Positions 1-64,000 of a DNA stretch of 64,000 bases are shown here, piece after piece. Numbering within the stretch: the stretch's first letter is position 1; the number at the start of each line of letters is the position of its first letter. The stretch lies in the IMG/VR virus record IMGVR_UViG_3300036818_000105, positions 1 through 64,000 of that record; one strand, 5' to 3'. The notes below the pieces were generated by a model that saw only the letters and a list, made by a program, of their open reading frames with translations, did not search any database and was not told the DNA's origin. Position numbers and translations under genes: made by a program. The stretch comes from a virus.

Positions 1-394
1 GGCTCATCGATGACTGAGGGACCCCGGCCCTCGCGGCGGCCGTTGTCAGCGGCAGGCCCGCGCCCTCCCGGAGCCTCCTGGCGTTCCGCGCGACGTTCCG
101 GGTCTGCTCCCATGACAGCAGCGCCCCGCCGCCCTCCCCGCCGCCCTCCCTTAGGCACCACAGGCGCGCCCTGCCCCGTCCCGGGAGCGTCCCGGCCGGG
201 AAGACCGGGGGAACATGCTCCCGGGCCGACAGCCGCGCCAGGAGGCTAGCCACGTAAACCGGGCTGAGGAACGTACCGTAAGCCTCTAGCTGCACCCGGA
301 CCGCGGCCGCGGTCGCCTCGCCGCCGAGGTCAGCGAGGGCCTTCAGGCACAGGTCGGCTGCCTGCTCACTAGTGAGGCCGCTCCTGGCGCTCAT
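1..394 (-). CDS. HTH DNA-binding protein, runs off left edge
   Basis: Hand translation [30 protein letters not shown]...[31 protein letters not shown] (XRE-like helix start); ATG overlaps the upstream stop. Confidence 0.6.
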
Positions 395-684
395 GAGGCG
401 TTCCCGAAGAGAGTCGCCTGGGACAGGCGGCGGGCGGCAGTCTCCGCATACCGCTCGTCGACTTCCACGCCGATCGCACGGCGGCCAAGGTTGCGCGCCG
501 CGACCAGCGTGGAGCCCGAGCCGGCGAACGGGTCGGGAGGGCAGGCGCCGATCAAGGTCTCCATCACGTCGACCGGCTTGGCGTGCGGGTGTCCGTAGCG
601 GGCGGCGAGGCCGTGGTCGCTGCCCTGAATGCGGCTTGCGGTCGCGATGACGCTGGACCGGCCGCCGATCCCTGACGGCCCCAC
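391..684 (-). pseudogene. C-terminal remnant of an N4/N6 DNA methyltransferase
   Basis: [30 protein letters not shown] and RRLSQ motifs; N-terminal catalytic half absent and the usual residues before DPF are missing. Confidence 0.75.
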
Positions 685-1150
685 GCCTTACGGGCCTCAG
701 CCCCGGAACTGGGTACAGCGGAGGGCGCAACGGGACGCGCGCCCCCCGCTGGCTCTCGGGCAGGCGGGGACCCGGTGCCGGGGGTCAGGCAGCCGGGTCC
801 CTCCTCCCGCTCCCCGCCGGCGCCCCCGTCCGGGGCCTGCGGGGAAGCTGGGGCCGGACCGGGGCTGGGGCGCCCCGGCCCGGCGTTGCGGGCGGGAGCA
901 TGGGGCTGCCCCTCGCGCCCGCTCTCCGCATTCCAGGCGTACGGGGGATCGCCTGCTGCGGAGTCTGGCACGGACGGGGCGGAGGGGTGGTCCGCCCCGT
1001 CCGTGGTCTGGGTACCCCGGGCACTGCCGTACCGGGTGGGAGTCTCGGCAGTGCCCGGGGCTGCGGCGAGGAGCCGGGCGGTTGGCTCGCTCGCCGCGCC
1101 CCGGCCGGCGGGGGCGTGGGTGCCGGCCGGGGTGATCTTGGGGTTGGGGG

Positions 1151-1294
1151 TCATGAGGCACCGCCGGCGGTGACGCGGGCCAGCGGCAGCGGGCAGTCGT
1201 GCGGCTTGTCCTCAAGCTCAAGGCAGGCACGGCACCCGCCGCCGCGGGGAATGGCCGGGGTCGTTTCCGCCGGGCGCTCGCTGTCGGGGGTCAT
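1151..1294 (-). CDS. small hypothetical protein with CxxC
   Basis: MTPDSERP start coupled (ATGA) to the upstream gene; CRAC..HDC. Confidence 0.5.
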   Translation of the reverse strand: MTPDSERPAETTPAIPRGGGCRACLELEDKPHDCPLPLARVTAGGAS

Positions 1295-1734
1295 GCCCGT
1301 CCCACCTCCCCGGGGACCTGCCACAGGTGAAAGCACGTGTCCATCACGCTGACCCACTCCTCGGCGGGCGGAAGCATCTGCGCGACGTAGATGTCACCGG
1401 GCATGAACCTGTACCGGGCGTCCTTGATCTCGTCCCAGGTCGGGTAGCGTCCCGGCTTAGGCGGGTGCTCGTTCGTCCGGTGGGAGATCGACAGGTGCCA
1501 GCGGGGCGCGGGCAGCCCGGCGGTCTCCGCGCCGACCTGCACCGTGAGGTGCCCGTCGGGAACGTTCCGCTGGTACATGCGCAGTCCCGGTGCGCCCGAC
1601 ACCTCGGCCATGAAGTCGCCGAACTCGCCGCGCGGGACGCGCGCCCAGCCGCCCAGGTCCGGCTCCGCGGGAGATGCCTTCTCCAGGTGCGCCCTTGCGT
1701 CCTCCCCCGGCGATGACGTCAGGTCCCCGCTCAA
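1291..1734 (-). CDS. conserved phage hypothetical protein
   Basis: WHLSISH..RYPTWDEIK..LPP...CFHLW motif set; coupled to both neighbours. Confidence 0.75.
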   Translation of the reverse strand: MSGDLTSSPGEDARAHLEKASPAEPDLGGWARVPRGEFGDFMAEVSGAPGLRMYQRNVPDGHLTVQVGAETAGLPAPRWHLSISHRTNEHPPKPGRYPTWDEIKDARYRFMPGDIYVAQMLPPAEEWVSVMDTCFHLWQVPGEVGRA

Positions 1735-2027
1735 CGCCCCGCCCCTTCCGCGTACGGGGACCGCAGGTACATGCCGGTCCCCTCGCCGTCGACCGCCGCG
1801 AGGACTACCGCCCGGACCGAGTCGTGGAGGTTCCCGCCCTCGTCGGCCAGGCTGAGATCCCGCAGGACCGTTCCCGCCCCGCCGGCCAGCCGGTGCGACG
1901 GGTCACGGGCAAGCTCGGCGAGCTCGAACAGGGCGACCGGGTTCTTGGTCATCAGCCGCTTGAGCGACAGCAGGACTGCCCGGGTTATGCCGTCGGGGAC
2001 CTCCGCCCCGGTGCGCAGGACTGTCAT
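1731..2027 (-). CDS. hypothetical protein
   Basis: Coupled ORF in early operon. Confidence 0.65.
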   Translation of the reverse strand: MTVLRTGAEVPDGITRAVLLSLKRLMTKNPVALFELAELARDPSHRLAGGAGTVLRDLSLADEGGNLHDSVRAVVLAAVDGEGTGMYLRSPYAEGAGR

Positions 2028-2182
2028 GGCGTCGTCCCCCGTTCCCTCGCCCGCGCCAGCGCTGTCTTGCGCGCCGTCCCGTTAGCCGGGTCCGGGGCAA
2101 GCCAGCGAAGAACGGCGCCCCATGCCCCGGCAGTCGCCCGGCCGTCGAAGATGACGACTTTGCCGGCGTCCACGGCGGTCAT
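2024..2182 (-). CDS. 52-aa hypothetical protein (not in ORF track)
   Basis: MTAVDAGKVVIFDG...; 4-nt overlaps at both ends fill the gap exactly. Confidence 0.55.
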   Translation of the reverse strand: MTAVDAGKVVIFDGRATAGAWGAVLRWLAPDPANGTARKTALARARERGTTP

Positions 2183-2442
2183 CGGCGCTCACCTCCGCAC
2201 GCGTGCGCAGCCTGCGCCTCCCGGGCGTACTGCACGAGAACCTCGGCGAGGATCAGGGCCGTTGTCTCCCGGCAGGCGGTGCCGCTCATGACGACGCGCC
2301 CCGACTTCTCCAGGACGATCAGGACGTGCCGGTCGATCTCGGATGGGGCGACGCCGGCCAGGGAGCCGACGGCGACCTCAGCCTCGGCGACGTCCCGTAC
2401 CGGCGTCGCCGGCGGCCGCGGGGGGCGGCGGAAGGGGTTCAC
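2179..2442 (-). CDS. hypothetical protein
   Basis: Coupled ORF. Confidence 0.65.
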   Translation of the reverse strand: MNPFRRPPRPPATPVRDVAEAEVAVGSLAGVAPSEIDRHVLIVLEKSGRVVMSGTACRETTALILAEVLVQYAREAQAAHACGGERR

Positions 2443-2624
2443 GCGTCCTCCTCCTCTTCCCGCCGCTGCCGCCGGGCGTCCCTCGCGTCCAGGGCGTCAA
2501 GTACCTTCTTCGCCGCGATCCCGGCAGCGGCCATGGCCGCCTCGAGCACCCGCATCGCGCCCTTGGCCGCCGTGTCGGCAACCCGCTCCGCCGCGCTTCT
2601 CTTCTCGCTACCGTGGTCAGCCAC
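2439..2624 (-). CDS. hypothetical helical protein
   Basis: GTG start overlapping the upstream stop. Confidence 0.55.
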   Translation of the reverse strand: MADHGSEKRSAAERVADTAAKGAMRVLEAAMAAAGIAAKKVLDALDARDARRQRREEEEDA

Positions 2625-2817
2625 GCTTGCGCCCCTTAACCGTGATGACGTGCGTTCCGTTGGCGTACGCCTGAATGTGGTCGACGTAGCAGGACCCGGC
2701 AACGGTGAGGATGTAGTCGTCAGCGATCGCATGCTCCTCGCTGTCGCCCGAGTCGAGGTCGGTGACGGTCACCTTGATGCGGGCCGGGCCGGCCGAGAGG
2801 GACTCGGGGGCGGTCAT
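2617..2817 (-). CDS. hypothetical protein
   Basis: Coupled ORF with beta-rich sequence. Confidence 0.65.
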   Translation of the reverse strand: MTAPESLSAGPARIKVTVTDLDSGDSEEHAIADDYILTVAGSCYVDHIQAYANGTHVITVKGRKRG

Positions 2818-3743
2818 GACGCGTGCTCCATCTCAGCCGCGCCGGGAAATTCCCGGACCTTCAGGTCTTCGGGCCAGCGATCTATGTCGCCGCCCTTGGA
2901 TCCAGCGCCAAGCTCGCGGCCGAGCACGGACCCGAGCTGCTTGCAGAAGAACGGAACCCCGGCCGCCGCGCACCCGTTGCGGAGAGACTGCAGCCAGTCG
3001 AGTTCGCACCGCCGCGCGCCGGGCCCCGACTCCCCTCCGCCGATCACCCAGTCAAGCCCGGAGTGCCCTAGCAGCCAGTCCGGGGCGAGCCGGACGTGCC
3101 CGAGCAGCGGTTCCGCGCTGATGAACCGGACGGCGGCCGGGGAGCCCAGCAGGGCGGGAATCCTGATGTCCGCCCAGTGCTGATCCTCGGCACTGACGCC
3201 CAGCCAGACGTTAGGCAGCGGCCACGGGCGGCAGTGGTAGACGTCGTGGCCGACGACTCCCGGCACGTACGTGGGGCTGTGCGTCGTCCCGGCCCAGTCC
3301 ATCGCCGAGCGGAGGTGGATGCCGGGCACGTGCCCCTTGCCGCACCGGCACTCGTCCCGCAGGAAAGAGCGCATCCGCGCGTGCCGCTTCGTCAGGATCA
3401 GGAACGTGTGCTGACTGGCCATCGCCATTACGGCGAAGACCCGGGCGATGTACTCGTCGGGCACGTCCTTGTGGAACAGGTCGCTCATCGAGTTGACGAA
3501 GATCCGGCGCGGGCGCTTCCACCGAAGCGGCTGCTCTAGCCTCTCCGGGCGGAGCATTACGTCGAACCCGTTCTCGAAGTGGTGCCCCGGAGTGCCCCGC
3601 CACCGCTCGGCGAACGTGCGCGCATAACAGTGCAGGCAGCCGTCGGAAACGTCATCGCACCCGGTCACGGGGTTCCAGGTAGCTCCCGGAGTCCCGTCAT
3701 CGGACTGCGTCCACTCAATGCCCGTCTTGTCGCTCACTGCCAC
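2814..3743 (-). CDS. phage Gp37/Gp68 family (DUF5131) protein
   Basis: TGIEWT, TWNPVTGC..SDGCLHCYA, FVNSMSDLFH, ILTKR, NVWLGVS, FISAEPLL, WVIGGGESG, FFCKQLG. Confidence 0.95.
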   Translation of the reverse strand: MAVSDKTGIEWTQSDDGTPGATWNPVTGCDDVSDGCLHCYARTFAERWRGTPGHHFENGFDVMLRPERLEQPLRWKRPRRIFVNSMSDLFHKDVPDEYIARVFAVMAMASQHTFLILTKRHARMRSFLRDECRCGKGHVPGIHLRSAMDWAGTTHSPTYVPGVVGHDVYHCRPWPLPNVWLGVSAEDQHWADIRIPALLGSPAAVRFISAEPLLGHVRLAPDWLLGHSGLDWVIGGGESGPGARRCELDWLQSLRNGCAAAGVPFFCKQLGSVLGRELGAGSKGGDIDRWPEDLKVREFPGAAEMEHAS

Positions 3744-3946
3744 TCGCCCCCGTCCTTAGCCGCCGCGAACCTCTCCGCCGCCTCCTCGTCCACGGCCACC
3801 CGCCTTGTGCCGTCCTCGTCAATCAATGCGAACCGGGCCCGCTCAAGCTCGTAAACCTCCGCGTCTGTCAGTGGCCGCCCGTCGCAGGGGACCGGCTGGT
3901 GCCGCAGCCGCCGTCTCCGCCACGCGAGGCCGGGGGAAAGCCACAT
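3734..3946 (-). CDS. hypothetical protein
   Basis: Coupled ORF. Confidence 0.55.
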   Translation of the reverse strand: MWLSPGLAWRRRRLRHQPVPCDGRPLTDAEVYELERARFALIDEDGTRRVAVDEEAAERFAAAKDGGEWQ

Positions 3947-4239
3947 CAGGTGTCCCTCCGCTCGTCCGGGGCGAACACGCGGATCGGGCCGGGCTCGCTC
4001 TTCCCGCCGGCGATCTCCGCTAGCTCACGCTCAAGCTCCCGCCGTTCCCGTCGCCACCGCCGTGCCCGGCCGGCTGCGCTCGCCGCCTCGGCCGCGACCG
4101 CCCCGAGCCCGGCCGTCACCAGGGCCGACGCCGTTACCAGGGCCAGGGGGGGCGTGAACCTGATCAGGCTCACCACTTCGTCAATCACTTCGTAATGCAT
4201 GCCGTTTGCCTTAACTCGCTTGCCAGTGACCTCGTTCAT
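3946..4239 (-). CDS. hypothetical membrane protein
   Basis: One hydrophobic segment; coupled. Confidence 0.6.
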   Translation of the reverse strand: MNEVTGKRVKANGMHYEVIDEVVSLIRFTPPLALVTASALVTAGLGAVAAEAASAAGRARRWRRERRELERELAEIAGGKSEPGPIRVFAPDERRDT

Positions 4240-4727
4240 GCCGCCGCGCTTTCCGGCGCTTCATCCGCATAGCCGCCAGCCGCCGTCAGCCACTGCGGCA
4301 CCCGCGTCCCGTCCTCCCGCGTGGTGATCACCGGCATGAGGGCCGGGTCATCACCTGAGGGGACCAGCCACCCGGACGCGTACGACTCAGCCGGGCGCGC
4401 ATGGGTGCGCAAGTGGCAAGGCGCGCAAAGGTGCAGGAGGTTGAACAGGGCGTGGATCCAGCGCCGCCTCGTTCCGCCAGCCTGCTTCGGCTGGCGGTGG
4501 TGGACGTGCACCGCGCGGGCCTTGCGGCACCGCTCGCACAGGCCGCCGGACCTCTCCGCTACCGCCAGGCGGGCCCGGCGCGGCGGGTCGGTGTTGCGGG
4601 CTCGCAGGGGTCGCACGGGGGCGTCCGGGGACAGTACGGGACGCGACCGGAGCGGGGCGGAGCGCTTCAGCTCCGCACTCCTCGTCCAAGGCTTGTCTCC
4701 CCTCGCCAGGGGCTTGCCGCGGTTCAC
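4236..4727 (-). CDS. HNH endonuclease
   Basis: CERC..HVHHR..NLLHLCAPCH..H..GWLV. Confidence 0.85.
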   Translation of the reverse strand: MNRGKPLARGDKPWTRSAELKRSAPLRSRPVLSPDAPVRPLRARNTDPPRRARLAVAERSGGLCERCRKARAVHVHHRQPKQAGGTRRRWIHALFNLLHLCAPCHLRTHARPAESYASGWLVPSGDDPALMPVITTREDGTRVPQWLTAAGGYADEAPESAAA

Positions 4728-4999
4728 CGGGCACCGTCCTTGAGTGCGAGGTCACGGGGATCGGAAGATCCGTCCTCGTTGAGGTTGATCACGCGGACCG
4801 GCGTGGTCTCCGGGTTGAGGCCGCCCCTGGCGAGCGAGCACCCGAAGCAGACGCCGGACGTGGCGCTCTCCGGCAGGCCGCCCCCCGGAGGACCGTAGTA
4901 ATCGTCTTCGGGGGTGCAGGTGTACGTGCGCTGGCACGTGCGGCAGGTGACCTCCTGCCAGGCGGCGCTGAACGGCTGCTCACTCTCCACCGGGGGCAC
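4724..4999 (-). CDS. zinc-finger hypothetical protein
   Basis: CRTC...CFGC. Confidence 0.6.
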   Translation of the reverse strand: MPPVESEQPFSAAWQEVTCRTCQRTYTCTPEDDYYGPPGGGLPESATSGVCFGCSLARGGLNPETTPVRVINLNEDGSSDPRDLALKDGAR

Positions 5000-6068
5000 C
5001 TCCCGCCACTGCCGGAGACAGGGCGCGCCACTTGCGCTCCAGGTAGGCGCGCAACTGCTCTTGCGCCCCGTCGTCGTCGACCCGGACCATGCGCAGGCTG
5101 AGCCCGGCCCCCTTGGCGTCGGCGGCGATCGCCTCGACGTCGGCCCGGTCCTGCGCCATGGGCACGAGGTCGGCGTAGTACTGGGCGCTCAGGCCGAGGC
5201 CGGGCTCCTCGTCGACGATCTCCGCGTCGACAACCTCGCCGGGGACGACATCTCCGACCGCGGGAGCCCCGGACGGCGCCTGAGGTGCCGCGCCCCCGCT
5301 GGTGATCGCCTTCAGTGCCTCGCCGGGAGCGGGCGGGAGCTGCGCCCGTATCCCCCCGGCCGCCAGCGCGCCGCTCACGATGTCGCGGACGGTGTCGAGG
5401 ATCTCCAGCACCGGCACCGGGTAGGGCGTGCGGTCACTGCCGCGCTGGCGCCACTCGATCCGCAGCATCGCCTTCAGGAAGATGCCGCGCTTGCGGGCCT
5501 CCTCCAGCATCTCCGCCTTGCCGATGACCTCGGTGGCCGCGTTGTAGCTGCCGGTGTCGAGCATGAACACGCCGACGCCGGGCAGGTCCGGGATCTGCAC
5601 GTTGATCCGCAGGTGCCGGGCGCACGCCTTTCCCTCCTTGGCGAGCCGGTCACGCAGGATCGCCTTGTCCCGCACCTCGTCGGGATCGGCCGGGTTCTCG
5701 GCGTGCGGGCAGAGGCACGGGCCGCCGCTGACCTGCTCGCGCCGCGAGTCGCACCGCCTCTGAATGCCAGAGGCCGCCCACTTCTCGTACCAGCCGCTCA
5801 CGACCTCGTCGGCCGGGGGGATGTTCACCCAGATCTCCGACTTGCCGGTGATGACCTCCCACTGGCCGCGCTGCCCCTCCCACGGGCGCGCCTCCCCGCC
5901 GTACAGGGCGGCGACCGCCTCGGCCGTGACCTGGCTGCCGGTCGTGAAGCGGAACGTGGTCAGCGTGGCCGGCCGCATCCCGCCGCTGGAGGCCGGGACC
6001 TGCTGGCCGATCCGGACGCGCCCGATCCGCTGGGCGCGGCGCTGCATGTCGAGGAATGAAACGGGCAT
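4980..6068 (-). CDS. phiC31 Gp3-like (recombination directionality factor-like) protein
   Basis: QRRAQRIGRVRIG, FRFTT, YEKW..GIQRRCD, PCLC, GVFMLDTGSYNAATE, YPVPVLE. Confidence 0.8.
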   Translation of the reverse strand: MPVSFLDMQRRAQRIGRVRIGQQVPASSGGMRPATLTTFRFTTGSQVTAEAVAALYGGEARPWEGQRGQWEVITGKSEIWVNIPPADEVVSGWYEKWAASGIQRRCDSRREQVSGGPCLCPHAENPADPDEVRDKAILRDRLAKEGKACARHLRINVQIPDLPGVGVFMLDTGSYNAATEVIGKAEMLEEARKRGIFLKAMLRIEWRQRGSDRTPYPVPVLEILDTVRDIVSGALAAGGIRAQLPPAPGEALKAITSGGAAPQAPSGAPAVGDVVPGEVVDAEIVDEEPGLGLSAQYYADLVPMAQDRADVEAIAADAKGAGLSLRMVRVDDDGAQEQLRAYLERKWRALSPAVAGGAPGGE

Positions 6069-6070
6069 CG

Positions 6071-7231
6071 CTACGCCACCTCCGCCAGTGCCGGGGTCTC
6101 GCCCGCGAGGTGCAGGCCGTGGTCGGCGAGCATCGCGCGGATGCCGTCGACGGTCTTCCCGCCGACGCCCTTAGTCGCGAGGAGCTGCCCGGCGGTCACC
6201 GCCGCGACCTGCTCGAGGTCCCGGTAGCCGGCCTTCGCCAGCGGGGACAGCACGCGTCCGTAGCCCTCGCCGTCAAGGTCGGCGAGGAACGGGGCGGGGA
6301 CAGTCCCGTCGGGCCGCGGGGGCCAGCAGACCTTGCCGGGCTTCGCGGCCTCCAGCTTCCGCCCGGCGATCAGGCCGGCGGACTTGCGGAAGTTCTCCCA
6401 CCCGAGCGCGTCCTCCTCGGGGCTGACCGGGATGAACCGGTAGCCGCGCCGGTGCTCGGGCCGCAGGTGCAGGACCGCGCCGAAGTCCGTCGGCGGCATC
6501 GGCTTCAGGCCGTCCATGAGGCCGGGGCGGCACTCGGGGCACCGCCGGTACGGGCCGACCTGCTCGGCCACCGGGCCCGGGTCCCGGCCGCTCTTGCCGT
6601 CGATGCAGCCCGTCAGCCCCGGACCGGAGCGGAACCGCCCGCCGGGCGCGAAGCCGATGCCCGGCAGGAACGCGATGATGTCGCACGTCCCGGCGTAGCC
6701 GAGCGGCTGGTTGTAGACCGGCATCTCGGCGGCGATGAACTGCGGGCTCCAGTCGGCGACCCAGTTAAGGAACCCGTCCACCATCCACTCGGCGACGTCC
6801 TCAACCGGCAGGTCGTCGTACATCCGGCCCTCAAGGTGCTCCGGCAGCAGCGGCAGGGAGAGGTCCGTGCCGCGCCCCTCCGGGGACGCCTGCCACAGGA
6901 TCAGGGTCTCCATCACGTCGTGGACGTAGCCGCCGACGTCCCTCTTGAGGCCCCGCTCCCGCTTGCCCTCGCCCTTCAGCCAGGAAACCGCGGCATCGCG
7001 GCCGTCATCGGCCAGCATCCTGGCGACAAGGCCGAGGTTGTCCACGGCGGCCTCGGCGGTGAGCCCGGCCGCCCACCCGGGCAGCCACGGCTTGGCGATC
7101 GTCGAGTCCCGCAGCGTCGTGACCGACTTGAGCATCTCGCCGGTCGGCGGGTAGGGGTAGTCTCGGGAGCCGTCGGAGTGGGTGACGGAGGTCTCCGTGA
7201 TGACGTCGGCCCCGGTGATCGTGGCGGTCAT
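6071..7231 (-). CDS. PD-(D/E)XK exonuclease-like protein with C-terminal HhH (RNAP alpha-CTD-like) domain
   Basis: SVTT..KPWL..WAA, GGYVH, E..VYN..GYAGTCD, IDGKSG; C-terminal LAKAGYRDLEQV...LLATKGVGGKTVDGIRAML. Confidence 0.8.
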   Translation of the reverse strand: MTATITGADVITETSVTHSDGSRDYPYPPTGEMLKSVTTLRDSTIAKPWLPGWAAGLTAEAAVDNLGLVARMLADDGRDAAVSWLKGEGKRERGLKRDVGGYVHDVMETLILWQASPEGRGTDLSLPLLPEHLEGRMYDDLPVEDVAEWMVDGFLNWVADWSPQFIAAEMPVYNQPLGYAGTCDIIAFLPGIGFAPGGRFRSGPGLTGCIDGKSGRDPGPVAEQVGPYRRCPECRPGLMDGLKPMPPTDFGAVLHLRPEHRRGYRFIPVSPEEDALGWENFRKSAGLIAGRKLEAAKPGKVCWPPRPDGTVPAPFLADLDGEGYGRVLSPLAKAGYRDLEQVAAVTAGQLLATKGVGGKTVDGIRAMLADHGLHLAGETPALAEVA

Positions 7232-7548
7232 CGCACGACCTCCCCGCAGTGCTCGGCCACGGCCTGAATCAGGTCCCCGGCAGCGGCCTCAACTTCCTCC
7301 GCCGCCTTCCGGAGCGCCTCGCCGTCCGGGTCCGCCTCGTCGCCGAGGTGCGGGTAGACGGCCTCCCAGTGCAGGGCGCCGGAGTCCAGTTCCTCGCAGG
7401 CCTCAAGGGCGTCTCCGAGGGCGACGAAGGCGGTGACGACCGCCTTGAGCGCCGCCCGCTCGCGCGGCCACGTCGCGGTCATCGCCGCGTGCAGGGCCGC
7501 GTGGGCTTCCCGGGCCGTCCCGGCCGGGGACAGTACCGCGGCGTTCAC
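7228..7548 (-). CDS. hypothetical protein
   Basis: GTG start (MNAAVLSP) coupled to the upstream stop. Confidence 0.6.
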   Translation of the reverse strand: MNAAVLSPAGTAREAHAALHAAMTATWPRERAALKAVVTAFVALGDALEACEELDSGALHWEAVYPHLGDEADPDGEALRKAAEEVEAAAGDLIQAVAEHCGEVVR

Positions 7549-8213
7549 AGGGCGCCGGCTTCCGCGAGGGCCGCGCGGGCGGCCACGGTGATCTCGTGCG
7601 TGCGGTTCAGCAGCGGGCCGGCCAGGTCGGGCCTCCCGATCGCGGCGCAGCGCTTCCGCACCCCGTCGGCGATCGAGGCGCGGTTGCGCCGGATCCCGGA
7701 GACCTCGGCGGCGGCGTTGCGCCCCAGCCCCTGCTCCGCGATCAGCTGGACGTCGTCCCACTCGCCGCCGGAGATCCTCAGGTACATCAGGTTGGCGGCC
7801 CATCCCTGGCCCGTGTAGAAGACGGGGCTGGTGCCCGGCCCGTCCGGTACCGGGGCCCCGGCCTCCTTGGCGGGCGCCGGCGAGGAGGCGGCCATGGTGT
7901 CGCCGATGACGGGGCGCGACCCCGGCCAGACGGCCGTCCCGCGGTCAAGGGGGCTGCCCTGGACGTACGGGCGGGTGCGGGCGGGGATCCGCAGCGGCGC
8001 CGTCTCGGCGGCCGGCCGGGGGCGGCGCGGCTGGAACGAGGGCAGCGGGTGCTCCTGTGCCGCGGGCGCCGTCAGCAGGGGCGAGCCCTGCCGGTGGGCG
8101 GGCCGGAAGTCGCGCCCGGGAACGTCCGCGATCATGTCGGCGGCCGACGGCTCGTCCCCGGCGGCGTGACGGGCGCGGAGGCGGGCGGAGATGAGCCCTG
8201 CAGGGTTCCTCAT
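7545..8213 (-). CDS. hypothetical protein
   Basis: Coupled ORF. Confidence 0.6.
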   Translation of the reverse strand: MRNPAGLISARLRARHAAGDEPSAADMIADVPGRDFRPAHRQGSPLLTAPAAQEHPLPSFQPRRPRPAAETAPLRIPARTRPYVQGSPLDRGTAVWPGSRPVIGDTMAASSPAPAKEAGAPVPDGPGTSPVFYTGQGWAANLMYLRISGGEWDDVQLIAEQGLGRNAAAEVSGIRRNRASIADGVRKRCAAIGRPDLAGPLLNRTHEITVAARAALAEAGAL

Positions 8214-8545
8214 GCCGTCGCCCCGGTCCCGGCCGGCCGGGCGTGGCGGCTCGGGGCGCGCAGGGCCAGGTGCGCCTCGACGACGACCGGGCCGAACCGC
8301 CTCTCGGCGACCAGCATCCCGTCCCGCTCGGCCACGTCGACCCCGAGGTGCCCGGCGATCTCGTCGAGGGCGGCCAGGCGGGCGCCCGGCGCGCCGGGGG
8401 GAACGGGGACGTTCAGGTGCGGGACCGGCAGCGAGGCGCCGGTGTGGACCGCGTACCAGGTGGCCACGTCGATCAGGCCGGTAACGAGGTCCGCTCCGGG
8501 GGAGCCGTCCTCAGCCAGTACCGGGGATGTAGCGGAGATGGTCAT
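8210..8545 (-). CDS. hypothetical protein
   Basis: MTISATS start; ..ERRFGPVVVEAH. Confidence 0.6.
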   Translation of the reverse strand: MTISATSPVLAEDGSPGADLVTGLIDVATWYAVHTGASLPVPHLNVPVPPGAPGARLAALDEIAGHLGVDVAERDGMLVAERRFGPVVVEAHLALRAPSRHARPAGTGATA

Positions 8546-8638
8546 GCTTTCCGGTGTCCCTTCCTCGTATCCTTGCTGTGTCCGGTGTCCCGGACTCAGC
8601 GACCCCCGGCGTGTACGGCGCCGGGGGCGCACTGTCTT

Positions 8639-9136
8639 CTAGGCGGTTGCTTCCTCCGCCGCCAGTTCCGCGGCCTCGCGCTCCGTGGCGATCTCGGCGA
8701 GCGCGTCGGCGACGGTCTTGCCGTCAGTCAGGTGCGGCTTTACCTGCTTGTAGAAGGCGGTGAAGTCCTTCCGCGCCCGGTCGGCCGACTCGCGGGAGTT
8801 CCTGGTCCGGGCCAGTACGATCGCCCTCGCGTTTTCCAGGTCAGCGAGGGTCATGTCGGCGGTCCGCTTCGGCCGCCCGACGCTGACCTGCATGAAGACG
8901 GGAATGCGGGGGAACAGCTCCGACTGGAACAGGTCCCCGCTGGTGGCGTTGACCTTCACCCATGCGGCGACGTGCGCGGCCCCCTGAAGGGCGGCCTGCT
9001 CGGCGAGGTACCCGGCGTTGCCGAGGATTGCCGCGGTGACGGCGGCGTCGGCCTCCGCCCGGGTCTCGGCCCCGGCCAGGAACCTCGCGCCGTGCTCGGC
9101 GCGGGCCTGCTTGAGCCACTCGGGGGCGTTCTTCAC
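8639..9136 (-). CDS. hypothetical protein
   Basis: GTG start (MKNAPEW) coupled to the upstream stop. Confidence 0.65.
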   Translation of the reverse strand: MKNAPEWLKQARAEHGARFLAGAETRAEADAAVTAAILGNAGYLAEQAALQGAAHVAAWVKVNATSGDLFQSELFPRIPVFMQVSVGRPKRTADMTLADLENARAIVLARTRNSRESADRARKDFTAFYKQVKPHLTDGKTVADALAEIATEREAAELAAEEATA

Positions 9137-9354
9137 GCTGACCTCCGCAGGGGGATGACGTTCGGGGCACTCTCGCGGGGAAGGCGGCAGGTCCGGTTGC
9201 ACGCCCCGCACCGGGTGGTCTTCGACTCGGCGCGGGCCTCCTGCTCGTGCTGGCACCGGCCGCAGCGGACGGTCACCAGGACGTACTCCTCGTGGATGAC
9301 CACGGGGCGGGCGCTGCCGGGGACGATGACGTCACGGGCCGGGGGGCGGGTCAT
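9133..9354 (-). CDS. zinc-ribbon protein
   Basis: CGRC...CGAC. Confidence 0.65.
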   Translation of the reverse strand: MTRPPARDVIVPGSARPVVIHEEYVLVTVRCGRCQHEQEARAESKTTRCGACNRTCRLPRESAPNVIPLRRSA

Positions 9355-9605
9355 GCGGCCGCTGCGCCTTTCGGCTCAGGTGCCTCGTCCTCGGCGCACG
9401 CCCCGGCCAGCAGGTCCCCGGCCTCGCACCCGAGCCCGTCCGCGATCCGGTAGATGACCTCGATGGAGACGCCGCCGGACTGCTGGTTGGACTCGATGTT
9501 GGCGAGGGTCTGGTACTTGACGTTGACGCGCCTGGCGAACTCGCCGAGCTTGACGCCGAGGCGCCTGCGCCTGTCGCGGATGATGCCGCCGTTGACTTGT
9601 GGCAT
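9351..9605 (-). CDS. XRE HTH regulator (Cro-like)
   Basis: IRDRRRRLGVKLGEFARRVNVKYQTLANIES...IADGLGC; first gene of the early leftward operon. Confidence 0.85.
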   Translation of the reverse strand: MPQVNGGIIRDRRRRLGVKLGEFARRVNVKYQTLANIESNQQSGGVSIEVIYRIADGLGCEAGDLLAGACAEDEAPEPKGAAAA

Positions 9606-9642
9606 ACCGGAAAGATTAGGAAGGCGAAGGAAGGTATGTCAA
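9606..9642 (-). promoter_or_regulatory. leaderless sigmaA-type promoter for the early operon
   Basis: TTGACA (9642-9637), 18 nt, TAATCT (9618-9613), 7 nt before the ATG; GGAAGG repeats in the spacer may be operators. Confidence 0.7.
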
Positions 9643-9796
9643 GTCATTGACGGAAGCTGCCCAGTTGTGACTGAATCAGGGGCGAGGGGGCGGAAGGAAA
9701 CGGAACTAGCGGGAGCGGCCGGGGGGCAGTGCGGCCCCGGCCCGGTCGTGCGTGCTACTTTGTTTCCTACTTCTTCCTAGTGCATGGTTAGGACTC

Positions 9797-10219
9797 ATGA
9801 CGGACCCACGCGACGACTGGCCGCGCCTTGCCGTTTACGTAGCCTCAGCACGCCAGGACGCGGGCTTCAGCACAGTCAGGTCATTCGCCGACGCGCTCGG
9901 GATCACCGAGCGCACCCTGGGCAACCTGGAGCGCGGCAGGCGCGTCAGCCGCGAAACCCTGCTCACCGTCGCGAGGGCAGTCGGGTGGACGCCAGACTCG
10001 CCGCGGAAGATCCTCGCGGGAGGCGAGCCGGTCACGCTCGCCGGGGAGCCCGCCCCCGTTGCGCGGCGGGCAGCCCCGCCCGCGCCGGGGGAAGACGCCC
10101 TCCGCCAGATCATGGAGGACGAGCGCCTGCCGCTCGAGCTGCGCCGCGCCATGGTCGCCCTCGCCCGGCTGATGCGCCAGGCAACTGACGCGGGTAACGC
10201 CGACGCCGACAGCGCCTAG
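9797..10219 (+). CDS. XRE HTH repressor (CI-like)
   Basis: WPRLAVYVASARQDAGF..FADALGITERTLGNLERG..VGWTPDS; divergent from the Cro-like gene. Confidence 0.85.
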   Translation: MTDPRDDWPRLAVYVASARQDAGFSTVRSFADALGITERTLGNLERGRRVSRETLLTVARAVGWTPDSPRKILAGGEPVTLAGEPAPVARRAAPPAPGEDALRQIMEDERLPLELRRAMVALARLMRQATDAGNADADSA

Positions 10220-10569
10220 GGCTCCCCCGCTGGCGGCACCAGGTGAACCGGCCGGGAATCGGGGCGCAGGCTTACCTCGGCGTGCCGGAGCGCGGTCAGG
10301 AGCGTCTCGGAGAGCCCGCCGACCAGCGTCTCAAGCTCGCAGAGCCTGCGCTCAGCGTCCTGCTTCCGCGCCCGCCGCTCGCGCTTCTCCCCGGCCCACG
10401 CGACCCACTGCCGCGCCCTCAGCGCCACGGCGCACGCCGTGTCGGCCGCCGCGCCGAGCCCGGACAGGTAGACGCCCCAGCCGGGGTGCCACTCCGCCCG
10501 TGCCAGCGCCACCGCGAGCCACCCGACGGTGACCATGACCCAGAGAAACCACCTGACTGCCGCCCCCAC
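10216..10569 (-). CDS. membrane protein
   Basis: Two hydrophobic segments plus coiled coil. Confidence 0.55.
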   Translation of the reverse strand: MGAAVRWFLWVMVTVGWLAVALARAEWHPGWGVYLSGLGAAADTACAVALRARQWVAWAGEKRERRARKQDAERRLCELETLVGGLSETLLTALRHAEVSLRPDSRPVHLVPPAGEP

Positions 10570-11060
10570 CGTTTCCGACCCCCTCCGGCCGCCACCCTTC
10601 TTACGGTAAGAGGGGGCGGCGTTGCCCAGCGCAGTGAAAGTACCCCCCGGCGGCCGGGGTCCTGGGCCTGTTGTGCCGGGAGATGGTCTGGCATGCGGGA
10701 AACCTTTACTCTTGTTGCAGGTTATTACCGGTTAGCTACTGTTCGGTCACGACCGTACAACGGTGACCGTGCCTTTCTTCACTTCCCCTTCACTTCTCCT
10801 TCACGTCCCCCGCCAGCCCCCCGGACATCCTCCGCCCCCGGGGCCCCGGCCGCGAGACCCCCGTTCAGGGGACATTCCCGTAACGGCCTGGCCGCCAGCG
10901 CCGGGACGGGGCCGGGGGTGACAGCCCCGTCCCGGCCGGTCAGTGGAAGTCCCAGATGGTGACCTGCGACGCGCGCAGCTCACTGAACTGCCAGCCGCGA
11001 GCCCACGGCGGCAGCACGTTCCCGTTCGCGAAGCTGTTCCCTCTCGCGTGACTATTGCCC

Positions 11061-11468
11061 TTACCCATGCTCACTCACTTCCCGGTACCCGGCGAGCCGC
11101 GCCTTCAGCGCCGCCCTCGTGTCCGCGTCCACGGTCATCGGGACCCCGGCCGAGTCGTACTGCGCACCGGATCCGGTGCGGGTCGCCCACCAGCGGCGTG
11201 ACGGCGACCGCCACACCCGCCAGCCGGGGAACTCCGCCTCCACCTCGCCGATCGCGGCGTCCTCGGCGGCCCGCCGCCCCAGCGCCTCCGCCAGCATCTC
11301 CGGTGAGTTCTGCGCCACCTCGCGCCGCTCCCCGCGCAGGACCAGCGCCCCGCAGAACATCGGGCCCGCCCGGCCGGCCGGCAGCAGGCACCAGAGCTCA
11401 GTCCCCGGGTGGTCGCGCAGGATGCCCTCCAGGGTCGCCGGGGCGCGCGCGGCGCGCACGGCGGTCAC
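11061..11468 (-). CDS. hypothetical protein with Trp-rich small domain
   Basis: EFPGWRVWRS..RWWATR..TVDADT; coupled start. Confidence 0.65.
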   Translation of the reverse strand: MTAVRAARAPATLEGILRDHPGTELWCLLPAGRAGPMFCGALVLRGERREVAQNSPEMLAEALGRRAAEDAAIGEVEAEFPGWRVWRSPSRRWWATRTGSGAQYDSAGVPMTVDADTRAALKARLAGYREVSEHG

Positions 11469-12052
11469 GTCGCCGCGCCCTGGCGTGCCCACCGGGTCCC
11501 GGCGACCGCCTTGTCGAGCTTGCGGCGCATCTCCGCCTCGTACGGGGCCTCGAAGTGCCCAGCGACCGCGCCCGGGGCGACCAGGCCCGGTGACCAGTAC
11601 GCCTGCAGGAACCCGAAGCGCGCGGTGACGGTGAACGCCCCGCGGTAGTCCCCCGCGATCTCACGGGCCGCCTTCCACAAGGGGGGCTCCCGGTCCACGG
11701 GCTCGGCGAGGTGCCCGTCAGGCCCGGTCACGTTCCCCGTCGCCGCGTGCACGGCCCTGCCGCTGCCGTCCTCCGCGGCCCGCTTGCCGCACGCCTCGCA
11801 CCACAGGTCCCCCGCCCTGGGCGGGCCGAAATCCTCCGCCATGGCCGCCCGCAGCTCGTCGGGGGTGCCCTCGGACAGGCAGCCGGGGCGGTCCTGGCGC
11901 CTGGCCCGCCAGCCGTGCTCCTCGTCGTAGCTGACCAGGTACGCGTCGCCCCAGTCGAGCCGGAGCGCCTCCAGTGCCTGTCTCTCGGCTGTGTCGTCTG
12001 CGGGGGCCGCGGGCACTGCCTCGCCCGCGGCCGGCTCCGTGTCCTGCGTCAT
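11465..12052 (-). CDS. hypothetical protein with Trp-rich small domains
   Basis: LRLDWGDAYLV..GWRARRQD..TPDELRAAM. Confidence 0.7.
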   Translation of the reverse strand: MTQDTEPAAGEAVPAAPADDTAERQALEALRLDWGDAYLVSYDEEHGWRARRQDRPGCLSEGTPDELRAAMAEDFGPPRAGDLWCEACGKRAAEDGSGRAVHAATGNVTGPDGHLAEPVDREPPLWKAAREIAGDYRGAFTVTARFGFLQAYWSPGLVAPGAVAGHFEAPYEAEMRRKLDKAVAGTRWARQGAAT

Positions 12053-12138
12053 CTCTGCTGCTCCGCTTCCCGGTAGCTCGTCGTGCGGACGACGCTACGG
12101 CCCTGCGCGGCCTGTGGGTTTCCTGGCGGAAACCTTCG

Positions 12139-13335
12139 TCAGATGACGCCCATGCGCCATGCCAGCCCCCGCAGGTCCCGGCCCCCCGCGTCGTCGAGCA
12201 TCTGCCGGACCAGGTCCCGGACCAGCGGCGAGTTGCGCACCTGCGCGGGTGACAGCCGCTCCGCCGCCCGCAGTTCCGTGACCGCCTCCCGCGTCTTGCC
12301 GCCGAGCATGACGTAGGCGCGGGCCTTCTCCATCCGCAGCGCGGCCCGCCGGTTGCCCGAGGCGAGCGCGCGCGGCTCGGCCGCCGACGCGTACTCCAGC
12401 GCCTTCTCCGCGTTGCCCGCCTCAACGGCCAGGGACGTGAGCCACACCGCCGTGTTGGAGGGCCCGAAAAGCTCCCACGCGTCCGGCCGGTCCTCCATCC
12501 AGCACGCGGCCTTCGCCGCCTCGGCGCCGTGCCCCGCGGCCCCGCCGTGGTCGCCGCTGACCGCGCAGGCCAGGGCGGCGGACAGGCGGAGCATCCCGTA
12601 GACCTCGCGGGCGAGCAGCGACTGCCCCGCGAGCGGCTCCATCGCGTCGGCCGCCGCGGGCATGGCCATCAGCGCCCGCGGCCGGTTCGCCGAGCTGCGC
12701 GCGTGCGCCGCCGCGAACGCCGCCGCGCCCCGCCACACCGGGTCGCCGAGCAGTGCCGCCGCCTCCCGGCCCCGCTCGGCAGCGACCCACGCGAGGTCGG
12801 GCTGCCCCGCGTACCGGAGGGTGATCACGGCCGACTCGGTTGCGGGGACCAGTAGCCGCAGCGCCTCCTCCCGCTCCGCGCCGCCCGCCGTGGCGGCCTG
12901 GACCTCGAGCTCGCCGATCAGCGAGGGGAGGTCGGCGATGAGGCGCGGGTAGTCCGACCAGCGGAGCGCCTTGTCGACCTGGTCGTTGAGCGCCGCCAGC
13001 CCCGCTACCGGGCGGGCCCGGATGTCGGGCGGGTCACCGGGGGAAGCGTCCAGCAGCACCTCTCGCAGCGGGGAGAGGTTCCAGGCGTGCCGTCCGGCCT
13101 GGATGCCGGGGGCGGGCTCGCCGAGCAGGGTGTCCGCGGAAACCTCCAGGGCGTCGGCGAGGTTGGCGACGTCGTACCTGTTGTCGAGCGCCGCGTGGCC
13201 GTTCTCGATCTTCGACAGCCAGCTTTTCGTGTGCCCCGCCAGCCCCGCCGCCTGCTCCAGGGAAAGCCCTTTCGCCCGGCGGGCGCGGCGAACCGTAAGC
13301 CCTATGCTGTCTCGTGCTCTGCTAGGATCGGTCAT
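12139..13335 (-). CDS. XRE HTH regulator with long alpha-helical C-terminal domain
   Basis: VRRARRAKGLSLEQAAGLAGHTKSWLSKIENG; FGPSN, AERLSPAQVR. Confidence 0.9.
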   Translation of the reverse strand: MTDPSRARDSIGLTVRRARRAKGLSLEQAAGLAGHTKSWLSKIENGHAALDNRYDVANLADALEVSADTLLGEPAPGIQAGRHAWNLSPLREVLLDASPGDPPDIRARPVAGLAALNDQVDKALRWSDYPRLIADLPSLIGELEVQAATAGGAEREEALRLLVPATESAVITLRYAGQPDLAWVAAERGREAAALLGDPVWRGAAAFAAAHARSSANRPRALMAMPAAADAMEPLAGQSLLAREVYGMLRLSAALACAVSGDHGGAAGHGAEAAKAACWMEDRPDAWELFGPSNTAVWLTSLAVEAGNAEKALEYASAAEPRALASGNRRAALRMEKARAYVMLGGKTREAVTELRAAERLSPAQVRNSPLVRDLVRQMLDDAGGRDLRGLAWRMGVI

Positions 13336-13751
13336 GACTAAGGGACCTCGCTCGCTGAACTGTAGACCTTCGACAAGCCCACAGTAGCAAGCGAGGTCCA
13401 GCCATTCCCGGGGCTTGATTCGCCCGTGACGGCAGCAACGGCGGCGAGTGCGTCGGCTCGCGCAAATGCACGTGCGACTGCACGCTACGCGCCGCCGGGC
13501 CGGCGGCCCGATAACCTGTAACCGCGCAATCGCGCCACGCCCCCGCCCTCTCCGGAGTTCCCCTTGGACGCGCCCACGGCCGCAATCCTGCTGCCGTCGA
13601 TGACGCGGCTGGCGGTCGCGGTGGCGGGGATTACCGGGCCTGCGGACGTGCGGGAGAGGCTGTGGCTGGCTGAGGCGGGAGAACTGGGCGAGGCTGAGGC
13701 CCGGTGGCTCGGCTCGGAGATCGACGCACTCGCGGGACTGCTGACCCGGCG

Positions 13752-13985
13752 CTAGCCCGTGAACCGCCGGACGACAATCTCGAAGTCCTCCACGCCGCGG
13801 CAGGCACCGAGTGCCATCGCGAGCGCCTGCGGCCCGTCATCCTCGGCCGCCACCACGTGCATCACGACCCGCCGTGAGTCCCCGTCCGGCACCGTGACCG
13901 CGACCTCAACCGGCCGGGCGCCGTTCGGGGGCAGCTCGGGCCACAGTGTCTCCATGCCCGCGTCCGGTGGCCGCATGAGGTCCAT
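13752..13985 (-). CDS. hypothetical protein
   Basis: Plausible composition only. Confidence 0.4.
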   Translation of the reverse strand: MDLMRPPDAGMETLWPELPPNGARPVEVAVTVPDGDSRRVVMHVVAAEDDGPQALAMALGACRGVEDFEIVVRRFTG

Positions 13986-14089
13986 GCGGTCACGGTAACC
14001 GCGGGGGGCGACATTCCGGGGAGCTGCCGGCCGCGTAACGTCCCGGCAACAGCGTGCACCGGACGAGGCAGCCCGGCGTCTAATGGGAC

Positions 14090-14842
14090 ATGACCAACCG
14101 AGCGCTACCCCTCACCGCCGCCGCCCTTGCCCTCGCAGGCCTCGCCGCGTGCGGCCCCTCGTCCTCGTCCACCGCGAGTGCCCCCGCGACCTCATCGAAA
14201 ACCGGTGCCGCGGCGAAGGCCCCGGCCGCAACGGGCACGGTGTCCGCCAAGGCGGCCTGCCAGGCCCTGGCCAACTGGGAGAACGGCTCCTCCAGTCAGT
14301 CCGTGGCCGACAATGCCAGCCTGCGGAAGACGTTCGCGGACACGACCCCGGCCCTGTCGAAGGCGTTCGCCACATGGACCTCCGGCATCAAGTCCGGCTC
14401 CGCGGCGACCGACTCCGATGCTGACTTCGTGTCACTTGAGTGCACGGTCAGCGGCGTCACGGTGTTCCCGTCGGATTCGGCATCGGCGGCGGCCCCGGCG
14501 GCGGGCGCGGCATCTAGCGCCCCCGCCGGGACGGCCTCGCAGGTGCAGGCCCTGGCGGCGGCCGAGGGCTACCTCGGCGACGGGCAGGGCTTCTCGCGGC
14601 TGGGCCTGATCGGCCAGCTTGACTCGTCATACGGCAACAGCTTCTCGGCGGCGGACGCGACCTGGGCCGTTGATCACTCGGACGCCAACTGGGACGCTCA
14701 GGCAGTCGACTGCGCCAAGGGGTACGTAAGCGACGGGCAGGGCTTCTCCCGCGAGGGGCTCATCCAGCAGATGACGTCCGCCTACGGCAGCAAGTTCACC
14801 GAGGCGCAGGCGGAATACGCCGCGACCGCGGTTGGCCTTTAG
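14090..14842 (+). CDS. ltp: Ltp-family surface lipoprotein (superinfection exclusion)
   Basis: Lipobox LAAC; two C-terminal repeats A..Y..GQGFSR.GLI.Q..S.YG..F..A.A..A. Confidence 0.9.
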   Translation: MTNRALPLTAAALALAGLAACGPSSSSTASAPATSSKTGAAAKAPAATGTVSAKAACQALANWENGSSSQSVADNASLRKTFADTTPALSKAFATWTSGIKSGSAATDSDADFVSLECTVSGVTVFPSDSASAAAPAAGAASSAPAGTASQVQALAAAEGYLGDGQGFSRLGLIGQLDSSYGNSFSAADATWAVDHSDANWDAQAVDCAKGYVSDGQGFSREGLIQQMTSAYGSKFTEAQAEYAATAVGL

Positions 14843-14860
14843 CCGCGCGGGCTTCCGGGG

Positions 14861-15208
14861 TCACGCCGGCACCTCGATCCCCTGTGCCGCCGCGCACGGC
14901 GCGCACAGGGGGACGTCGACCGGGCCGAGCGCCGGCGAGTCGTAACGCCTGGAGGTCACCGCGTCCATGGTGCAGATGCCCTTAGCCTCCGGGTGGGCGT
15001 GGCCGCAGAGGCAGTGGCACGGCCGGTACTCGCGCAGCGCCTTGCCGAACTCCCGCGCCGCGACCGCCGCGCGCACCTGAGGGTCGTCGGCCAGTTCCGC
15101 GGCGGAGCGGACGATCGGGCCGAGGCGGCCGAGGTAGGCCGCCACGGCGTTGCCCCAGGCGTCGACCAGGCGGATCGCGAACTCCTCCGGGTCGTCAGGC
15201 TCGCTCAC
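14861..15208 (-). CDS. Cys/His-rich hypothetical protein
   Basis: CHCLCGHAH..C..CAPC; coupled start. Confidence 0.6.
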   Translation of the reverse strand: MSEPDDPEEFAIRLVDAWGNAVAAYLGRLGPIVRSAAELADDPQVRAAVAAREFGKALREYRPCHCLCGHAHPEAKGICTMDAVTSRRYDSPALGPVDVPLCAPCAAAQGIEVPA

Positions 15209-15873
15209 CGTGCCTTCGCCTCGGGGACGGCCTGCCCGCACGCGTGGCACCTGCCCGACCTGCGGTCGATCTCCCGCTCGACCTCGCGCCTGATCCACGA
15301 GCTGACTTCCATGCCCTCGGCGGCCGCGACCTGCTTTGCCGCGGCGGCGAGGGCGACCGGGAACCTGACCGACACGTGCTCGCTCAGCGGCCCGGGTGCC
15401 CGCGTCTCCGTCTCCGCGTGGCCGCGCAGCAGTTCCAGTACCTTCGCCCGGACGTCGTCGAGGGTGAACTCCTCCTCGGCCGCCATGCCGATGTCGGCCA
15501 GCGCCTGCGCGCCCTCGGAGTTGTCGGCGTCGCGGATCAGGGCGAGGAGCAGGTGCTCCGTCGCCACGTAGTTGCAGCCGAGCTGCAGGGACTCGCGGAG
15601 GGCAAGCTCAGCGACCTTCCTGAAGCGCGCGGTCCACGGGAGCCACCCCGCGGACGGCCTGCTGCCCGGACGGTGGCACCGCCAGACGGCCTCACCCGCC
15701 GCCTTGTCCGTGACCCCGAGCGCGCCCAGCGCCTGGAAGGCCACCCCGCCGCCCTCGCCGATCAGGCCGAGCAAGAGGTGATCAGTCCCAACGGCATCGT
15801 GGCCCAGGCCGGCCGCCTCCCCCTGGGCTAGCTCGACGGCGCGCTTGGCGCGGTCGGTGTATCGCTCGAACAT
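15205..15873 (-). CDS. ClpC N-terminal (double Clp-N) domain fused to ribbon-helix-helix domain
   Basis: MFERYTDRAKRAVELAQ..GTDHLLLGL; ALRESLQLGCNYVATEHLLLAL; then VSVRFP..AAAEGMEVSSWIRR and CHAC. Confidence 0.9.
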   Translation of the reverse strand: MFERYTDRAKRAVELAQGEAAGLGHDAVGTDHLLLGLIGEGGGVAFQALGALGVTDKAAGEAVWRCHRPGSRPSAGWLPWTARFRKVAELALRESLQLGCNYVATEHLLLALIRDADNSEGAQALADIGMAAEEEFTLDDVRAKVLELLRGHAETETRAPGPLSEHVSVRFPVALAAAAKQVAAAEGMEVSSWIRREVEREIDRRSGRCHACGQAVPEAKAR

Positions 15874-15920
15874 GCTGTGATCCTCTCATCGGGTAATGCG
15901 TTACGGCAGGGCCGGGCGGG

Positions 15921-16532
15921 TCATCCGCGAGACACGGACGGCGCCAGCAGATCAAAGCGCCCGTGTTCGATCAGGTACTCCACGAGCCGGGCCTTGGCCT
16001 CGGGCGTCCGGTTATGAACGTCGTTGAACAGCGGCTGCTCGGCCTTGATGGCCGCCTTCTCGGCGGCGAGCGCGGCGGCGCGGCTCGGGTGCCGCTCCAC
16101 GGTCGACCTGATCGCGAAGTCCATCCATGACGACCCGTTGGCGTGCCCGTTCGTGCGGCTGCCCAGGTTGACGGCAATGCCGATGTACAGAAGCAGGTCC
16201 GCGGCGTCGTACCAGCGGTAGAGGGCGGTCTCGCGGCCTTCCGCGGGGACTTCCGCTTCTGCGGGCTCCCGCAAGGCCGGTTCCTGGGCCAGCATCCACT
16301 CGTGGGCGTCACTGTGCGGGGCGGACAACGGGACGTCCAGCCCGGCTTTACGCAAGGCGCAGCGCAGCTCGGGGAGGATGAGAAAGAGCATTGCTTCTGC
16401 GTACCAGGAGGCTTCGTGGTACGCGTCCGCATGTTTGGCGATCCGGCGTGCGGTCTGCTCGGTGAGGTCAAGCAGTGCGGCGGGGGTAAACGAACTTGCC
16501 TCGCCGCCCGCGGATTCTTCCACCGTGGTCAC
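15921..16532 (-). CDS. GIY-YIG nuclease
   Basis: ALYRWYD...LLYIGI...R..H...E..AIKAEQPLFN. Confidence 0.85.
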   Translation of the reverse strand: MTTVEESAGGEASSFTPAALLDLTEQTARRIAKHADAYHEASWYAEAMLFLILPELRCALRKAGLDVPLSAPHSDAHEWMLAQEPALREPAEAEVPAEGRETALYRWYDAADLLLYIGIAVNLGSRTNGHANGSSWMDFAIRSTVERHPSRAAALAAEKAAIKAEQPLFNDVHNRTPEAKARLVEYLIEHGRFDLLAPSVSRG

Positions 16533-17341
16533 GATGCCTCCAAATGCTCGCGCGCGTAGCTACCTGTAGTGGTGCTCTCTGCGTCACCGGTTCGGAAGTG
16601 TTGAGCATCATCAGCCACCGGTTCGTTAAATCGTGAACTCGTGGTTTTCGAGTTTGCGATTTGCGGCAAGCGGAGCGCGCCAGGCTTTTGATCTTGGGGA
16701 CCGGTTTTGACGTTGGGGGACGCTGAGGGGACGGGGTCGCCAGATTCGGCGACCTTTGATACCAAAAGTGGCGACCTTTGAGGCTCAGTGCTCGCCACTT
16801 CCGGCAAGCTATACGGATCTCCGTCCGTCTCTGTCGTGACGTGATAGCTCGCCACTTCCGGCGACCTTTCCTCGTCCTCGTAGTCCCCGGCCAGATCGTC
16901 AAAGGTAGCCACTTCCGGCGACCTTTGAGGCTTGGGGCGCGGCGGCAGGTGCGGGACCGTGAACCGCAGGGCGTGCCCCTTGGCGGCGTACACCAGGCGG
17001 CCGCGCTTGTCCCTGACCGGATACCCGTCCCGGCCGGTGATCGGCAACCGCATGTCGTAGCCCTCTTCGGCGAGGTCGGCCAGCGTCCGGGAGATCGCGC
17101 GGGCGCTCATGTTGCACCGCTCGACCAGGCCGTCCGTCCAGTCGCCGCGCCGGAACTCGCCTTCGATCGGCAGCGCCGCCCACGGGCTCGGCTTCGGCCA
17201 GTCCTCGGCTGGTGGAAGGGGGTCCTTCTCACGCCCGGGATCGCGGGCCTCGTCGGCGATCTCTTCCGCGACAAAGCGCATTAGCGGGGACCACTCGGAG
17301 GGCGCGCCGTCGCGGATCATGCGCCGCAGCTTGTAACCCAC
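16529..17341 (-). CDS. putative replication initiator (winged-HTH)
   Basis: EIADEARD..LVERCNMSARAISRTLADL; internal iteron-like repeats. Confidence 0.65.
   Translation of the reverse strand: MGYKLRRMIRDGAPSEWSPLMRFVAEEIADEARDPGREKDPLPPAEDWPKPSPWAALPIEGEFRRGDWTDGLVERCNMSARAISRTLADLAEEGYDMRLPITGRDGYPVRDKRGRLVYAAKGHALRFTVPHLPPRPKPQRSPEVATFDDLAGDYEDEERSPEVASYHVTTETDGDPYSLPEVASTEPQRSPLLVSKVAESGDPVPSASPNVKTGPQDQKPGALRLPQIANSKTTSSRFNEPVADDAQHFRTGDAESTTTGSYAREHLEAS
16739..16930. repeat. five ~20-bp iteron-like repeats, consensus GCCACTTCCGGCGACCTTTG
   Basis: Copies at 16739, 16761, 16794, 16851, 16908. Confidence 0.8.
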
Positions 17342-17519
17342 GGGCGCTCTCGGAGGGGATTAGCGGGCAGGGGGACACTGTCGATCTCCTGAAAGGACTC
17401 GGATCGGCAAGGCCCCCCGGAGCGCCCGCTATTGCGCTCCGGAGGTTCTCTCATGCAACTATCGCGGGGAGTCTACCCCTGTTTCGCCAGTTCGTCCCCG
17501 GCTCGCCCGGTGCGCGCGC

Positions 17520-17930
17520 TCAGCGTGCGGCGAGTGCGGCGTTCAGATGCTCTTGCACCGGCTCGAAGAAACCGAACGGCACGTACTCGCCGAGCTCGCC
17601 GATCGGCACCCACTCCACCGCGTCGTGCTCCTCGGGGTCCCCGATGCGCGCAGTCCCGGCGATCACGTCGCACGCCACGTAGGCCATGTGCCGTTTCGTG
17701 GCCGGGTGCACACGCTCGCCGAGAAACCGGCGCGCTTCCACGGTCAGCCCGGTCTCCTCCAGCGCTTCCCTCACTGCGGCCTGCTCGGCGCTCTCGCCCG
17801 CCTCGACGGCGCCGCCAGGCAGCGCCCACAGGACGGTCCCTTCCTGCTCGCGCCGCCGGGCCAGCAGCAGCCGCCCGTCCTGCACGATGACCGCCGACGC
17901 GACGGGGGGCTTGCCGTTGCCGTCAGACAT
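17520..17930 (-). CDS. NUDIX hydrolase
   Basis: Nudix box GGAVEAGESAEQAAVREALEETG. Confidence 0.95.
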   Translation of the reverse strand: MSDGNGKPPVASAVIVQDGRLLLARRREQEGTVLWALPGGAVEAGESAEQAAVREALEETGLTVEARRFLGERVHPATKRHMAYVACDVIAGTARIGDPEEHDAVEWVPIGELGEYVPFGFFEPVQEHLNAALAAR

Positions 17931-18594
17931 GCTGTTCCTCCAGTGCTTCCAGGACCGGCGGGAAAACTGATCCCCGCGGTATCCAGCCGGTTATCTCCGC
18001 CGCGGGCACCCACAGGACACCCTCGTTCTCCGCCTCGTCGCGGTTGACCGCCTCGCCTGCCTCGTAGGCGCAGGCGAAGTAGTGGCAGTGCACTCCCGTC
18101 ACGGGATGTACCCGGCTTCCGAGGTGCCGCGTCACTGCGCAGGCAACGCCGGTCTCGTTCAGGGTCTCCCGCACGGCGGTCGCCGCGGCGTCGTCGCCGG
18201 GCTTCACGGTCCCGGCGGGGAAGCCGGTCCTGATGCCGGACCCGTCATCGCGCCTGCGCACCAGGAGCACGTCCGGCCCGCGCGTCACGACGGCCATGGC
18301 GACGCGGAAGAACTGCGGCGCGGTCGGCCCCTCGGGACTGGCCAGCTCGGCGAACCGGGCGCGCTCATGGGATGCGGCCGCGGCGTAGGCGTCGTCGAGC
18401 TTCCGCTGGACCGCGGCGCGCGGCACAGTGCCGGGCTTCTCCGCCCAGCCTGCCACGGTCCTGACGGAGACCGCCAGCTTCACGGCGAACGCCTCCGTTG
18501 TCAGGCGCAGGGCAGTGCGCAGCGCGGTGGCGTCCCGTCCGGTCCACGCGCGCCCCGCCACCGTTAACCGCCCCAAATTGCATCGGAACCGCAT
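17923..18594 (-). CDS. XRE HTH-NUDIX fusion (start uncertain)
   Basis: WTGRDATALRTALRLTTEAFAVKLAVSVRTVAGW plus GTVKPGDDAAATAVRETLNETG. Confidence 0.85.
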   Translation of the reverse strand: MRFRCNLGRLTVAGRAWTGRDATALRTALRLTTEAFAVKLAVSVRTVAGWAEKPGTVPRAAVQRKLDDAYAAAASHERARFAELASPEGPTAPQFFRVAMAVVTRGPDVLLVRRRDDGSGIRTGFPAGTVKPGDDAAATAVRETLNETGVACAVTRHLGSRVHPVTGVHCHYFACAYEAGEAVNRDEAENEGVLWVPAAEITGWIPRGSVFPPVLEALEEQHV

Positions 18595-18714
18595 GGCGCC
18601 CGCCCGGCTCCGGAGGTTGACTGGACGCCGTGAGCCCTCAGGAGATGCAGCGGATCAGTGAGGCACTCGCGGGTGCACTCAGGCGCCTGGACGAACTGGA
18701 GCGCCATCTCGGCG

Positions 18715-19068
18715 TCAGCCACTCTCCCGCTCCTTCCCGAACGCATGCCGCTCCAGAGCGCCCAGCCGGTCGAGCACCTCTGCTAGCTGCTCGGTAAGCC
18801 TCTGGTACTCGGGTGTCGCGTCAGCGTCTCCTGGCATCTTCAGCACGAACGTTCCCCTCGTGCTGCCCCTGCTGACCACGCCCTCGTCGGCGAGTATGTC
18901 CAGCGCGTCCCGCAGTGTCCCGACCGCGACCCCGTACTGCTCGGCGAGCTCACGCTGTGACGGCAGCCGGGTCCCGACCTTGATCCGGCCGTCTTTCACC
19001 TGCCTACGCAGGTCTTCGGCTATCTGCTCGTAGGCGGCGCGGGGGTCGTTCACGTCGGGAACCGGCAC
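18715..19068 (-). CDS. GntR-family regulator (KorSA-like)
   Basis: YEQIAEDLRRQV..G.RLPSQRELAEQYGVAVGTLRDALDILADEG..GTFV. Confidence 0.93.
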   Translation of the reverse strand: MPVPDVNDPRAAYEQIAEDLRRQVKDGRIKVGTRLPSQRELAEQYGVAVGTLRDALDILADEGVVSRGSTRGTFVLKMPGDADATPEYQRLTEQLAEVLDRLGALERHAFGKERESG

Positions 19069-19133
19069 GTGTACAGGGTAGGTGCACGGCCTGGTCTAGG
19101 CCAGCCTGCCTCACCTGCATTTTCCGGATGAGC

Positions 19134-19163
19134 TTGACTGATTCAGATGTGTCAGTTTAAGCT
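19134..19163 (+). promoter_or_regulatory. promoter for the rightward Xis-WhiB-tra operon
   Basis: TTGACT, 18 nt, TAAGCT; CTAG/TAGAC elements and near-palindrome CTGGTCTAGGCCAG nearby. Confidence 0.55.
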
Positions 19164-19201
19164 AGATCAAGGTAGACATCACTAGACTAGGGAGAGCGCC
19201 G

Positions 19202-19483
19202 TTGAGCGACAAGACCACTGCGGAAGCGCCGGGCCGGCAGGCCGGGCTCTCTGTCGCGGAGGCCGCGGCCGCGATCGGGCTGTCCAAGATCACCGTGCTC
19301 CGCCGCATGCGGAGCGGCGCGTGGCCGGGCGGCAGGTGCGGTGCGAAATGGCTCGTATCCCAGCCGTTCGTTGACGCGCTCGTCATCGCGCTGACCACCA
19401 GCGCGCAGGTAAACGTCGAGGTCTTCGCCGCCGAGTGGATGACACGCAGCGAAAGCGGCGCGCCAGCCGGGGCGGTGGCCTAG
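19202..19483 (+). CDS. excisionase-like HTH protein
   Basis: LSVAEAAAAIGLSKITVLRRMRSGAWPG.RCG.KWLV. Confidence 0.8.
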   Translation: MSDKTTAEAPGRQAGLSVAEAAAAIGLSKITVLRRMRSGAWPGGRCGAKWLVSQPFVDALVIALTTSAQVNVEVFAAEWMTRSESGAPAGAVA

Positions 19484-19869
19484 GTGAAAGTTCCCCGGTC
19501 GCGTGCGACACCCCCGGCCCCGCTATGCCGAGGGCGTCCGCAACGCAACTCTTCCCGAGTGGCTGAGCGACGAGATCACCCGCCGTGCCGAGGCTGACGC
19601 GGCCGAGACCGACCGGCTAGCCCGCAGGGCCGCTTACGACAAGTGGGCCAAGGACTACGCCGCCTACATGATCGAGGGCCGGCCCGATGCGTGAGCAGGC
19701 TCTTGAGCAGACCGAGGTGTGCCAGGACTGCGGGAGGCCCTACCTGGTCGCCAGCGGTCATACCTGCCGTCCCCGGACCTGACCCCGAAACGAAACGGGC
19801 CGCCACCGGTATCTGACACCGGAGCGGCCCTCGCACCCCAGCCGACTCAACCGGAACAGGAGCGCTTGA

Positions 19870-20211
19870 GTGAGCACTCTAACCCACCGCCCTCCCCAGG
19901 GCACCCGGCCCGCTAGCGACAGGGAGGCGGAAGCCATGGCGTTCGCCTCCGCCGGCAACACCCCGGAGAGCCTCCGCGCCCACGCCGGCGACTCCCTGGT
20001 GACCGGGGCCCTCGCTGAGCACTGCCAGCTGACGCCGGACCAGGCGCGCGGCTGGCTGCTCGGCATCGCGGAGGCTGTCGAGTCCCTGCCCGCCGCCTGG
20101 GTGACCCCGGGCTACTGCCAGGGCTGCCACCAGAACCACCCCGGCCCGTGCGGCTGCTGGTGCCACCAGCCCGCCGCAGCGGTGCCCGTGCAGGAGGCGC
20201 GCCATGGCTGA
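19870..20211 (+). CDS. hypothetical protein with Cys/His-rich C-terminus
   Basis: CQGCHQNH..CGCWCH. Confidence 0.55.
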   Translation: MSTLTHRPPQGTRPASDREAEAMAFASAGNTPESLRAHAGDSLVTGALAEHCQLTPDQARGWLLGIAEAVESLPAAWVTPGYCQGCHQNHPGPCGCWCHQPAAAVPVQEARHG

Positions 20212-20301
20212 CGCCCCCCGCTCCGTGATCGAGCTTGACACCCGGTTCCCCACTCTCGTGCTCCCCGACGAGCCCGAGGCGGATGAAGACGGGGAGGCGG
20301 C

Positions 20302-20643
20302 GTGAACTCCGCAGCAACCCTCAGCGACGCGCCCGGTACCACGGCGCCCGTCATCCGCGACGTCTGGCTGGCCGCCCTGAAGCTCTACGGCACCGGCCGC
20401 ACCGCCGAAGCCCAGCGTGACATGGCCGATGACCCGGCATGGGTGGCGGGCCTCGCCTACATCGACGGCGTCCCCCCGGACGAGGAGCGGGCGCAGGACC
20501 TCGCGGTCGCGGGCGCCATCGGCCAGCTTGAGGCCGCCGGCCTCACCCCCGAGCAGGCGTACTTCCTCGCCAGCCTGGACAGGGACCTCGGCCCGTACGA
20601 GGACAACGCCGATTTCTCCCGCGTGCCCGAGGTGACCTCGTGA
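20302..20643 (+). CDS. hypothetical protein
   Basis: Coupled ORF. Confidence 0.65.
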   Translation: MNSAATLSDAPGTTAPVIRDVWLAALKLYGTGRTAEAQRDMADDPAWVAGLAYIDGVPPDEERAQDLAVAGAIGQLEAAGLTPEQAYFLASLDRDLGPYEDNADFSRVPEVTS

Positions 20644-20849
20644 GCGCCCGCCAGAGGATCCAGGTACCGCCCGAGAACGGTCCCTTCGCCTCCCTCGGCG
20701 CCGAGCTGGGCATGCTCGACGCCTGCCTTGACAGCGTCGACGCCCTGGCCGAGGCCGACACCGGACCGAAGCACGCCCGTAAGGACGTCCTCGCAGCCGG
20801 GCAGGCCGCCGTCAACGTCGTCAACGGCCGCAGGGGGCGGACCTCGTGA
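20640..20849 (+). CDS. hypothetical protein
   Basis: GTGA-coupled at both ends. Confidence 0.6.
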   Translation: MSARQRIQVPPENGPFASLGAELGMLDACLDSVDALAEADTGPKHARKDVLAAGQAAVNVVNGRRGRTS

Positions 20850-21058
20850 AGTACTTCACCGGGCTGCTCGCCGCCTGCGCTGGCACCTCCGCCGTCATCG
20901 TCGGCCTCGCCGTCGGGACCCCCTCGAACGTGCCCGCGGCCCCTGTCCCGTCCGTCTTCTGCCCGGCAGGCCAGCACGTGACCGGTATCGCCGCCGGGTC
21001 CCCGGAGTGCGCGGGCCCGGCGCGGGTGCCGCAGGTCGCAAAGGGGATGCTGCCGTGA
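20846..21058 (+). CDS. small secreted or membrane protein
   Basis: Signal-like N-terminus; coupled. Confidence 0.55.
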   Translation: MKYFTGLLAACAGTSAVIVGLAVGTPSNVPAAPVPSVFCPAGQHVTGIAAGSPECAGPARVPQVAKGMLP

Positions 21059-21324
21059 TCCCCGTGAAGATCCCCGAGATCCCGCTCCCCGAGCCCGCGT
21101 TCATGATCACGGTCAAGCGCGGGAGCGACAGGAACCGCCGGGCAGCGGTGAGCGCCCTCCGGTTCCTGCTGTGGGTGGTCCCGTCCGGTGCCGTCGACTA
21201 CGTCCTGGCGACCGCGGACGGGGGCCGTCACTCGCCCTGGCTGACCCTGGCCGCCACCTTCGCCCTCCTCGTGACCGCCGTGCTCGTCGTGAACGTGCGC
21301 GACGGCGGGAAGGACAAGTCATGA
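21055..21324 (+). CDS. two-TM membrane protein
   Basis: MIPVKIPE start; two hydrophobic helices. Confidence 0.6.
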   Translation: MIPVKIPEIPLPEPAFMITVKRGSDRNRRAAVSALRFLLWVVPSGAVDYVLATADGGRHSPWLTLAATFALLVTAVLVVNVRDGGKDKS

Positions 21325-21578
21325 CCGCCGCCCTCGCCGCCCGCGGCTGGCGCGCCCAGGCGGCCTGCCAGGGCGCCGACCCTGACCTGTTCTTCCCCGT
21401 CGCCCCGCCGAACACCGGTGCCGGGCAGCGGCAGGTAGCGCAGGCGCGCGAGGTGTGCCGGTCCTGCGCGGTCACCGCCGACTGCCTCCGCTTCGCCCTG
21501 GCCACCCGCCAGGCGCACGGCGTCTGGGCGGGGACGACCGAAGGGCAGCGGGCCGCGGCGCGAAGGACCCTGTCATGA
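21321..21578 (+). CDS. whiB: WhiB-family regulator
   Basis: W..QAAC..DPDLFFP..VCRSC.V..DC..GVWAGTTE.QR. Confidence 0.92.
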   Translation: MTAALAARGWRAQAACQGADPDLFFPVAPPNTGAGQRQVAQAREVCRSCAVTADCLRFALATRQAHGVWAGTTEGQRAAARRTLS

Positions 21579-22003
21579 CCGTCCGCGCCGCCGAGGTCCT
21601 GGCCTGGCACCCGGAGATCCCCGGATGGGACCTGGGTGCCCCGCCGTCCTGGCAGGACGCCGCCCTCTGCGCGCAGACAGACCCAGAGGCCTTCTTCCCG
21701 GAGAAGGGCGGCTCGGTCCGGTCGCCAAAGAGGGTCTGCGCGTCCTGCCCGGTCACGGCCGAGTGCCTTGAGTTCGCGCTTGAGAACCGCATGCCGTTCG
21801 GTATCTGGGGCGGCACGACCGAGCGGCAGCGCCGCGTGATCCTCGCCGCTCGCGAGCGCGAGGCCGGCGCCGTCCGCTGCGATTCGCGCCGGCATGTCCT
21901 CGCCGGGGGCAACGTGCTCCCGGACGGGAAGTGCGCGGCCTGCAGTGCCGCGGCCGCCAGGAGCGCCGAGGGGCGCCGCATTGCGAAGGGGCTGGCGGCG
22001 TAA
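21575..22003 (+). CDS. whiB: WhiB2-like regulator with C-terminal Zn motif
   Basis: WQDAALCAQTDPEAFFPEKGGS..CASC.V..EC..GIWGGTTERQRR; tail C..RH..CAAC. Confidence 0.93.
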   Translation: MTVRAAEVLAWHPEIPGWDLGAPPSWQDAALCAQTDPEAFFPEKGGSVRSPKRVCASCPVTAECLEFALENRMPFGIWGGTTERQRRVILAAREREAGAVRCDSRRHVLAGGNVLPDGKCAACSAAAARSAEGRRIAKGLAA

Positions 22004-22398
22004 TGGCAGACGAGCACGAGCTGGCGATCCTGGCGCAGCGCGGGGAACTCATCCGGGAGGCGCTCAGCAGGCCCCCGGGCCCGGTGCGCCCTGAGCCCGG
22101 CTACTACGTGTCGTACTTCTCGCGGGCCGAGGCCCTTGAGGAGCTACGCGAGATCGAGGACGAGGCCGCGCAGATCCGCCGGCGGCAGCGCCGCCGGGCA
22201 CCCGCGGCCCCCGGGCGCCGCAGCACCGGGGCGAGGCAGGCTGCCGCGCCCGTCCAGAACCGGAGGAATCCCTTGCAGTTCATCAGGCACGTCTTCGGCG
22301 CGGCGGTCATCGTCTCGGTAGTCCGGGGCGTATCGAAAAGCGACAAGAAGCCCGAGCCGCAGCCTGTCCCCTTCCGGCAGTACGGGGGGCGGCGGTGA
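22003..22398 (+). CDS. hypothetical protein (paralog of 22846-23385)
   Basis: TAATG-coupled start; C-terminal hydrophobic segment. Confidence 0.6.
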   Translation: MADEHELAILAQRGELIREALSRPPGPVRPEPGYYVSYFSRAEALEELREIEDEAAQIRRRQRRRAPAAPGRRSTGARQAAAPVQNRRNPLQFIRHVFGAAVIVSVVRGVSKSDKKPEPQPVPFRQYGGRR

Positions 22399-22679
22399 TC
22401 ACCCTCGGCGGGAAGTACCGGCGGCTCGACAAGCTGACCCGGATGATGACCAGGGCGAACGACACCTACCGCGCCGCCGACCCGAAGGACCGCGCCAAGC
22501 GGGCCCGGATCGGCCGCATGCAGCAGAAGCTCAGGGCTGCCCGCGCGGCGGAGGTCAGTCGGCTGCACGGCACCGGGACCCCGCTCGAGGTCGTCGGCGC
22601 GCACCTGGACGCCACCGACCCCTACCGCCGCGGCGTCCCCGGTAACCGCCCCGTCCGGCAGGGACGGGGGTCCCGGTGA
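22395..22679 (+). CDS. basic hypothetical protein
   Basis: Coupled ORF. Confidence 0.6.
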   Translation: MITLGGKYRRLDKLTRMMTRANDTYRAADPKDRAKRARIGRMQQKLRAARAAEVSRLHGTGTPLEVVGAHLDATDPYRRGVPGNRPVRQGRGSR

Positions 22680-22845
22680 GCCGCCCCCGGTACCGGGGGC
22701 GGCTCGTGGCGTGGCGCAAGCGCAACCCGCCCACCGGGCGAGGCAGGGGAAACTCGGCCGTCCCGCGCGGGCGCGACGGCCGCGGCCGGTTCGCCAGCAT
22801 GCCGGGTGCCCGCCGCCCGTTCCGTCCCGTCAGGGAGCTGCCCGC

Positions 22846-23385
22846 ATGAGCCGCGAGCGCTGGCTGGCGGCCCTGGCGAAGCGCGAGGAAGGGCTCCGGC
22901 TGGCCCTTGAGTACCCCAGCGGCGTGATGCGCCCCGGCGGGTACGCCGCGCACTACAACCGCGACGGGTGCCTGAGGGAGCTAGGCGAGATCGCCCGCGA
23001 GCGCGCGAGGCTGCAGGCGCCTCGCCAGGTGCCCGCAACGGCCCCCGCGCGCCGAATCGGCAGGCCCGGCCGCCCGGCCGCGCCCGTTCACAACCGGAGG
23101 AAAACCTTGAAGCTCAGCGCAATCATCGTGGTCGCCGACATGGCGGTCGTCACCTATGTCGAGAAGGGCATGACCGCGGGGCACCCGGCCAGCGCCGGCC
23201 ATCACGCCGTGCCGCCCGCGACCCTCACCGAGCACATCGTCGCCGGCCTGGTATTCGGCTCGCCGATCCTCCTGGTCCTCCTCGTGGCGTGGCTGCTCGC
23301 GGCCCGCGAGGCGAAGGCGAGGGCCGCAGCCTCCGCCCCGCGTTCCGGCTACCGCCTCGGCCAGCAGTCCGGGGGCCGGCTGTGA
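22846..23385 (+). CDS. membrane protein
   Basis: MSRERWL start; two hydrophobic segments. Confidence 0.6.
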   Translation: MSRERWLAALAKREEGLRLALEYPSGVMRPGGYAAHYNRDGCLRELGEIARERARLQAPRQVPATAPARRIGRPGRPAAPVHNRRKTLKLSAIIVVADMAVVTYVEKGMTAGHPASAGHHAVPPATLTEHIVAGLVFGSPILLVLLVAWLLAAREAKARAAASAPRSGYRLGQQSGGRL

Positions 23386-23597
23386 ACACGCTGGCACGCT
23401 GGCGCTTCAACGCGACGCTCCGCCGCCTCGGCCACTCGCCGCGGTGGGTCACCGCCCGCGGGTCCTGGTCGGCCGGGTGCCGCAACTGCTCGTGGTCCTG
23501 GTCCGGGCGCGGCACCCGCCCCGTGAACCTCGCCGCGGCAGTCCGGGCAACGGACACGTGCCAGCGCGGCCGTCGTCGCAGCGGACGGGGGCGCTGA
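23382..23597 (+). CDS. hypothetical protein with GH..W..CxxC
   Basis: Coupled; weakly similar to 23923-24240. Confidence 0.5.
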   Translation: MNTLARWRFNATLRRLGHSPRWVTARGSWSAGCRNCSWSWSGRGTRPVNLAAAVRATDTCQRGRRRSGRGR

Positions 23598-23602
23598 CCC
23601 CG

Positions 23603-23926
23603 ATGACCACCCGGGCCGCCCTTGCCGCCGGCACTGCCGTGTCGCTTGCCGTTACCGCCGTGTGGTCGTGGACGGCCACGCTGTCGATCGGCGCGCCCGC
23701 GGCCCCGCGCCTGACCCGGAACCTGCCGGGCGACTACGCGCAGCTCGCCGCGGCGGCCACCGGGAGCAGCCCGTGGGCGCTGTTCGCCGTCGTGGCCGCG
23801 ATCTACGTCCTGTGCTTCCTCGCCTCCGGGCTGCTCGCCCGGCGGAGGGCACTGCGGGAAGCGGCCGGTGACCTTGACCCGGATCAAGACACTAGGCCCG
23901 CAACGGCCTACGGGAAGGCGGCATGA
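23603..23926 (+). CDS. two-TM membrane protein
   Basis: Two hydrophobic helices. Confidence 0.55.
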   Translation: MTTRAALAAGTAVSLAVTAVWSWTATLSIGAPAAPRLTRNLPGDYAQLAAAATGSSPWALFAVVAAIYVLCFLASGLLARRRALREAAGDLDPDQDTRPATAYGKAA

Positions 23927-24240
23927 TGGCCGGCCGGTTCACGGTGCGCAGCCAGTCAGGGATCTCGGTCTACTCGCGCACGTACAAGGACACCCCCGCG
24001 GGCCGCCTAGAAGCCGCCCGGGACAAGGCTGCCGACAGTCTCCGCACCGCCGGGCACGACATGATGCACTGGCGGAAGGAAGCGCGGACTACGCCGCCTT
24101 ACTTCAGCGCGCACTGCGGGGCTTGCGGCGCCGGGGTGAAGGTCGTTGCCGGCCGGGCTCCCGCGAACCTGCCCGGCTACCCGAGCCTTCTCCGGCTCCG
24201 CAAGGTCCAGTGGTGCCCGGGCAAGGTGCGCCGCCGATGA
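23923..24240 (+). CDS. hypothetical protein with GH..W..CxxC
   Basis: Coupled at both ends. Confidence 0.6.
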   Translation: MMAGRFTVRSQSGISVYSRTYKDTPAGRLEAARDKAADSLRTAGHDMMHWRKEARTTPPYFSAHCGACGAGVKVVAGRAPANLPGYPSLLRLRKVQWCPGKVRRR

Positions 24241-25250
24241 CCGCCTACCGGTACAGCCGTTACCGGGCCCCGCGCCGCTACCGCCGGGTCCGTTACCCGT
24301 ACCGCTTCCGGTCCCGCAAGCAGCAGAACGCCGGGGCCTTCCCCGTCGTTGCGATCGTCGGCGCGGTCCTGCTTGCCGGGGCGGGGGCGGGGGCGAAGGC
24401 GGTCGTCCACCACGCGCCGAAGCCCGCGGCGAAGGCACCCGCCGTCACTGACCCCGCGGCGGCAGGCGTGATCGCCTTCGCCCGCTCCAAGGTCGGCAAG
24501 GTCCCCTACGCGTGGGGCGGGACGACGGACGCGGGCATGGACTGCTCGGGCCTGGCGCAGTCCGCCTACGCCGCGGCAGGGGTCCCGGTCGAGCGGACCT
24601 CGCAGGAGCAGTGGGCGTCCGAGCGGCGCGTGCCCGGCTCCGAGGTGACCGCCGGGGACCTGGTGTTCTTCGCCGGGTCGGACGGCACCGCCACCGCGCC
24701 GGGGCACGTCGGGATCGTCGTCAACCCGGCCGCCCACACCATGATCGACGCGTACGAGACGGGGACGTACGTCCGCTACGACACCTACGGGCTTGCCTCG
24801 TCAGCGCCGGGCCTGGGCACTGTCGTCGGCTTCACCGACCCCGACCCCAAAGCCCCCGCCTCCCCGGTTACGGCAGCGGCACCCGGCCCCGGGGAGACGG
24901 GTTACGTTTCCGCGCTCCTGGCCGCCGTCGGCGCGCCGGACGACAGCGCGAACGAGGACTCGGTGGCGGACTGGGCGCGCCTTGAGGGCCCCTGGGGGAC
25001 GGTCGGGCGCTGGAATCCCCTGAGCACCACCCTCGCCGAGCCGGGGTCGTGGAACTTCAACACCTTCGACGGGGACCTGCACGTGCAGTCGTACCCGACT
25101 GAGGCCGAGGGAGTGCGGGCGACCGCCGCGACGCTCCTGTCCGGCTACCCGCAGATCGTGTCCGCGCTCCGCTCCGGCGCGGGCGTGTGCGGGACGTCCC
25201 TCGCGGGCGAGTTCGGCGAGTGGAGCGGTAACTACGAGGAGGTCTGCTAG
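24237..25250 (+). CDS. membrane-anchored NlpC/P60 peptidase with lysozyme-like C-terminal domain
   Basis: PYAWGG..MDCSGL..GDLVFF..HVGIV; C-terminal E..WNPLSTT..VQSY..EG..ATAATL..Y. Confidence 0.88.
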   Translation: MTAYRYSRYRAPRRYRRVRYPYRFRSRKQQNAGAFPVVAIVGAVLLAGAGAGAKAVVHHAPKPAAKAPAVTDPAAAGVIAFARSKVGKVPYAWGGTTDAGMDCSGLAQSAYAAAGVPVERTSQEQWASERRVPGSEVTAGDLVFFAGSDGTATAPGHVGIVVNPAAHTMIDAYETGTYVRYDTYGLASSAPGLGTVVGFTDPDPKAPASPVTAAAPGPGETGYVSALLAAVGAPDDSANEDSVADWARLEGPWGTVGRWNPLSTTLAEPGSWNFNTFDGDLHVQSYPTEAEGVRATAATLLSGYPQIVSALRSGAGVCGTSLAGEFGEWSGNYEEVC

Positions 25251-26189
25251 ATGGGCACCGGGACGATCATCGACATTGCCCTGTACGCGGGGTGCGGCGC
25301 CTGCGCCCTTGAGGCCGTGGCCGCTTACGCGCGCCTGGCACGGGCGAGAGACGGGCACAAGGACGCCGGCAGCTGGCACGCCCCGCTGATCTTCACCTCC
25401 GCCGCCTTCGCCCTGCTCGGCATCCTCGGCGTCCTGTCCCCGGCGTCCGCCGCGGTCCTCGCGGCCCTGCCGCTGGCCGCGGTCGCCGCGATCGTCTGGC
25501 GCGCCTGGCGGGCGGCGGCAAGGGCGCTGGGGTGGGCGAAGGCGACGGCCATCGTCCTGGGCGGCCTTGCCGGCCGCGTGCGCGAGGCCCTGGGGCACAC
25601 CCGCGAGGACCTTCGCGACCTCCGCGGCAAGCTGAGCCGGGAGGGCGCCCCCGCTGATCCCGCAGCCCCCGGGGACGGCGGCCGCCGTTCAGCCGGCGGG
25701 GCGCCGAGGCTGGGGGCCGTCACCCGCGCCCGGCACGTCCCCCCGCTGATGGATGACCCGTACCTCGGCGCGCACCCCTACCCCGCCGACGTCGCCGCCA
25801 GCCTTGAGCTGGACCGGGTTCCCGTGCCCCCGCACTGGGACCGGACCGCGCAGGTCATCAGCGACTTCGATCCCGAAGACGACGACGACACGCAAGGGCA
25901 CGTCGCCGGGGAAGCCGCCGGGGTCCTCACCGTCGCCGCGGCGGTCGAGAACCGGGCAGAGCACCTCGCGCTCGCGGTCGGCCTGGACCCGGCGATCATC
26001 GAGGCCCACTATGACATCGCGGAGGGGTTCGCCGAGCTGGCCACCCGCTACGCGCTCCTCGTCCGCCGCGACCACCTCGTCATGGGGGACCTGCGCGAGT
26101 ACCGCGACCAGGGCGGGGTCATCCCGCACGACGGCCGCCGGTACATGGACGCCGGCGACCCCCGCCCCGACGGGGGCCAGGCGGCATGA
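25251..26189 (+). CDS. membrane protein, putative transfer accessory
   Basis: N-terminal TM helices; directly upstream of and coupled to traB. Confidence 0.6.
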   Translation: MGTGTIIDIALYAGCGACALEAVAAYARLARARDGHKDAGSWHAPLIFTSAAFALLGILGVLSPASAAVLAALPLAAVAAIVWRAWRAAARALGWAKATAIVLGGLAGRVREALGHTREDLRDLRGKLSREGAPADPAAPGDGGRRSAGGAPRLGAVTRARHVPPLMDDPYLGAHPYPADVAASLELDRVPVPPHWDRTAQVISDFDPEDDDDTQGHVAGEAAGVLTVAAAVENRAEHLALAVGLDPAIIEAHYDIAEGFAELATRYALLVRRDHLVMGDLREYRDQGGVIPHDGRRYMDAGDPRPDGGQAA

Positions 26190-28258
26190 TCCCCGGCAGC
26201 GAGGAGGACGCCGGCTTCGCGCGGCTGGCCCGCACCCCCGCGGAGACGGCCGCCGCGGCGGTACGGCCGGCCTGCTCCCTGGTGTGGACGGCGGCGGAAG
26301 TCATGCACTGGGCCGGCGTACAGGGCTCCGCCGACCTGGGGATCGCAACCGTCGTCGCGTCCTCGCTCGCCTGGGGGGCCGCGTCCCGCGGGTGGGTCCC
26401 GCCCGCGCTGCCCGCCTGGGTGGCGCTGGCCGGCGGGTGGACCGCCGCCGCCTGGTACCTCGGCCCCCTCGCCTGGCTGCCCGCCCCCATGCTGACCGCG
26501 GCGTGGATCGTCATCACCTGGGCCGCGCACCGGGCCGCGCGCCGTCACCCGGCCGTTGCCGGCGCCCGTCAGTGGCGGGAGGCGCGCGGCCGCTGGCTCG
26601 CCGTCCGCGGCAACTGGGGCCTGGGCGGCAGCCACCTGCTCGATTACCAGGAAACCCGCGTCGGCGAGCTGTACACCGTGTCGGCGCGGAAAGCGTCCCG
26701 CTACATTGGCAACCGCTCGGCCGAGGAGGACATCGCCGAGGCGGAGAACCTGCCGCTCGGCCGCGTCCAGATCCTGCCGCACGAGCTCGCCGGCCGGATC
26801 ATCATCTCGATCCGGCGCAAGGACCCGTGGGCGGAGCCGATCCTGCACCCGCTGACCGGCGAGAACCCGGATGCGGAACTGGCCGAGCGGCGCAGCATTA
26901 CCGACCTGGTGCCAGTCGGCCAGCACCCGGAAGCCGGCGGCCTGCTCACCATCCAGCTGTACGACGCCGAGGCCGGCGGGAAGAACATCGACATCACCGG
27001 CATCAAGGGCGCGGGGAAAGACGTGCTACTCGCCAGTGTCGCCGAGCACGTGACCGCGTGCGACGACGCGGTCATGGTGTGGATCGACGTCTCCATCAAG
27101 GGGACTGCCCAGCTGGGCGCCTGGGGCCCGGCGTGCCACCTGACCGCGCTCGGGGCGGACGCGAAGGCCCGCGCCGTCGCCGTCGTGGGGGTCCTCAACA
27201 AGGTCATCGAGTGGCGGGCCCGCACCTACAAGCCGGGCACCTACGCGCCGTCGGCGGATGACCCCGCAATCGTCCTGGTCGTCAACGAGTCGGACGCGGC
27301 CGCCGCGGTCCCCGGCCTCAAGCGGGAACTGGACGACTTCGCGACCAAGGCGCGCGAGTTCGGCGGTGTCTACATCCACGCGGGGCAGCGGAACACCAAC
27401 GACTACCACAGCGCGAAGCAGCGGTCCCAGGACGACGTGCACTGCACCGGGATGCTGGCCAACGCTAACGAGGCCCGGCACGCCGGCGGCTTCCCCCCGG
27501 CGCTGCGGGTCGGCGTGTGGTCAATCAGCATGCTCGGCGGCAGCACGGCCACCGGCCGCACGTGGGTGTTCGCCGCGACTAAGGCCGCCCACGGCGCGGC
27601 GGTCGAGCGGGTCGCCGCGGAGCGCGCGTTCAGTCAGCCGGGACTCCCCGCCGAGTGCCGGGAGTACCTCGGCGAGAGGTACGCGGCGCTGCTGGCGTCG
27701 GAGGTGTTCCCCCGGTGGGCGCAGGGACGCGACCCCGGCGGCTACGCGCCCGGCGGAGACGACGCGCAGGACGGCCCGCCCGCGGCACGGCCCGACGACG
27801 CGGCCGCGGCCCTCCCGGCCGTAACCGCGGCCACGGTAACCGCGGTCGCCGATCATGACCTCGAGGAGATGTGGAAGGCCCCCATGGACGAGAGCACCGC
27901 GGCGCGGAACGCGGCGATCCACCGGAAGCTCACGGACGCCAGCCGGAGCCTGGCCGTAGCCGCGGCGATTCCCCGGCCTGAGCCGGTCGCCCCGGAAACG
28001 CGGGCCGCGTTCACTGCGGAGCGGTGGCGGCAGGTTGCCGACGAGCCTCCCCGCCAGGTGCTCGGCCCGCTGCTGGGGATGCTCGAGGAGGGCACGACGA
28101 TCAGCGCGGTCGCCGGCCAGTTCACGGGCGGCAAGAAGTGGCAGGCCCGCAAGTGGCTGGAGTACCTCCGGCTCGCGGGCGCGGCCTACGTCGACGGCGA
28201 GCGGTCGGCGGCCCGCTGGCGGCTGGCCCCTCCCCTGGGCGAAGGTGACGCGCAGTGA
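26186..28258 (+). CDS. traB: TraB-like FtsK/SpoIIIE DNA translocase
   Basis: N-terminal TMs, Walker A GIKGAGKD, Walker B-like IVLVVNE, AGQR, C-terminal winged helix ending RWRL. Confidence 0.8.
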   Translation: MIPGSEEDAGFARLARTPAETAAAAVRPACSLVWTAAEVMHWAGVQGSADLGIATVVASSLAWGAASRGWVPPALPAWVALAGGWTAAAWYLGPLAWLPAPMLTAAWIVITWAAHRAARRHPAVAGARQWREARGRWLAVRGNWGLGGSHLLDYQETRVGELYTVSARKASRYIGNRSAEEDIAEAENLPLGRVQILPHELAGRIIISIRRKDPWAEPILHPLTGENPDAELAERRSITDLVPVGQHPEAGGLLTIQLYDAEAGGKNIDITGIKGAGKDVLLASVAEHVTACDDAVMVWIDVSIKGTAQLGAWGPACHLTALGADAKARAVAVVGVLNKVIEWRARTYKPGTYAPSADDPAIVLVVNESDAAAAVPGLKRELDDFATKAREFGGVYIHAGQRNTNDYHSAKQRSQDDVHCTGMLANANEARHAGGFPPALRVGVWSISMLGGSTATGRTWVFAATKAAHGAAVERVAAERAFSQPGLPAECREYLGERYAALLASEVFPRWAQGRDPGGYAPGGDDAQDGPPAARPDDAAAALPAVTAATVTAVADHDLEEMWKAPMDESTAARNAAIHRKLTDASRSLAVAAAIPRPEPVAPETRAAFTAERWRQVADEPPRQVLGPLLGMLEEGTTISAVAGQFTGGKKWQARKWLEYLRLAGAAYVDGERSAARWRLAPPLGEGDAQ

Positions 28259-28326
28259 GCGGCCTTGAGCCTCAGTGCCCGCCTCGCGCGTGCCCGCGCG
28301 CCCGCTCGCGGATGCGGGCGACGAAA

Positions 28327-28390
28327 CTTGAGCGCACTCAAGCCTGAACCCTTGAGTGCGCTCAAGTTCCGGCCCTTGAGTGCACTCAAG
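28327..28390. repeat. three 16-bp palindromes CTTGAGYGCRCTCAAG at 24-bp period
   Basis: Copies at 28327, 28351, 28375; half site at 28264. Confidence 0.9.
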
Positions 28391-28625
28391 GAACAGTTAC
28401 TCACAGTGACGGACAGGCGTGCCAGAAAAGGGCCCGCCTGCGAAAACACCGGAAGGAATCACCGCCGATGCGCTGGAACGGAAACGGGCCCCGGCCAGCG
28501 CGACGCGCTCGAGCGCGAGTTCGCCGGCGCCTAGTCCCCCTTGGACGCGGGTACCCGGTGTATTCCGACCCCCGGCGCCGGGTACCCGCCCCAATCCCCT
28601 GAAAAGATCTTCAAGGACGGTAACG

Positions 28626-29642
28626 ATGGACGACGTGCCCAAGCATGACATCCACGAGGCGGCAGGCCGCCCGCTGCGCCGCGCCCGCTTCGCCGCATGG
28701 GCGGTGTTCCTGGGCATGGCCGGGACCACGATGGCGTTCCAGACTTACCACTCGCTGCACTACGGGCAGATGCCGTGGCCGCTCGCCTACCTGTACGGGA
28801 TCGTCCCGCTCGGCATCTCGATCGGCGTGCTCATGTTCGCCGCCGTCTGGCCGTCGCGGTGGGCTCAGGGCGGCGCTTACGCGATCACGGCCGGGGCGAT
28901 GTACATGTCCGCGTCGGCAACCGGCGCCGTCACGCTGCACGCCGCCGCGCCGCACGCCGAGCTGCTGTTCGGCTTCCTCCTCGACGGCGCCGCGCTCCTC
29001 GCCGTCCGCTTCATCTTCGACGGCCCGACAGCCGGCCAGGCGGTAGCGGAAGTCGCCCGGCGCGAGGCGGAACTTACGGGTGCCGCTACCGCCGCGCGGG
29101 AAGACCTCGGCCGGGCGGTAACGGAGCACCGGAAGGCCGCCGCCGAGACGGAAGCCGGGCACGCGGCCGAGAAGGAACGACTCGAGCGGAAGCTGGCCGC
29201 CGCAGGGGAAGCGACGGAAACGTGGCAGGCAGAGGCTGCGAGGGTCCACCAGATGACCGTGAGCGTCCTGGAGGAGCGGGAGCGCGTCGCCCTCGCCGAG
29301 GCGGAAGCGGCGAGCGCAAGGGCGGAACGACTCGAGCGGAAGCTGGCCGCCGCTACCGGGTCCGGCAAGGGCGGTAGCGGAACCCGGAAGCCCGCCGCCG
29401 CTACCGCCCCGGAGCGCCCGGAAGCGACGGCCGTAAACCCGGATGACCTTCCGGGCGACTGGGGCGACTGGGACACTGAGGCGCGGGTCCTGTTCCTCGT
29501 GAACGAGAAGGGGTTCTCGGCGTCCAAGGCCGGCGTCGAGGCCGGCGTGACCGATGCCCGCGGGCGGCAGATCGCCCGGATGGCGAAGGACCTCGGTGCG
29601 ACCGCCCCGCAGGACGTTGTCGGCGAGGTGCCGGAATCCTGA
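28626..29642 (+). CDS. SpdB2/DUF2637-like spread protein
   Basis: Four TMs, coiled coil with duplicated ERLERKLAAA, C-terminal HTH-like segment; follows traB. Confidence 0.65.
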   Translation: MDDVPKHDIHEAAGRPLRRARFAAWAVFLGMAGTTMAFQTYHSLHYGQMPWPLAYLYGIVPLGISIGVLMFAAVWPSRWAQGGAYAITAGAMYMSASATGAVTLHAAAPHAELLFGFLLDGAALLAVRFIFDGPTAGQAVAEVARREAELTGAATAAREDLGRAVTEHRKAAAETEAGHAAEKERLERKLAAAGEATETWQAEAARVHQMTVSVLEERERVALAEAEAASARAERLERKLAAATGSGKGGSGTRKPAAATAPERPEATAVNPDDLPGDWGDWDTEARVLFLVNEKGFSASKAGVEAGVTDARGRQIARMAKDLGATAPQDVVGEVPES

Positions 29643-29724
29643 CGGCCCCGCATCAAGATCATTTAGAGCCCCATTCGCGGACATGTATTCCGGGGTAGTC
29701 GACCGTGCACGACTGAAGCGATGC

Positions 29725-29765
29725 CAAAAGAGCGGCCCGGCCCCTGAATCCTCAGGGACCGGGCC
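29725..29765 (-). terminator. intrinsic terminator between convergent genes
   Basis: GGCCCGG.CCCTGA-loop-TCAGGG.CCGGGCC stem with a T-tract on the minus strand. Confidence 0.6.
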
Positions 29766-29930
29766 TTCCGCCTGTCAGGCCCGGTCCTGCGCCTGCGCGT
29801 CGTTGCAGCCGTCCGGGCACGGGCCGCCGTGCCCTTCGCGGCGGTCGTCACCGTGGAGCGAGTCGGGCTCATCGCAGTGCTTGCAGCAGCTGAACATCTT
29901 CGGGGGTCCTTTCGGATCGGGATTCGGAGG

Positions 29931-30326
29931 TCAGGCGGCTTTGGCGAGCGACCGCCGGGACGTGAGCAGGATGTCGGCCGTGGTCGCCGCGAGCAGGTGC
30001 CAGCACTGCCGGTCGTGCGCCCCGGCGGGGCAGCAGCAGGAGATGCCGTCGGAGGCGTACCGGCTGCCGTCGCGCTTGCTTGACGGGACGCTGTAGAACC
30101 CGTGGTCCTCGGCCTTGACCTCGCCGGCGCGGATCGCGGCATCAGCCTGGGCGCGCTGCTTGTCGTTGAAGGTGCCGCGCTCAGCCGCCTTGGCCTGGGC
30201 CTGGCGGACCTTGCGGTCGCACAGCAGGCTCATGCCGCGGGCAACCGATGCCGGGGCCCGGAGGGTGCCTTTGCAGCCGGGCCGCTTGCACTCGATTCGC
30301 TCGGCGTTCTCGGTGCCCGTCATCAT
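29931..30326 (-). CDS. Zn-ribbon plus SWIM zinc-finger protein
   Basis: C..C..L..P.SVARG...C; C.CPAG....CWHLLAA. Confidence 0.75.
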   Translation of the reverse strand: MMTGTENAERIECKRPGCKGTLRAPASVARGMSLLCDRKVRQAQAKAAERGTFNDKQRAQADAAIRAGEVKAEDHGFYSVPSSKRDGSRYASDGISCCCPAGAHDRQCWHLLAATTADILLTSRRSLAKAA

Positions 30327-30346
30327 GTCCCCCTAGTCGCTTCCTT

Positions 30347-30364
30347 GTGTCCACTAGTGTACAC
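30347..30364. promoter_or_regulatory. Phd/YefM-type operator palindromes
   Basis: GTGTCCAC (30347) and GTGTACAC (30357) upstream of the phd-like gene. Confidence 0.6.
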
Positions 30365-30391
30365 GAGAGACCATGGGTTAGCATAGGTGTC

Positions 30392-30568
30392 ATGACAGAA
30401 AACCTGGAACCCGAGTACAGCGTTCGCGATCTCAGGGGCAAGCTGGCCGACATCCTTAACGCCGCCGCCGCGCACGGGACGATCACCTACGTGACCAGCA
30501 GGGGCCGGCGCATTGCCGCGGTAGTGCCGCTATCGGTCGCCGAGGCCGCCACGTCCAGGGGCGAGTGA
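30392..30568 (+). CDS. Phd/YefM-family DNA-binding domain (orphan antitoxin-like)
   Basis: SVRDLRGKLADILNAA..G.ITYVTSRGRRIAAVVP. Confidence 0.85.
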   Translation: MTENLEPEYSVRDLRGKLADILNAAAAHGTITYVTSRGRRIAAVVPLSVAEAATSRGE

Positions 30569-30580
30569 GAAGATGCGGGG

Positions 30581-30919
30581 ATGCTCGTTAACCTCACGCC
30601 CCACCCAGTCGCGATCTACCGCGACAAGTCAGTCGAGGACGGCCCGGACGAGGTGATCCCGCCATCGGGAACGGTGGCGCGCATCGCCACGATCGAGCTC
30701 GGCACGGGCCTGTCCGCGCACAGCGGGCGCAGCTACGAGCTCGTCGAGTACGGGCACGCCCACGACCTGCCGCAGCCGGTGGCCGGCACCGGCTACGTCG
30801 TCTCCCTCGTCGTCGCCCTGGCCGTCCGCGGCCGCGACGACCTCCTCGCCCCCTACCTCGAGGTGCGCAATGAGGCGGGGACGATGATCGGGTGCCGTTA
30901 CCTGCAGAGGGCGTGCTGA
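30581..30919 (+). CDS. NLTPH-motif conserved protein (possible Crn4-like ring nuclease)
   Basis: LVNLTPH..IPPSG.VARI..LP.P..G..YVVS..R.DLL.P..R..G..IGC; functional label recalled, not verified. Confidence 0.7.
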   Translation: MLVNLTPHPVAIYRDKSVEDGPDEVIPPSGTVARIATIELGTGLSAHSGRSYELVEYGHAHDLPQPVAGTGYVVSLVVALAVRGRDDLLAPYLEVRNEAGTMIGCRYLQRAC

Positions 30920-30926
30920 CCCGCCG

Positions 30927-31817
30927 TCAGGAGAACACCCGGACGTACTGGACCTCGATGCTCGCGGCCCGGTCGAACGGAGTCTGGGCCGAGCCGAGGA
31001 CGGGGCCGCCGTACGAGGTCCCGGCCGTGATCCACATCGGGGCGCCGGTCACGTAGGAGCCCGAGATGGTGCAGTACAGCACGCCGTCGTAGTAGACCTC
31101 GCAGTAGTTGCCGCTGGCGCCGTGGCCGAAGGCGAGGGTCACGTAGGTCCAGGCGTCGGGCAGGATGTTCGGCGCCACCGGGACGGCCGCGGTGTTCTCG
31201 GGCGACAGCTGAACGGTCTTGCCGTCATAGGTCCACGGGTCGGTCGTTGCCTCAGAGCCGGAGCCGGTCCCGTAGTGGTAGCTGACGTAAGAGCCGCCGT
31301 ACTGCGTCTCGACGGCGTCGATCTCCCCGCCCGCCGGCCAGCCGCTGCCGTAGCACCAGAGTGAGGACCAGCAGGCGAACACGTGGCCGCTGCCGCTGGT
31401 GAACCCCGAGAACTTGACCAGCGCCTCGATCACGCCGGCTGAGGTCGGGTACTGCCCCGGCGACTGGATGATCCCGCAGTCGGCCGTGCTCGTCGTAGCC
31501 AGCCTGAGGACGCTGAGGCCCCCGTCGGTCGTCACCTCGACGTTACGGGGGCTGGCCGGGTTCTCGCCGACTCCCGACCCGTTGGTTACCGGCGTGGTGG
31601 TCCCGGGCATGTAGCGCCAGGCGTACAGGTCAGACGGCAAGTACTGCTCGAGCAGCGCGTGACCCGCTGCCAGGGCGGACGGGTACGGCACCGTCCCGGA
31701 CGGCGGGGGCACCGTGACGGGCGGCGGGGTGGCAGCCGCGGGCAGGGTGACGCTGGCACTGACGGGAAAGGCGACGCCGCCGACAGTGGCCGATCCCGAG
31801 ACGGTGACTGCGGTCAC
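30927..31817 (-). CDS. GH16-like glycoside hydrolase
   Basis: W..LW..GWPAGGEIDAVE catalytic motif; ..YYDG.., IEVQYVRVF. Confidence 0.8.
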   Translation of the reverse strand: MTAVTVSGSATVGGVAFPVSASVTLPAAATPPPVTVPPPSGTVPYPSALAAGHALLEQYLPSDLYAWRYMPGTTTPVTNGSGVGENPASPRNVEVTTDGGLSVLRLATTSTADCGIIQSPGQYPTSAGVIEALVKFSGFTSGSGHVFACWSSLWCYGSGWPAGGEIDAVETQYGGSYVSYHYGTGSGSEATTDPWTYDGKTVQLSPENTAAVPVAPNILPDAWTYVTLAFGHGASGNYCEVYYDGVLYCTISGSYVTGAPMWITAGTSYGGPVLGSAQTPFDRAASIEVQYVRVFS

Positions 31818-32095
31818 GGCGTGACCGCCGTGAAGACGTTCGGGCTGGCCGGCGACACCTTGAACGTCAGCCCCGGGCACGTCGGGACGGCGAACGCCTC
31901 AGCCGCGGCCGGGGCGCCCGCGAGCGTGAGCGTCCCGGAAACCGGGTACGTCGCGGAGCCGACCTTCGCTGACCCGGTGACGGTAACGGTCCCGGCCGGC
32001 GTGCCGGCATTGCCGCTGACGACGTACGTCAGCGTGATCGTCTGACCCGAGGCGGGCGCGCTCGGGCTGACGGTGAGGGCGACGGTTACCGCCAT
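31814..32095 (-). CDS. small Ig-like beta protein
   Basis: Thr/Val-rich strands; coupled to GH16. Confidence 0.65.
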   Translation of the reverse strand: MAVTVALTVSPSAPASGQTITLTYVVSGNAGTPAGTVTVTGSAKVGSATYPVSGTLTLAGAPAAAEAFAVPTCPGLTFKVSPASPNVFTAVTP

Positions 32096-32123
32096 CTGAT
32101 TCTCCCTGGTCCTGGTCTTCTGC

Positions 32124-32873
32124 CTAGACGCCGAGCAGCGCGGGCCATGTCTGGGGCCCGACGGTGCCGTCGACGGTGATCTTCGCCGCCGCCTGCACGG
32201 CCTTGACCGCGGCGAGGGTCGCGGGCCCGAACGACCCGTCGACCGTGACCGCGTGCCCCCGCTGGCCGCACTGGAACTGAGCGGTCCGGACGAAGGTCCC
32301 GGTCGCTCCCTGCCTGAGCTCGGGAAGCTGCTGCATGAGGGTCTCCGTCCAGGCTGGCGTGGGCGGTGCCGCCGGGGCGCCGAAGAAGTTGCCAAGCAAG
32401 AGCGACTGGTCGAGGACCCGCCCCATGGCGCTTGACGTCCACTGGGTTCCGTCCATGGCGACCGGCGTCATGCGGCACGACGACGGGCCGCAGACGTGCT
32501 CGCCGGCCCCGTAGTGCGCCGACCAGAGGCGCACCGAGGGCCGCTCGATCCCGGAGCGGTCGAGGACGGGCAGTACCTGCGCCTCCATCGTGTACGCGCT
32601 GGCGTAGACGACCGGCCTGGCAATGCCCCGTGCCACCTGCCGGGCGTGCCAGCCGGGGACGTCGGACGCGCTCGCCGCGCCGCTCTCGACGTCGAGGGCG
32701 TCCGCGTTGCTGCCGGCGAGCAGGGCGATCGACAGGTGCTCCGCCTTCGGGAACGCCGCGACGACCCAGTCGTAGTTCGGCTGGTTGCCGACCGACCCGT
32801 CGACGTAGGCGGCGTAGGCGGCGGCCCCGGCCGGGAACTGGCCGTTCAGCGCCGTGTCGTACATGGTGATCAC
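32124..32873 (-). CDS. endolysin (GH25-like muramidase plus peptidoglycan-binding domain)
   Basis: ALDVESG, PVVYAS, LWSAHY, GTQW; LRQGATG..VDGSFGPAT.AAVKAVQ..VDGTVGPQTW. Confidence 0.85.
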   Translation of the reverse strand: MITMYDTALNGQFPAGAAAYAAYVDGSVGNQPNYDWVVAAFPKAEHLSIALLAGSNADALDVESGAASASDVPGWHARQVARGIARPVVYASAYTMEAQVLPVLDRSGIERPSVRLWSAHYGAGEHVCGPSSCRMTPVAMDGTQWTSSAMGRVLDQSLLLGNFFGAPAAPPTPAWTETLMQQLPELRQGATGTFVRTAQFQCGQRGHAVTVDGSFGPATLAAVKAVQAAAKITVDGTVGPQTWPALLGV

Positions 32874-33190
32874 GGCGCGTCCCCGCATCCCAGGTCCTGG
32901 CGAAGCTGGTGGATCTCGGCGACGAGCGCGGCCGTGAACGTCCCCGAGGCGGGCTTCTTCGGCGCGGCGGCGTCCGCCCGGTCGAGGGTGACGACCAGGC
33001 CGCACCACTTGCCCTGCTCGGAGTTCACCTCGTGGGAGGTCCAGAGCAGGTTCCCGACCCCGGCGAGGGCGGCGATGAGGAACAGGACGACGACCGCCCG
33101 GCCCTGCAGCCGCGACAGCCCCCGTTCCCCGCGCTCTCCCTGCACGCCCCGGGGGCCGACGGGGAACCTCTCGCCAGCCTCGTTACTCAT
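32870..33190 (-). CDS. single-TM lysis-associated protein
   Basis: One TM, ends LGC; between holin and endolysin. Confidence 0.6.
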   Translation of the reverse strand: MSNEAGERFPVGPRGVQGERGERGLSRLQGRAVVVLFLIAALAGVGNLLWTSHEVNSEQGKWCGLVVTLDRADAAAPKKPASGTFTAALVAEIHQLRQDLGCGDAP

Positions 33191-33452
33191 GAGCGCCACC
33201 CTCCGAAGGCAAGGGCGGCGAGGACGGTGAGGGCGGCTCCTCCTGCGGGCGCGGTGAGTCCGACAATGACCCAGGCCCGGACAAGATGGTGGCGACGGCG
33301 GAGCGCGCGGCAGGTGCGATGCACCCAAGCGCGACGACGAGCAGGGCCGCGTTGGGGGACAAGGACTCCACTTGCTTCCAGATCACCCAGATACCGAACC
33401 CGGTGAGCCCCACGTCCCGTAGCAGCGGCCATGCTTTCTGGAGCCACCCCAC
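33183..33452 (-). CDS. holin-like protein
   Basis: Two TMs, RDVGL..G..VIW.Q; in lysis cassette. Confidence 0.65.
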   Translation of the reverse strand: MGWLQKAWPLLRDVGLTGFGIWVIWKQVESLSPNAALLVVALGCIAPAARSAVATILSGPGSLSDSPRPQEEPPSPSSPPLPSEGGAHE

Positions 33453-33473
33453 GTCGCCTCGCTTCCCCGCTGA

Positions 33474-33725
33474 TCACGAACTTCCCGGAGGGGAACTCCC
33501 CGGCGGGCCGGCCCACTTCGCGCCTGTCATCGGGTCAGCGTGCGGGTCGAGGGTCTTCTCCGGCCGCGGGACGGTGCCCGGCCCGGCGCCGAGCAGTTCC
33601 AGCACGTCCGCGACTGGCACCTCGGCAGCGTCGGCCCGCTGGTAGCTCCGCATGATCGCGACGGCCCGGTCGAGCGCCTGCCGTGCCTCGTCGTCCTGCG
33701 CGGGCCGCTTCCGGCCCCGGATCAC
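33474..33725 (-). CDS. hypothetical protein
   Basis: GTGA-coupled start. Confidence 0.55.
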   Translation of the reverse strand: MIRGRKRPAQDDEARQALDRAVAIMRSYQRADAAEVPVADVLELLGAGPGTVPRPEKTLDPHADPMTGAKWAGPPGSSPPGSS

Positions 33726-34066
33726 AGAAGGGCCTTCGCGAAGCTCAGCATCGACCTGACGGCGGGGCTTTCCACGACAGCGAGGACCGCGTTGAAGTCG
33801 GGGACGTGCGCGGTGAGCATTCCCCGCAGGGTCTCCGCCTGGGGGGCGGTGACGGTGAGCGTGGAGCCCTCCGGCGGGTTGGAGGCGAGGGACTTGAGGA
33901 AGTCGGCTGCCTCGCTGATCTCGGGGGCCACGTCCTTCGAGAACCACGACTCCGCCCGGGTGAGGGCCGGAATGTGGGCTGCGGCGAGCGCCTTGAGTCC
34001 TGCCGTCTCCGCCTGGCTGATCGTGATGCTCGCGCCGCCGTCGGGGGTCGCGGTGATGTCGGCCAT
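33722..34066 (-). CDS. hypothetical protein with internal repeat
   Basis: ITIS.AET..L...AAHIP and LTVT..QAETL...TAHVP; AAGGAG SD. Confidence 0.7.
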   Translation of the reverse strand: MADITATPDGGASITISQAETAGLKALAAAHIPALTRAESWFSKDVAPEISEAADFLKSLASNPPEGSTLTVTAPQAETLRGMLTAHVPDFNAVLAVVESPAVRSMLSFAKALL

Positions 34067-34127
34067 GGGCAGGCTCCTTGTGGGGCGCGCGGGGAAGGCG
34101 GGTTGTCTTGGGCATCAGCCTAATCCC

Positions 34128-34162
34128 GTGCACGTGCTAATGCACGCGACGTCTGCACGTGC
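34128..34162 (-). promoter_or_regulatory. TGCACGTGC triplet box upstream of the lysis operon
   Basis: TGCAC at 34129, 34141, 34154; TAGGCT -10-like hexamer follows on the minus strand. Confidence 0.65.
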
Positions 34163-34203
34163 GTTATGCCTGCCAGCCCTCGGCCGGCCTAGGATCGGGG
34201 AGC

Positions 34204-34504
34204 ATGGACACGGGCAAGCTGACGTGGGGACCCGGCTGGCTTGCCACCGTCCCGCAGGAGACGTGGACGCTCACGGGAACTTACGGGCCAGGGGCCGCAC
34301 CGCACTGCCGGGTCTTCTGGGGCTCCCACGGCTGCCAGCACCCGCGCGGCCACCCTCCGGAGGACCCGCACTCGTGCGACTGCTGCGAGTGCCCCGATGA
34401 GGCGTGCAAGCCCGTCCTGCGTGGCTAAGCCCCCGTACTACGGGCCGACGACGCACTTCTACGGCGAGGACGCGGAGGCGCTCGGCCTGCCGATGGTCAG
34501 CTAG
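34204..34504 (+). pseudogene. Cys/His-rich phage protein, apparently frameshifted
   Basis: CRVFWGSHGC..RGH..H.C.CCEC in one frame, CVAKPPYYGPTTHFYGED in the next. Confidence 0.5.
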
Positions 34505-34507
34505 CCG

Positions 34508-34768
34508 CTAGTGCGAGCAGTTCGACGTGCCCGCACCGAAGCCGGGGATGCCGTGCGCCGTCCACGCCGGCTCAGCCGGCGGTGCCACTGTCCCCTCCGG
34601 CGCGTACTCAGCCTGCCCGCCGGCGACTAGGCCGGGGGCCTCGCGGGAACTGGCCCAGAACGCCTCGCCGACGGACACGTTCGCTAGCCTCCCGGACCAA
34701 GCGCTCTGGACCATCGGCTGGAGGGCCAGCAAAAGGATCGGCTGGTTTGGCGGAAGCGGAAACCCCAC
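34508..34768 (-). CDS. hypothetical protein
   Basis: Starts MGFPL. Confidence 0.6.
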   Translation of the reverse strand: MGFPLPPNQPILLLALQPMVQSAWSGRLANVSVGEAFWASSREAPGLVAGGQAEYAPEGTVAPPAEPAWTAHGIPGFGAGTSNCSH

Positions 34769-34772
34769 CTGA

Positions 34773-35090
34773 TCAGGCTACTTCCCCGGGCGCACCGAGG
34801 ACGGTAACGAAGCCGCCCCCCGCGTCCGCGACGACCTGCCAGCCCGCGTCCCGCAGGACGCCCGTATAGCGCTCCAGCGCGGCGTCCGTCGTCGACTGAA
34901 GGGTCTCGCCAGGCCCCGTGGACATGTTCACGCGGGTGACACGGACCTCTCCCGATTCCTGCCACGCGCGCCAGCCGGAGGCGATGACCTCGCCGCCCAC
35001 CGTGACCGCCTCCAGGTACCGCGCCTTTTGCATGGCACCCGACACGGCCTCAACGGTCGGAGGGTTCGTGTCGGTCAGTGGAAATCCCAT
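34773..35090 (-). CDS. hypothetical protein
   Basis: Starts MGFPL. Confidence 0.6.
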   Translation of the reverse strand: MGFPLTDTNPPTVEAVSGAMQKARYLEAVTVGGEVIASGWRAWQESGEVRVTRVNMSTGPGETLQSTTDAALERYTGVLRDAGWQVVADAGGGFVTVLGAPGEVA

Positions 35091-35106
35091 GATCCAACGC
35101 TAACCC

Positions 35107-35394
35107 TCAGATCAGGCGACCGCACCTCGTGCAGAATGAGCCGGGCGGGATGCGGTGCTCGCACGGGGCCTCGCTGGCGGGCTCGGCCGCGCCCGTGCCG
35201 ACGTCCGTGTGCGCCGTGCTGGCCACGGGCTGGCCATCCCGGTCAAAGCGGCTGAGTTCAGCATCAATGGCGCCCTCGACCCAGACTGACCGGGGCGTCT
35301 CGCCGCGCGCCTTGTCGATCGCTTCCGCCTTCGGCTCGCTTACGCGGACCGGGATGACAACTCGCTTGCCCTCAGGGGTCCGTTCTCTCGCCAT
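35107..35394 (-). CDS. ribbon-helix-helix regulator with C-terminal Zn motif
   Basis: VIPVRVSEPKAEAIDKARGETPRSVWVEGAI; CEH..CTRC. Confidence 0.8.
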   Translation of the reverse strand: MARERTPEGKRVVIPVRVSEPKAEAIDKARGETPRSVWVEGAIDAELSRFDRDGQPVASTAHTDVGTGAAEPASEAPCEHRIPPGSFCTRCGRLI

Positions 35395-35400
35395 GGAAGG

Positions 35401-35416
35401 AGTATACGCGTATACT
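35401..35416. promoter_or_regulatory. bidirectional leaderless promoter/operator palindrome AGTATACGCGTATACT
   Basis: TATACT on each strand, 6 nt before the RHH ATG and before the tnpB GTG. Confidence 0.75.
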
Positions 35417-35422
35417 GATTGA

Positions 35423-36685
35423 GTGACTATACGGAACCGGCTATACCCCGACGCACGGGCGGAAGCGATCATGCGCGACCTGCACTGTGCGCAAGCCCGG
35501 TACGTGTGGAACCTCTGCGTCGAGCAGGAATCCTGGTGGCGGCGGGACCGCGGGAAGATGCCAACCTGGGTAGAGCGATGCCGCCAGTTGGCTGAGGCGC
35601 GGACTGAGTTTGAGTGGCTTCGCGCGGGCAGTAATGCAGTCCAGCAGCAGGCCATCAGGGACTTCGGACGGGCGATGACCGCCTTCCTTGATCCGAAGAA
35701 CCCGGCTAGAGAGCCAACGTTCCGGAAGGCGGTCCGCGATGAAGGATTTCGCATCGTCGGGGAGCGATCGGGACCGCACGTTTCCTGGGGCCTTCGGCGC
35801 CTGAACCGCAATTGGGGCGAGGTCCGCATCCCGAAGGTCGGCTGGGTCCGCTTCCGCTGGTCTAGGCCAGTTCCGGGAGATGTGAAGTCCTTCCGGGTCA
35901 CCCTTGACCGCGCAGGCCGATGGCACGTCTCGTTTCCGTCTCCGCAGGGCGCCGTCGGCCGTCGGCCGACCGGGGCGGCCGTCGGCATTGACCGGGGCGT
36001 CCGAACTGCCCTGGTCACCTCAGAAGGCCAGCATTTCCGAGTGCCCAGAATTGGCGACCGTGCTGCAGGGCGGTACGTCGCCCTGCAGCGGCGCATGTCC
36101 CGCCAGCAGAAGGGCTCGCGCAAGAGGGAGAAAACCCGGCTGGCAATGGCCCGGATCGCGGTAAGGGTTGCCGACCGGCGCAAGGACTGGGCAGAGAAGG
36201 TCTCCACGCGACTTGTTAGCGACTACGACCTGATCGTGTTCGAAAAGCTGAACGTGGTCCGCATGACTCGCAAGTCTGCACCCAAGTCCGATCCTGATCA
36301 GGTCGGTGCATTCCTTCCCAACAAGGCCCGCGCGAAGGCTGGGCTGAACCGAGGCATCCTCGCGGCATGCTGGGGCATTCTGGCCGCCCGTGCCGAGGAG
36401 AAGGCTGTCGCATCAGGCGTGAGTGTCATCTACGTCAACCCGAGATTCACCTCGCAGCAGTGCCATGCGTGCGGCCACGTGAGCCGGAAGAACCGCGAGA
36501 GCCAAGCGGTATTCCGGTGTGAGTCCTGTGGCCACCATGATCATGCTGACGCGAACGCTGCGAAGAACGTACTTGCCCGGGGGCTAGGCACAATGGCGGT
36601 CCCTGCGCACGCCCCGGGTCACGGGGTGCAACGCCCGCATAAGTCCGCGAGAGCGGCGGCGGGAACCACCCGGAGTGCGACATAA
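35423..36685 (+). CDS. tnpB: TnpB RNA-guided endonuclease (IS200/IS605-derived), copy 1
   Basis: RLYP, ARYVWN, RuvC-I GIDRG, RuvC-II FEKL, TSQQCHAC..CESC, RuvC-III DANAAKN. Confidence 0.96.
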   Translation: MTIRNRLYPDARAEAIMRDLHCAQARYVWNLCVEQESWWRRDRGKMPTWVERCRQLAEARTEFEWLRAGSNAVQQQAIRDFGRAMTAFLDPKNPAREPTFRKAVRDEGFRIVGERSGPHVSWGLRRLNRNWGEVRIPKVGWVRFRWSRPVPGDVKSFRVTLDRAGRWHVSFPSPQGAVGRRPTGAAVGIDRGVRTALVTSEGQHFRVPRIGDRAAGRYVALQRRMSRQQKGSRKREKTRLAMARIAVRVADRRKDWAEKVSTRLVSDYDLIVFEKLNVVRMTRKSAPKSDPDQVGAFLPNKARAKAGLNRGILAACWGILAARAEEKAVASGVSVIYVNPRFTSQQCHACGHVSRKNRESQAVFRCESCGHHDHADANAAKNVLARGLGTMAVPAHAPGHGVQRPHKSARAAAGTTRSAT

Positions 36686-36745
36686 GCACTCCGGGAAATC
36701 CCCGTCCATCAAGTCGGGGAGGATGTCAAATCCAGTACTTCGCGT
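36560..36745 (+). ncRNA. predicted omegaRNA for TnpB copy 1 (5' end approximate; guide from 36730)
   Basis: Hairpins CCCGGAGTGC..GCACTCCGGG and TCCCCG..CGGGGA, then GGATGTCAA right-end motif (TCAA 36726-36729). Confidence 0.7.
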
Positions 36746-36775
36746 GGCAGTGCCCGAGGTGACAGGAGGATCGCC

Positions 36776-37360
36776 ATGAGCAACCCAGACATTCAGTATT
36801 TCGGCAGTTCCGGCACGTGGGTAAAGCCCCCGAACGCCGTCCGCGTTGACGTGGTGCTCAAGGGCGGCGACGGCGCCGCCCCCGGCACCGTGCCGGGCGG
36901 AGGCGGCGACCCGCTCTCGGGCCCTGCGTTTACAGGCACCGGAACCCTTAACGGCAGCACGGGCGGTGGGGGCGGCGGCGGTACGGCCGTGTATCCCGCT
37001 GCCCGGGGAGGCTCCGGGCCGCGCGTCAGCGTGGTCTGCAGCCCGAGCCCGGCCGCGTCTCCCGTAGGAATCCTAGGCTCGCTGAGCGTGGATTCTTACG
37101 ACGCCGATGACTTTCCCGCCGAGCTTCACGTCGAGGTCGGCAAGGGCGGCAGGCCCGGAGGCCGGGACGGGTACGCGCTGATCGTCACTCACCTGGCCTC
37201 GCCTAGCCTGCCGTCAGTTCCGCCGCATGACCTGATGCTTCACGCCCACTCCCGCGACCACCCGGACGACGGGGAGCCGCACGAGCACCTTCACGCCGGG
37301 CCCGGTCACATGGGACTTGAGCACGTCCACCCGCACCGGCATGCCTCGGGAGAGCAGTGA
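36776..37360 (+). CDS. glycine-rich domain protein with His-rich tail
   Basis: IQYF.SSGTWVKP..V.V...GG.G..V.VG.GG..DGY.LIVT; AGGAGG SD. Confidence 0.75.
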   Translation: MSNPDIQYFGSSGTWVKPPNAVRVDVVLKGGDGAAPGTVPGGGGDPLSGPAFTGTGTLNGSTGGGGGGGTAVYPAARGGSGPRVSVVCSPSPAASPVGILGSLSVDSYDADDFPAELHVEVGKGGRPGGRDGYALIVTHLASPSLPSVPPHDLMLHAHSRDHPDDGEPHEHLHAGPGHMGLEHVHPHRHASGEQ

Positions 37361-38853
37361 TGAATGACGTCACTAACCAGATCACGGCTCACCTGATGGA
37401 CGCCGCCAAGCTGGCGATCGAGGCAGGCGGCAACTACACCGGGAAGTACGCGATCATCGCCCAGGCGACGGTTGACTCTGACGGGTCGATCATTCTCACC
37501 TGGGAGCGGTACGGCCCGAACGGGATGGACAGCGGAGGCGGCCAGGGATGAGCACGGAGCACCAGATCACCAAGCGCGCCGCTGACGGCACCCTGACCAT
37601 CGCCGAGCTGCGGGAGTTCATTGACGAGTTCGAGAAGGCCGCCGACGCGGCGTTCGCGTCACCAGCCGACGGGACGGCAGCGATCCCAGACTGGTGGGGG
37701 CTCAAGCCGAAGGCCCGGATAGCGTTCGGCGGCGGGATCAAGTCGATAAGCGTCACCATCCCCGGAGAGGCGGAGTAGCGGTGAGCGCAGGCCTTTACCT
37801 TGGATTGGTCGGCATGGTCATCTGCGCTGTCGCGGCGGCCGGAAGCGCATGGGGGGCGGTACGGGAGATCCGGGGTTGCCCGGGCGGGGCGGCGCTGATT
37901 GCCGCCTGCCTGGCGCTTGCAGTAGTCGGGGTCGCAGCCGTGGTCTCGGGCATGCTCGTGGCGATGGGAGAGGTGCGATGAGTGTCACCATCCCCGGAGG
38001 GGGCGATAAGCAGTGAGCGACGTTCAGGACCGCATCGAGCGGACGCGCGCCGTCCGCCGCACCACTGTTCTCGTTGTCGCCCTGAGTGCCGTTGCCCTCG
38101 TCGTGAACCTCACGGAGGGATCGGCCGGGGTAGCGGCGGTGGCGGCGGTTGCGATCACCTTCCTCCTGGTGCTGATGGCCATCCAGACGCGCCAGATCGG
38201 GGCCTTGCGGCGGCGGGAGCGGGAGCTTAACCGCCCGCGCATGACCCCCGGGGACTACCGGCGGCTACGGGAGATGGAGACCGAGCTCGGCTGGGAGCCG
38301 AGCGAGCCGCCCCCCGGGGCTGAACTTCCGCCGGCGGCCGTCCCGGGGCGGATAACCGCCGTGGCGGGGCCGCTGCCGGGGGTGGCTGCCCTGTGCGGCT
38401 CCGGCAGCCTGTCCGCCCCGATGACGGGACCGGGCGGTCGCTGGCGCCCGCTCAGTGAACTGCCCAAGGCCAAGGCGGCCGAGCACTTCGCGCAACTGGC
38501 CAGGGTAGGCCGGGAGTCCTGCATCTCGTACTGTCCGGTCTGCGAGCGGCGAGGCCGGGACCAGGCAACGGCCGAGGGCATCCCGGCCGCGCCGCCGGTC
38601 GAGAAGATGTGCCGGGAGCTTGAGGACCAGCGGCGGCTTGAGGAAGATCGGTGGGAGCAGCAATGAGGATCGGCTGGCATGTTCACCTGCTCGGCCCCCT
38701 CGACCTGGGCGGCACCGTGTGGCGGTCGAAGCCGCGCCGTAAGCGGCGGCAGGTGTACCACGGGACACTGACAGGCTGGCGTTGCCAGCACAACCACAGC
38801 CGGATGGACCTCGCGGTTGAGTGCGCCCGGCGCGAGGCACGGAGGAGGGCGCG

Positions 38854-39369
38854 GTGAGCGAGTGGTGGTACCCGACCAGGGACCTGCACGCTCTGCTGCG
38901 GGACGCACCCGACGATGCCCTGGTCGCCGGCTGGGACAAGGATTTTACCGACAGCGAGCACATGGCCTACGCGCCGGACCTTGACGGCCTGCGGAAGCTC
39001 GCGGCGGAACTCAACATCTCCTGCCAGGGTGACATCAACCCGGATTACCTGGAAAGCCAGGTGCTCCACGAGCACGAGCACGCCGAGGCGGCGCAGGCGG
39101 CCGGGTTCGCGAAGGTCCGCTACGGGCTGTATGCCCGGCGCGAGCGGGAAGGTTTGCCCGGCGGCGGTTACAGCGTCACAACGCACTGGCAGACGAGGAT
39201 CGAGCACGCTGCCCCGTCGGGGCCGGTGACGAAACTGGCTTACGCGGGGATCCTGATCGCTCCCTGCCGCCTGTCGCCGAGTGACGAGAAGGGGCTGCGG
39301 GTGATGGGCTACCGGGACGCGGAAGACGTACGAGAGCGCCTGAGCAGACTCAAGGGAGCACGGCGATGA
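38854..39369 (+). CDS. possible zincin-like protein
   Basis: VLHEHEHAEAA HExxH motif. Confidence 0.45.
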   Translation: MSEWWYPTRDLHALLRDAPDDALVAGWDKDFTDSEHMAYAPDLDGLRKLAAELNISCQGDINPDYLESQVLHEHEHAEAAQAAGFAKVRYGLYARREREGLPGGGYSVTTHWQTRIEHAAPSGPVTKLAYAGILIAPCRLSPSDEKGLRVMGYRDAEDVRERLSRLKGARR

Positions 39370-40612
39370 GCGAGAGTAACTACGGGCAGGTCACTGGCCA
39401 TGCGGTGACCGGCGGCGTCACGATCGGTGAAGGCACCGAACTGGGCACGGCGTACCTCGGCGTACCCCCGCACGACATGATGAGCGAGGAAGACTGCCTC
39501 CGGTACGGCGGCCACTGCTTCGAGGGCACCGGCGAGGTGAAGGCATCGATCCCGCCGCAGTACGTGCAGAAGTGCAGGCACTGCGGCAAGGGGCGGGTGG
39601 CCGTACCGCGTGAGCCGTTCGAGTACCGGGACTGGCCGCTGAAGGGAGCGGGGCAGTGAGGGTCCTCATCGAGAAGGACGTCGAGCTGTACCCGGAGACG
39701 GTGCTGCTGTTCGGGGACAGTGAGATCGTGTTCCCGTCGGTGCCGAGGAACTGGGAGAAGAAAGCAGGCACCGAGGTGCCTGATGACGTGGCCGCACGGT
39801 GGAAGACTGCCCGTGACGCGTGGCGGCGCGCGCAGCAGGAGGCAGAGGCATGGCCCGCTCCCGTGAGCGAGGAGGCACCGTGACCGTTCAGCGGTACCGG
39901 CGCAAGCCGGTGCAGGAAGACCGTGAGGACCAGTTCGCGGCCCGGTATGAACCGGGAAGGCCGCTCGACGACCTCGCCGAGGTCGCGCGCATGGCTGACG
40001 GCGACGCCGTGCTCACAGAAGTCAGCTACCGCAGCGGTCTCTTTCGTAACCTCGCGGGACCGTACCTGGTCGTGCTGTACTCGCGCGTTCCCGACGAGCA
40101 CGCGGCCGAGGTGACCGCTCAGCTGGTGAAGCCGGGCGATTACCTCGCCTACAGCTCCGGAAACGAGTTCCTGTACGAGTCAGACGAGGCCGGCTGGCGG
40201 CAGTTCTACGACCTGGTGACCGGAGAGGACGGCGGCCGGTGAAGCCGGTAATGATCCACGCGGACGGCACCGACTGCCTCCATGAGGGGACGGCGCAGGC
40301 GACGGTGGCCGACGAGGGCGGCCCGGTCTGCGCGGGCGGCCAGCCGGTCACCCGCGTCCGCTTCAACGGCCAGGTGCTCACCGTCGAGGAGGCATGCCAG
40401 GCCCTCAAGAACATCGCCGACGTCTTCGCCAAGCAGCTGACCCCGGCGATTACCTCTCTCGCCAGCCTGGCCAGCCAGATCGGCGCGGCCATGGAGCCGG
40501 CGATCCGCGCGCTCGCCGCCGCAGCGCAAGTAGTTGACGAGGAACGGCAGGCGGACGACGACGACGAGGAACCGTGGTCCACCCCGTTCACGATGACGTT
40601 CGGGGAGACGCC

Positions 40613-41149
40613 GTGAGCGGGGACCTGACTGCCCGCGTAGCCGGGCTGGCCGCCGCGATTGAGGCCGGCCTTGCCGAGGACGAGGCCGCAGCGAAGGCGT
40701 GGGAGCGCGCACCGTGGCCTGAGCCCGGCGAGAGCGCGATGCACTGGCGCCCGGTCGGCAAGCGCTGCGTCCGCTACGACAACGGCCGGGACGAGCCCTT
40801 GCAGGCGATCGACGTGAGCGGCCGGGTGGCCCTGTACGCCGAGGCGATCTGGGTTAAGTGGGACGCCACGGGCGAACGGGCCGTCCACGTCGCCCGCAAC
40901 GACCCCGCTCGCGCTCTCCGGCACGTTAAGGCCACCCGTGACCTCGTTGCCGAGATCCTCGCTGAGCGGCACGACTACAACGTCGGGGACGAGTTCTACT
41001 CCTGCTCGCAGGCGGTTGAGTACGGTACGGACGGCGAGCCGGGATCGGGCTGCTCCGACCAGGAGCGGGCGGGCAAGCCCTGCGACTGCGGACGGGACGA
41101 GAGGGTAGCCCGGATGCTCGGCATCATCGCTACTGAATGGGGAGAGTGA
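40613..41149 (+). CDS. DUF6221-like protein
   Basis: LAEDEAAA..HVARNDPARALRHVKATRDLV. Confidence 0.7.
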   Translation: MSGDLTARVAGLAAAIEAGLAEDEAAAKAWERAPWPEPGESAMHWRPVGKRCVRYDNGRDEPLQAIDVSGRVALYAEAIWVKWDATGERAVHVARNDPARALRHVKATRDLVAEILAERHDYNVGDEFYSCSQAVEYGTDGEPGSGCSDQERAGKPCDCGRDERVARMLGIIATEWGE

Positions 41150-41404
41150 AAGGCGACCGTGGACTTCAACGACGACAGCTTTACGAGGCTGGTCGGCGGG
41201 GCGGTAAAGCTCGCCTGCCCGTTCGCGGACGAGGTCACCACCTACTCCGGGACAGGCTTCGTCACCCTTGACAGCGGGCAGGTGTTCCGCTTCGAGGTCA
41301 GGGAGGTGACCCCGGAGGACGCGGCCGGCGAGTCCGCCGCGTGGCCCGAGGATTCCGAAGCGCCCCCGGGTAATTCCGGGCCGGCCTTGGACGACGACCT
41401 CAGG

Positions 41405-41629
41405 ACGCCGTGGCAGGCTGACCGCGACAAGGCCGAGCGAGCCGGCAAGTGGCCGGAGTCGTGGGGGCCGTTCCACCGTCACTTCGCCAGTGACGCGGTC
41501 CACCGGGACGGGGGCCCCGAGTGCGACCAGCCGGGGACGCCGCGCCGGGTCTACCTGTTCGACCCCGATTACCTCCGCGAGCACGAGATAGCGGTTGCCC
41601 GGTACGCCATCGCCCACCCGGAGGAGTTC
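41405..41629 (+). repeat. ~225-bp near-identical inverted repeat, copy 1 (partner 51287-51511)
   Basis: Both copies encode TPW.ADRDKAERAGKWPESWGPFHRHFASDAVHRDGGPECDQPGTPRRVY.. Confidence 0.92.
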
Positions 41630-44600
41630 ATGCCTGAAGGAGGCACCGATGCGACGTGATCCCTTCACCTGGCCCCGCGAGGAGTGCCCGGTAGAGTCCG
41701 CTTCCCTGGTGCTGCGCCTGAAGGACGGCCGCAGGGTCGAGTACGCGGTCAGCGAGCCCGACGCGGCCCGCCTGCTGTGCGACTACGCGCCCGGCCGCTA
41801 CCCGGGCGACGACGACATCCTGTACGGGAACCTTCCGATCGTGCCCGACCCGCGCGTTACCGAGCCCCGCCCGCCGCTCCAGTTCACGGTGACGTTCGGG
41901 TTCCGGCTCATGAGGCGGGATGAGTTCCTGCGGGTCGCGGAGACGCCAGCCGAGGAGGCGGCCCGTGATCAGGGTTGAAGTCACGAACGAGCCCGACGTA
42001 ACCCGCATGGTGGCCGCGTTCACGACCCTGCCGGTACTGCTGGACTCCGACTACGAGGTGTTCCTTGCTGGCGGGTTCGGCCCCGGCGGGAATGCGGCGA
42101 TGCTCCGGGCGTGGCGCAGGGACGGCCAGCGAGGCGGCAGCGGCGGGAGCGCGGGCATCATCCACCACGGGCCGGGCGCGCTCGGGGGATTCGACGGCAT
42201 GGGCGGCGGGGGCGGAACTGGCGGCGGCGGCCGGGTAGAGATGCACAACCACGGACTCGCCGGACCCTGCCTGCCGGGATGCCCGAGCTATGCGGCAAGG
42301 GAGTCGTGATGGGCCACCAGGTCATTAAGCAGCCGGACGGCCTGTACGCGATCTTCTCCAGCTTCTCGGATACCTGGATCGTCTACGACGCCCCCCGGCA
42401 GGAAGTCATCGACTACTACGCCGAGAAGGCCGCGAGGGAGGCGCGAGAGAGTACCGCCCGGTTGCTGGACGACGTGGACGAGAACCCCCGCAAGGCGTAC
42501 TGCCAGTTCGCCATGACCTTCGCCGAGGCCAACGCCAAGAGCAAGGCGCACGGCGGCGAGGTACTTGACGGGCCGGTCGACGCGGAGCTGCTGGCCGAGA
42601 TGACGGCCGCGTGGGGCGACGCGGAGGACGATGGCGATGGCTGAGCCGTGGTACTGCGAGGCGTACGGCCCGCGCGCCCCGAAGGCGGAGACGCTCTGCT
42701 TCATCGCGCCCGGCCCGGTCCCCCGCGCCTGCGCCTCACCGGAGACGTGCCGCGAGACGATGGCCGCCGAGCGGCAGCGGGTATGGCGGCGGATCAACGA
42801 GATGGCGGCCAGCGGCGACCCGGACGGGGAGTTCCTCGCCGGAGAGTTCACTGACCCGGCGCAGATCCTGGGCGGCGGTGACGATGGACAGGCGTAAGCC
42901 TGGCTGCCAGGGCGCTAGCTACGGCACCGACTACTCGGCGGCACCGCACGGCGCGCACGAGTTCCTCGCGTCGCGGTACGCGGAGCCGGGCGAGTGCTAC
43001 GGCTGGACTCAGCAGGAAGGGGACGCCAGCACCCTCGCCGACCGGCTCGACCAGGTGGCCCGCGACAACGCACGGCCGCTGAAGATGCCGCCTGGTATCC
43101 GCCTGGAGTGCCACCCGCTGGTGGTTCACGTCCTGCAGCAGCTGTTCGTCCCGTCATACGGCGAGTTCACCGCTAGCCTGAGCACGGGCGAGGACATGAT
43201 GAAGCCGCAGATCCCGGTCGTGGTCACGGCGGGGATGGGGCGCGGGCAGTGGCGGATCACTGCCGATGACGGGCTCATCGCAGAGGGAGCGGTGCGCGAT
43301 GGCTGATTCCCTGGAAGAGACTAAGCGGTACATCGCCGAGTACGAGGCCCGCGAGCGCGCCCTCCGCGACTGGACGGCACGAAGCCAGGACACCCCGCTC
43401 GGCCGCGTCGCAGCCCTCATCCTCGCCGAGGACGACGAGGCCGCGAACCTGTCGGGCGGCCAGGGACCCGAGTACTACTCGGGACTGGCGTTCGCACTCG
43501 GCGCGATCACGGACGAGGTGCTAGGCGATGGCTGACGAGGACGACCCGCTAGCGGGCTTCAACCCGGACGAGGCACTCGGCCAGATGCGGGAGCTGGCAG
43601 GCGGCGAGGACAACGCGAACGAGGTAGTCAGGCTGTTCACGCGGGTGAAGGTGCGGGCGAAGGCGGAAGAACTCTGGCAGCGCGCCGAGGCTGACCCGGA
43701 GTTCGCCGCCGAGCTAGGCGAGGAACTCGCGTCCCTCCGTGAGTCCGGGCCGTATATCACCTACCCCGGCGGCATGAGCAAGCCGGAGAAGTGCGAGGTG
43801 TGCGGCACCCTGGTTATCGTCGTTCCTGAGGTGCCCGCCAGCGCCCGCACCGAGCCGGAGCCTGCGCTGTGGGAGTCCGGGCAGTGGCGCAAGCACACCC
43901 CGCGCCGCTGCAAGGCGATGCGGAGGGAGACATGATGGCCGAGATGACACAGAAGTTCTACCTCCTGGTCTGCCGGGAGTGCGGCAACGGCGACCTCGTG
44001 ATGCCCTTCGGCAGCGCAGAAGAACGCGGCAAGTGGGCCGGGGGGCACACGAGAGGCACCGGGCATGACCGCTGGTTCGTCACCGAGTCGGACCACCGGC
44101 TGTCCGGCCAGGAGGTAGCCGGGATGCTGGCCCGCGCCGGCGAGGCGCTGCGGGAACTCGCCCTGCCGGAGGATCCCCGGCTCGCCGAACTCCGCCACCT
44201 CGCCGCCGACCTGGTTGAGCTGCACGCGGCGGGCGCGCTGGCGGGAGTCCGGGCGGTCGTCGCCGAGCGGCTGCGTCAGGTACGCGGAGAACCCGCTGAG
44301 GGCATCGACGGAAGGGCGTACCAGGCCGCCATGCTGGCCGGGGAGATCGACCGGGAAGGAACCACGTGACCGCCTTCGCCCGGTGGAGCATCGCGGCCAC
44401 GCACCGCCTCCACGGCCTCACCGAGGGCCCGTGCACGCCGCACACGGCCCGCTACGACCTCGCCGGGGGCGGAACCGCGATCGTTACCCTGGAACTTCCC
44501 CTCGGCCCTCCTGCGTCGGCCGGGAGGACCGTGATGATGCTGCCCGCGCCTCCCGCCGGAAGCCTCGTCGAGCACGTGGCCCTGTTCGCCGAGGACGGGA

Positions 44601-45867
44601 CCGAGTTGATCGAGATCCGGTGCGACCCGCCGGAGGCCGCCGGTGACAGCGGGACGTGGCAGGTTGCCGTCGCGGCCCCGGACCTGGACGAAGGCGCGGT
44701 CGCCGAGGCCCCTGAGGATGTCCGGCTGGTCATCGGCGACCGGGAGTACCCGTGCGACGTGCTGCGCGACCCGGAACAGGACAGCGACGGCTGCGCGGCA
44801 TGGGTCGTGGTGCCCCGCGAGGCGCTCCCGCCTCTCGGAGACGGCGCGTGCGTGCGCGCCGCGGTGCTCCCGGCCAGAACACTGCTGGTCCTCGACCTTG
44901 GGCTGACGACGTGACCGCCTCTGAGCCCGAGTACGACTACCCGCGCACCGGCAGCGGCCCGCTCTGCGCCGCCGAGGAGAGCGGGTACCTGGACAGCACC
45001 GACGTGTTCTGCCCGTTCCTGCCGGGCCCGGACTACAGGTGCACATCGGGATGCCCGACGAACCGGGAACGGGTCTGCATCAACGGACTGGACGGTGAAT
45101 GAACGCATGGCCCTTGCAGTGACATCCGACGGCCGCCGGTACGCCGCGCCCGGCTTCAACCATGAGGCGCACGACCGCTGGGTACTGGCGGGGAACTGCC
45201 CTGTCATCAGCGTGGCGAAGTCGTGGTGCGACAAGAAGGCCGGGCATGACGGCCGCCACGGGTCGCCTCTCGTGCTTCCGCCGGGACCTGGCGAGGTACC
45301 AGGGGGCGCGCTGCTGCCGGGCAAGCCTGAACCCGGCATGCGGCCGTCCCCCGTCCGCTACGTCGAATGGGACTGGTGATGGCGCACGAGATCGTGATCC
45401 GCCTTGGCCGCCCGTTCGGCGTGCAGACGGACCACGGCGCGTTCCTCGCTGGCGTCCGCGAGATAACGATCCCGTTCGCCGACCGGGAGTCCGCTGAGGC
45501 CGCCCAGCGCGAGGTCGGGGTGTTCGTCCGGGAGGTGCACGACGCTGGCGGGGAGGACTACCTGCCTGTAGTAGCGGGCGAGGTGGTGCCGGAAGATTTC
45601 GAGCGGGTGCTCAGGGAGCAGGCGGGGCAGATGCGCGCCTCGATCCTCGCACCCAAGCCCGACCTCGGCGACGTGCGCGGCGACCTGGCCCGCGACATGC
45701 GCGACCTGCGGGAGCTGGACGAGATCAACGCGATCATCCCGCTTCCCGCCCGCTGCCCCGCCTGCGGGATACGCGACGACGTGCCGATGGACAGTTCCCC
45801 GCTGCCGGAGACTGACGACGAGGCCCGCAGTTACTGCACTACCTGCGGAAGGCGGGTGGACTGACGG

Positions 45868-46101
45868 CTACGAGCCGCCCATCTTCGGTCCGCAGGCGAT
45901 GCCCGCATTGGCCCACATGACCGCGGCGCGGACGTGCCTGAGCGCCTCGTCCCGCTCTACGCCCTCGGGCACCTCGTCAACGATCAGCTCGGCTAGCTCC
46001 CGTCCGCCCTTGCGGATCTCCTGGTAGACCGCCACCTCGCCCGGCCCTGACGGCGGGTGGTGCGTGAACCAGTTCTCTAGCTGCTGGCCCTGCTCTGACA
46101 T
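45868..46101 (-). CDS. Acb2/Tad1-like hairpin protein (candidate anti-defence sponge)
   Basis: NWFTHHPP..YQEIR..RELAELI..P.G.ER..AL....AVMWANAGIA. Confidence 0.7.
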   Translation of the reverse strand: MSEQGQQLENWFTHHPPSGPGEVAVYQEIRKGGRELAELIVDEVPEGVERDEALRHVRAAVMWANAGIACGPKMGGS

Positions 46102-46193
46102 CGCGCCTCGCCCTCCTGGCCTGATTACCCACTTGCGGTCAATTCTGAAGGCGGTGATCGGCCCGTACCGGACCTCAGCCATCCCGCCTCCCT

Positions 46194-46230
46194 CGTGCAC
46201 GTGCAGGCATCTCGTGCATTGGCACGTGCA
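46194..46230 (+). promoter_or_regulatory. TGCACGTGCA triplet box upstream of the terminase operon
   Basis: CGTGCA at 46200, 46213, 46225. Confidence 0.65.
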
Positions 46231-46248
46231 TGCGGCATCATAGGGGAC

Positions 46249-46701
46249 ATGGCCACCTCCCGTCCCGGCACGCGCGCCGACCTTACCCGTGTCGCGATCT
46301 TCGGATCGGTAGACGGCCTCGGCCTGTACCTCGGCATCGTCGCCGGCCTGATCGTCGCCCGCCAGCAGCCGTCAGCCGTCTGGGTCGCCGCAGTGTCCGG
46401 CGGAACCGCCGAGCTCATCAGCATGGCCAACGCGCAGCGCCTCAGTGACCGCAAGTCAGGCGTCACGGCCGCCCTCGTCGTCGGGGCCGCGTCGTTCGCC
46501 GGGTGCGTCGCCCCTGCCGTCCCGTACGCGGCATGGCGGGGCGAGTGGGCGCTCGCGGCCTCCCTCGCCCTCGCCGCCGCCGTCGCGGGGGTCATCAGCT
46601 GGCTCCGGCCCGAGCGCGGGGTCCTGGCCGTCGCGGAAACCTATGCGCTGCTCACCGTGACCGCCGTCGCGTGCGGGCTGATCGGGCTGTGGCTGCGGTG
46701 A
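46249..46701 (+). CDS. VIT1/CCC1-family membrane protein
   Basis: IFGSVDGL..AELISMA...LS..AAL..G.ASFAG..P.VPY. Confidence 0.75.
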   Translation: MATSRPGTRADLTRVAIFGSVDGLGLYLGIVAGLIVARQQPSAVWVAAVSGGTAELISMANAQRLSDRKSGVTAALVVGAASFAGCVAPAVPYAAWRGEWALAASLALAAAVAGVISWLRPERGVLAVAETYALLTVTAVACGLIGLWLR

Positions 46702-46711
46702 GGCGGCGGCG

Positions 46712-47164
46712 ATGGTGAAGCACGGCGGCCACCTGTGGGCAAGGCACCCCGCGGTCCGCAGCGGCAGCGACCTCAGCACCGGGGAACGGGCGGCGGACGG
46801 CCTCAAGGCAATCTTCGGGACCTGGACCCTCCTGTTCGCCATCATCATCGGCATCATCTTGTGGATCACCCTGGTCACCGACCCCGGCGAGCTCCGCCTG
46901 AACCTCGGCCTGTCGTTCCTCGCCAGCGTCCAGGGGGTGATCCTCCAGATCGCCGCCAACCGCGGTGACCGGATCGCCGGGGAAGTCGCCCTGCACACCG
47001 CGGGCAACACGGACGCCCTGAAGCAGCAGAGCGGGGAGATCCTGACCCTGCAGAAGCAGCAGATGGACCTGCTGTCCGGCATCGAGCACGCCAACTCCGA
47101 GCTCGCCCTCATCCGCCAGGCCGTCGCCGCGCGCCCGCAGTCACCCGAAGGAGGCGGCACGTGA
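46712..47164 (+). CDS. DUF1003-family membrane protein
   Basis: TGERAAD...FGTW..LNL.LS.LASVQ..IL.IAANR. Confidence 0.8.
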   Translation: MVKHGGHLWARHPAVRSGSDLSTGERAADGLKAIFGTWTLLFAIIIGIILWITLVTDPGELRLNLGLSFLASVQGVILQIAANRGDRIAGEVALHTAGNTDALKQQSGEILTLQKQQMDLLSGIEHANSELALIRQAVAARPQSPEGGGT

Positions 47165-47439
47165 GCCGCACACGAGACCAGCTAACCCGCCTCGAGGCAT
47201 CCGTCGCCCGCCTCGAGGAGGCCCTCGCCGGACACGCCACCCACCTCCGCGAGCAGGCCGCCGCGACCCGCATCGAGGTCAAGAACGCCGGGGCATCCGC
47301 TGACGCCGCCCACGCCGGGGTCCAGGCCCTCGCAGACATGCTCCCCGTCCCCGTCCCGGTCGACCCGGTGACAGGCGGGCCGGCCGTGCAGCCGCCCGCT
47401 GCCCGGCGCGCGGTCAAGCCGCCGAAAGAGCAGGCGTAG
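47161..47439 (+). CDS. hypothetical coiled-coil protein
   Basis: Coupled ORF. Confidence 0.6.
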   Translation: MSRTRDQLTRLEASVARLEEALAGHATHLREQAAATRIEVKNAGASADAAHAGVQALADMLPVPVPVDPVTGGPAVQPPAARRAVKPPKEQA

Positions 47440-47484
47440 GTGCGCGGGCCCGGCGCCGAGATCACAACCTGACCAGGAAAACCC

Positions 47485-48078
47485 ATGACCACGCAAACAC
47501 CCCGCAGCCGCGGCGGCAACGGCAAGTTCACCCGCGCCGCCGAGAGCCGCAAGCGCGACTGCCGTGCCGCCGAGCTCCACGGGCAGGGCTGGTCCTACCA
47601 GCGGATCGCCGACGAGCTCGGGTTCGCGTCCAAGGGCCACGCGCACAACGGCGTGATGCGCGCCTACGCCGACATGTGCACCGAGGAGGCGGGGCAGGCC
47701 CGGCAGGCCGACCTTGACCGCATCGACCGGCTCATCGAGCAGGCGTGGCAGGTGATGCTGACCCCGCACCTGACCGTGAACAACGGCAAGGTCATCCGCC
47801 ACTTCGCGGGCTTCGAGCGCGACGAGGACGGCATCGAGCGCCTCGACATGGACGGCAAGCCGATCCCGGTCTTCGTGGACGTGCTCGACGACGGCCCGAG
47901 GCTCGCCGCGGTCGGCGTCATCAAGGGGCTGCTCGAGCGCCGGGCGAGGATCTTCGGCTACGACGCCCCCGCCAAGTCCCGCGTCGAGGTGATCACGGCC
48001 GACATGGTCGAGTCGCAGATCGCCGACCTCGAGTCCCAACTGGCCCGCAATGACCCCGCTGGTCCAGGCACCCCCTGA
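47485..48078 (+). CDS. terS: terminase small subunit
   Basis: HTH GWSYQRIADELGF, DDGPRLAAV, RRARIFGYDAP; overlaps the terL start. Confidence 0.8.
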   Translation: MTTQTPRSRGGNGKFTRAAESRKRDCRAAELHGQGWSYQRIADELGFASKGHAHNGVMRAYADMCTEEAGQARQADLDRIDRLIEQAWQVMLTPHLTVNNGKVIRHFAGFERDEDGIERLDMDGKPIPVFVDVLDDGPRLAAVGVIKGLLERRARIFGYDAPAKSRVEVITADMVESQIADLESQLARNDPAGPGTP

Positions 48079-50818
48079 CCGCCTGCGGTACCTGCTGGAG
48101 CTCCAGCGCCGCGCCGCGAGGATCAAGCACGGGATCACCAGGTACTACGACGACCCGGTCGGCTTCGCGCGTGACTGCATCGACTGGGGCGACAGCGAGG
48201 GCCTGACCGAGTACCAGGAGGAGATCCTCGACGGGATTCCCCGCCGCAAGCGCGTCGCGGTACGAGGCCCCCACGGGCTCGGCAAGGCGCTAGAATTGAG
48301 TGTGCGCATACCCACCCCTTCCGGCTGGTCGACCATCGGCGGCCTGCGCGTCGGCGACGAGGTTTTCGACGAGCACGGCAAGCCCTGCCGGGTGACGGGC
48401 AAGTCGCCCGTATGGCACGGCGACACGTACGAAGTCGAGTTTGCGGACAAGACCGTCATCACCGCTCACGGCGAGCACGAGTGGAACGCAGTCGACGTCT
48501 ACCACCGCCCGAAGACACCGAAGCCAGACCGGCGGCCTGTGCCCGTTTCGGACTGGCGCGACCACTGGGTATCGACTAGGCGCGTCACTACCGCGTACAT
48601 GGCGGAGCACATGCTCTCGCCTGGCGGTCAGCTTCGGTGGCGCATCCCGGCAGCACGCCCGCTGGAGCTACGTGCCGCCGACCTGCCGGTTGACCCGTAC
48701 ATCCTTGGGTACTGGCTCGGTGACGGATCGTCGAGGGGCGCCCAGATAACGATCTGCGCCAGCGACTGGCCGAGCCTGCAAGAGCGCCTGAAGGATGCCG
48801 GGTATCACCATGGCGAGCCCCGGCCGCATAAGGCCAGCCCGTCAACCTTCTCAGTGGGCGTCTCCACGCAGCCGGTGCGCCGTGGCGGCGGCCAGCATGA
48901 CACGCTGGCGCTCAGGCTCCGCAATCTCGGCGTCCTCGGCAATAAGCACATCCCGGTGATCTACCAGCGGGCATCCGCGGCGCAGCGCATGGAGGTTGTG
49001 CGCGGACTGTGGGACTCGGACGGCTACCGGCAGGCTGGCGGCAGCGACGAGATCACGCTCACCTGCAAGCCGCTAGCGGATGACGTAGCTGAGCTGCTGC
49101 GGTCTCTCGGCCTGGTGGTCCGGGTAAGCGAAAGCGACTCCAAGATTGACGGGCGCGTGGTCGGCCGCAGGTGGCGCATCGCCGCCCGGTTCGACTTCAA
49201 CCCCTACCGTCTTGCGCGCTACGACTGGGAGCCCCGCGGCCGGCAGTCCTCTCGCCACACCCAGCGGACGATCACGGATATCCGCAGGGTGGCCGACAAG
49301 CCGACCCAGTGCATCGAGGTGGACTCGCCGTCGCACCTGTACCTCGCTGGCGACTCAATGATCCCGACGCACAACTCCGGGATAGCGGCCATCGCCGTCC
49401 ACTGGTTCGCCCTGACGCGGGACGCGGCCGGCGTCGACTGGAAGATCCCTGCGACCGCCGGGTCATGGCACCAGCTGACCCAGTACCTGTTCCCTGAGAT
49501 CCACAAGTGGGCCGGGCGCCTGCGATGGGACAAGGTGCGGGACGGCCGCCCGTTCTCCCGCGCGCACGAGCTCCAGAACCTGAACCTGCGCCTGGCGCAC
49601 GGCTCCGCCTTCGCGGGGGCATCGGCGAACGCGGCGCTGATCGAGGGCGCGCACGCCGACTCGCTGCTGTTCCTGTTCGACGAGGGAAAGGCCATCCCGG
49701 CCGCCACGTTCGACGCATGTGAGGGCGCCCTCGGCGGCACGGGCGAGGCCTTCGCCCTGATCCTGTCAACGCCGGGGGCACCGTCAGGGCGCTTCTACGA
49801 CATCTGCGCGCGCAAGCCCGGCTACGAGGACTGGCACCCTGTCCACGTCACCCTCGAGCGCGCGATCGCCGCCGGGCGCATCAGCGAGGAGTGGGCTGAG
49901 CAGCGCGCCCGTCAGTGGGGCACCGAGTCGGCGATCTACCAGAACCGCGTCCTGGGCGAGTTCTACGCCAGTGACGAGGACTCGGTTATCCCCCTCGCGT
50001 GGGCGGAGGCGGCGGTTGCCCGCTGGCACGCCTGGGACGAGGCCGGGCGTCCGGAACCGGGCAGGCCGCGCACGGTTGGCGTGGACGTGGCCCGCACCGG
50101 CCAGGACCGCACGGTCCTCGCCCTCCGCAACGGCCCGGTGATCACGGAGCTGCGCCGGTCGGTGAAGGAAGACACGATGCAGACCACCGGCCGCGTGAAG
50201 GGCATCCTTGACGCCGACGACTCGGTTACCGCCGTGGTCGACGTGATCGGCATCGGCGCAGGCGTCGTTGACCGCCTCCGCGAGCAGCACGCCCGGGTGC
50301 TGGCTTTCAACGCCTCCCGCGGGTCGAAGGCGAAGGACAGCACGAGGGAGTTCGGCTTCGCGAACCGCCGGAGTGAGGCGTGGTGGACGATGAGGCAGGC
50401 GCTGGACCCGTCGAGCGACCCGGATATCTGCTTCCCTGACGACGAGATGCTGCTCGGTGACCTCTCGGCACCGCAGTGGAAAGTCACGTCATCCGGAAGG
50501 ATCGCGGTGGAGACTAAAGAGGAGATCGCCAAGCGCCTAGGCCGGTCAACTGACGACGGTGACGCGGTAATTCAGGCTTTCGTCCCGCACCTCGGCGAGT
50601 CTTCGCCGGGCACCGTCCGCAAGTGGGCCGGGTCCGTCGAGCTCGACAGCATGGGCGTGAGCGAGGAAACGAAGGCTCACCGCCGCATGAGGGAGATCGC
50701 GGGCAAGGCGGCCGAGGGACTTGAGGACGCGCCGTGGGATCTCGACGGATTCTCGCCGCAGGACGGCGATGACAGACCGCAGGGCGGGCGACGGGGCAAC
50801 GTCCGGACGTGGCAGTAG
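48050..50818 (+). CDS. terL: terminase large subunit with intein
   Basis: VAVRGPHGLGK/S Walker A, FLFDEG Walker B, STPG, RVLGEF, GVDVAR.G.D, VDVIGIGAGV.DRL, RS.DDGDA. Confidence 0.95.
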   Translation: MTPLVQAPPDRLRYLLELQRRAARIKHGITRYYDDPVGFARDCIDWGDSEGLTEYQEEILDGIPRRKRVAVRGPHGLGKALELSVRIPTPSGWSTIGGLRVGDEVFDEHGKPCRVTGKSPVWHGDTYEVEFADKTVITAHGEHEWNAVDVYHRPKTPKPDRRPVPVSDWRDHWVSTRRVTTAYMAEHMLSPGGQLRWRIPAARPLELRAADLPVDPYILGYWLGDGSSRGAQITICASDWPSLQERLKDAGYHHGEPRPHKASPSTFSVGVSTQPVRRGGGQHDTLALRLRNLGVLGNKHIPVIYQRASAAQRMEVVRGLWDSDGYRQAGGSDEITLTCKPLADDVAELLRSLGLVVRVSESDSKIDGRVVGRRWRIAARFDFNPYRLARYDWEPRGRQSSRHTQRTITDIRRVADKPTQCIEVDSPSHLYLAGDSMIPTHNSGIAAIAVHWFALTRDAAGVDWKIPATAGSWHQLTQYLFPEIHKWAGRLRWDKVRDGRPFSRAHELQNLNLRLAHGSAFAGASANAALIEGAHADSLLFLFDEGKAIPAATFDACEGALGGTGEAFALILSTPGAPSGRFYDICARKPGYEDWHPVHVTLERAIAAGRISEEWAEQRARQWGTESAIYQNRVLGEFYASDEDSVIPLAWAEAAVARWHAWDEAGRPEPGRPRTVGVDVARTGQDRTVLALRNGPVITELRRSVKEDTMQTTGRVKGILDADDSVTAVVDVIGIGAGVVDRLREQHARVLAFNASRGSKAKDSTREFGFANRRSEAWWTMRQALDPSSDPDICFPDDEMLLGDLSAPQWKVTSSGRIAVETKEEIAKRLGRSTDDGDAVIQAFVPHLGESSPGTVRKWAGSVELDSMGVSEETKAHRRMREIAGKAAEGLEDAPWDLDGFSPQDGDDRPQGGRRGNVRTWQ
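48287..49375 (+). mobile_element. 363-aa class 3 intein with LAGLIDADG endonuclease
   Basis: Starts with Ala (ALELSVRIPTP), ends THN/S; LGYWLGDG and RGLWDSDG; W-C-T triad (HEW, QCI, PTHN). Confidence 0.92.
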
Positions 50819-50832
50819 GCAGGCCGACCCGC

Positions 50833-51237
50833 CTACATGAACTCCACGTCCTCCCCGGCCGCCGCTGCCTTCCGTAGCCCGTCGATGAACCGCTCAGTGT
50901 TTTCCCGCGCGCGGTAGACCGCGCCGTCCAGCAGCGGCAGCAGCTGCTCTAGCCGGTCCGCGAGGTGAGCGCCGTGCTGCGGGTGAATGACCCCGTCGCA
51001 GTCCGAGTGAACGAGCAGGAACAGCAGCGGGTCGTCTCCGGGGATGGCGTCCCACTCGCCCAGGTAGTTCTTGTCCTCGAACATCTCCCACGGCAGTTCG
51101 TAGTACGCCTCGCCGCGCAGGACGTTAGGCGTTCTGTCGCTGACCTGGTACCCCGCCGCCCTGGCCACCTCGCGCCGCCACCGCTGGAACCCGCCGTACG
51201 GCCCGTGCCAGCACTCGTGACTGGTGTCTAGTCCCAC
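50833..51237 (-). CDS. conserved phage hypothetical protein
   Basis: Y.GF..WR..A..LL.HSDCDG.I..FIDGL..AA..GE.VEF. Confidence 0.8.
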   Translation of the reverse strand: MGLDTSHECWHGPYGGFQRWRREVARAAGYQVSDRTPNVLRGEAYYELPWEMFEDKNYLGEWDAIPGDDPLLFLLVHSDCDGVIHPQHGAHLADRLEQLLPLLDGAVYRARENTERFIDGLRKAAAAGEDVEFM

Positions 51238-51259
51238 GCCCGGCAGCCTACATGCGCGC

Positions 51260-51550
51260 TCAGGCCGGGCCCTCCCCTTCCGCCGCGAACTGCTCCGGGT
51301 GGGCGATGGCGTACCGGGCCACTATCAGCTCGTGCTCGCTCAGGTATTCAGGGTCAAAGACGTAGACCCGGCGCGGCGTCCCCGGCTGGTCGCACTCGGG
51401 GCCCCCGTCCCGGTGGACCGCGTCACTGGCGAAGTGACGGTGGAACGGCCCCCACGACTCCGGCCACTTGCCGGCTCGCTCAGCCTTGTCGCGGTCGGCC
51501 TCCCACGGCGTGCGGGTGTCCTGGTCGTCCTCTGGGTCCGGGGTGCTCAT
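51260..51550 (-). CDS. hypothetical protein duplicated from the C-terminus of 41159-41659
   Basis: Contains inverted repeat copy 2. Confidence 0.75.
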   Translation of the reverse strand: MSTPDPEDDQDTRTPWEADRDKAERAGKWPESWGPFHRHFASDAVHRDGGPECDQPGTPRRVYVFDPEYLSEHELIVARYAIAHPEQFAAEGEGPA

Positions 51551-51801
51551 GACTTCCTCCGGTTGCTGGTCACCACGGGCTCGAACTCGGCCGTCCAGCC
51601 CTCAGTGCCACGGTAGACGGTAACCGGGGCGTTCTTCGGCGCGAACGCCGCGCCTTCCATGCGGACCACCCCGATGCCGGGCAGCGTGATGCCGTCTCCG
51701 GCTAGGGCGTACTCGCCCGGGAGGTAGCGCGTCCCGCACCGTTCGTGACCCGGCCCTTGGCAGCGTCCCGTCCCGGCGACACGGCAGCGCCACTCAGGCA
51801 T
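51547..51801 (-). CDS. hypothetical protein
   Basis: MPEWRC start; coupled. Confidence 0.55.
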   Translation of the reverse strand: MPEWRCRVAGTGRCQGPGHERCGTRYLPGEYALAGDGITLPGIGVVRMEGAAFAPKNAPVTVYRGTEGWTAEFEPVVTSNRRKS

Positions 51802-52156
51802 TGCCGTCAGCCCCTTCCCCCGGCGCGAACTTAGCGGCCTCTCGCTCGATGTCCGGGTTGTCCTCAGCCGACTCCAGTACGAGCGATGCGCCGCGCTGGA
51901 GCCGGTTGGCGAGCACGAGCGCGTCTTCGGCCGTGAGCAGGACAGAGGAGACGCTCGGCGTGCCGTCCCCGTCCTCGCTGTTGATGACCAGTCCGACCAT
52001 GCCGGGGTCATGTGCCGCGTCCCCGCAGTGCTCGCAGGTAGACGCGCCCTCAGGCTCGTAGACGTGCTCGACGATGATCACGGTGTCTTCGTCAGGGTGG
52101 ACGCACCCGAGGATGCGTGAGCGGATTCTGATGCCGCCGGGCTCGTTGTCACTCAT
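51794..52156 (-). CDS. hypothetical protein
   Basis: MSDNEPG start 7 nt after TATACT (leaderless). Confidence 0.65.
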   Translation of the reverse strand: MSDNEPGGIRIRSRILGCVHPDEDTVIIVEHVYEPEGASTCEHCGDAAHDPGMVGLVINSEDGDGTPSVSSVLLTAEDALVLANRLQRGASLVLESAEDNPDIEREAAKFAPGEGADGNA

Positions 52157-52225
52157 AAGCCAGAGTATACCCGGATATTGCCGCTTCACTGTGTAGTGCG
52201 CACGTTCATCATGTAGAATAAGGTC

Positions 52226-52471
52226 ATGACCGACGCTAGCCCGGTTGCCATCCAGCGAGCCATCGCGGCCAACATCCGAGCCGAACGCGCCCGCGCCCGG
52301 CTCTCTCAGCAGGCCGTGGCAGACGCCATGCAGAAGCGCGGGTTCGCCTACTGGCGCCAGCAGACAACCGGAGCGACCGAACGCGGCGAGCGCCGGATAA
52401 CCGCCGATGAACTGACCGCACTCGCCGCCGTATTCGGCACCGCGCCGGAGACGCTCTGGCGGATGCCGTGA
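52226..52471 (+). CDS. XRE HTH regulator coupled to tnpB
   Basis: IAANIRAERARARLSQQAVA..ERGERRITADEL..LA..F; TAGAAT 6 nt upstream. Confidence 0.9.
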   Translation: MTDASPVAIQRAIAANIRAERARARLSQQAVADAMQKRGFAYWRQQTTGATERGERRITADELTALAAVFGTAPETLWRMP

Positions 52472-53658
52472 GGCGGGCCTACAAGTTCCTCGCATACCCG
52501 ACGCGACCCCAGGAGGGCCGCTCGGGCGCGCTGCTGCGCGACCACTGCGACCTGTACGACGCCGCGCTCGAGGAACGCCGCGAGGCGTGGCGGATGCGGA
52601 AAGCTCCGGTGTCCTACGGCATGCAGTCTGCCCAGCTCAAGGAGATCCGAGCGGCCGACCCGGACGGGCAGGGGAGGCACTCGTTCACCGCCCAGCAGCA
52701 AACCCTGCGCAGGCTCAACGACGCGTTCGTTATGTTCTACAAGCGGTGCAAGATCCCGGGCAAGAAGCCGGGCTACCCGAGGTTCAAGCCGTACGCCCGG
52801 TTCGATCAGGTCCGGTTCGTCGCCGGAGACGGTGCGAAGTGGACCCCGGCGAACGGCATTGGCTGGGCACGCGCCTACTTCCAGGCGGTCGGCTCGGTCA
52901 AGGTGAAGCAGCACCGGCCGGTGACGGGCACCGTCAAGGCGCTCCAACTCAAGCGGGAGCACCGCCGCTGGTACGTCATCGTCATCACCGAAACTGAGCC
53001 GGTGCCGCTGCCCCCGGCGGGCCGTGAAGTCGGCGTAGACGTGGGGGTGGTGCGGTTCCTGACCACCTCGGACGGCGGGATCGTGGCCAATCCGCGTTTC
53101 TTCGCCGCGTCGGCCGGGGTGATCGCGGACTTGCAGCGCCGCATGAACCGCGCCAGGCCGGGTTCGGGGAACCGCAAGCGGATCAGGCGCGCCCTGGCCC
53201 GGGAGCACCGCAAGGTCAGGAACTCCCGCCGCGACTTCCACCACAAGACCGCGCGAATTCTCATTGACGAGTGTGACGTGATCGCCCTGGAAGACCTCAA
53301 CACGGAAGGGATGACCAGGCGTCCCAAACCGAAGCCCGACCCGGACAAGCCGGGCGAGCACCTCCCGAACGGGGCCGCCTCCAAGGCCGGCCTGAACAAG
53401 TCGATACGCGACGCGGGCTGGGCACAGTTCATGAGCATCATCGTCGGCAAGGCTGAGAGCGCCGGCCGGCGAGTGATCCTGGTGGACCCGCGGAACACGA
53501 GCATCGACTGTCACCAGTGCGGGCGAAGATGCGAGCGCCCGCAGCAGGACACGGTTATCTGCCCCGCGCACGGCGCGATGGACGCCGACGTGAACGGGGC
53601 CAGAAACATCGCCAGCAGGGCCGGGCTGGGCTCTGGTCAGGCCGCGCGAGCGGCCTGA
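52468..53658 (+). CDS. tnpB: TnpB RNA-guided endonuclease, copy 2
   Basis: RAYKFLAYPT, GYPRFK, RuvC-I GVDVG, RuvC-II LEDL, TSIDCHQC..CPAH, RuvC-III DVNGARN. Confidence 0.96.
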   Translation: MRRAYKFLAYPTRPQEGRSGALLRDHCDLYDAALEERREAWRMRKAPVSYGMQSAQLKEIRAADPDGQGRHSFTAQQQTLRRLNDAFVMFYKRCKIPGKKPGYPRFKPYARFDQVRFVAGDGAKWTPANGIGWARAYFQAVGSVKVKQHRPVTGTVKALQLKREHRRWYVIVITETEPVPLPPAGREVGVDVGVVRFLTTSDGGIVANPRFFAASAGVIADLQRRMNRARPGSGNRKRIRRALAREHRKVRNSRRDFHHKTARILIDECDVIALEDLNTEGMTRRPKPKPDPDKPGEHLPNGAASKAGLNKSIRDAGWAQFMSIIVGKAESAGRRVILVDPRNTSIDCHQCGRRCERPQQDTVICPAHGAMDADVNGARNIASRAGLGSGQAARAA

Positions 53659-53710
53659 GAAGGTGGCGGAGCGATCCGCCATAGCAGTCACCCAGTTTTC
53701 CAGATACGTC
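53580..53710 (+). ncRNA. predicted omegaRNA for TnpB copy 2 (5' end approximate; guide from 53692)
   Basis: Hairpins CAGGCCGC..GCGGCCTG and TGGCGGA..TCCGCCA, then GCAGTCAC right-end motif (TCAC 53688-53691). Confidence 0.72.
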
Positions 53711-53810
53711 GACGACTTCTTTCTCTCCTCCCTGCTGCACGGCGGCGAAAGCCCCGCCGCCAGGCAGCAGGGAGCGTGACCGGCACTGCCTCCGCACGCT
53801 AGCCTGTGAG

Positions 53811-53846
53811 CGTGCACGTGCATTCGTCGCGTGCAGATGCACACGC
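53811..53846 (+). promoter_or_regulatory. TGCACGTGCA box upstream of the portal operon
   Basis: CGTGCA at 53811, 53817, 53830; AGGAGG SD at 53858-53863. Confidence 0.6.
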
Positions 53847-53875
53847 TAGCGGCGGAGAGGAGGTGATGCTTGGGT

Positions 53876-55492
53876 ATGGTCGACACTCGCTCCGCAAATG
53901 TCGTCGCCTTCCCCGACCTCGCGCCGAAGGGCTCTCGCGGCCCCAGCGGCAAGCGGGCCCTTTTGGGTCCAGAGGTAGGGACGTCGTTCGATTACGGACA
54001 GCGCTTGTTCGCCTACTATTAGTTAAGGCGAAGGAGATGTGTTCGACTACGGCTTAGCGAATTTTCCGCTCGTGACTACAAAACGATGTTGTCCCGTAAC
54101 GGAATGTGCGCGGCCATCGAGCAGGTACTCACTCTCCCGATCAGGGGCGCCCCGTACACCATCGAGCCCGCCAAGGGTGACCAGGGCGAGGCCGAGTTCG
54201 TGACCAGCGTTCTCATGACAGCCGACGAGGACGGCGGCATGAAAACACCTATCAGCACGCTGGTCGGCCAGATTACGAGCGCGCAGATTTTCCGTCGCGC
54301 CTTCTTCGAACGTACTTACAAGGTTCGCGAATCCGACGGCAAGATCATTTACGACAAGGTGGCCTTTCGCCCCCCCGCGACCTGTCAGGCCAGGTACAAC
54401 GACCGTACGGGCGAGCCGAACGGGTTCCGTCAGCAGGTCTGGTTGTTCGGCGGGAACTTGATGCTCAACCGCACTCAGAAGGTTCCCGGCTACGTCGACA
54501 TCCCGAAAATCAGGAGCTACATATACACCCACGGGAAACACAGGGAACCTCTCACTGGTGTCAGTGAGATGGAAACGGCCTACTGGTGCTACCAGACCCA
54601 GGCGAAGCTAGCCTACCTATGGCTCAGCTTTCTCGAGGGAATGGCGATGCAGCGCCTCGTCGTCTACGGCAACGACCAGCCGGAGGCATCCCAGCGAGCG
54701 GATGACATCTCCCAGCTGCGCGGTTCCGGCATTGTCGGCCTTATCCACCCGATCGACGGGCAGAAGTCGTTCGAGGCCCTCCCCACGGCCGCGGACGCGG
54801 GCGCCCAGTTCGCGGCGTGCATGACGTACCTGGAGAACTGGGCAGCCAGCAGCGTCCTCGCCGGCTTCCTGCAGCTTTCCGGCGCGGCGGCGAAGGGCAC
54901 CCGGGCGGGCGGCGGCGCCAGTGCCGGCTCCTACGGCATGAGCGAGGACCAGAGCTCGTACTACCTGGCCTCCCGTGAGGCGGCGGCAACGGAGATAGCG
55001 GACAGTATCTCCCATGACCTGATCCGCCCCCTGGTGACCCTGAACTTCGGCGCGGACGCGGCGTTCCCGAAGTGGAAGTTCGGCCCGTTGCAGGAGGCCA
55101 TGACGGCCGTACTTTTCACCATGTTCGGGCAGCTAGCCGCCGCCCCCAAATTGAACCTGCCCCTCGCGTTCGTGGACCTCCTCACCGAGCGGATGGCGGT
55201 GATCCTGAACCTGGACGCGGACCAGATTCACGAGTCGCTGGTGAATACCGCGTCGCAGCGGGCGGAGGCGCTGGCGGGCAATCCCCCGCCCGGCATACCC
55301 CCGGAGGCCGCGGCGGGACTGGGGCAGTTGCAGGGGCTGGCGCAGGCGGGGACGTCGATCGCGCAGCAGGCGATAGCGAGGAACGGCGGGCCGCCGACGC
55401 CGCCGAAGGTGACCATGCCGCCGGCCGGGCCGCCCGCGCCCCCGCCCAAGCCGCCGATGGCCGGGGGACTCGCGGGGGCGGCGGCGCAGTGA
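53876..55492 (+). CDS. portal protein (DUF935/Mu gp29-like); 5' part interrupted, continuous ORF 54086-55492
   Basis: IEQVLTLPIR, AFFE, FRP..TC, GFRQ, P..G.S, SVLAGFL.L, GSY.MS.DQS, LIRPLV.LNFG..FP..KFGPL; follows terL. Confidence 0.85.
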
Positions 55493-57036
55493 CCGGGTGC
55501 GCGAGGTGCAACGGCGAGGGGTGGACGTGCGAGTCGCATCCCCGCCGCGCGTGGGGTGACATGTGCTGCGACGGGCCACGCCGGGCGGCGATCGTGCACC
55601 AGTTGCACCGCCTGCTGCCGTACGGCGGGCCATTCCGGCTGGCGTGGCGGATCCGCGTGCTGTGCGAGCACGGCGCGTGCCACTGCGGCGGCGCCGGCGA
55701 CCCGTGCCCGGACTGCAATTCCACGGCTGACGTCAACTGGGCCGACAATCATTGCGGAGGCGTCCTGATGACCCCGGAGGAGGCCGCGAACTTCTGCGAG
55801 GACGACGAGGACCCGCGCGAGGTCTTCGCCCGGTTCGACGCCGGGCCGCACGTCGTCACCGGCCAGGCGTGGTACGAGGCGGGCGGCACGCTGCCGCTTG
55901 CCCTTACCGCCGTGCGCAACGGCACGGGCACGGCCGAGCGGGTCCGGCGGGGACTGGACTACATCAAGGCGACATACGGGCCGGGGGCGAGCCAGTGAGC
56001 CTGACGATGCTGACGGAGATCGCAGACCACTGCACCGTGCGGACTCCCCTCGGCGAGACCGAGTTCGCCGACGTCACCGTGATGGTCGTCGAGAACGTAC
56101 TGACCGTGAACCGCGACGGCCGCACGCTGGCGTGGTTCGCGGCCGGGTCATGGCGGGTGAGCTTCCTGTGAGCGAGTGGCGGCGCGACCCGGTCAAGTAC
56201 TGGTGGGAACTCGGCTACTGGGACGAGCCCCGGCAGGAGTTCATCGGCGTGGCGTGGGTGACTGACGAGGTGATCGCCCGCGCCGACCCCAGGATGACCG
56301 CCGCGTACCTGTACCGCAAGCTCGGCACCGTGCCGCCGCCGCTGGCCGGGTATCCTCCGCCGCCACCCGTGCCGGTGACGGTCGTGTACGCGGAGGGATC
56401 GCGGTGAGCGACTACAAGATCGCGAAGACGCTGCGGGTCGTCCGGGAGGGCGCCGGCGGTGCGTCTCGCCTCTACATCGACGGCGAGCCGTTCGACTACG
56501 CGACGGTCGACGGGTACACGGTCCACCCGAGGCGGGGCGAGATGCCGGGCGTTACCGTCACGATCGCCGCGTGGCGGGTCGAGCTCGTGGACGACACCGA
56601 CGCGAAAGCCGGGCGAGTTGTCGCCGGCCGCGCCAGGTTCCGAACCAGATCAGGAGAGTTAGCCCAGTGACCGAGAGCAAGCCCGGTGCCGTTGCCGTCA
56701 TCGACCAAGCCGGCCGCCACCACCACTTCGACGCGGACGACTGGCTCGTAGACCTGAAGGGCTACCTGCACGTCACGAAGGACGGCAAGAACGACGATCC
56801 TGTCGCCTTCTTCACGCCGGGCTTCCTCGGCGTCTACAGGGTCAGCGCCCGCGCCGCCGCGCCGGTAACGGTCATCGGTTCACCCCGAACCGCTGCCGCA
56901 AGCGCCGCCATCGAGACCTTGCGGCGGGAAGTCGAGGCGGCGCCAAGCGGAGAAGGAAAGGCGGGTGATGCCCTGTGATCGACGATGACCCTCAAGACGG
57001 GCACCGTGGCAGGGCGGGCGGGACCGGGGGCGTGCC

Positions 57037-57516
57037 GTGAGCGAGAAGAGGCGAACCGAGAACGTGCTGTCCGTCCGGCTTGACGACGAGACCTCGGCCG
57101 AGCTTAAGTGGGCGGCCGGCGAGTCCGGCGTCAGCGCGTCTGAGCTAGCCCGCCGCGGCCTTCGCCCGGTGCTGTCCTATATCCGCGCTGAGTGGTACGA
57201 GAAGCACGGCAGCGAGGACGACTGGGGTGAGGTGGTTGCCGCCGGGCCGGTGCAGCCGCGCAAGCTCGACGCCTCGTTCGGGGTGCGCCTCGCTTACGAG
57301 CAGGTGCTTGAGGTCGCGCAGGCCGCCGAGGCATGCGGCGTGACGATCTCCGCGTACCTGCGGGAAGCCGGGCTTGCCCTTGCCGCGGCCCAGCGGGCAG
57401 GCGGCACGGCCAGGTGCTCTCACCTGAGCATCGGCGGCGCGGTCAGCGCGGAGTGCGGCACTTGCGGCTCGCTGCCGGTTGCCCTCACGGTGCACGCCCC
57501 GGCGAGGCGACCGTGA
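57037..57516 (+). CDS. tandem ribbon-helix-helix protein
   Basis: SVRLDDE..AA..GVSASELAR and GVRL..E..V..AAE..GVTISAYLRE. Confidence 0.75.
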   Translation: MSEKRRTENVLSVRLDDETSAELKWAAGESGVSASELARRGLRPVLSYIRAEWYEKHGSEDDWGEVVAAGPVQPRKLDASFGVRLAYEQVLEVAQAAEACGVTISAYLREAGLALAAAQRAGGTARCSHLSIGGAVSAECGTCGSLPVALTVHAPARRP

Positions 57517-58055
57517 CCGCCGACAACCGGGTTACCGCGCTCCGGTTCGCGATTGACGCGATGGCGGTCGACGGGAACCTGTCCGCCGCCCGCGCCGGGG
57601 ACGTCACGGCTACCGCCAGTGTCTTTTACCGCTGGCTGGAGGGCCCGGCCGTCATGGTCCTGGCCCTCGGCCCGTTCACCTACCAGCAGGCCGCCCCGGA
57701 AGGACCGGGGACGCCGACTCTTACGAAGGGAACCACAGTGCAGCTCACCGATACCCAGCAGGTCACCCTGTCCGTTGCCGAGCAGGACAGCAAGGGGCAG
57801 CCGGTCACGGGCGACGCCCTCGCCTGGTCGGTTGACAACCCGGCGGTGATCGCGGTCACCCCGTCGGCTGACTCCTACTCGTGCCTGTGCGTCGCGGGAA
57901 CGGACGGGACGGCGACGGTCACCGTGGCGGACAACAGCGTTAACCCGCCGCTGACCGCGACGGACGTGCTCACGGTCGTCTCGTCGGCCGCGACCGCCCT
58001 CGTGATCAGTGAGGGCACGGCAGAGGACCAGGCGCCGGCGGCCCCGGCGGCCTGA
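57513..58055 (+). CDS. Ig-like domain protein
   Basis: VTLSV...DSKG.PV....WSVDNPAVIAV...GTATVTV. Confidence 0.7.
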   Translation: MTADNRVTALRFAIDAMAVDGNLSAARAGDVTATASVFYRWLEGPAVMVLALGPFTYQQAAPEGPGTPTLTKGTTVQLTDTQQVTLSVAEQDSKGQPVTGDALAWSVDNPAVIAVTPSADSYSCLCVAGTDGTATVTVADNSVNPPLTATDVLTVVSSAATALVISEGTAEDQAPAAPAA

Positions 58056-58657
58056 GCCGGGCAGCCCGGGCGGCGGGGGGGAGCAGCGCAGTGCCGCCGC
58101 CCGGGCGCGCCTTGGCCCCGCTGGTCAGCCGTAATGCCACGATAGGCCTGATACGGGAGGATGCCCGGCAGGAGGCAGGTGAAGGCGTGATTACTGATAC
58201 GGCCGCGTTCGACGCGGTAACTGACCTGATGGACGAGGTCCAGCGGGGGAACCAGATGCTCGCGAGGCTCTGCGAGAAGGCGGGCATCGACGTGGCGGAG
58301 GCACGGAGGCTGCCGGGCGAGGTGCCGTCGCCGGCCAGGGCCGCGTGATGCGCCGCGTGCTGTCGCTGGCCGCGATCCTGGCTGCCGCCGTGGGCGGCCT
58401 GCTGCTGACTGGCGGCGGCGTGCACCAGGCGGTCACGTACGGCTTCGGCGCGCTATTCGGGCTCGGCGTCGGCATGGCGTGGCGGTCTCGGTGAAGGCGC
58501 GGATCTGGAAGGACCCGGAGACCGGCCGCTGGTGCTTTAACGTGCAAGGCCACGGCCTGCGCTCAACCGGCGACCGGGCAGTTTGGCGTAGCGCGGTCGA
58601 CGAGGCACTGGACGACATGCGGTGGATCGAGTCGCGCCGGCACGCGTGGAGGCGGAC

Positions 58658-59380
58658 GTGACCACCCCGCTTCCGCCCCGGCAGCCGTACCCGCCCGGCC
58701 AGCCGCCGCCTCCCCAGCAGCAGCAGCAGGACGACGCACTGGACGACGCCGCCCTTGCCGTGGCGGTCGCCGCCTTTCTCGCCGGCGCTACCGCCGCTGC
58801 CGCGGGCGGCGGGGTCGCCGTGATGCTCGCCGCGCTCAAGCTCCGGTTCGCCCTGACGTCCGCCGCGTGGTCGGCGCTCGGCGCGGTGCTGACCCTCGTC
58901 ACCGAGCACCCCCCGGCGGTTACCGGCATCATCGGGCCCGCGTCAGCGCAAACCTCGCGGATGAACACGGCACGGCGGGCCCAGTACGTGATCGCGGCGT
59001 CTAAGCGGGTACTCGGGGCGGCGCGGGGGGCGCGGTCGAAGGGCCTGCCGGTGATCGCGGCGGTACAAGCCCAGCTCGCTAAGGAGCGGCGGTTCTACTC
59101 CCAGCACATGGCGGCGATGTGGAACCGGGCGGCAGCGGCGGGGAAGACAGACATGGCGGCAGCGGAACACGGGGACCTGCTTGGTTGGCTGGCCATGAAA
59201 AGCGCCACTACGTCGCCCGAGTGCAAGGCGGCCTCGGGGTGGAACTACCACGCGTCAGCCATGCCGGACATAGGTTACCCAGGGTCAGTACATCCTCACT
59301 GTAAGTGCATACCTGTTGCTCCCTGGCCGGGCGGGAAGCTGCTGCCGAGCCGTGGTGCAAGGTTTGCGAGGGCGGCATGA
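58658..59380 (+). CDS. MuF/gp7-like head morphogenesis protein
   Basis: LGW.A....TSPEC..A.G.N...PG.VHPHCKC. Confidence 0.8.
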   Translation: MTTPLPPRQPYPPGQPPPPQQQQQDDALDDAALAVAVAAFLAGATAAAAGGGVAVMLAALKLRFALTSAAWSALGAVLTLVTEHPPAVTGIIGPASAQTSRMNTARRAQYVIAASKRVLGAARGARSKGLPVIAAVQAQLAKERRFYSQHMAAMWNRAAAAGKTDMAAAEHGDLLGWLAMKSATTSPECKAASGWNYHASAMPDIGYPGSVHPHCKCIPVAPWPGGKLLPSRGARFARAA

Positions 59381-60698
59381 CGACATCCGGCCGGATCGTG
59401 ATCTCTGTCGGTCCCGGCGATGACCTGGCCGACGTCGCGTGCGGGCTCGCAGCCGAAGCGGGACTGCCGCTCGGTGAGTGGATGAGGGACAAGGTAATCG
59501 AGCGGCGTTATCCCGGGCGGGGGCACCGGCAGGTACCCGTCGTGGACGCCGGTCACGGTTTCGAGGCCGAGGTAGACGAGGGCATCGCGTCGGACATCCT
59601 GCTGCTGTGGCGGAACGGCATCGAGACGGTGTTCTCCTGCCAGCACCTAGCCCGCGACGGCCGCCAGGTTGTAATCCGGCATGTCAGCGACCTGCGCCGT
59701 GCCGCAGCCCTGCTGCCGTGGGCGACATGCGGCACTTCCAACCTGCTTGAGTACGCCGCTCTGACCGAGCACTGCCAGGGGCAGTGGCTGGACTGGCCTC
59801 ACGTCTGGGAGAGGAGCGCGCCGTGACCTGGCGTGACCTGAAGCCGCTTGACGGCTGGTACGAGCTGGAGCGCCCGGAGGTGTCGGAGGAAAACGGTTCC
59901 GCCCTCGCCGGGTTCCCGCATGGCGGGCACATCGCGCTGGACTTCAACGACCCCCAGTCCCGTGAGTGGTTCGCTGAGTGGCTGCGGTCTAAGCGGGGCT
60001 GGACGGCGTTCATGGCCTGGGTCGATGAGAAGCGGTGACGCACATGAGCCAGCGCATCTGGAAAGACCAGGAGACCGGCATGTGGCACTTCGACGTGCAA
60101 GGCCACGGCCTGCGAGCCGCCGGTGTCCGCAGTACCCGGCAGGCCGCACTCGCTGAGGCGCTCGACGGTTTCTGGAAATTCTGCGCCGGCATAGGAGAGC
60201 TTGCCGAGGCGGGCACGCTGCCGCTGGCCGTGAGACGCGAGTCTGTGACGGTGAGGTCCGCATGAGCGCTCAGGTCATCGCCGCGCTGCGCAGGCGCGCG
60301 GACACGCTGGAAGCGGACGCGAAGGTCTTCCGCGCTGACCGCGAGGTGGCCTTCAGGTACGCGCCCACCGTCGGGGATGCAGCGGCAGTGAATCCCGGCC
60401 TGCTGCGGTTCGTTGCTGCCGAGTTCCGCAAGCTGGCCGACGAGGCCGAGGGGTACGAGCTGCAGGCCGGAAGCGGGGGCGCAACGTGATCAAGGACCCT
60501 GAGGCCGGCGACTTCGTCACGCTGTCCGGCCGGATCGTCAGCGTCAACAGGGGCACGGCGCTGGTAGAGGTCTACCGCTCCGACCCGGTTGGCCTGCGCG
60601 TCCCGGTGCAGTGCGGGGCACTGGAGCACGTTGAGCCGGTTGCGGACGCTGACCGTCCCGCCGAGCGCGTGCCGCTAAGTTCCATGGACTGGGAGTAG
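59377..60698 (+). other. second accessory gene array in the head module
   Basis: 59377-59826, 59823-60038, 60035-60265, 60262-60489, 60486-60698, all coupled. Confidence 0.7.
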
Positions 60699-60701
60699 CC
60701 G

Positions 60702-62696
60702 ATGACCGTCACTGCCCGGCCTAAGCCCGTGATTGCGGCCCCTGTCGCCCCGCCTCCGGCCCCGCCCCGCCGCCGCGGCATGACCCCGCTGACCCCGATG
60801 CGGGTGCAAACCGCGAAGTCGATGAGCAGGCTCGCCGACCACCTGCAGAAGGACAGCCCGGACCTGCCCGCGCACCAGCACCTGCGCGACGCGGCGAGGA
60901 CTCTCCGGGCCGGGAACGAGGAGGCGTCGCAGCGGCACCTGCGCGCGGCCATGTTCTCCCTCACCCCGCAGAGCTTGATGCGGAACGGCCAGCACACCGA
61001 CGACGCGCACCTCGCGGCACGGCAGGCCATGCACGGGCTTCACCGGCATCTCCTGCTGGTGAAGGACATCAGCGATGTCGCGGCGAGGAACCAGGCGGCT
61101 ATCCGGCGGGACTCCTACGACGACGACTCCTCCTCCCCGCCCCCCCTGACCTCCCCGGTGCGAGCCGGCCCGAACGCGGGGTACGGTCCCGGTGCGCTGG
61201 CGCAGAAGCCGGCCGTCCGGCAGCCACCGGGGAACCAGGCGCTGAACGCCCCGGCGAGGGCGGGAACAGGAAAGCCGGACCCCAACGTTGCCGACCCGGT
61301 CGGGCCGCAGCCGAGGGGATCGAAGCAGTTCGCGTACGGGTGGGATGACCTGTCGGCAGTTGTGGAGCTGGCGAGCCGCCCGAAAGTCACTGAGCTGAGC
61401 GCCGCTTCCCGTCTCAAGGCACATGACACCGCGTCGGCTACCGCGCACCGGACCGCGTCCGAGCACGCGAAGATGGACGAGGCGCGCAACGCGCACGGCG
61501 AGTTCGCCAAGGTCGGCGTAGCGGACCTCGTGCTGCACCATGACGGCACGGTGGGAAGCAAGAAGACCAAGGCCGCGATCGGCAGCCTGGCCCATGAGGA
61601 CGGTAAGTGGGCCGCGACCCACGCTGACGGGACCGTCACTAAGCACGCCACCAAGCAGGCCGCCCTCGCGGCGATAGTCACCCGCCACAACAAGGCCGGC
61701 AAGGCGGCGGCGATCGCGGCCCCGGGGAAGCCTGCAACGGCCGCCGTCCCTCCTGACTCGCACCCGGCCGGCGATCTCGCCGCGCCGGGCAAGCCAGCCG
61801 CGGCGAAGGCGGGGCCGGCACCGCAGGCACCCGCCCCGGCGGCCGCGAAGGTGCCCATCGTGCACGCGGCCGACCTCACTGTCCACAAGGACGGGTCGGT
61901 TACCAGCAAGAAAACCGGCGCCCAGGTCGGCGCGATCAGCAAGGCCGGGGCGGGTTACAGCGCCACGCACGCTGACGGCACGGTCACCCAGCACGCGACG
62001 AAGGTCGCTGCCGTCAAGGCCGTCGTGACCAGCCACAACAAGGCGGCCAAGGGCGCGGCAGCCGGGAATGCCGGCGCCTCCTCGCTAAAGCCGAAGCCGT
62101 CAGCCCCGGCAGCGGCGGCAAAGGCCGCCGCCGCGCAGCCGCCGCAGCCGAAGCTGTCCCAGGCGGAGAAGCGGCGGCTCACCGGTATCTGGTCCGTCTC
62201 GTACCGGTACTCAGGCAAGTCGGGCGGGGCAGGCAAGGAAGGCCAGGATTTCACTGACGAACTGCACCGGCTGCTGTCCACGAACAAGCCGCCGGACGTA
62301 TGCGGGAAGGGCTGCCAGGAAGCGCACAAGTTCCTGTCCATGGTCGACCAGGATGCCACCGTGCAGCACAAGGAACTGCGGCGCGGCATCACGCTGGACG
62401 CCGCGGACGCGAAGCGGATGTTCACCCCGGGCAAGACCATGGACATGCCAGCCGCGTCATGGACAACCAAGGCCTCTACCGCAGTGCAGTTCTCGAAAGG
62501 CGACGCGGGGCCGGGAAAAACGAAGGTCATCCTGCACACGGCGCCGCCGGCGAAAGGCCTGGACATAGCCGGCATGTCGAATTACCCGACGGAAGCCGAA
62601 GTGGTCACCGGCGGCCGGTACTCGGTGGACTCGGTGAAGACCGTGAAGGGAGTCATGCACGTGTACGTGACCCAGGGGGACTTCAGTGCTCACTAA
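60702..62696 (+). CDS. modular head-associated protein with C-terminal ADP-ribosyltransferase domain
   Basis: R-S-E motifs LRRG, ASWTT..A.QF, EAEVV; two ~60-aa internal repeats. Confidence 0.75.
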   Translation: MTVTARPKPVIAAPVAPPPAPPRRRGMTPLTPMRVQTAKSMSRLADHLQKDSPDLPAHQHLRDAARTLRAGNEEASQRHLRAAMFSLTPQSLMRNGQHTDDAHLAARQAMHGLHRHLLLVKDISDVAARNQAAIRRDSYDDDSSSPPPLTSPVRAGPNAGYGPGALAQKPAVRQPPGNQALNAPARAGTGKPDPNVADPVGPQPRGSKQFAYGWDDLSAVVELASRPKVTELSAASRLKAHDTASATAHRTASEHAKMDEARNAHGEFAKVGVADLVLHHDGTVGSKKTKAAIGSLAHEDGKWAATHADGTVTKHATKQAALAAIVTRHNKAGKAAAIAAPGKPATAAVPPDSHPAGDLAAPGKPAAAKAGPAPQAPAPAAAKVPIVHAADLTVHKDGSVTSKKTGAQVGAISKAGAGYSATHADGTVTQHATKVAAVKAVVTSHNKAAKGAAAGNAGASSLKPKPSAPAAAAKAAAAQPPQPKLSQAEKRRLTGIWSVSYRYSGKSGGAGKEGQDFTDELHRLLSTNKPPDVCGKGCQEAHKFLSMVDQDATVQHKELRRGITLDAADAKRMFTPGKTMDMPAASWTTKASTAVQFSKGDAGPGKTKVILHTAPPAKGLDIAGMSNYPTEAEVVTGGRYSVDSVKTVKGVMHVYVTQGDFSAH

Positions 62697-64000
62697 ATCA
62701 GGACTGCCCGGCTGGTTCCCGGAGGACTTCAAGACCGACCCGGCACTGCTGGCGGCGTTCGAGGACGACGCAGAGTGGCACGCGACGGGCAGGAAGCAGG
62801 ACGGCCACGCGCATGCCCGCACCTGGGATGAGCTCGCCGCCGTCATCGAGCTGTCGGCCAGGACGGCCGCACTTGAGGTGACCCCGGCCCCGTACGGCAA
62901 GCCAGGCGGCAAGGGCCTGTATGACGTGAAGGGGCTCAGTCACACCCCTTACTTCGAGCAGGTCGTCAAGGCGCTGCGCGGGCGCGGCATGGACAAGGGC
63001 AAGGCCTCAGCGGTCGCGTACGGGGCGCTGCGGAAGTGGGCGGCGGGCGGCGGCAAGGTCCATCCCGAAGTCCGCGCTGCGGCCACCGCCGCACTGGCCG
63101 GGGAGAAGGCGATCGGCGCGTCCGCTAAGGCGGTCCACGGGCACGCCAACCGGCCGCGCCGTGTCATTGACCTCGACTGGGCGGCGTGGGACGCCGGCCA
63201 CGGCGAGGCGTCGGTTAAAGCCCACGACACGGCCAGCGCCACGGCGAGCAGGGACGCGAAGGCGAAGATGGCGGCGGACCACCTCCACGCGGCAGCGGAC
63301 CAGGCGGACCGGAAGTTCCCGTCCGCCAGCGCGGGCAGCGACATCCACGCGGCCGCCGACTCGTTCTCCGCCGGCGACGCGCAGGGGGCGCACCAGCACC
63401 TCGCCGACGCCCGCTCGAAGCTGAGGGGCGCGAGCGAGGCCAAGGGAAAGGTCCCCGGCCGCGATCCCGTCGCCAATGACTTCAGCGGCCTCGACAGCAC
63501 CCTGAAGCAGGGCCAGGGCCAGGCGCAGATGATGGCCCAGCAGCAGGATGACGACGCGAAGGCGGCAGCGAAGATGGCGAAGAAGGCGGCGAGGGCGCAG
63601 AACCACGCGGTGACGTGGGCTGACGTGGCGAGGGTGGTCGAGCTGGCCGCTAACCCGGCCCAGCCCAGGGTTGCCTCCGGGAGCACAGGGGCGGGGCAGT
63701 TCACGTCCGGGGCCAGCACCGCCCCGGCGGCCGCGCCGCCCCCGGCCGGCGGGAAGAGCGTCGCCAGCCAGACGGCCAGCGCCACCGCCAAGGCGACGAT
63801 CGCCAAGAAGGCGCAGCAGAAGGCGGCGCTGATGAAGACGGCGGCGCAGGCCCGTGCTAAGGCCGACGCCCTCGAAGCGCAGATGCACACGCTGAAGCAG
63901 GAACTGGCGAGCGCGTCCGGGGCGACGTCCAGCGGCCAGTCCGGCAGCACCACGTCCGCCGGCAGTTCCACGACCAGTTCCGGCGCCTCCACCACGGCGA
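62686..64000 (+). CDS. modular head-associated protein, runs off right edge (not in ORF track)
   Basis: Hand translation MLTKSGLPGWFPED..PYGKPGGKGLY..KWAAGGGKVHPEVRAAA..NPAQPRVASGSTGAGQF; no stop before the window end. Confidence 0.75.
   Translation, partial: MLTKSGLPGWFPEDFKTDPALLAAFEDDAEWHATGRKQDGHAHARTWDELAAVIELSARTAALEVTPAPYGKPGGKGLYDVKGLSHTPYFEQVVKALRGRGMDKGKASAVAYGALRKWAAGGGKVHPEVRAAATAALAGEKAIGASAKAVHGHANRPRRVIDLDWAAWDAGHGEASVKAHDTASATASRDAKAKMAADHLHAAADQADRKFPSASAGSDIHAAADSFSAGDAQGAHQHLADARSKLRGASEAKGKVPGRDPVANDFSGLDSTLKQGQGQAQMMAQQQDDDAKAAAKMAKKAARAQNHAVTWADVARVVELAANPAQPRVASGSTGAGQFTSGASTAPAAAPPPAGGKSVASQTASATAKATIAKKAQQKAALMKTAAQARAKADALEAQMHTLKQELASASGATSSGQSGSTTSAGSSTTSSGASTTA

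Follow-up and report, generated by a model that had tools for sequence, protein, structure and literature searches.

Translational bypassing is among the rarest departures from standard decoding and, to our knowledge, has been described in print for T4 gene 60 and its homologues, one yeast mitochondrion and three terminase genes of Streptomyces phages or prophages. Bonocora et al. reportedly described a mobA homing-endonuclease cassette at T4 gene 60, the mitochondrial byps of the yeast Magnusiomyces capitatus are reportedly GC-rich and 27–55 nt long (Lang et al. 2014), and Weiss et al. 1987 and Gallant et al. 2003 reportedly obtained hops at hungry codons and at stop codons with synthetic sequences in E. 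coli. In Streptomyces the codon UUA is rare and its cognate tRNA limiting, as is familiar from bldA biology.

The closest described cases are the terminases of phiHau3 (g6/g7/g8), StrepC.1 and S. catenulae, which hold UUA-led gaps of 7–10 nt (Smith et al. 2013, as cited; Antonov et al. 2023, PMC10732093). By the latter account Streptomyces yielded a full-length product, a junction peptide was detected by mass spectrometry in E. coli when UAA replaced UUA, and 3 of 100 genes were interrupted (PMC10732093). A KGWG nascent-peptide motif has been noted for phiHau3 (PMC5009743). An earlier note on the DNA studied here had mentioned that UUA-linked bypasses were proposed in Streptomyces phages, and the account in PMC10732093 bears this out.

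Here we describe a doubly interrupted portal gene in the window (the whole stretch of DNA that was analysed, 64,000 nt), which belongs to an uncultured, high-GC, soil-type phage. By analogy with the phiHau3 terminase proposal, its product is probably made by slow-codon-triggered translational bypassing. Our literature searches returned no report of such bypassing for portal genes.

Layout of the interrupted portal gene

The gene is a Mu-type portal gene (PF06074) split in three on the + strand, at 53870/53876–54019, 54027–54053 and 54059–55492. The Pfam Portal_Mu profile matched it well above its curated cut-off (90.7 bits versus 23.9, E 1.5e-25), with the match beginning 5′ of ATG 54086 once the upstream extension was included. 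Searches found 374 homologues; those from cultured phages carry the annotation portal protein, and the closest of these, from Streptomyces phages, share only 35–37% identity. The phage genome is a complete, circular-type contig of 124,491 nt (127-nt end overlap; 70.7% GC).

Consistently with the earlier note, which had placed a strong Shine-Dalgarno sequence before an ORF running from 53876 to a stop at 54020, GAGGAGG lies at 53857–53863, with TTG 53870 following after 6 nt and ATG 53876 after 12 nt, and on a sequence-level reading it serves the true portal start. Both candidate start codons are in the portal frame, ATG 53876 corresponding to the start of those relatives that begin MVDT. The first segment (53870–54019, the N-terminal 48–50 codons) matches FPDL...GT(S/Q)FD.GQRLFAYY of contiguous homologues and terminates at TAG 54020–54022. 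Its last codon, TAT (54017–54019), is the proposed first take-off codon. The 7-nt gap 1 that follows, TAGTTAA (54020–54026), is missing from contiguous homologues and ends in the presumed landing triplet TAA (54024–54026), where peptidyl-tRNA-Tyr would re-pair. This gap closes both frames, the incoming one by TAG at 54020–54022 and the outgoing one by TAA at 54024–54026, so that a +1 slip cannot pass it.

Beyond gap 1, the second segment (54027–54053) encodes nine codons in the +1 frame, from GGC at 54027 to the GGC ending at 54053. They read GEGDVFDYG, as the note had predicted for the removal of TAGTTAA, and are the same as the homologue consensus. The last of them (54051–54053) is the proposed second take-off codon. 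It is followed by the 5-nt gap 2, TTAGC (54054–54058), likewise missing from contiguous homologues, which opens with the rare UUA (54054–54056) and closes with the presumed landing triplet AGC for peptidyl-tRNA-Gly (54056–54058). Both landing triplets match their take-off codons at only two of three positions (TAA for TAT, AGC for GGC). Removal of TTAGC fuses the reading frame to the portal ORF as claimed: from GAA 54059 the first frame encodes EFSARDYKTMLSRNG and continues into the 468-aa ORF, giving a third segment of 477 codons plus stop (54059–55492) that holds the Portal_Mu domain. As the two gaps total 12 nt (7 + 5), the first ORF lies in the frame of the portal ORF, with TAG 54020 as sole separator.

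Mechanical ORF calling takes as start the internal Met codon at 54086–54088. As the note had observed, no Shine-Dalgarno-like run precedes it: a search of the 20 nt upstream (54066–54085) found no GGAG-like run. In all contiguous homologues this Met is an internal conserved residue (K.M). Those homologues, of ~520–557 aa, read FAYY-GEGDVFDYG-E(F/W) unbroken, and alignment with them, the check that the note had proposed, gave ...QRLFAYY GEGDVFDYG E(F/W)... with no extra residue at either junction. Ten of the 26 homologues fetched (nine of them complete; the tenth, P0032, begins at GPE) read FAYY/GEGDVFDYG/E without an added residue. Each gap is thus a short block that homologues lack, as in bypass of the phiHau3 type, and as there it opens on a slow codon, TTA at gap 2 and TAG then TTA at gap 1.

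The N-terminal stretch is rich in invariant columns in a 47-sequence alignment of contiguous forms, and its first 60 residues rank among the most conserved columns. An AlphaFold2 model of a contiguous homologue (47 sequences) had a mean pLDDT of 57.6, below 50 at the N-terminus, and did not show a structural need for that region. Homologues genuinely starting near MLSRNG, which would have spoken against the note, were not found: the short database forms of 461–479 aa come from gene calling in relatives whose own portal genes are interrupted. The consequence for annotation is that gene callers either shorten these portals (461–479 aa) or read a wrong-frame middle (544–549 aa).

Gaps and selection in related portal genes

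Gaps were present in 48 of 75 related sequences, in 17 configurations. The set omits L058 and L084, in which the 5′ end is cut off, and L042, L044, L065, L075, L077, L081, L082 and L085, in which the 5′ region is uncovered or unanchored. Frameshift-aware alignment produced spurious skips in the first ~15, unconserved residues, and gaps were counted only from the conserved core on; those of sites J and K were read separately, and an extra in-frame ATG in L029, L073 and L028, an ordinary Met insertion, was excluded. The resulting catalogue holds 29 distinct gaps of 2–15 nt at 10 sites. Together with the two-gap portal of the window, these differently built gaps amount to a large natural mutational series, from which the rules (slow A-site codon, two-of-three landing, free gap length) can be read comparatively.

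TTA opens 26 of the 29 gaps and a stop codon (UAG or UGA) the other 3. TTA is nearly unused in this phage, with 219 occurrences on the + strand of the 124,491-nt genome and 17 TTA codons among 26,312 in crudely called ORFs, so that its presence at the head of 26 family gaps is an excess over chance. The rest of the portal ORF is free of in-frame TTA in 26 of 28 loci, and the remaining two break at another TTA-led gap. Gap lengths leave a remainder of 1, 2 or 0 modulo 3 in 14, 11 and 4 cases, respectively. The presumed landing triplet matches the take-off codon perfectly in 6 gaps, at two of three positions in 19 and at one in 4. The near-matches that the note had pointed out in the window (TAT to TAA, GGC to AGC) fit a family rule: 25 of 29 gaps match at two positions or more, against a shuffle mean of 9.7 and maximum of 19 (20,000 shuffles), a test that overstates significance because the 29 gaps are not independent and those at one site may share one ancestral insertion. 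No nascent-peptide motif 5′ of the gap sites is common to them.

At the site of gap 2, relatives carry TTA-led versions of 11–14 nt ending in GGC, TGC or AGC. Among Logan contigs, one from a public run covers the gap region of the window and has a gap 2 of 19 nt; a second, from another run, reads ACT/TTACT/TCG. Some in-frame gaps contain stops (TTATAAACC in L001; TTAGAACGCTAATTC in L007, L014 and L055), and these gaps cannot be frameshift sites. Gapped L027 and L028 stand beside their respective sisters L083 and L029, which have no gaps, and this shows that two further lineages at least have gained or lost them. Taken across the relatives, the break in the portal gene is a family trait, not an assembly error.

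The pieces between the gaps keep the conserved peptide in their shifted frames. Summed over pairs of interrupted sequences, pN/pS was 0.25; for codons lying off the main-ORF frame in both sequences it was 0.26, with differences distributed over the three codon positions as 612/470/1524. In the nine-codon second segment, all differences from L008 (4/4) and from L036 (5/5) fall on third positions and are silent in the hop frame. By these substitution patterns, every piece of the portal gene is under purifying selection in its own frame.

We also looked for such gaps outside this gene. GC3 and frame heuristics, which are confounded by opposite-strand shadow ORFs, gave two candidates elsewhere in the phage that we inspected (10601 on the + strand and 77586 on the − strand), neither gap-like. 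In an all-against-all tblastn of locus ORFs, a noisy comparison, junctions with at least 10 supporting queries occurred, among the matches listed, only in the portal gene.

Proposed decoding of the portal gene and competing readings

The three pieces likely form one portal gene, from which two short bypasses would yield a full-length product of ~534 aa. Ribosomes would initiate at 53870 or 53876 and translate until tRNA-Tyr sits on TAT 54017–54019 with the slow codon UAG in the A site. A fraction would escape termination, retaining the peptidyl-tRNA, sliding 7 nt, re-pairing on TAA 54024–54026 and restarting at GGC 54027; as UAG in the A site invites termination, the yield of this step may be low. 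Nine codons on, with tRNA-Gly on GGC 54051–54053, the A site would meet the near-unused Leu codon UUA, and a 5-nt slide with re-pairing on AGC 54056–54058 would allow restart at GAA 54059. This sequence of ribosomal events is inferred from the parallel with the phiHau3 terminase.

That analogy is close in several respects (PMC10732093). Each concerns an essential packaging gene of a high-GC actinophage in which a short UUA-opened block follows right after the take-off codon (7–10 nt there, 5 + 7 nt here, with gap 1 TAG-led). Homologues of either gene run without a break through the conserved junction residues, and a gene may hold more than one gap. A stop can act as trigger in both, UAA in E. 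coli there and natural UAG or UGA at 3 of 29 gaps here. The two differ in the gene concerned, a portal here and a terminase there, and in frequency, since interruptions affect 48 of 75 relatives, at 10 sites, here as against 3 of 100 genes in the account of the terminases. The landing triplets in the window are two-of-three matches, and the portal gaps share no nascent-peptide motif comparable to the KGWG noted there; bypass was assayed in the terminase system and is proposed for the portal.

T4 gene 60, as described in PMC5009743 and PMC10732093, resembles the portal gene in the take-off and landing of a retained peptidyl-tRNA (proposed here) and in a UAG right after the take-off codon, as at gap 1; its insert is tied to a selfish endonuclease, with which the HNH-like ORF directly upstream of the gapped region in relatives may be compared. 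Its gap, however, is 50 nt long against 2–15 nt in the portal family, and it relies on matched GGA/GGA codons together with a stem-loop at take-off and a signal from the nascent peptide; here the gaps of 7 and 5 nt have non-identical take-off and landing codons, and local RNA folding at the gaps was not significant (z = −1.59; 17 of 200 shuffles folded equally well). The byps of M. capitatus share with the portal gaps the occurrence of many inserts per gene family, several per gene being possible, the tolerance of imperfect two-of-three take-off and landing pairs, and inserts that are mobile-like or fast-evolving (PMC5009743), but they are not known to have a rare-codon trigger of the UUA type. 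In the E. coli hops, as proposed here, a slow A-site codon lets the peptidyl-tRNA detach and pair anew with a matching triplet a few bases further on; those hops were reportedly low-level events in artificial or starved systems, whereas the portal design is a fixed feature of an essential natural gene.

Other readings of the locus were weighed against bypassing. The portal could be truncated or split, with ATG 54086 as its working start and the first ORF a remnant or a separate small peptide, and thus no recoding. Gene callers do choose 54086 in the window and its equivalent in 13 of the 26 fetched relatives, and from 54086 alone the Pfam domain is near-complete (profile positions 7–321 of 336). 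We nonetheless consider this unlikely: purifying selection acts on all the upstream pieces, each in its own shifted frame, the nine-codon middle piece has no usable start, 54086 lacks a Shine-Dalgarno sequence, the N-terminal 60 residues are highly conserved, and the Met of 54086 is internal in contiguous homologues. A quite improbable mixed recoding would have gap 1 hopped and gap 2 crossed by a −1 shift on GGC, with insertion of Leu-Ser (CTT AGC), some family gaps being likewise frameshift sites. The −1 frame is indeed open across gap 2, and GGC 54051 has an SD-like GAAGGAG 15 nt upstream; such runs at 9–14 nt upstream are described as stimulating −1 shifts (PMC5009743). Against it, there is no slippery heptamer, which together with the closure of both frames at gap 1 sets the locus apart from programmed −1 or +1 frameshifting; homologues show no added residues at DYG/E; and the other gaps at the gap 2 site, with their lengths of 11–14 nt, have endings that look like landing triplets, not slip sites.

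It is very unlikely that the two gaps act as a compensated double frameshift, in which TAG is read through and an Arg/Cys-rich stretch replaces GEGDVFDYG, even though only TAG parts the two ORFs and the L008 group has no stop, its genes being called as continuous proteins of 544–549 aa (P0011, P0021). Only the hop frame makes the middle-piece differences silent, stops occur in the read-on frame of L036 and L053, gap lengths sum to a non-multiple of 3 in 13 of the 17 configurations, and the phage genome encodes no tRNA gene, hence no suppressor tRNA. L075 and L083 show that broken portal genes do occur in these assemblies, as a defective allele (dead, or rescued by co-infecting relatives) would require; their breaks, however, are plain frame-breaking deletions without TTA, unlike the 29 insertions, one tree clade is interrupted in 15 of 15 rows with the portal still under selection, and the genome itself is complete. 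Removal of the inserts from the RNA by editing or splicing would call for a process excising 2–15-nt stretches defined only by their TTA start, and we know of no such mechanism; defect and RNA-level removal are, taken together, highly improbable. As for an assembly or sequencing artefact in this contig, no indexed public run matched more than 0.09 of the words sampled from the genome. Similarly designed gaps, including several identical ones, nevertheless occur in contigs of many separate assemblies and in the Logan contigs of other runs, and an artefact is extremely improbable. An RNA-library contig of a relative spans only 53857–54003, ending 5′ of the gaps, and has no bearing on expression.

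Neighbouring nucleases and a possible origin of the gaps

In relatives, 6 of the 17 interrupted configurations have an HNH endonuclease-like ORF (phrog_1492, phrog_826, NUMOD3) directly upstream of the gapped region, as against none of the uninterrupted loci. The earlier note's suggestion that the inserts are nuclease-escape scars finds support here, in relatives; it does not extend to the genome of the window, in which tblastn found no HNH gene at E ≤ 1e-5 and, unlike the T4 case, only a TnpB element lies upstream. The homing-endonuclease link in relatives would give the T4 and Streptomyces cases a common evolutionary explanation.

It is conceivable, with the balance leaning slightly the other way, that the gaps arose or persisted by blunting the target of a selfish nuclease at the terminase-portal junction, surviving only because they can be hopped. 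More tentatively still, the micro-gaps may be more than damage that is put up with, namely the record of an arms race at this junction in high-GC actinophages. Free-standing HNH homing endonucleases in relatives, and LAGLIDADG inteins and TnpB with its portal-matching guide in this genome, would cut the conserved portal DNA of rivals; short inserts and silent changes would confer immunity, and an essential gene would retain only those inserts that are hoppable. If so, hoppable gaps would be a general, fast-evolving means of changing the DNA of an essential gene with its protein unaltered, and as a side effect portal output would be tied to the supply of host tRNA-Leu(UAA) or release factor; the note had likewise suggested that tRNA-Leu(UUA) or release-factor status may gate portal synthesis.

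When the small ORFs between terminase and portal of L004, L008, L043, L028 and L029 and the island ORFs of the window were scanned with Pfam and PHROG, the TnpB of the window was the sole nuclease hit. It belongs to an IS-type element (52226–53710, + strand) directly upstream of the portal start, which is context only and lies outside the recoding. The element comprises an HTH gene (52226–52471, +; Pfam HTH_31), TnpB itself (52468–53658, +; Pfam OrfB_IS605 and Cas12f1-like_TNB; PHROG transposase) and a presumed TnpB guide (53692–53710, +). A search for a guide aimed at the gapped region, by 13-mers common to portal 5′ regions and elsewhere, gave just chance-level 13–16-mers. The presumed guide matches the reverse complement of portal positions 54823–54841 at 17 of 19 nt. 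LAGLIDADG inteins are present in this genome.

The portal gene of the window and its contiguous relatives

Re-reading of the window bore out the sequence description in the earlier note. A Shine-Dalgarno-like GAGGAGG run (53857-53863) lies 5' of TTG 53870 and ATG 53876, from which the frame of the N-terminal portal piece (ORF1) runs to TAG 54020. This TAG opens the first insert, TAGTTAA (gap 1, 54020-54026), beyond which a middle piece, GEGDVFDYG (GGC 54027 to GGC 54053), is read in the frame after that of ORF1, a frame closed just 5' of GGC 54027 by TAA 54024-54026. Past the second insert, TTAGC (gap 2, 54054-54058), the first frame resumes in translation at GAA 54059 as EFSARDYKTMLSRNG and joins a 468-aa ORF, whose start in the mechanical ORF list, ATG 54086, is preceded by no Shine-Dalgarno-like run. 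The insert lengths add up to 12 (7 + 5), which puts ORF1 and the portal ORF in one frame, with the TAG as their sole separator.

The portal ORF encodes a Mu gp29-type portal (Pfam PF06074, E 1.5e-25), and the profile match starts 5' of ATG 54086 once the translation is extended upstream. Its closest cultured relatives are Streptomyces phage portal proteins (35-37% identity; 11 of 13 matching records). A database search returned 374 portal relatives, of which 26 were fetched. Nine of these are contiguous (528-557 aa) and unbroken at both junctions, with the consensus ...FPDL...GT(Q/S)FD.GQRLFAYYG(E/D)GDVFDYGE(W/F)..RD.K.M..., and P0032 is likewise unbroken from GPE onward. In thirteen close relatives, 81-91% identical, the called gene is short and starts at the internal Met or later; P0011 and P0021 were called long, yet in the wrong frame across the middle piece, and the start called for P0004 lies just 3' of a gap. 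When 47 contiguous forms are aligned, many columns of the N-terminal stretch are invariant.

The window belongs to a 124,491-bp contig of 70.7% GC whose final 100 nt are repeated at position 28 of its start; this 127-nt terminal overlap (contig positions 1-127 and 124365-124491) therefore marks it as a complete, circularly assembled genome. The genome contains no tRNA genes.

Gaps in related portal genes

We fetched 46 IMG/VR and 39 metagenome loci, some contigs being present in both collections, and examined the 5' region of the portal by three-frame reading and by frameshift-aware alignment. The region was covered in 75 sequences, the window among them: 27 were gap-free and 48 carried between one and three gaps, arranged in 17 configurations. 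The catalogue, extended to a site at codon 142/143 in contiguous-form numbering, lists 29 different gaps, 2-15 nt long and spread over 10 sites; as gaps that occupy the same site may have a common origin, these are not 29 independent events. The first triplet was TTA in 26 gaps and TAG or TGA in three, and lengths modulo 3 left remainders of 1, 2 and 0 in 14, 11 and 4 gaps, respectively. The last triplet matched the preceding codon at two or three positions in 25/29, against a mean of 9.7 and a maximum of 19 in 20,000 shuffled pairings of take-off and landing triplets. Examples are TTAGACC between ACC and TCG, TTAGAACGCTAATTC between TTC and GAT, TTAACAACCTCGGC between GGC and GAG, and TTAT between TAC and GGA; in a Logan contig the window's gap 2 has a 19-nt counterpart. 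The sole other frame breaks, taken as the background control, were two plain deletions without TTA, in L075 (a few nt, about 1498-1503) and L083 (about 80 nt, about 1800); both probably reflect errors of assembly or dead copies.

A 10-nt TTA-led gap (TTACCTGGTC or TTACCCGGTC) was seen about 140 codons into the portal, between RAFF and EK, in L036 (3222-3233), L043/L080 and L065; gaps are therefore not limited to the 5' end. At about 1460-1510 of L085, which shares its contig with L044, an intein-bearing portal (intein ending ...THN before C) has an 8-nt TTA-led gap, TTACGCCC between CTT and TGG, 11 codons 3' of the intein junction; its landing triplet, at an eleventh gap site, matches at only one of three bases.

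Probable ribosomal bypass and other readings

Comparison with relatives supports the candidate double bypass that the earlier note had placed in the portal 5' end, and we consider it likely, on sequence grounds, that both gaps are passed by ribosomes that skip them with the peptidyl-tRNA kept. The smaller remaining share of probability is divided among a truncated or split portal, an in-frame product whose middle is garbled, passage of gap 2 by a -1 shift, a defective allele or removal of the inserts from the RNA, and artefact. The evidence for hopping rather than the ALTERNATIVES comprises in-frame gaps, gap sums, selection and a slow codon. Frameshifting is opposed by four gaps that are themselves in frame, two of them with a stop codon (TTATAAACC; TTAGAACGCTAATTC); being in frame with a stop inside, these two could be passed by no frameshift. 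At the window's gap 1, moreover, the incoming frame is shut by TAG and the outgoing one by TAA. Compensating gap pairs fare no better, as gap lengths sum to a non-multiple of three in 13 of the 17 configurations.

Among interrupted sequences pN/pS was 0.25, and it was 0.26 when restricted to codons that in both sequences lie outside the frame of the main ORF (differences by codon position 612/470/1524); we count these low values in favour of translation of every piece. Reading on across the middle piece without a hop meets stops in L036 and L053, whereas in the hop frame the window's middle piece differs from L008 (4/4) and L036 (5/5) at silent third positions exclusively. TTA is almost unused: crude ORF calls contain 17 among 26,312 codons. 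Of 28 loci, 26 lack any in-frame TTA in the remainder of the portal ORF, which in the other two is broken by a further TTA-led gap. This rarity argues for TTA as a slow codon.

There is precedent in terminase genes. Antonov et al. 2023 (PMC10732093) describe non-coding blocks that open with UUA and are 7-10 nt long in 3 of 100 actinophage terminase genes, production of the phiHau3 terminase at full length in Streptomyces, a junction peptide seen by mass spectrometry in E. coli with UAA replacing UUA, and recoding that was not reduced by a stop put in the +1 frame inside the gap. The Atkins review (PMC5009743) notes 2-of-3 landing in yeast mitochondrial bypass. The window shares its gap design with the phiHau3 terminase but bears its gaps in another essential gene, the portal, for which our search of freely accessible article texts found no report of such gaps. 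Among the portal's features are a gap opened naturally by a stop codon and a comparative series of unusual richness.

Mobile elements and a mosaic tract around the portal

One clade of the portal-body tree is interrupted in 15/15 rows, including the window and its sister L002, which has gaps at the same two sites. Elsewhere L027 and L028 are interrupted and their sisters L083 and L029 are not. L027 and L083 are near-identical downstream of the gapped region, whereas the L027 sequence 5' of there diverges as a mosaic tract holding an ORF that matches PHROG families annotated as HNH endonuclease (phrog_1492, phrog_826). By tblastn, 6 of the 17 interrupted configurations have an HNH-like ORF directly 5' of the portal (L002, which also has a NUMOD3 motif, the L005 and L027 groups, L053, L063/L074 and L047/L078); none was found 5' of the portal in uninterrupted loci, nor in the window's genome. 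Near the window's gaps (53876-54085) GC3 drops: the three pieces have values of 0.77, 0.67 and 0.44, against 0.70-0.93 for 30-codon bins elsewhere in the gene. The pattern, an association seen in relatives only, is consistent with endonuclease homing accompanied by co-conversion and immunity of the target site. Such homing is known for T4 gene 60 and mobA. In L027 and L028, A/T-ending silent changes cluster around the gaps, relative to the gap-free sisters.

Upstream of the window's portal lie the large terminase gene (PHROG terminase large subunit, 48050-50818), which reaches 922 aa because of a LAGLIDADG-type intein at about residues 100-450, then a 3-kb island, and an IS-type HTH and TnpB pair (52226-53658). 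The nuclease adjoining the portal is this TnpB, and the 19 nt past the presumed right end of its element (53692-53710) match the reverse complement of 54823-54841, within the phage's own portal gene, at 17/19 positions, which suggests a TnpB guide directed at a variant portal allele. L045, of the L008 group, has sequence similar to the window's TnpB (52500-53700) between the upstream ORF and the portal, thus a related IS at the same junction in another lineage; L008 has none. The intein part of the terminase resembles inteins in the portal genes of L044, L081, L082 and L085. Downstream of the portal, in the phage head region, an ORF at 57037-57516 has a NikA-like / ribbon-helix-helix match, of mobilisation-protein type.
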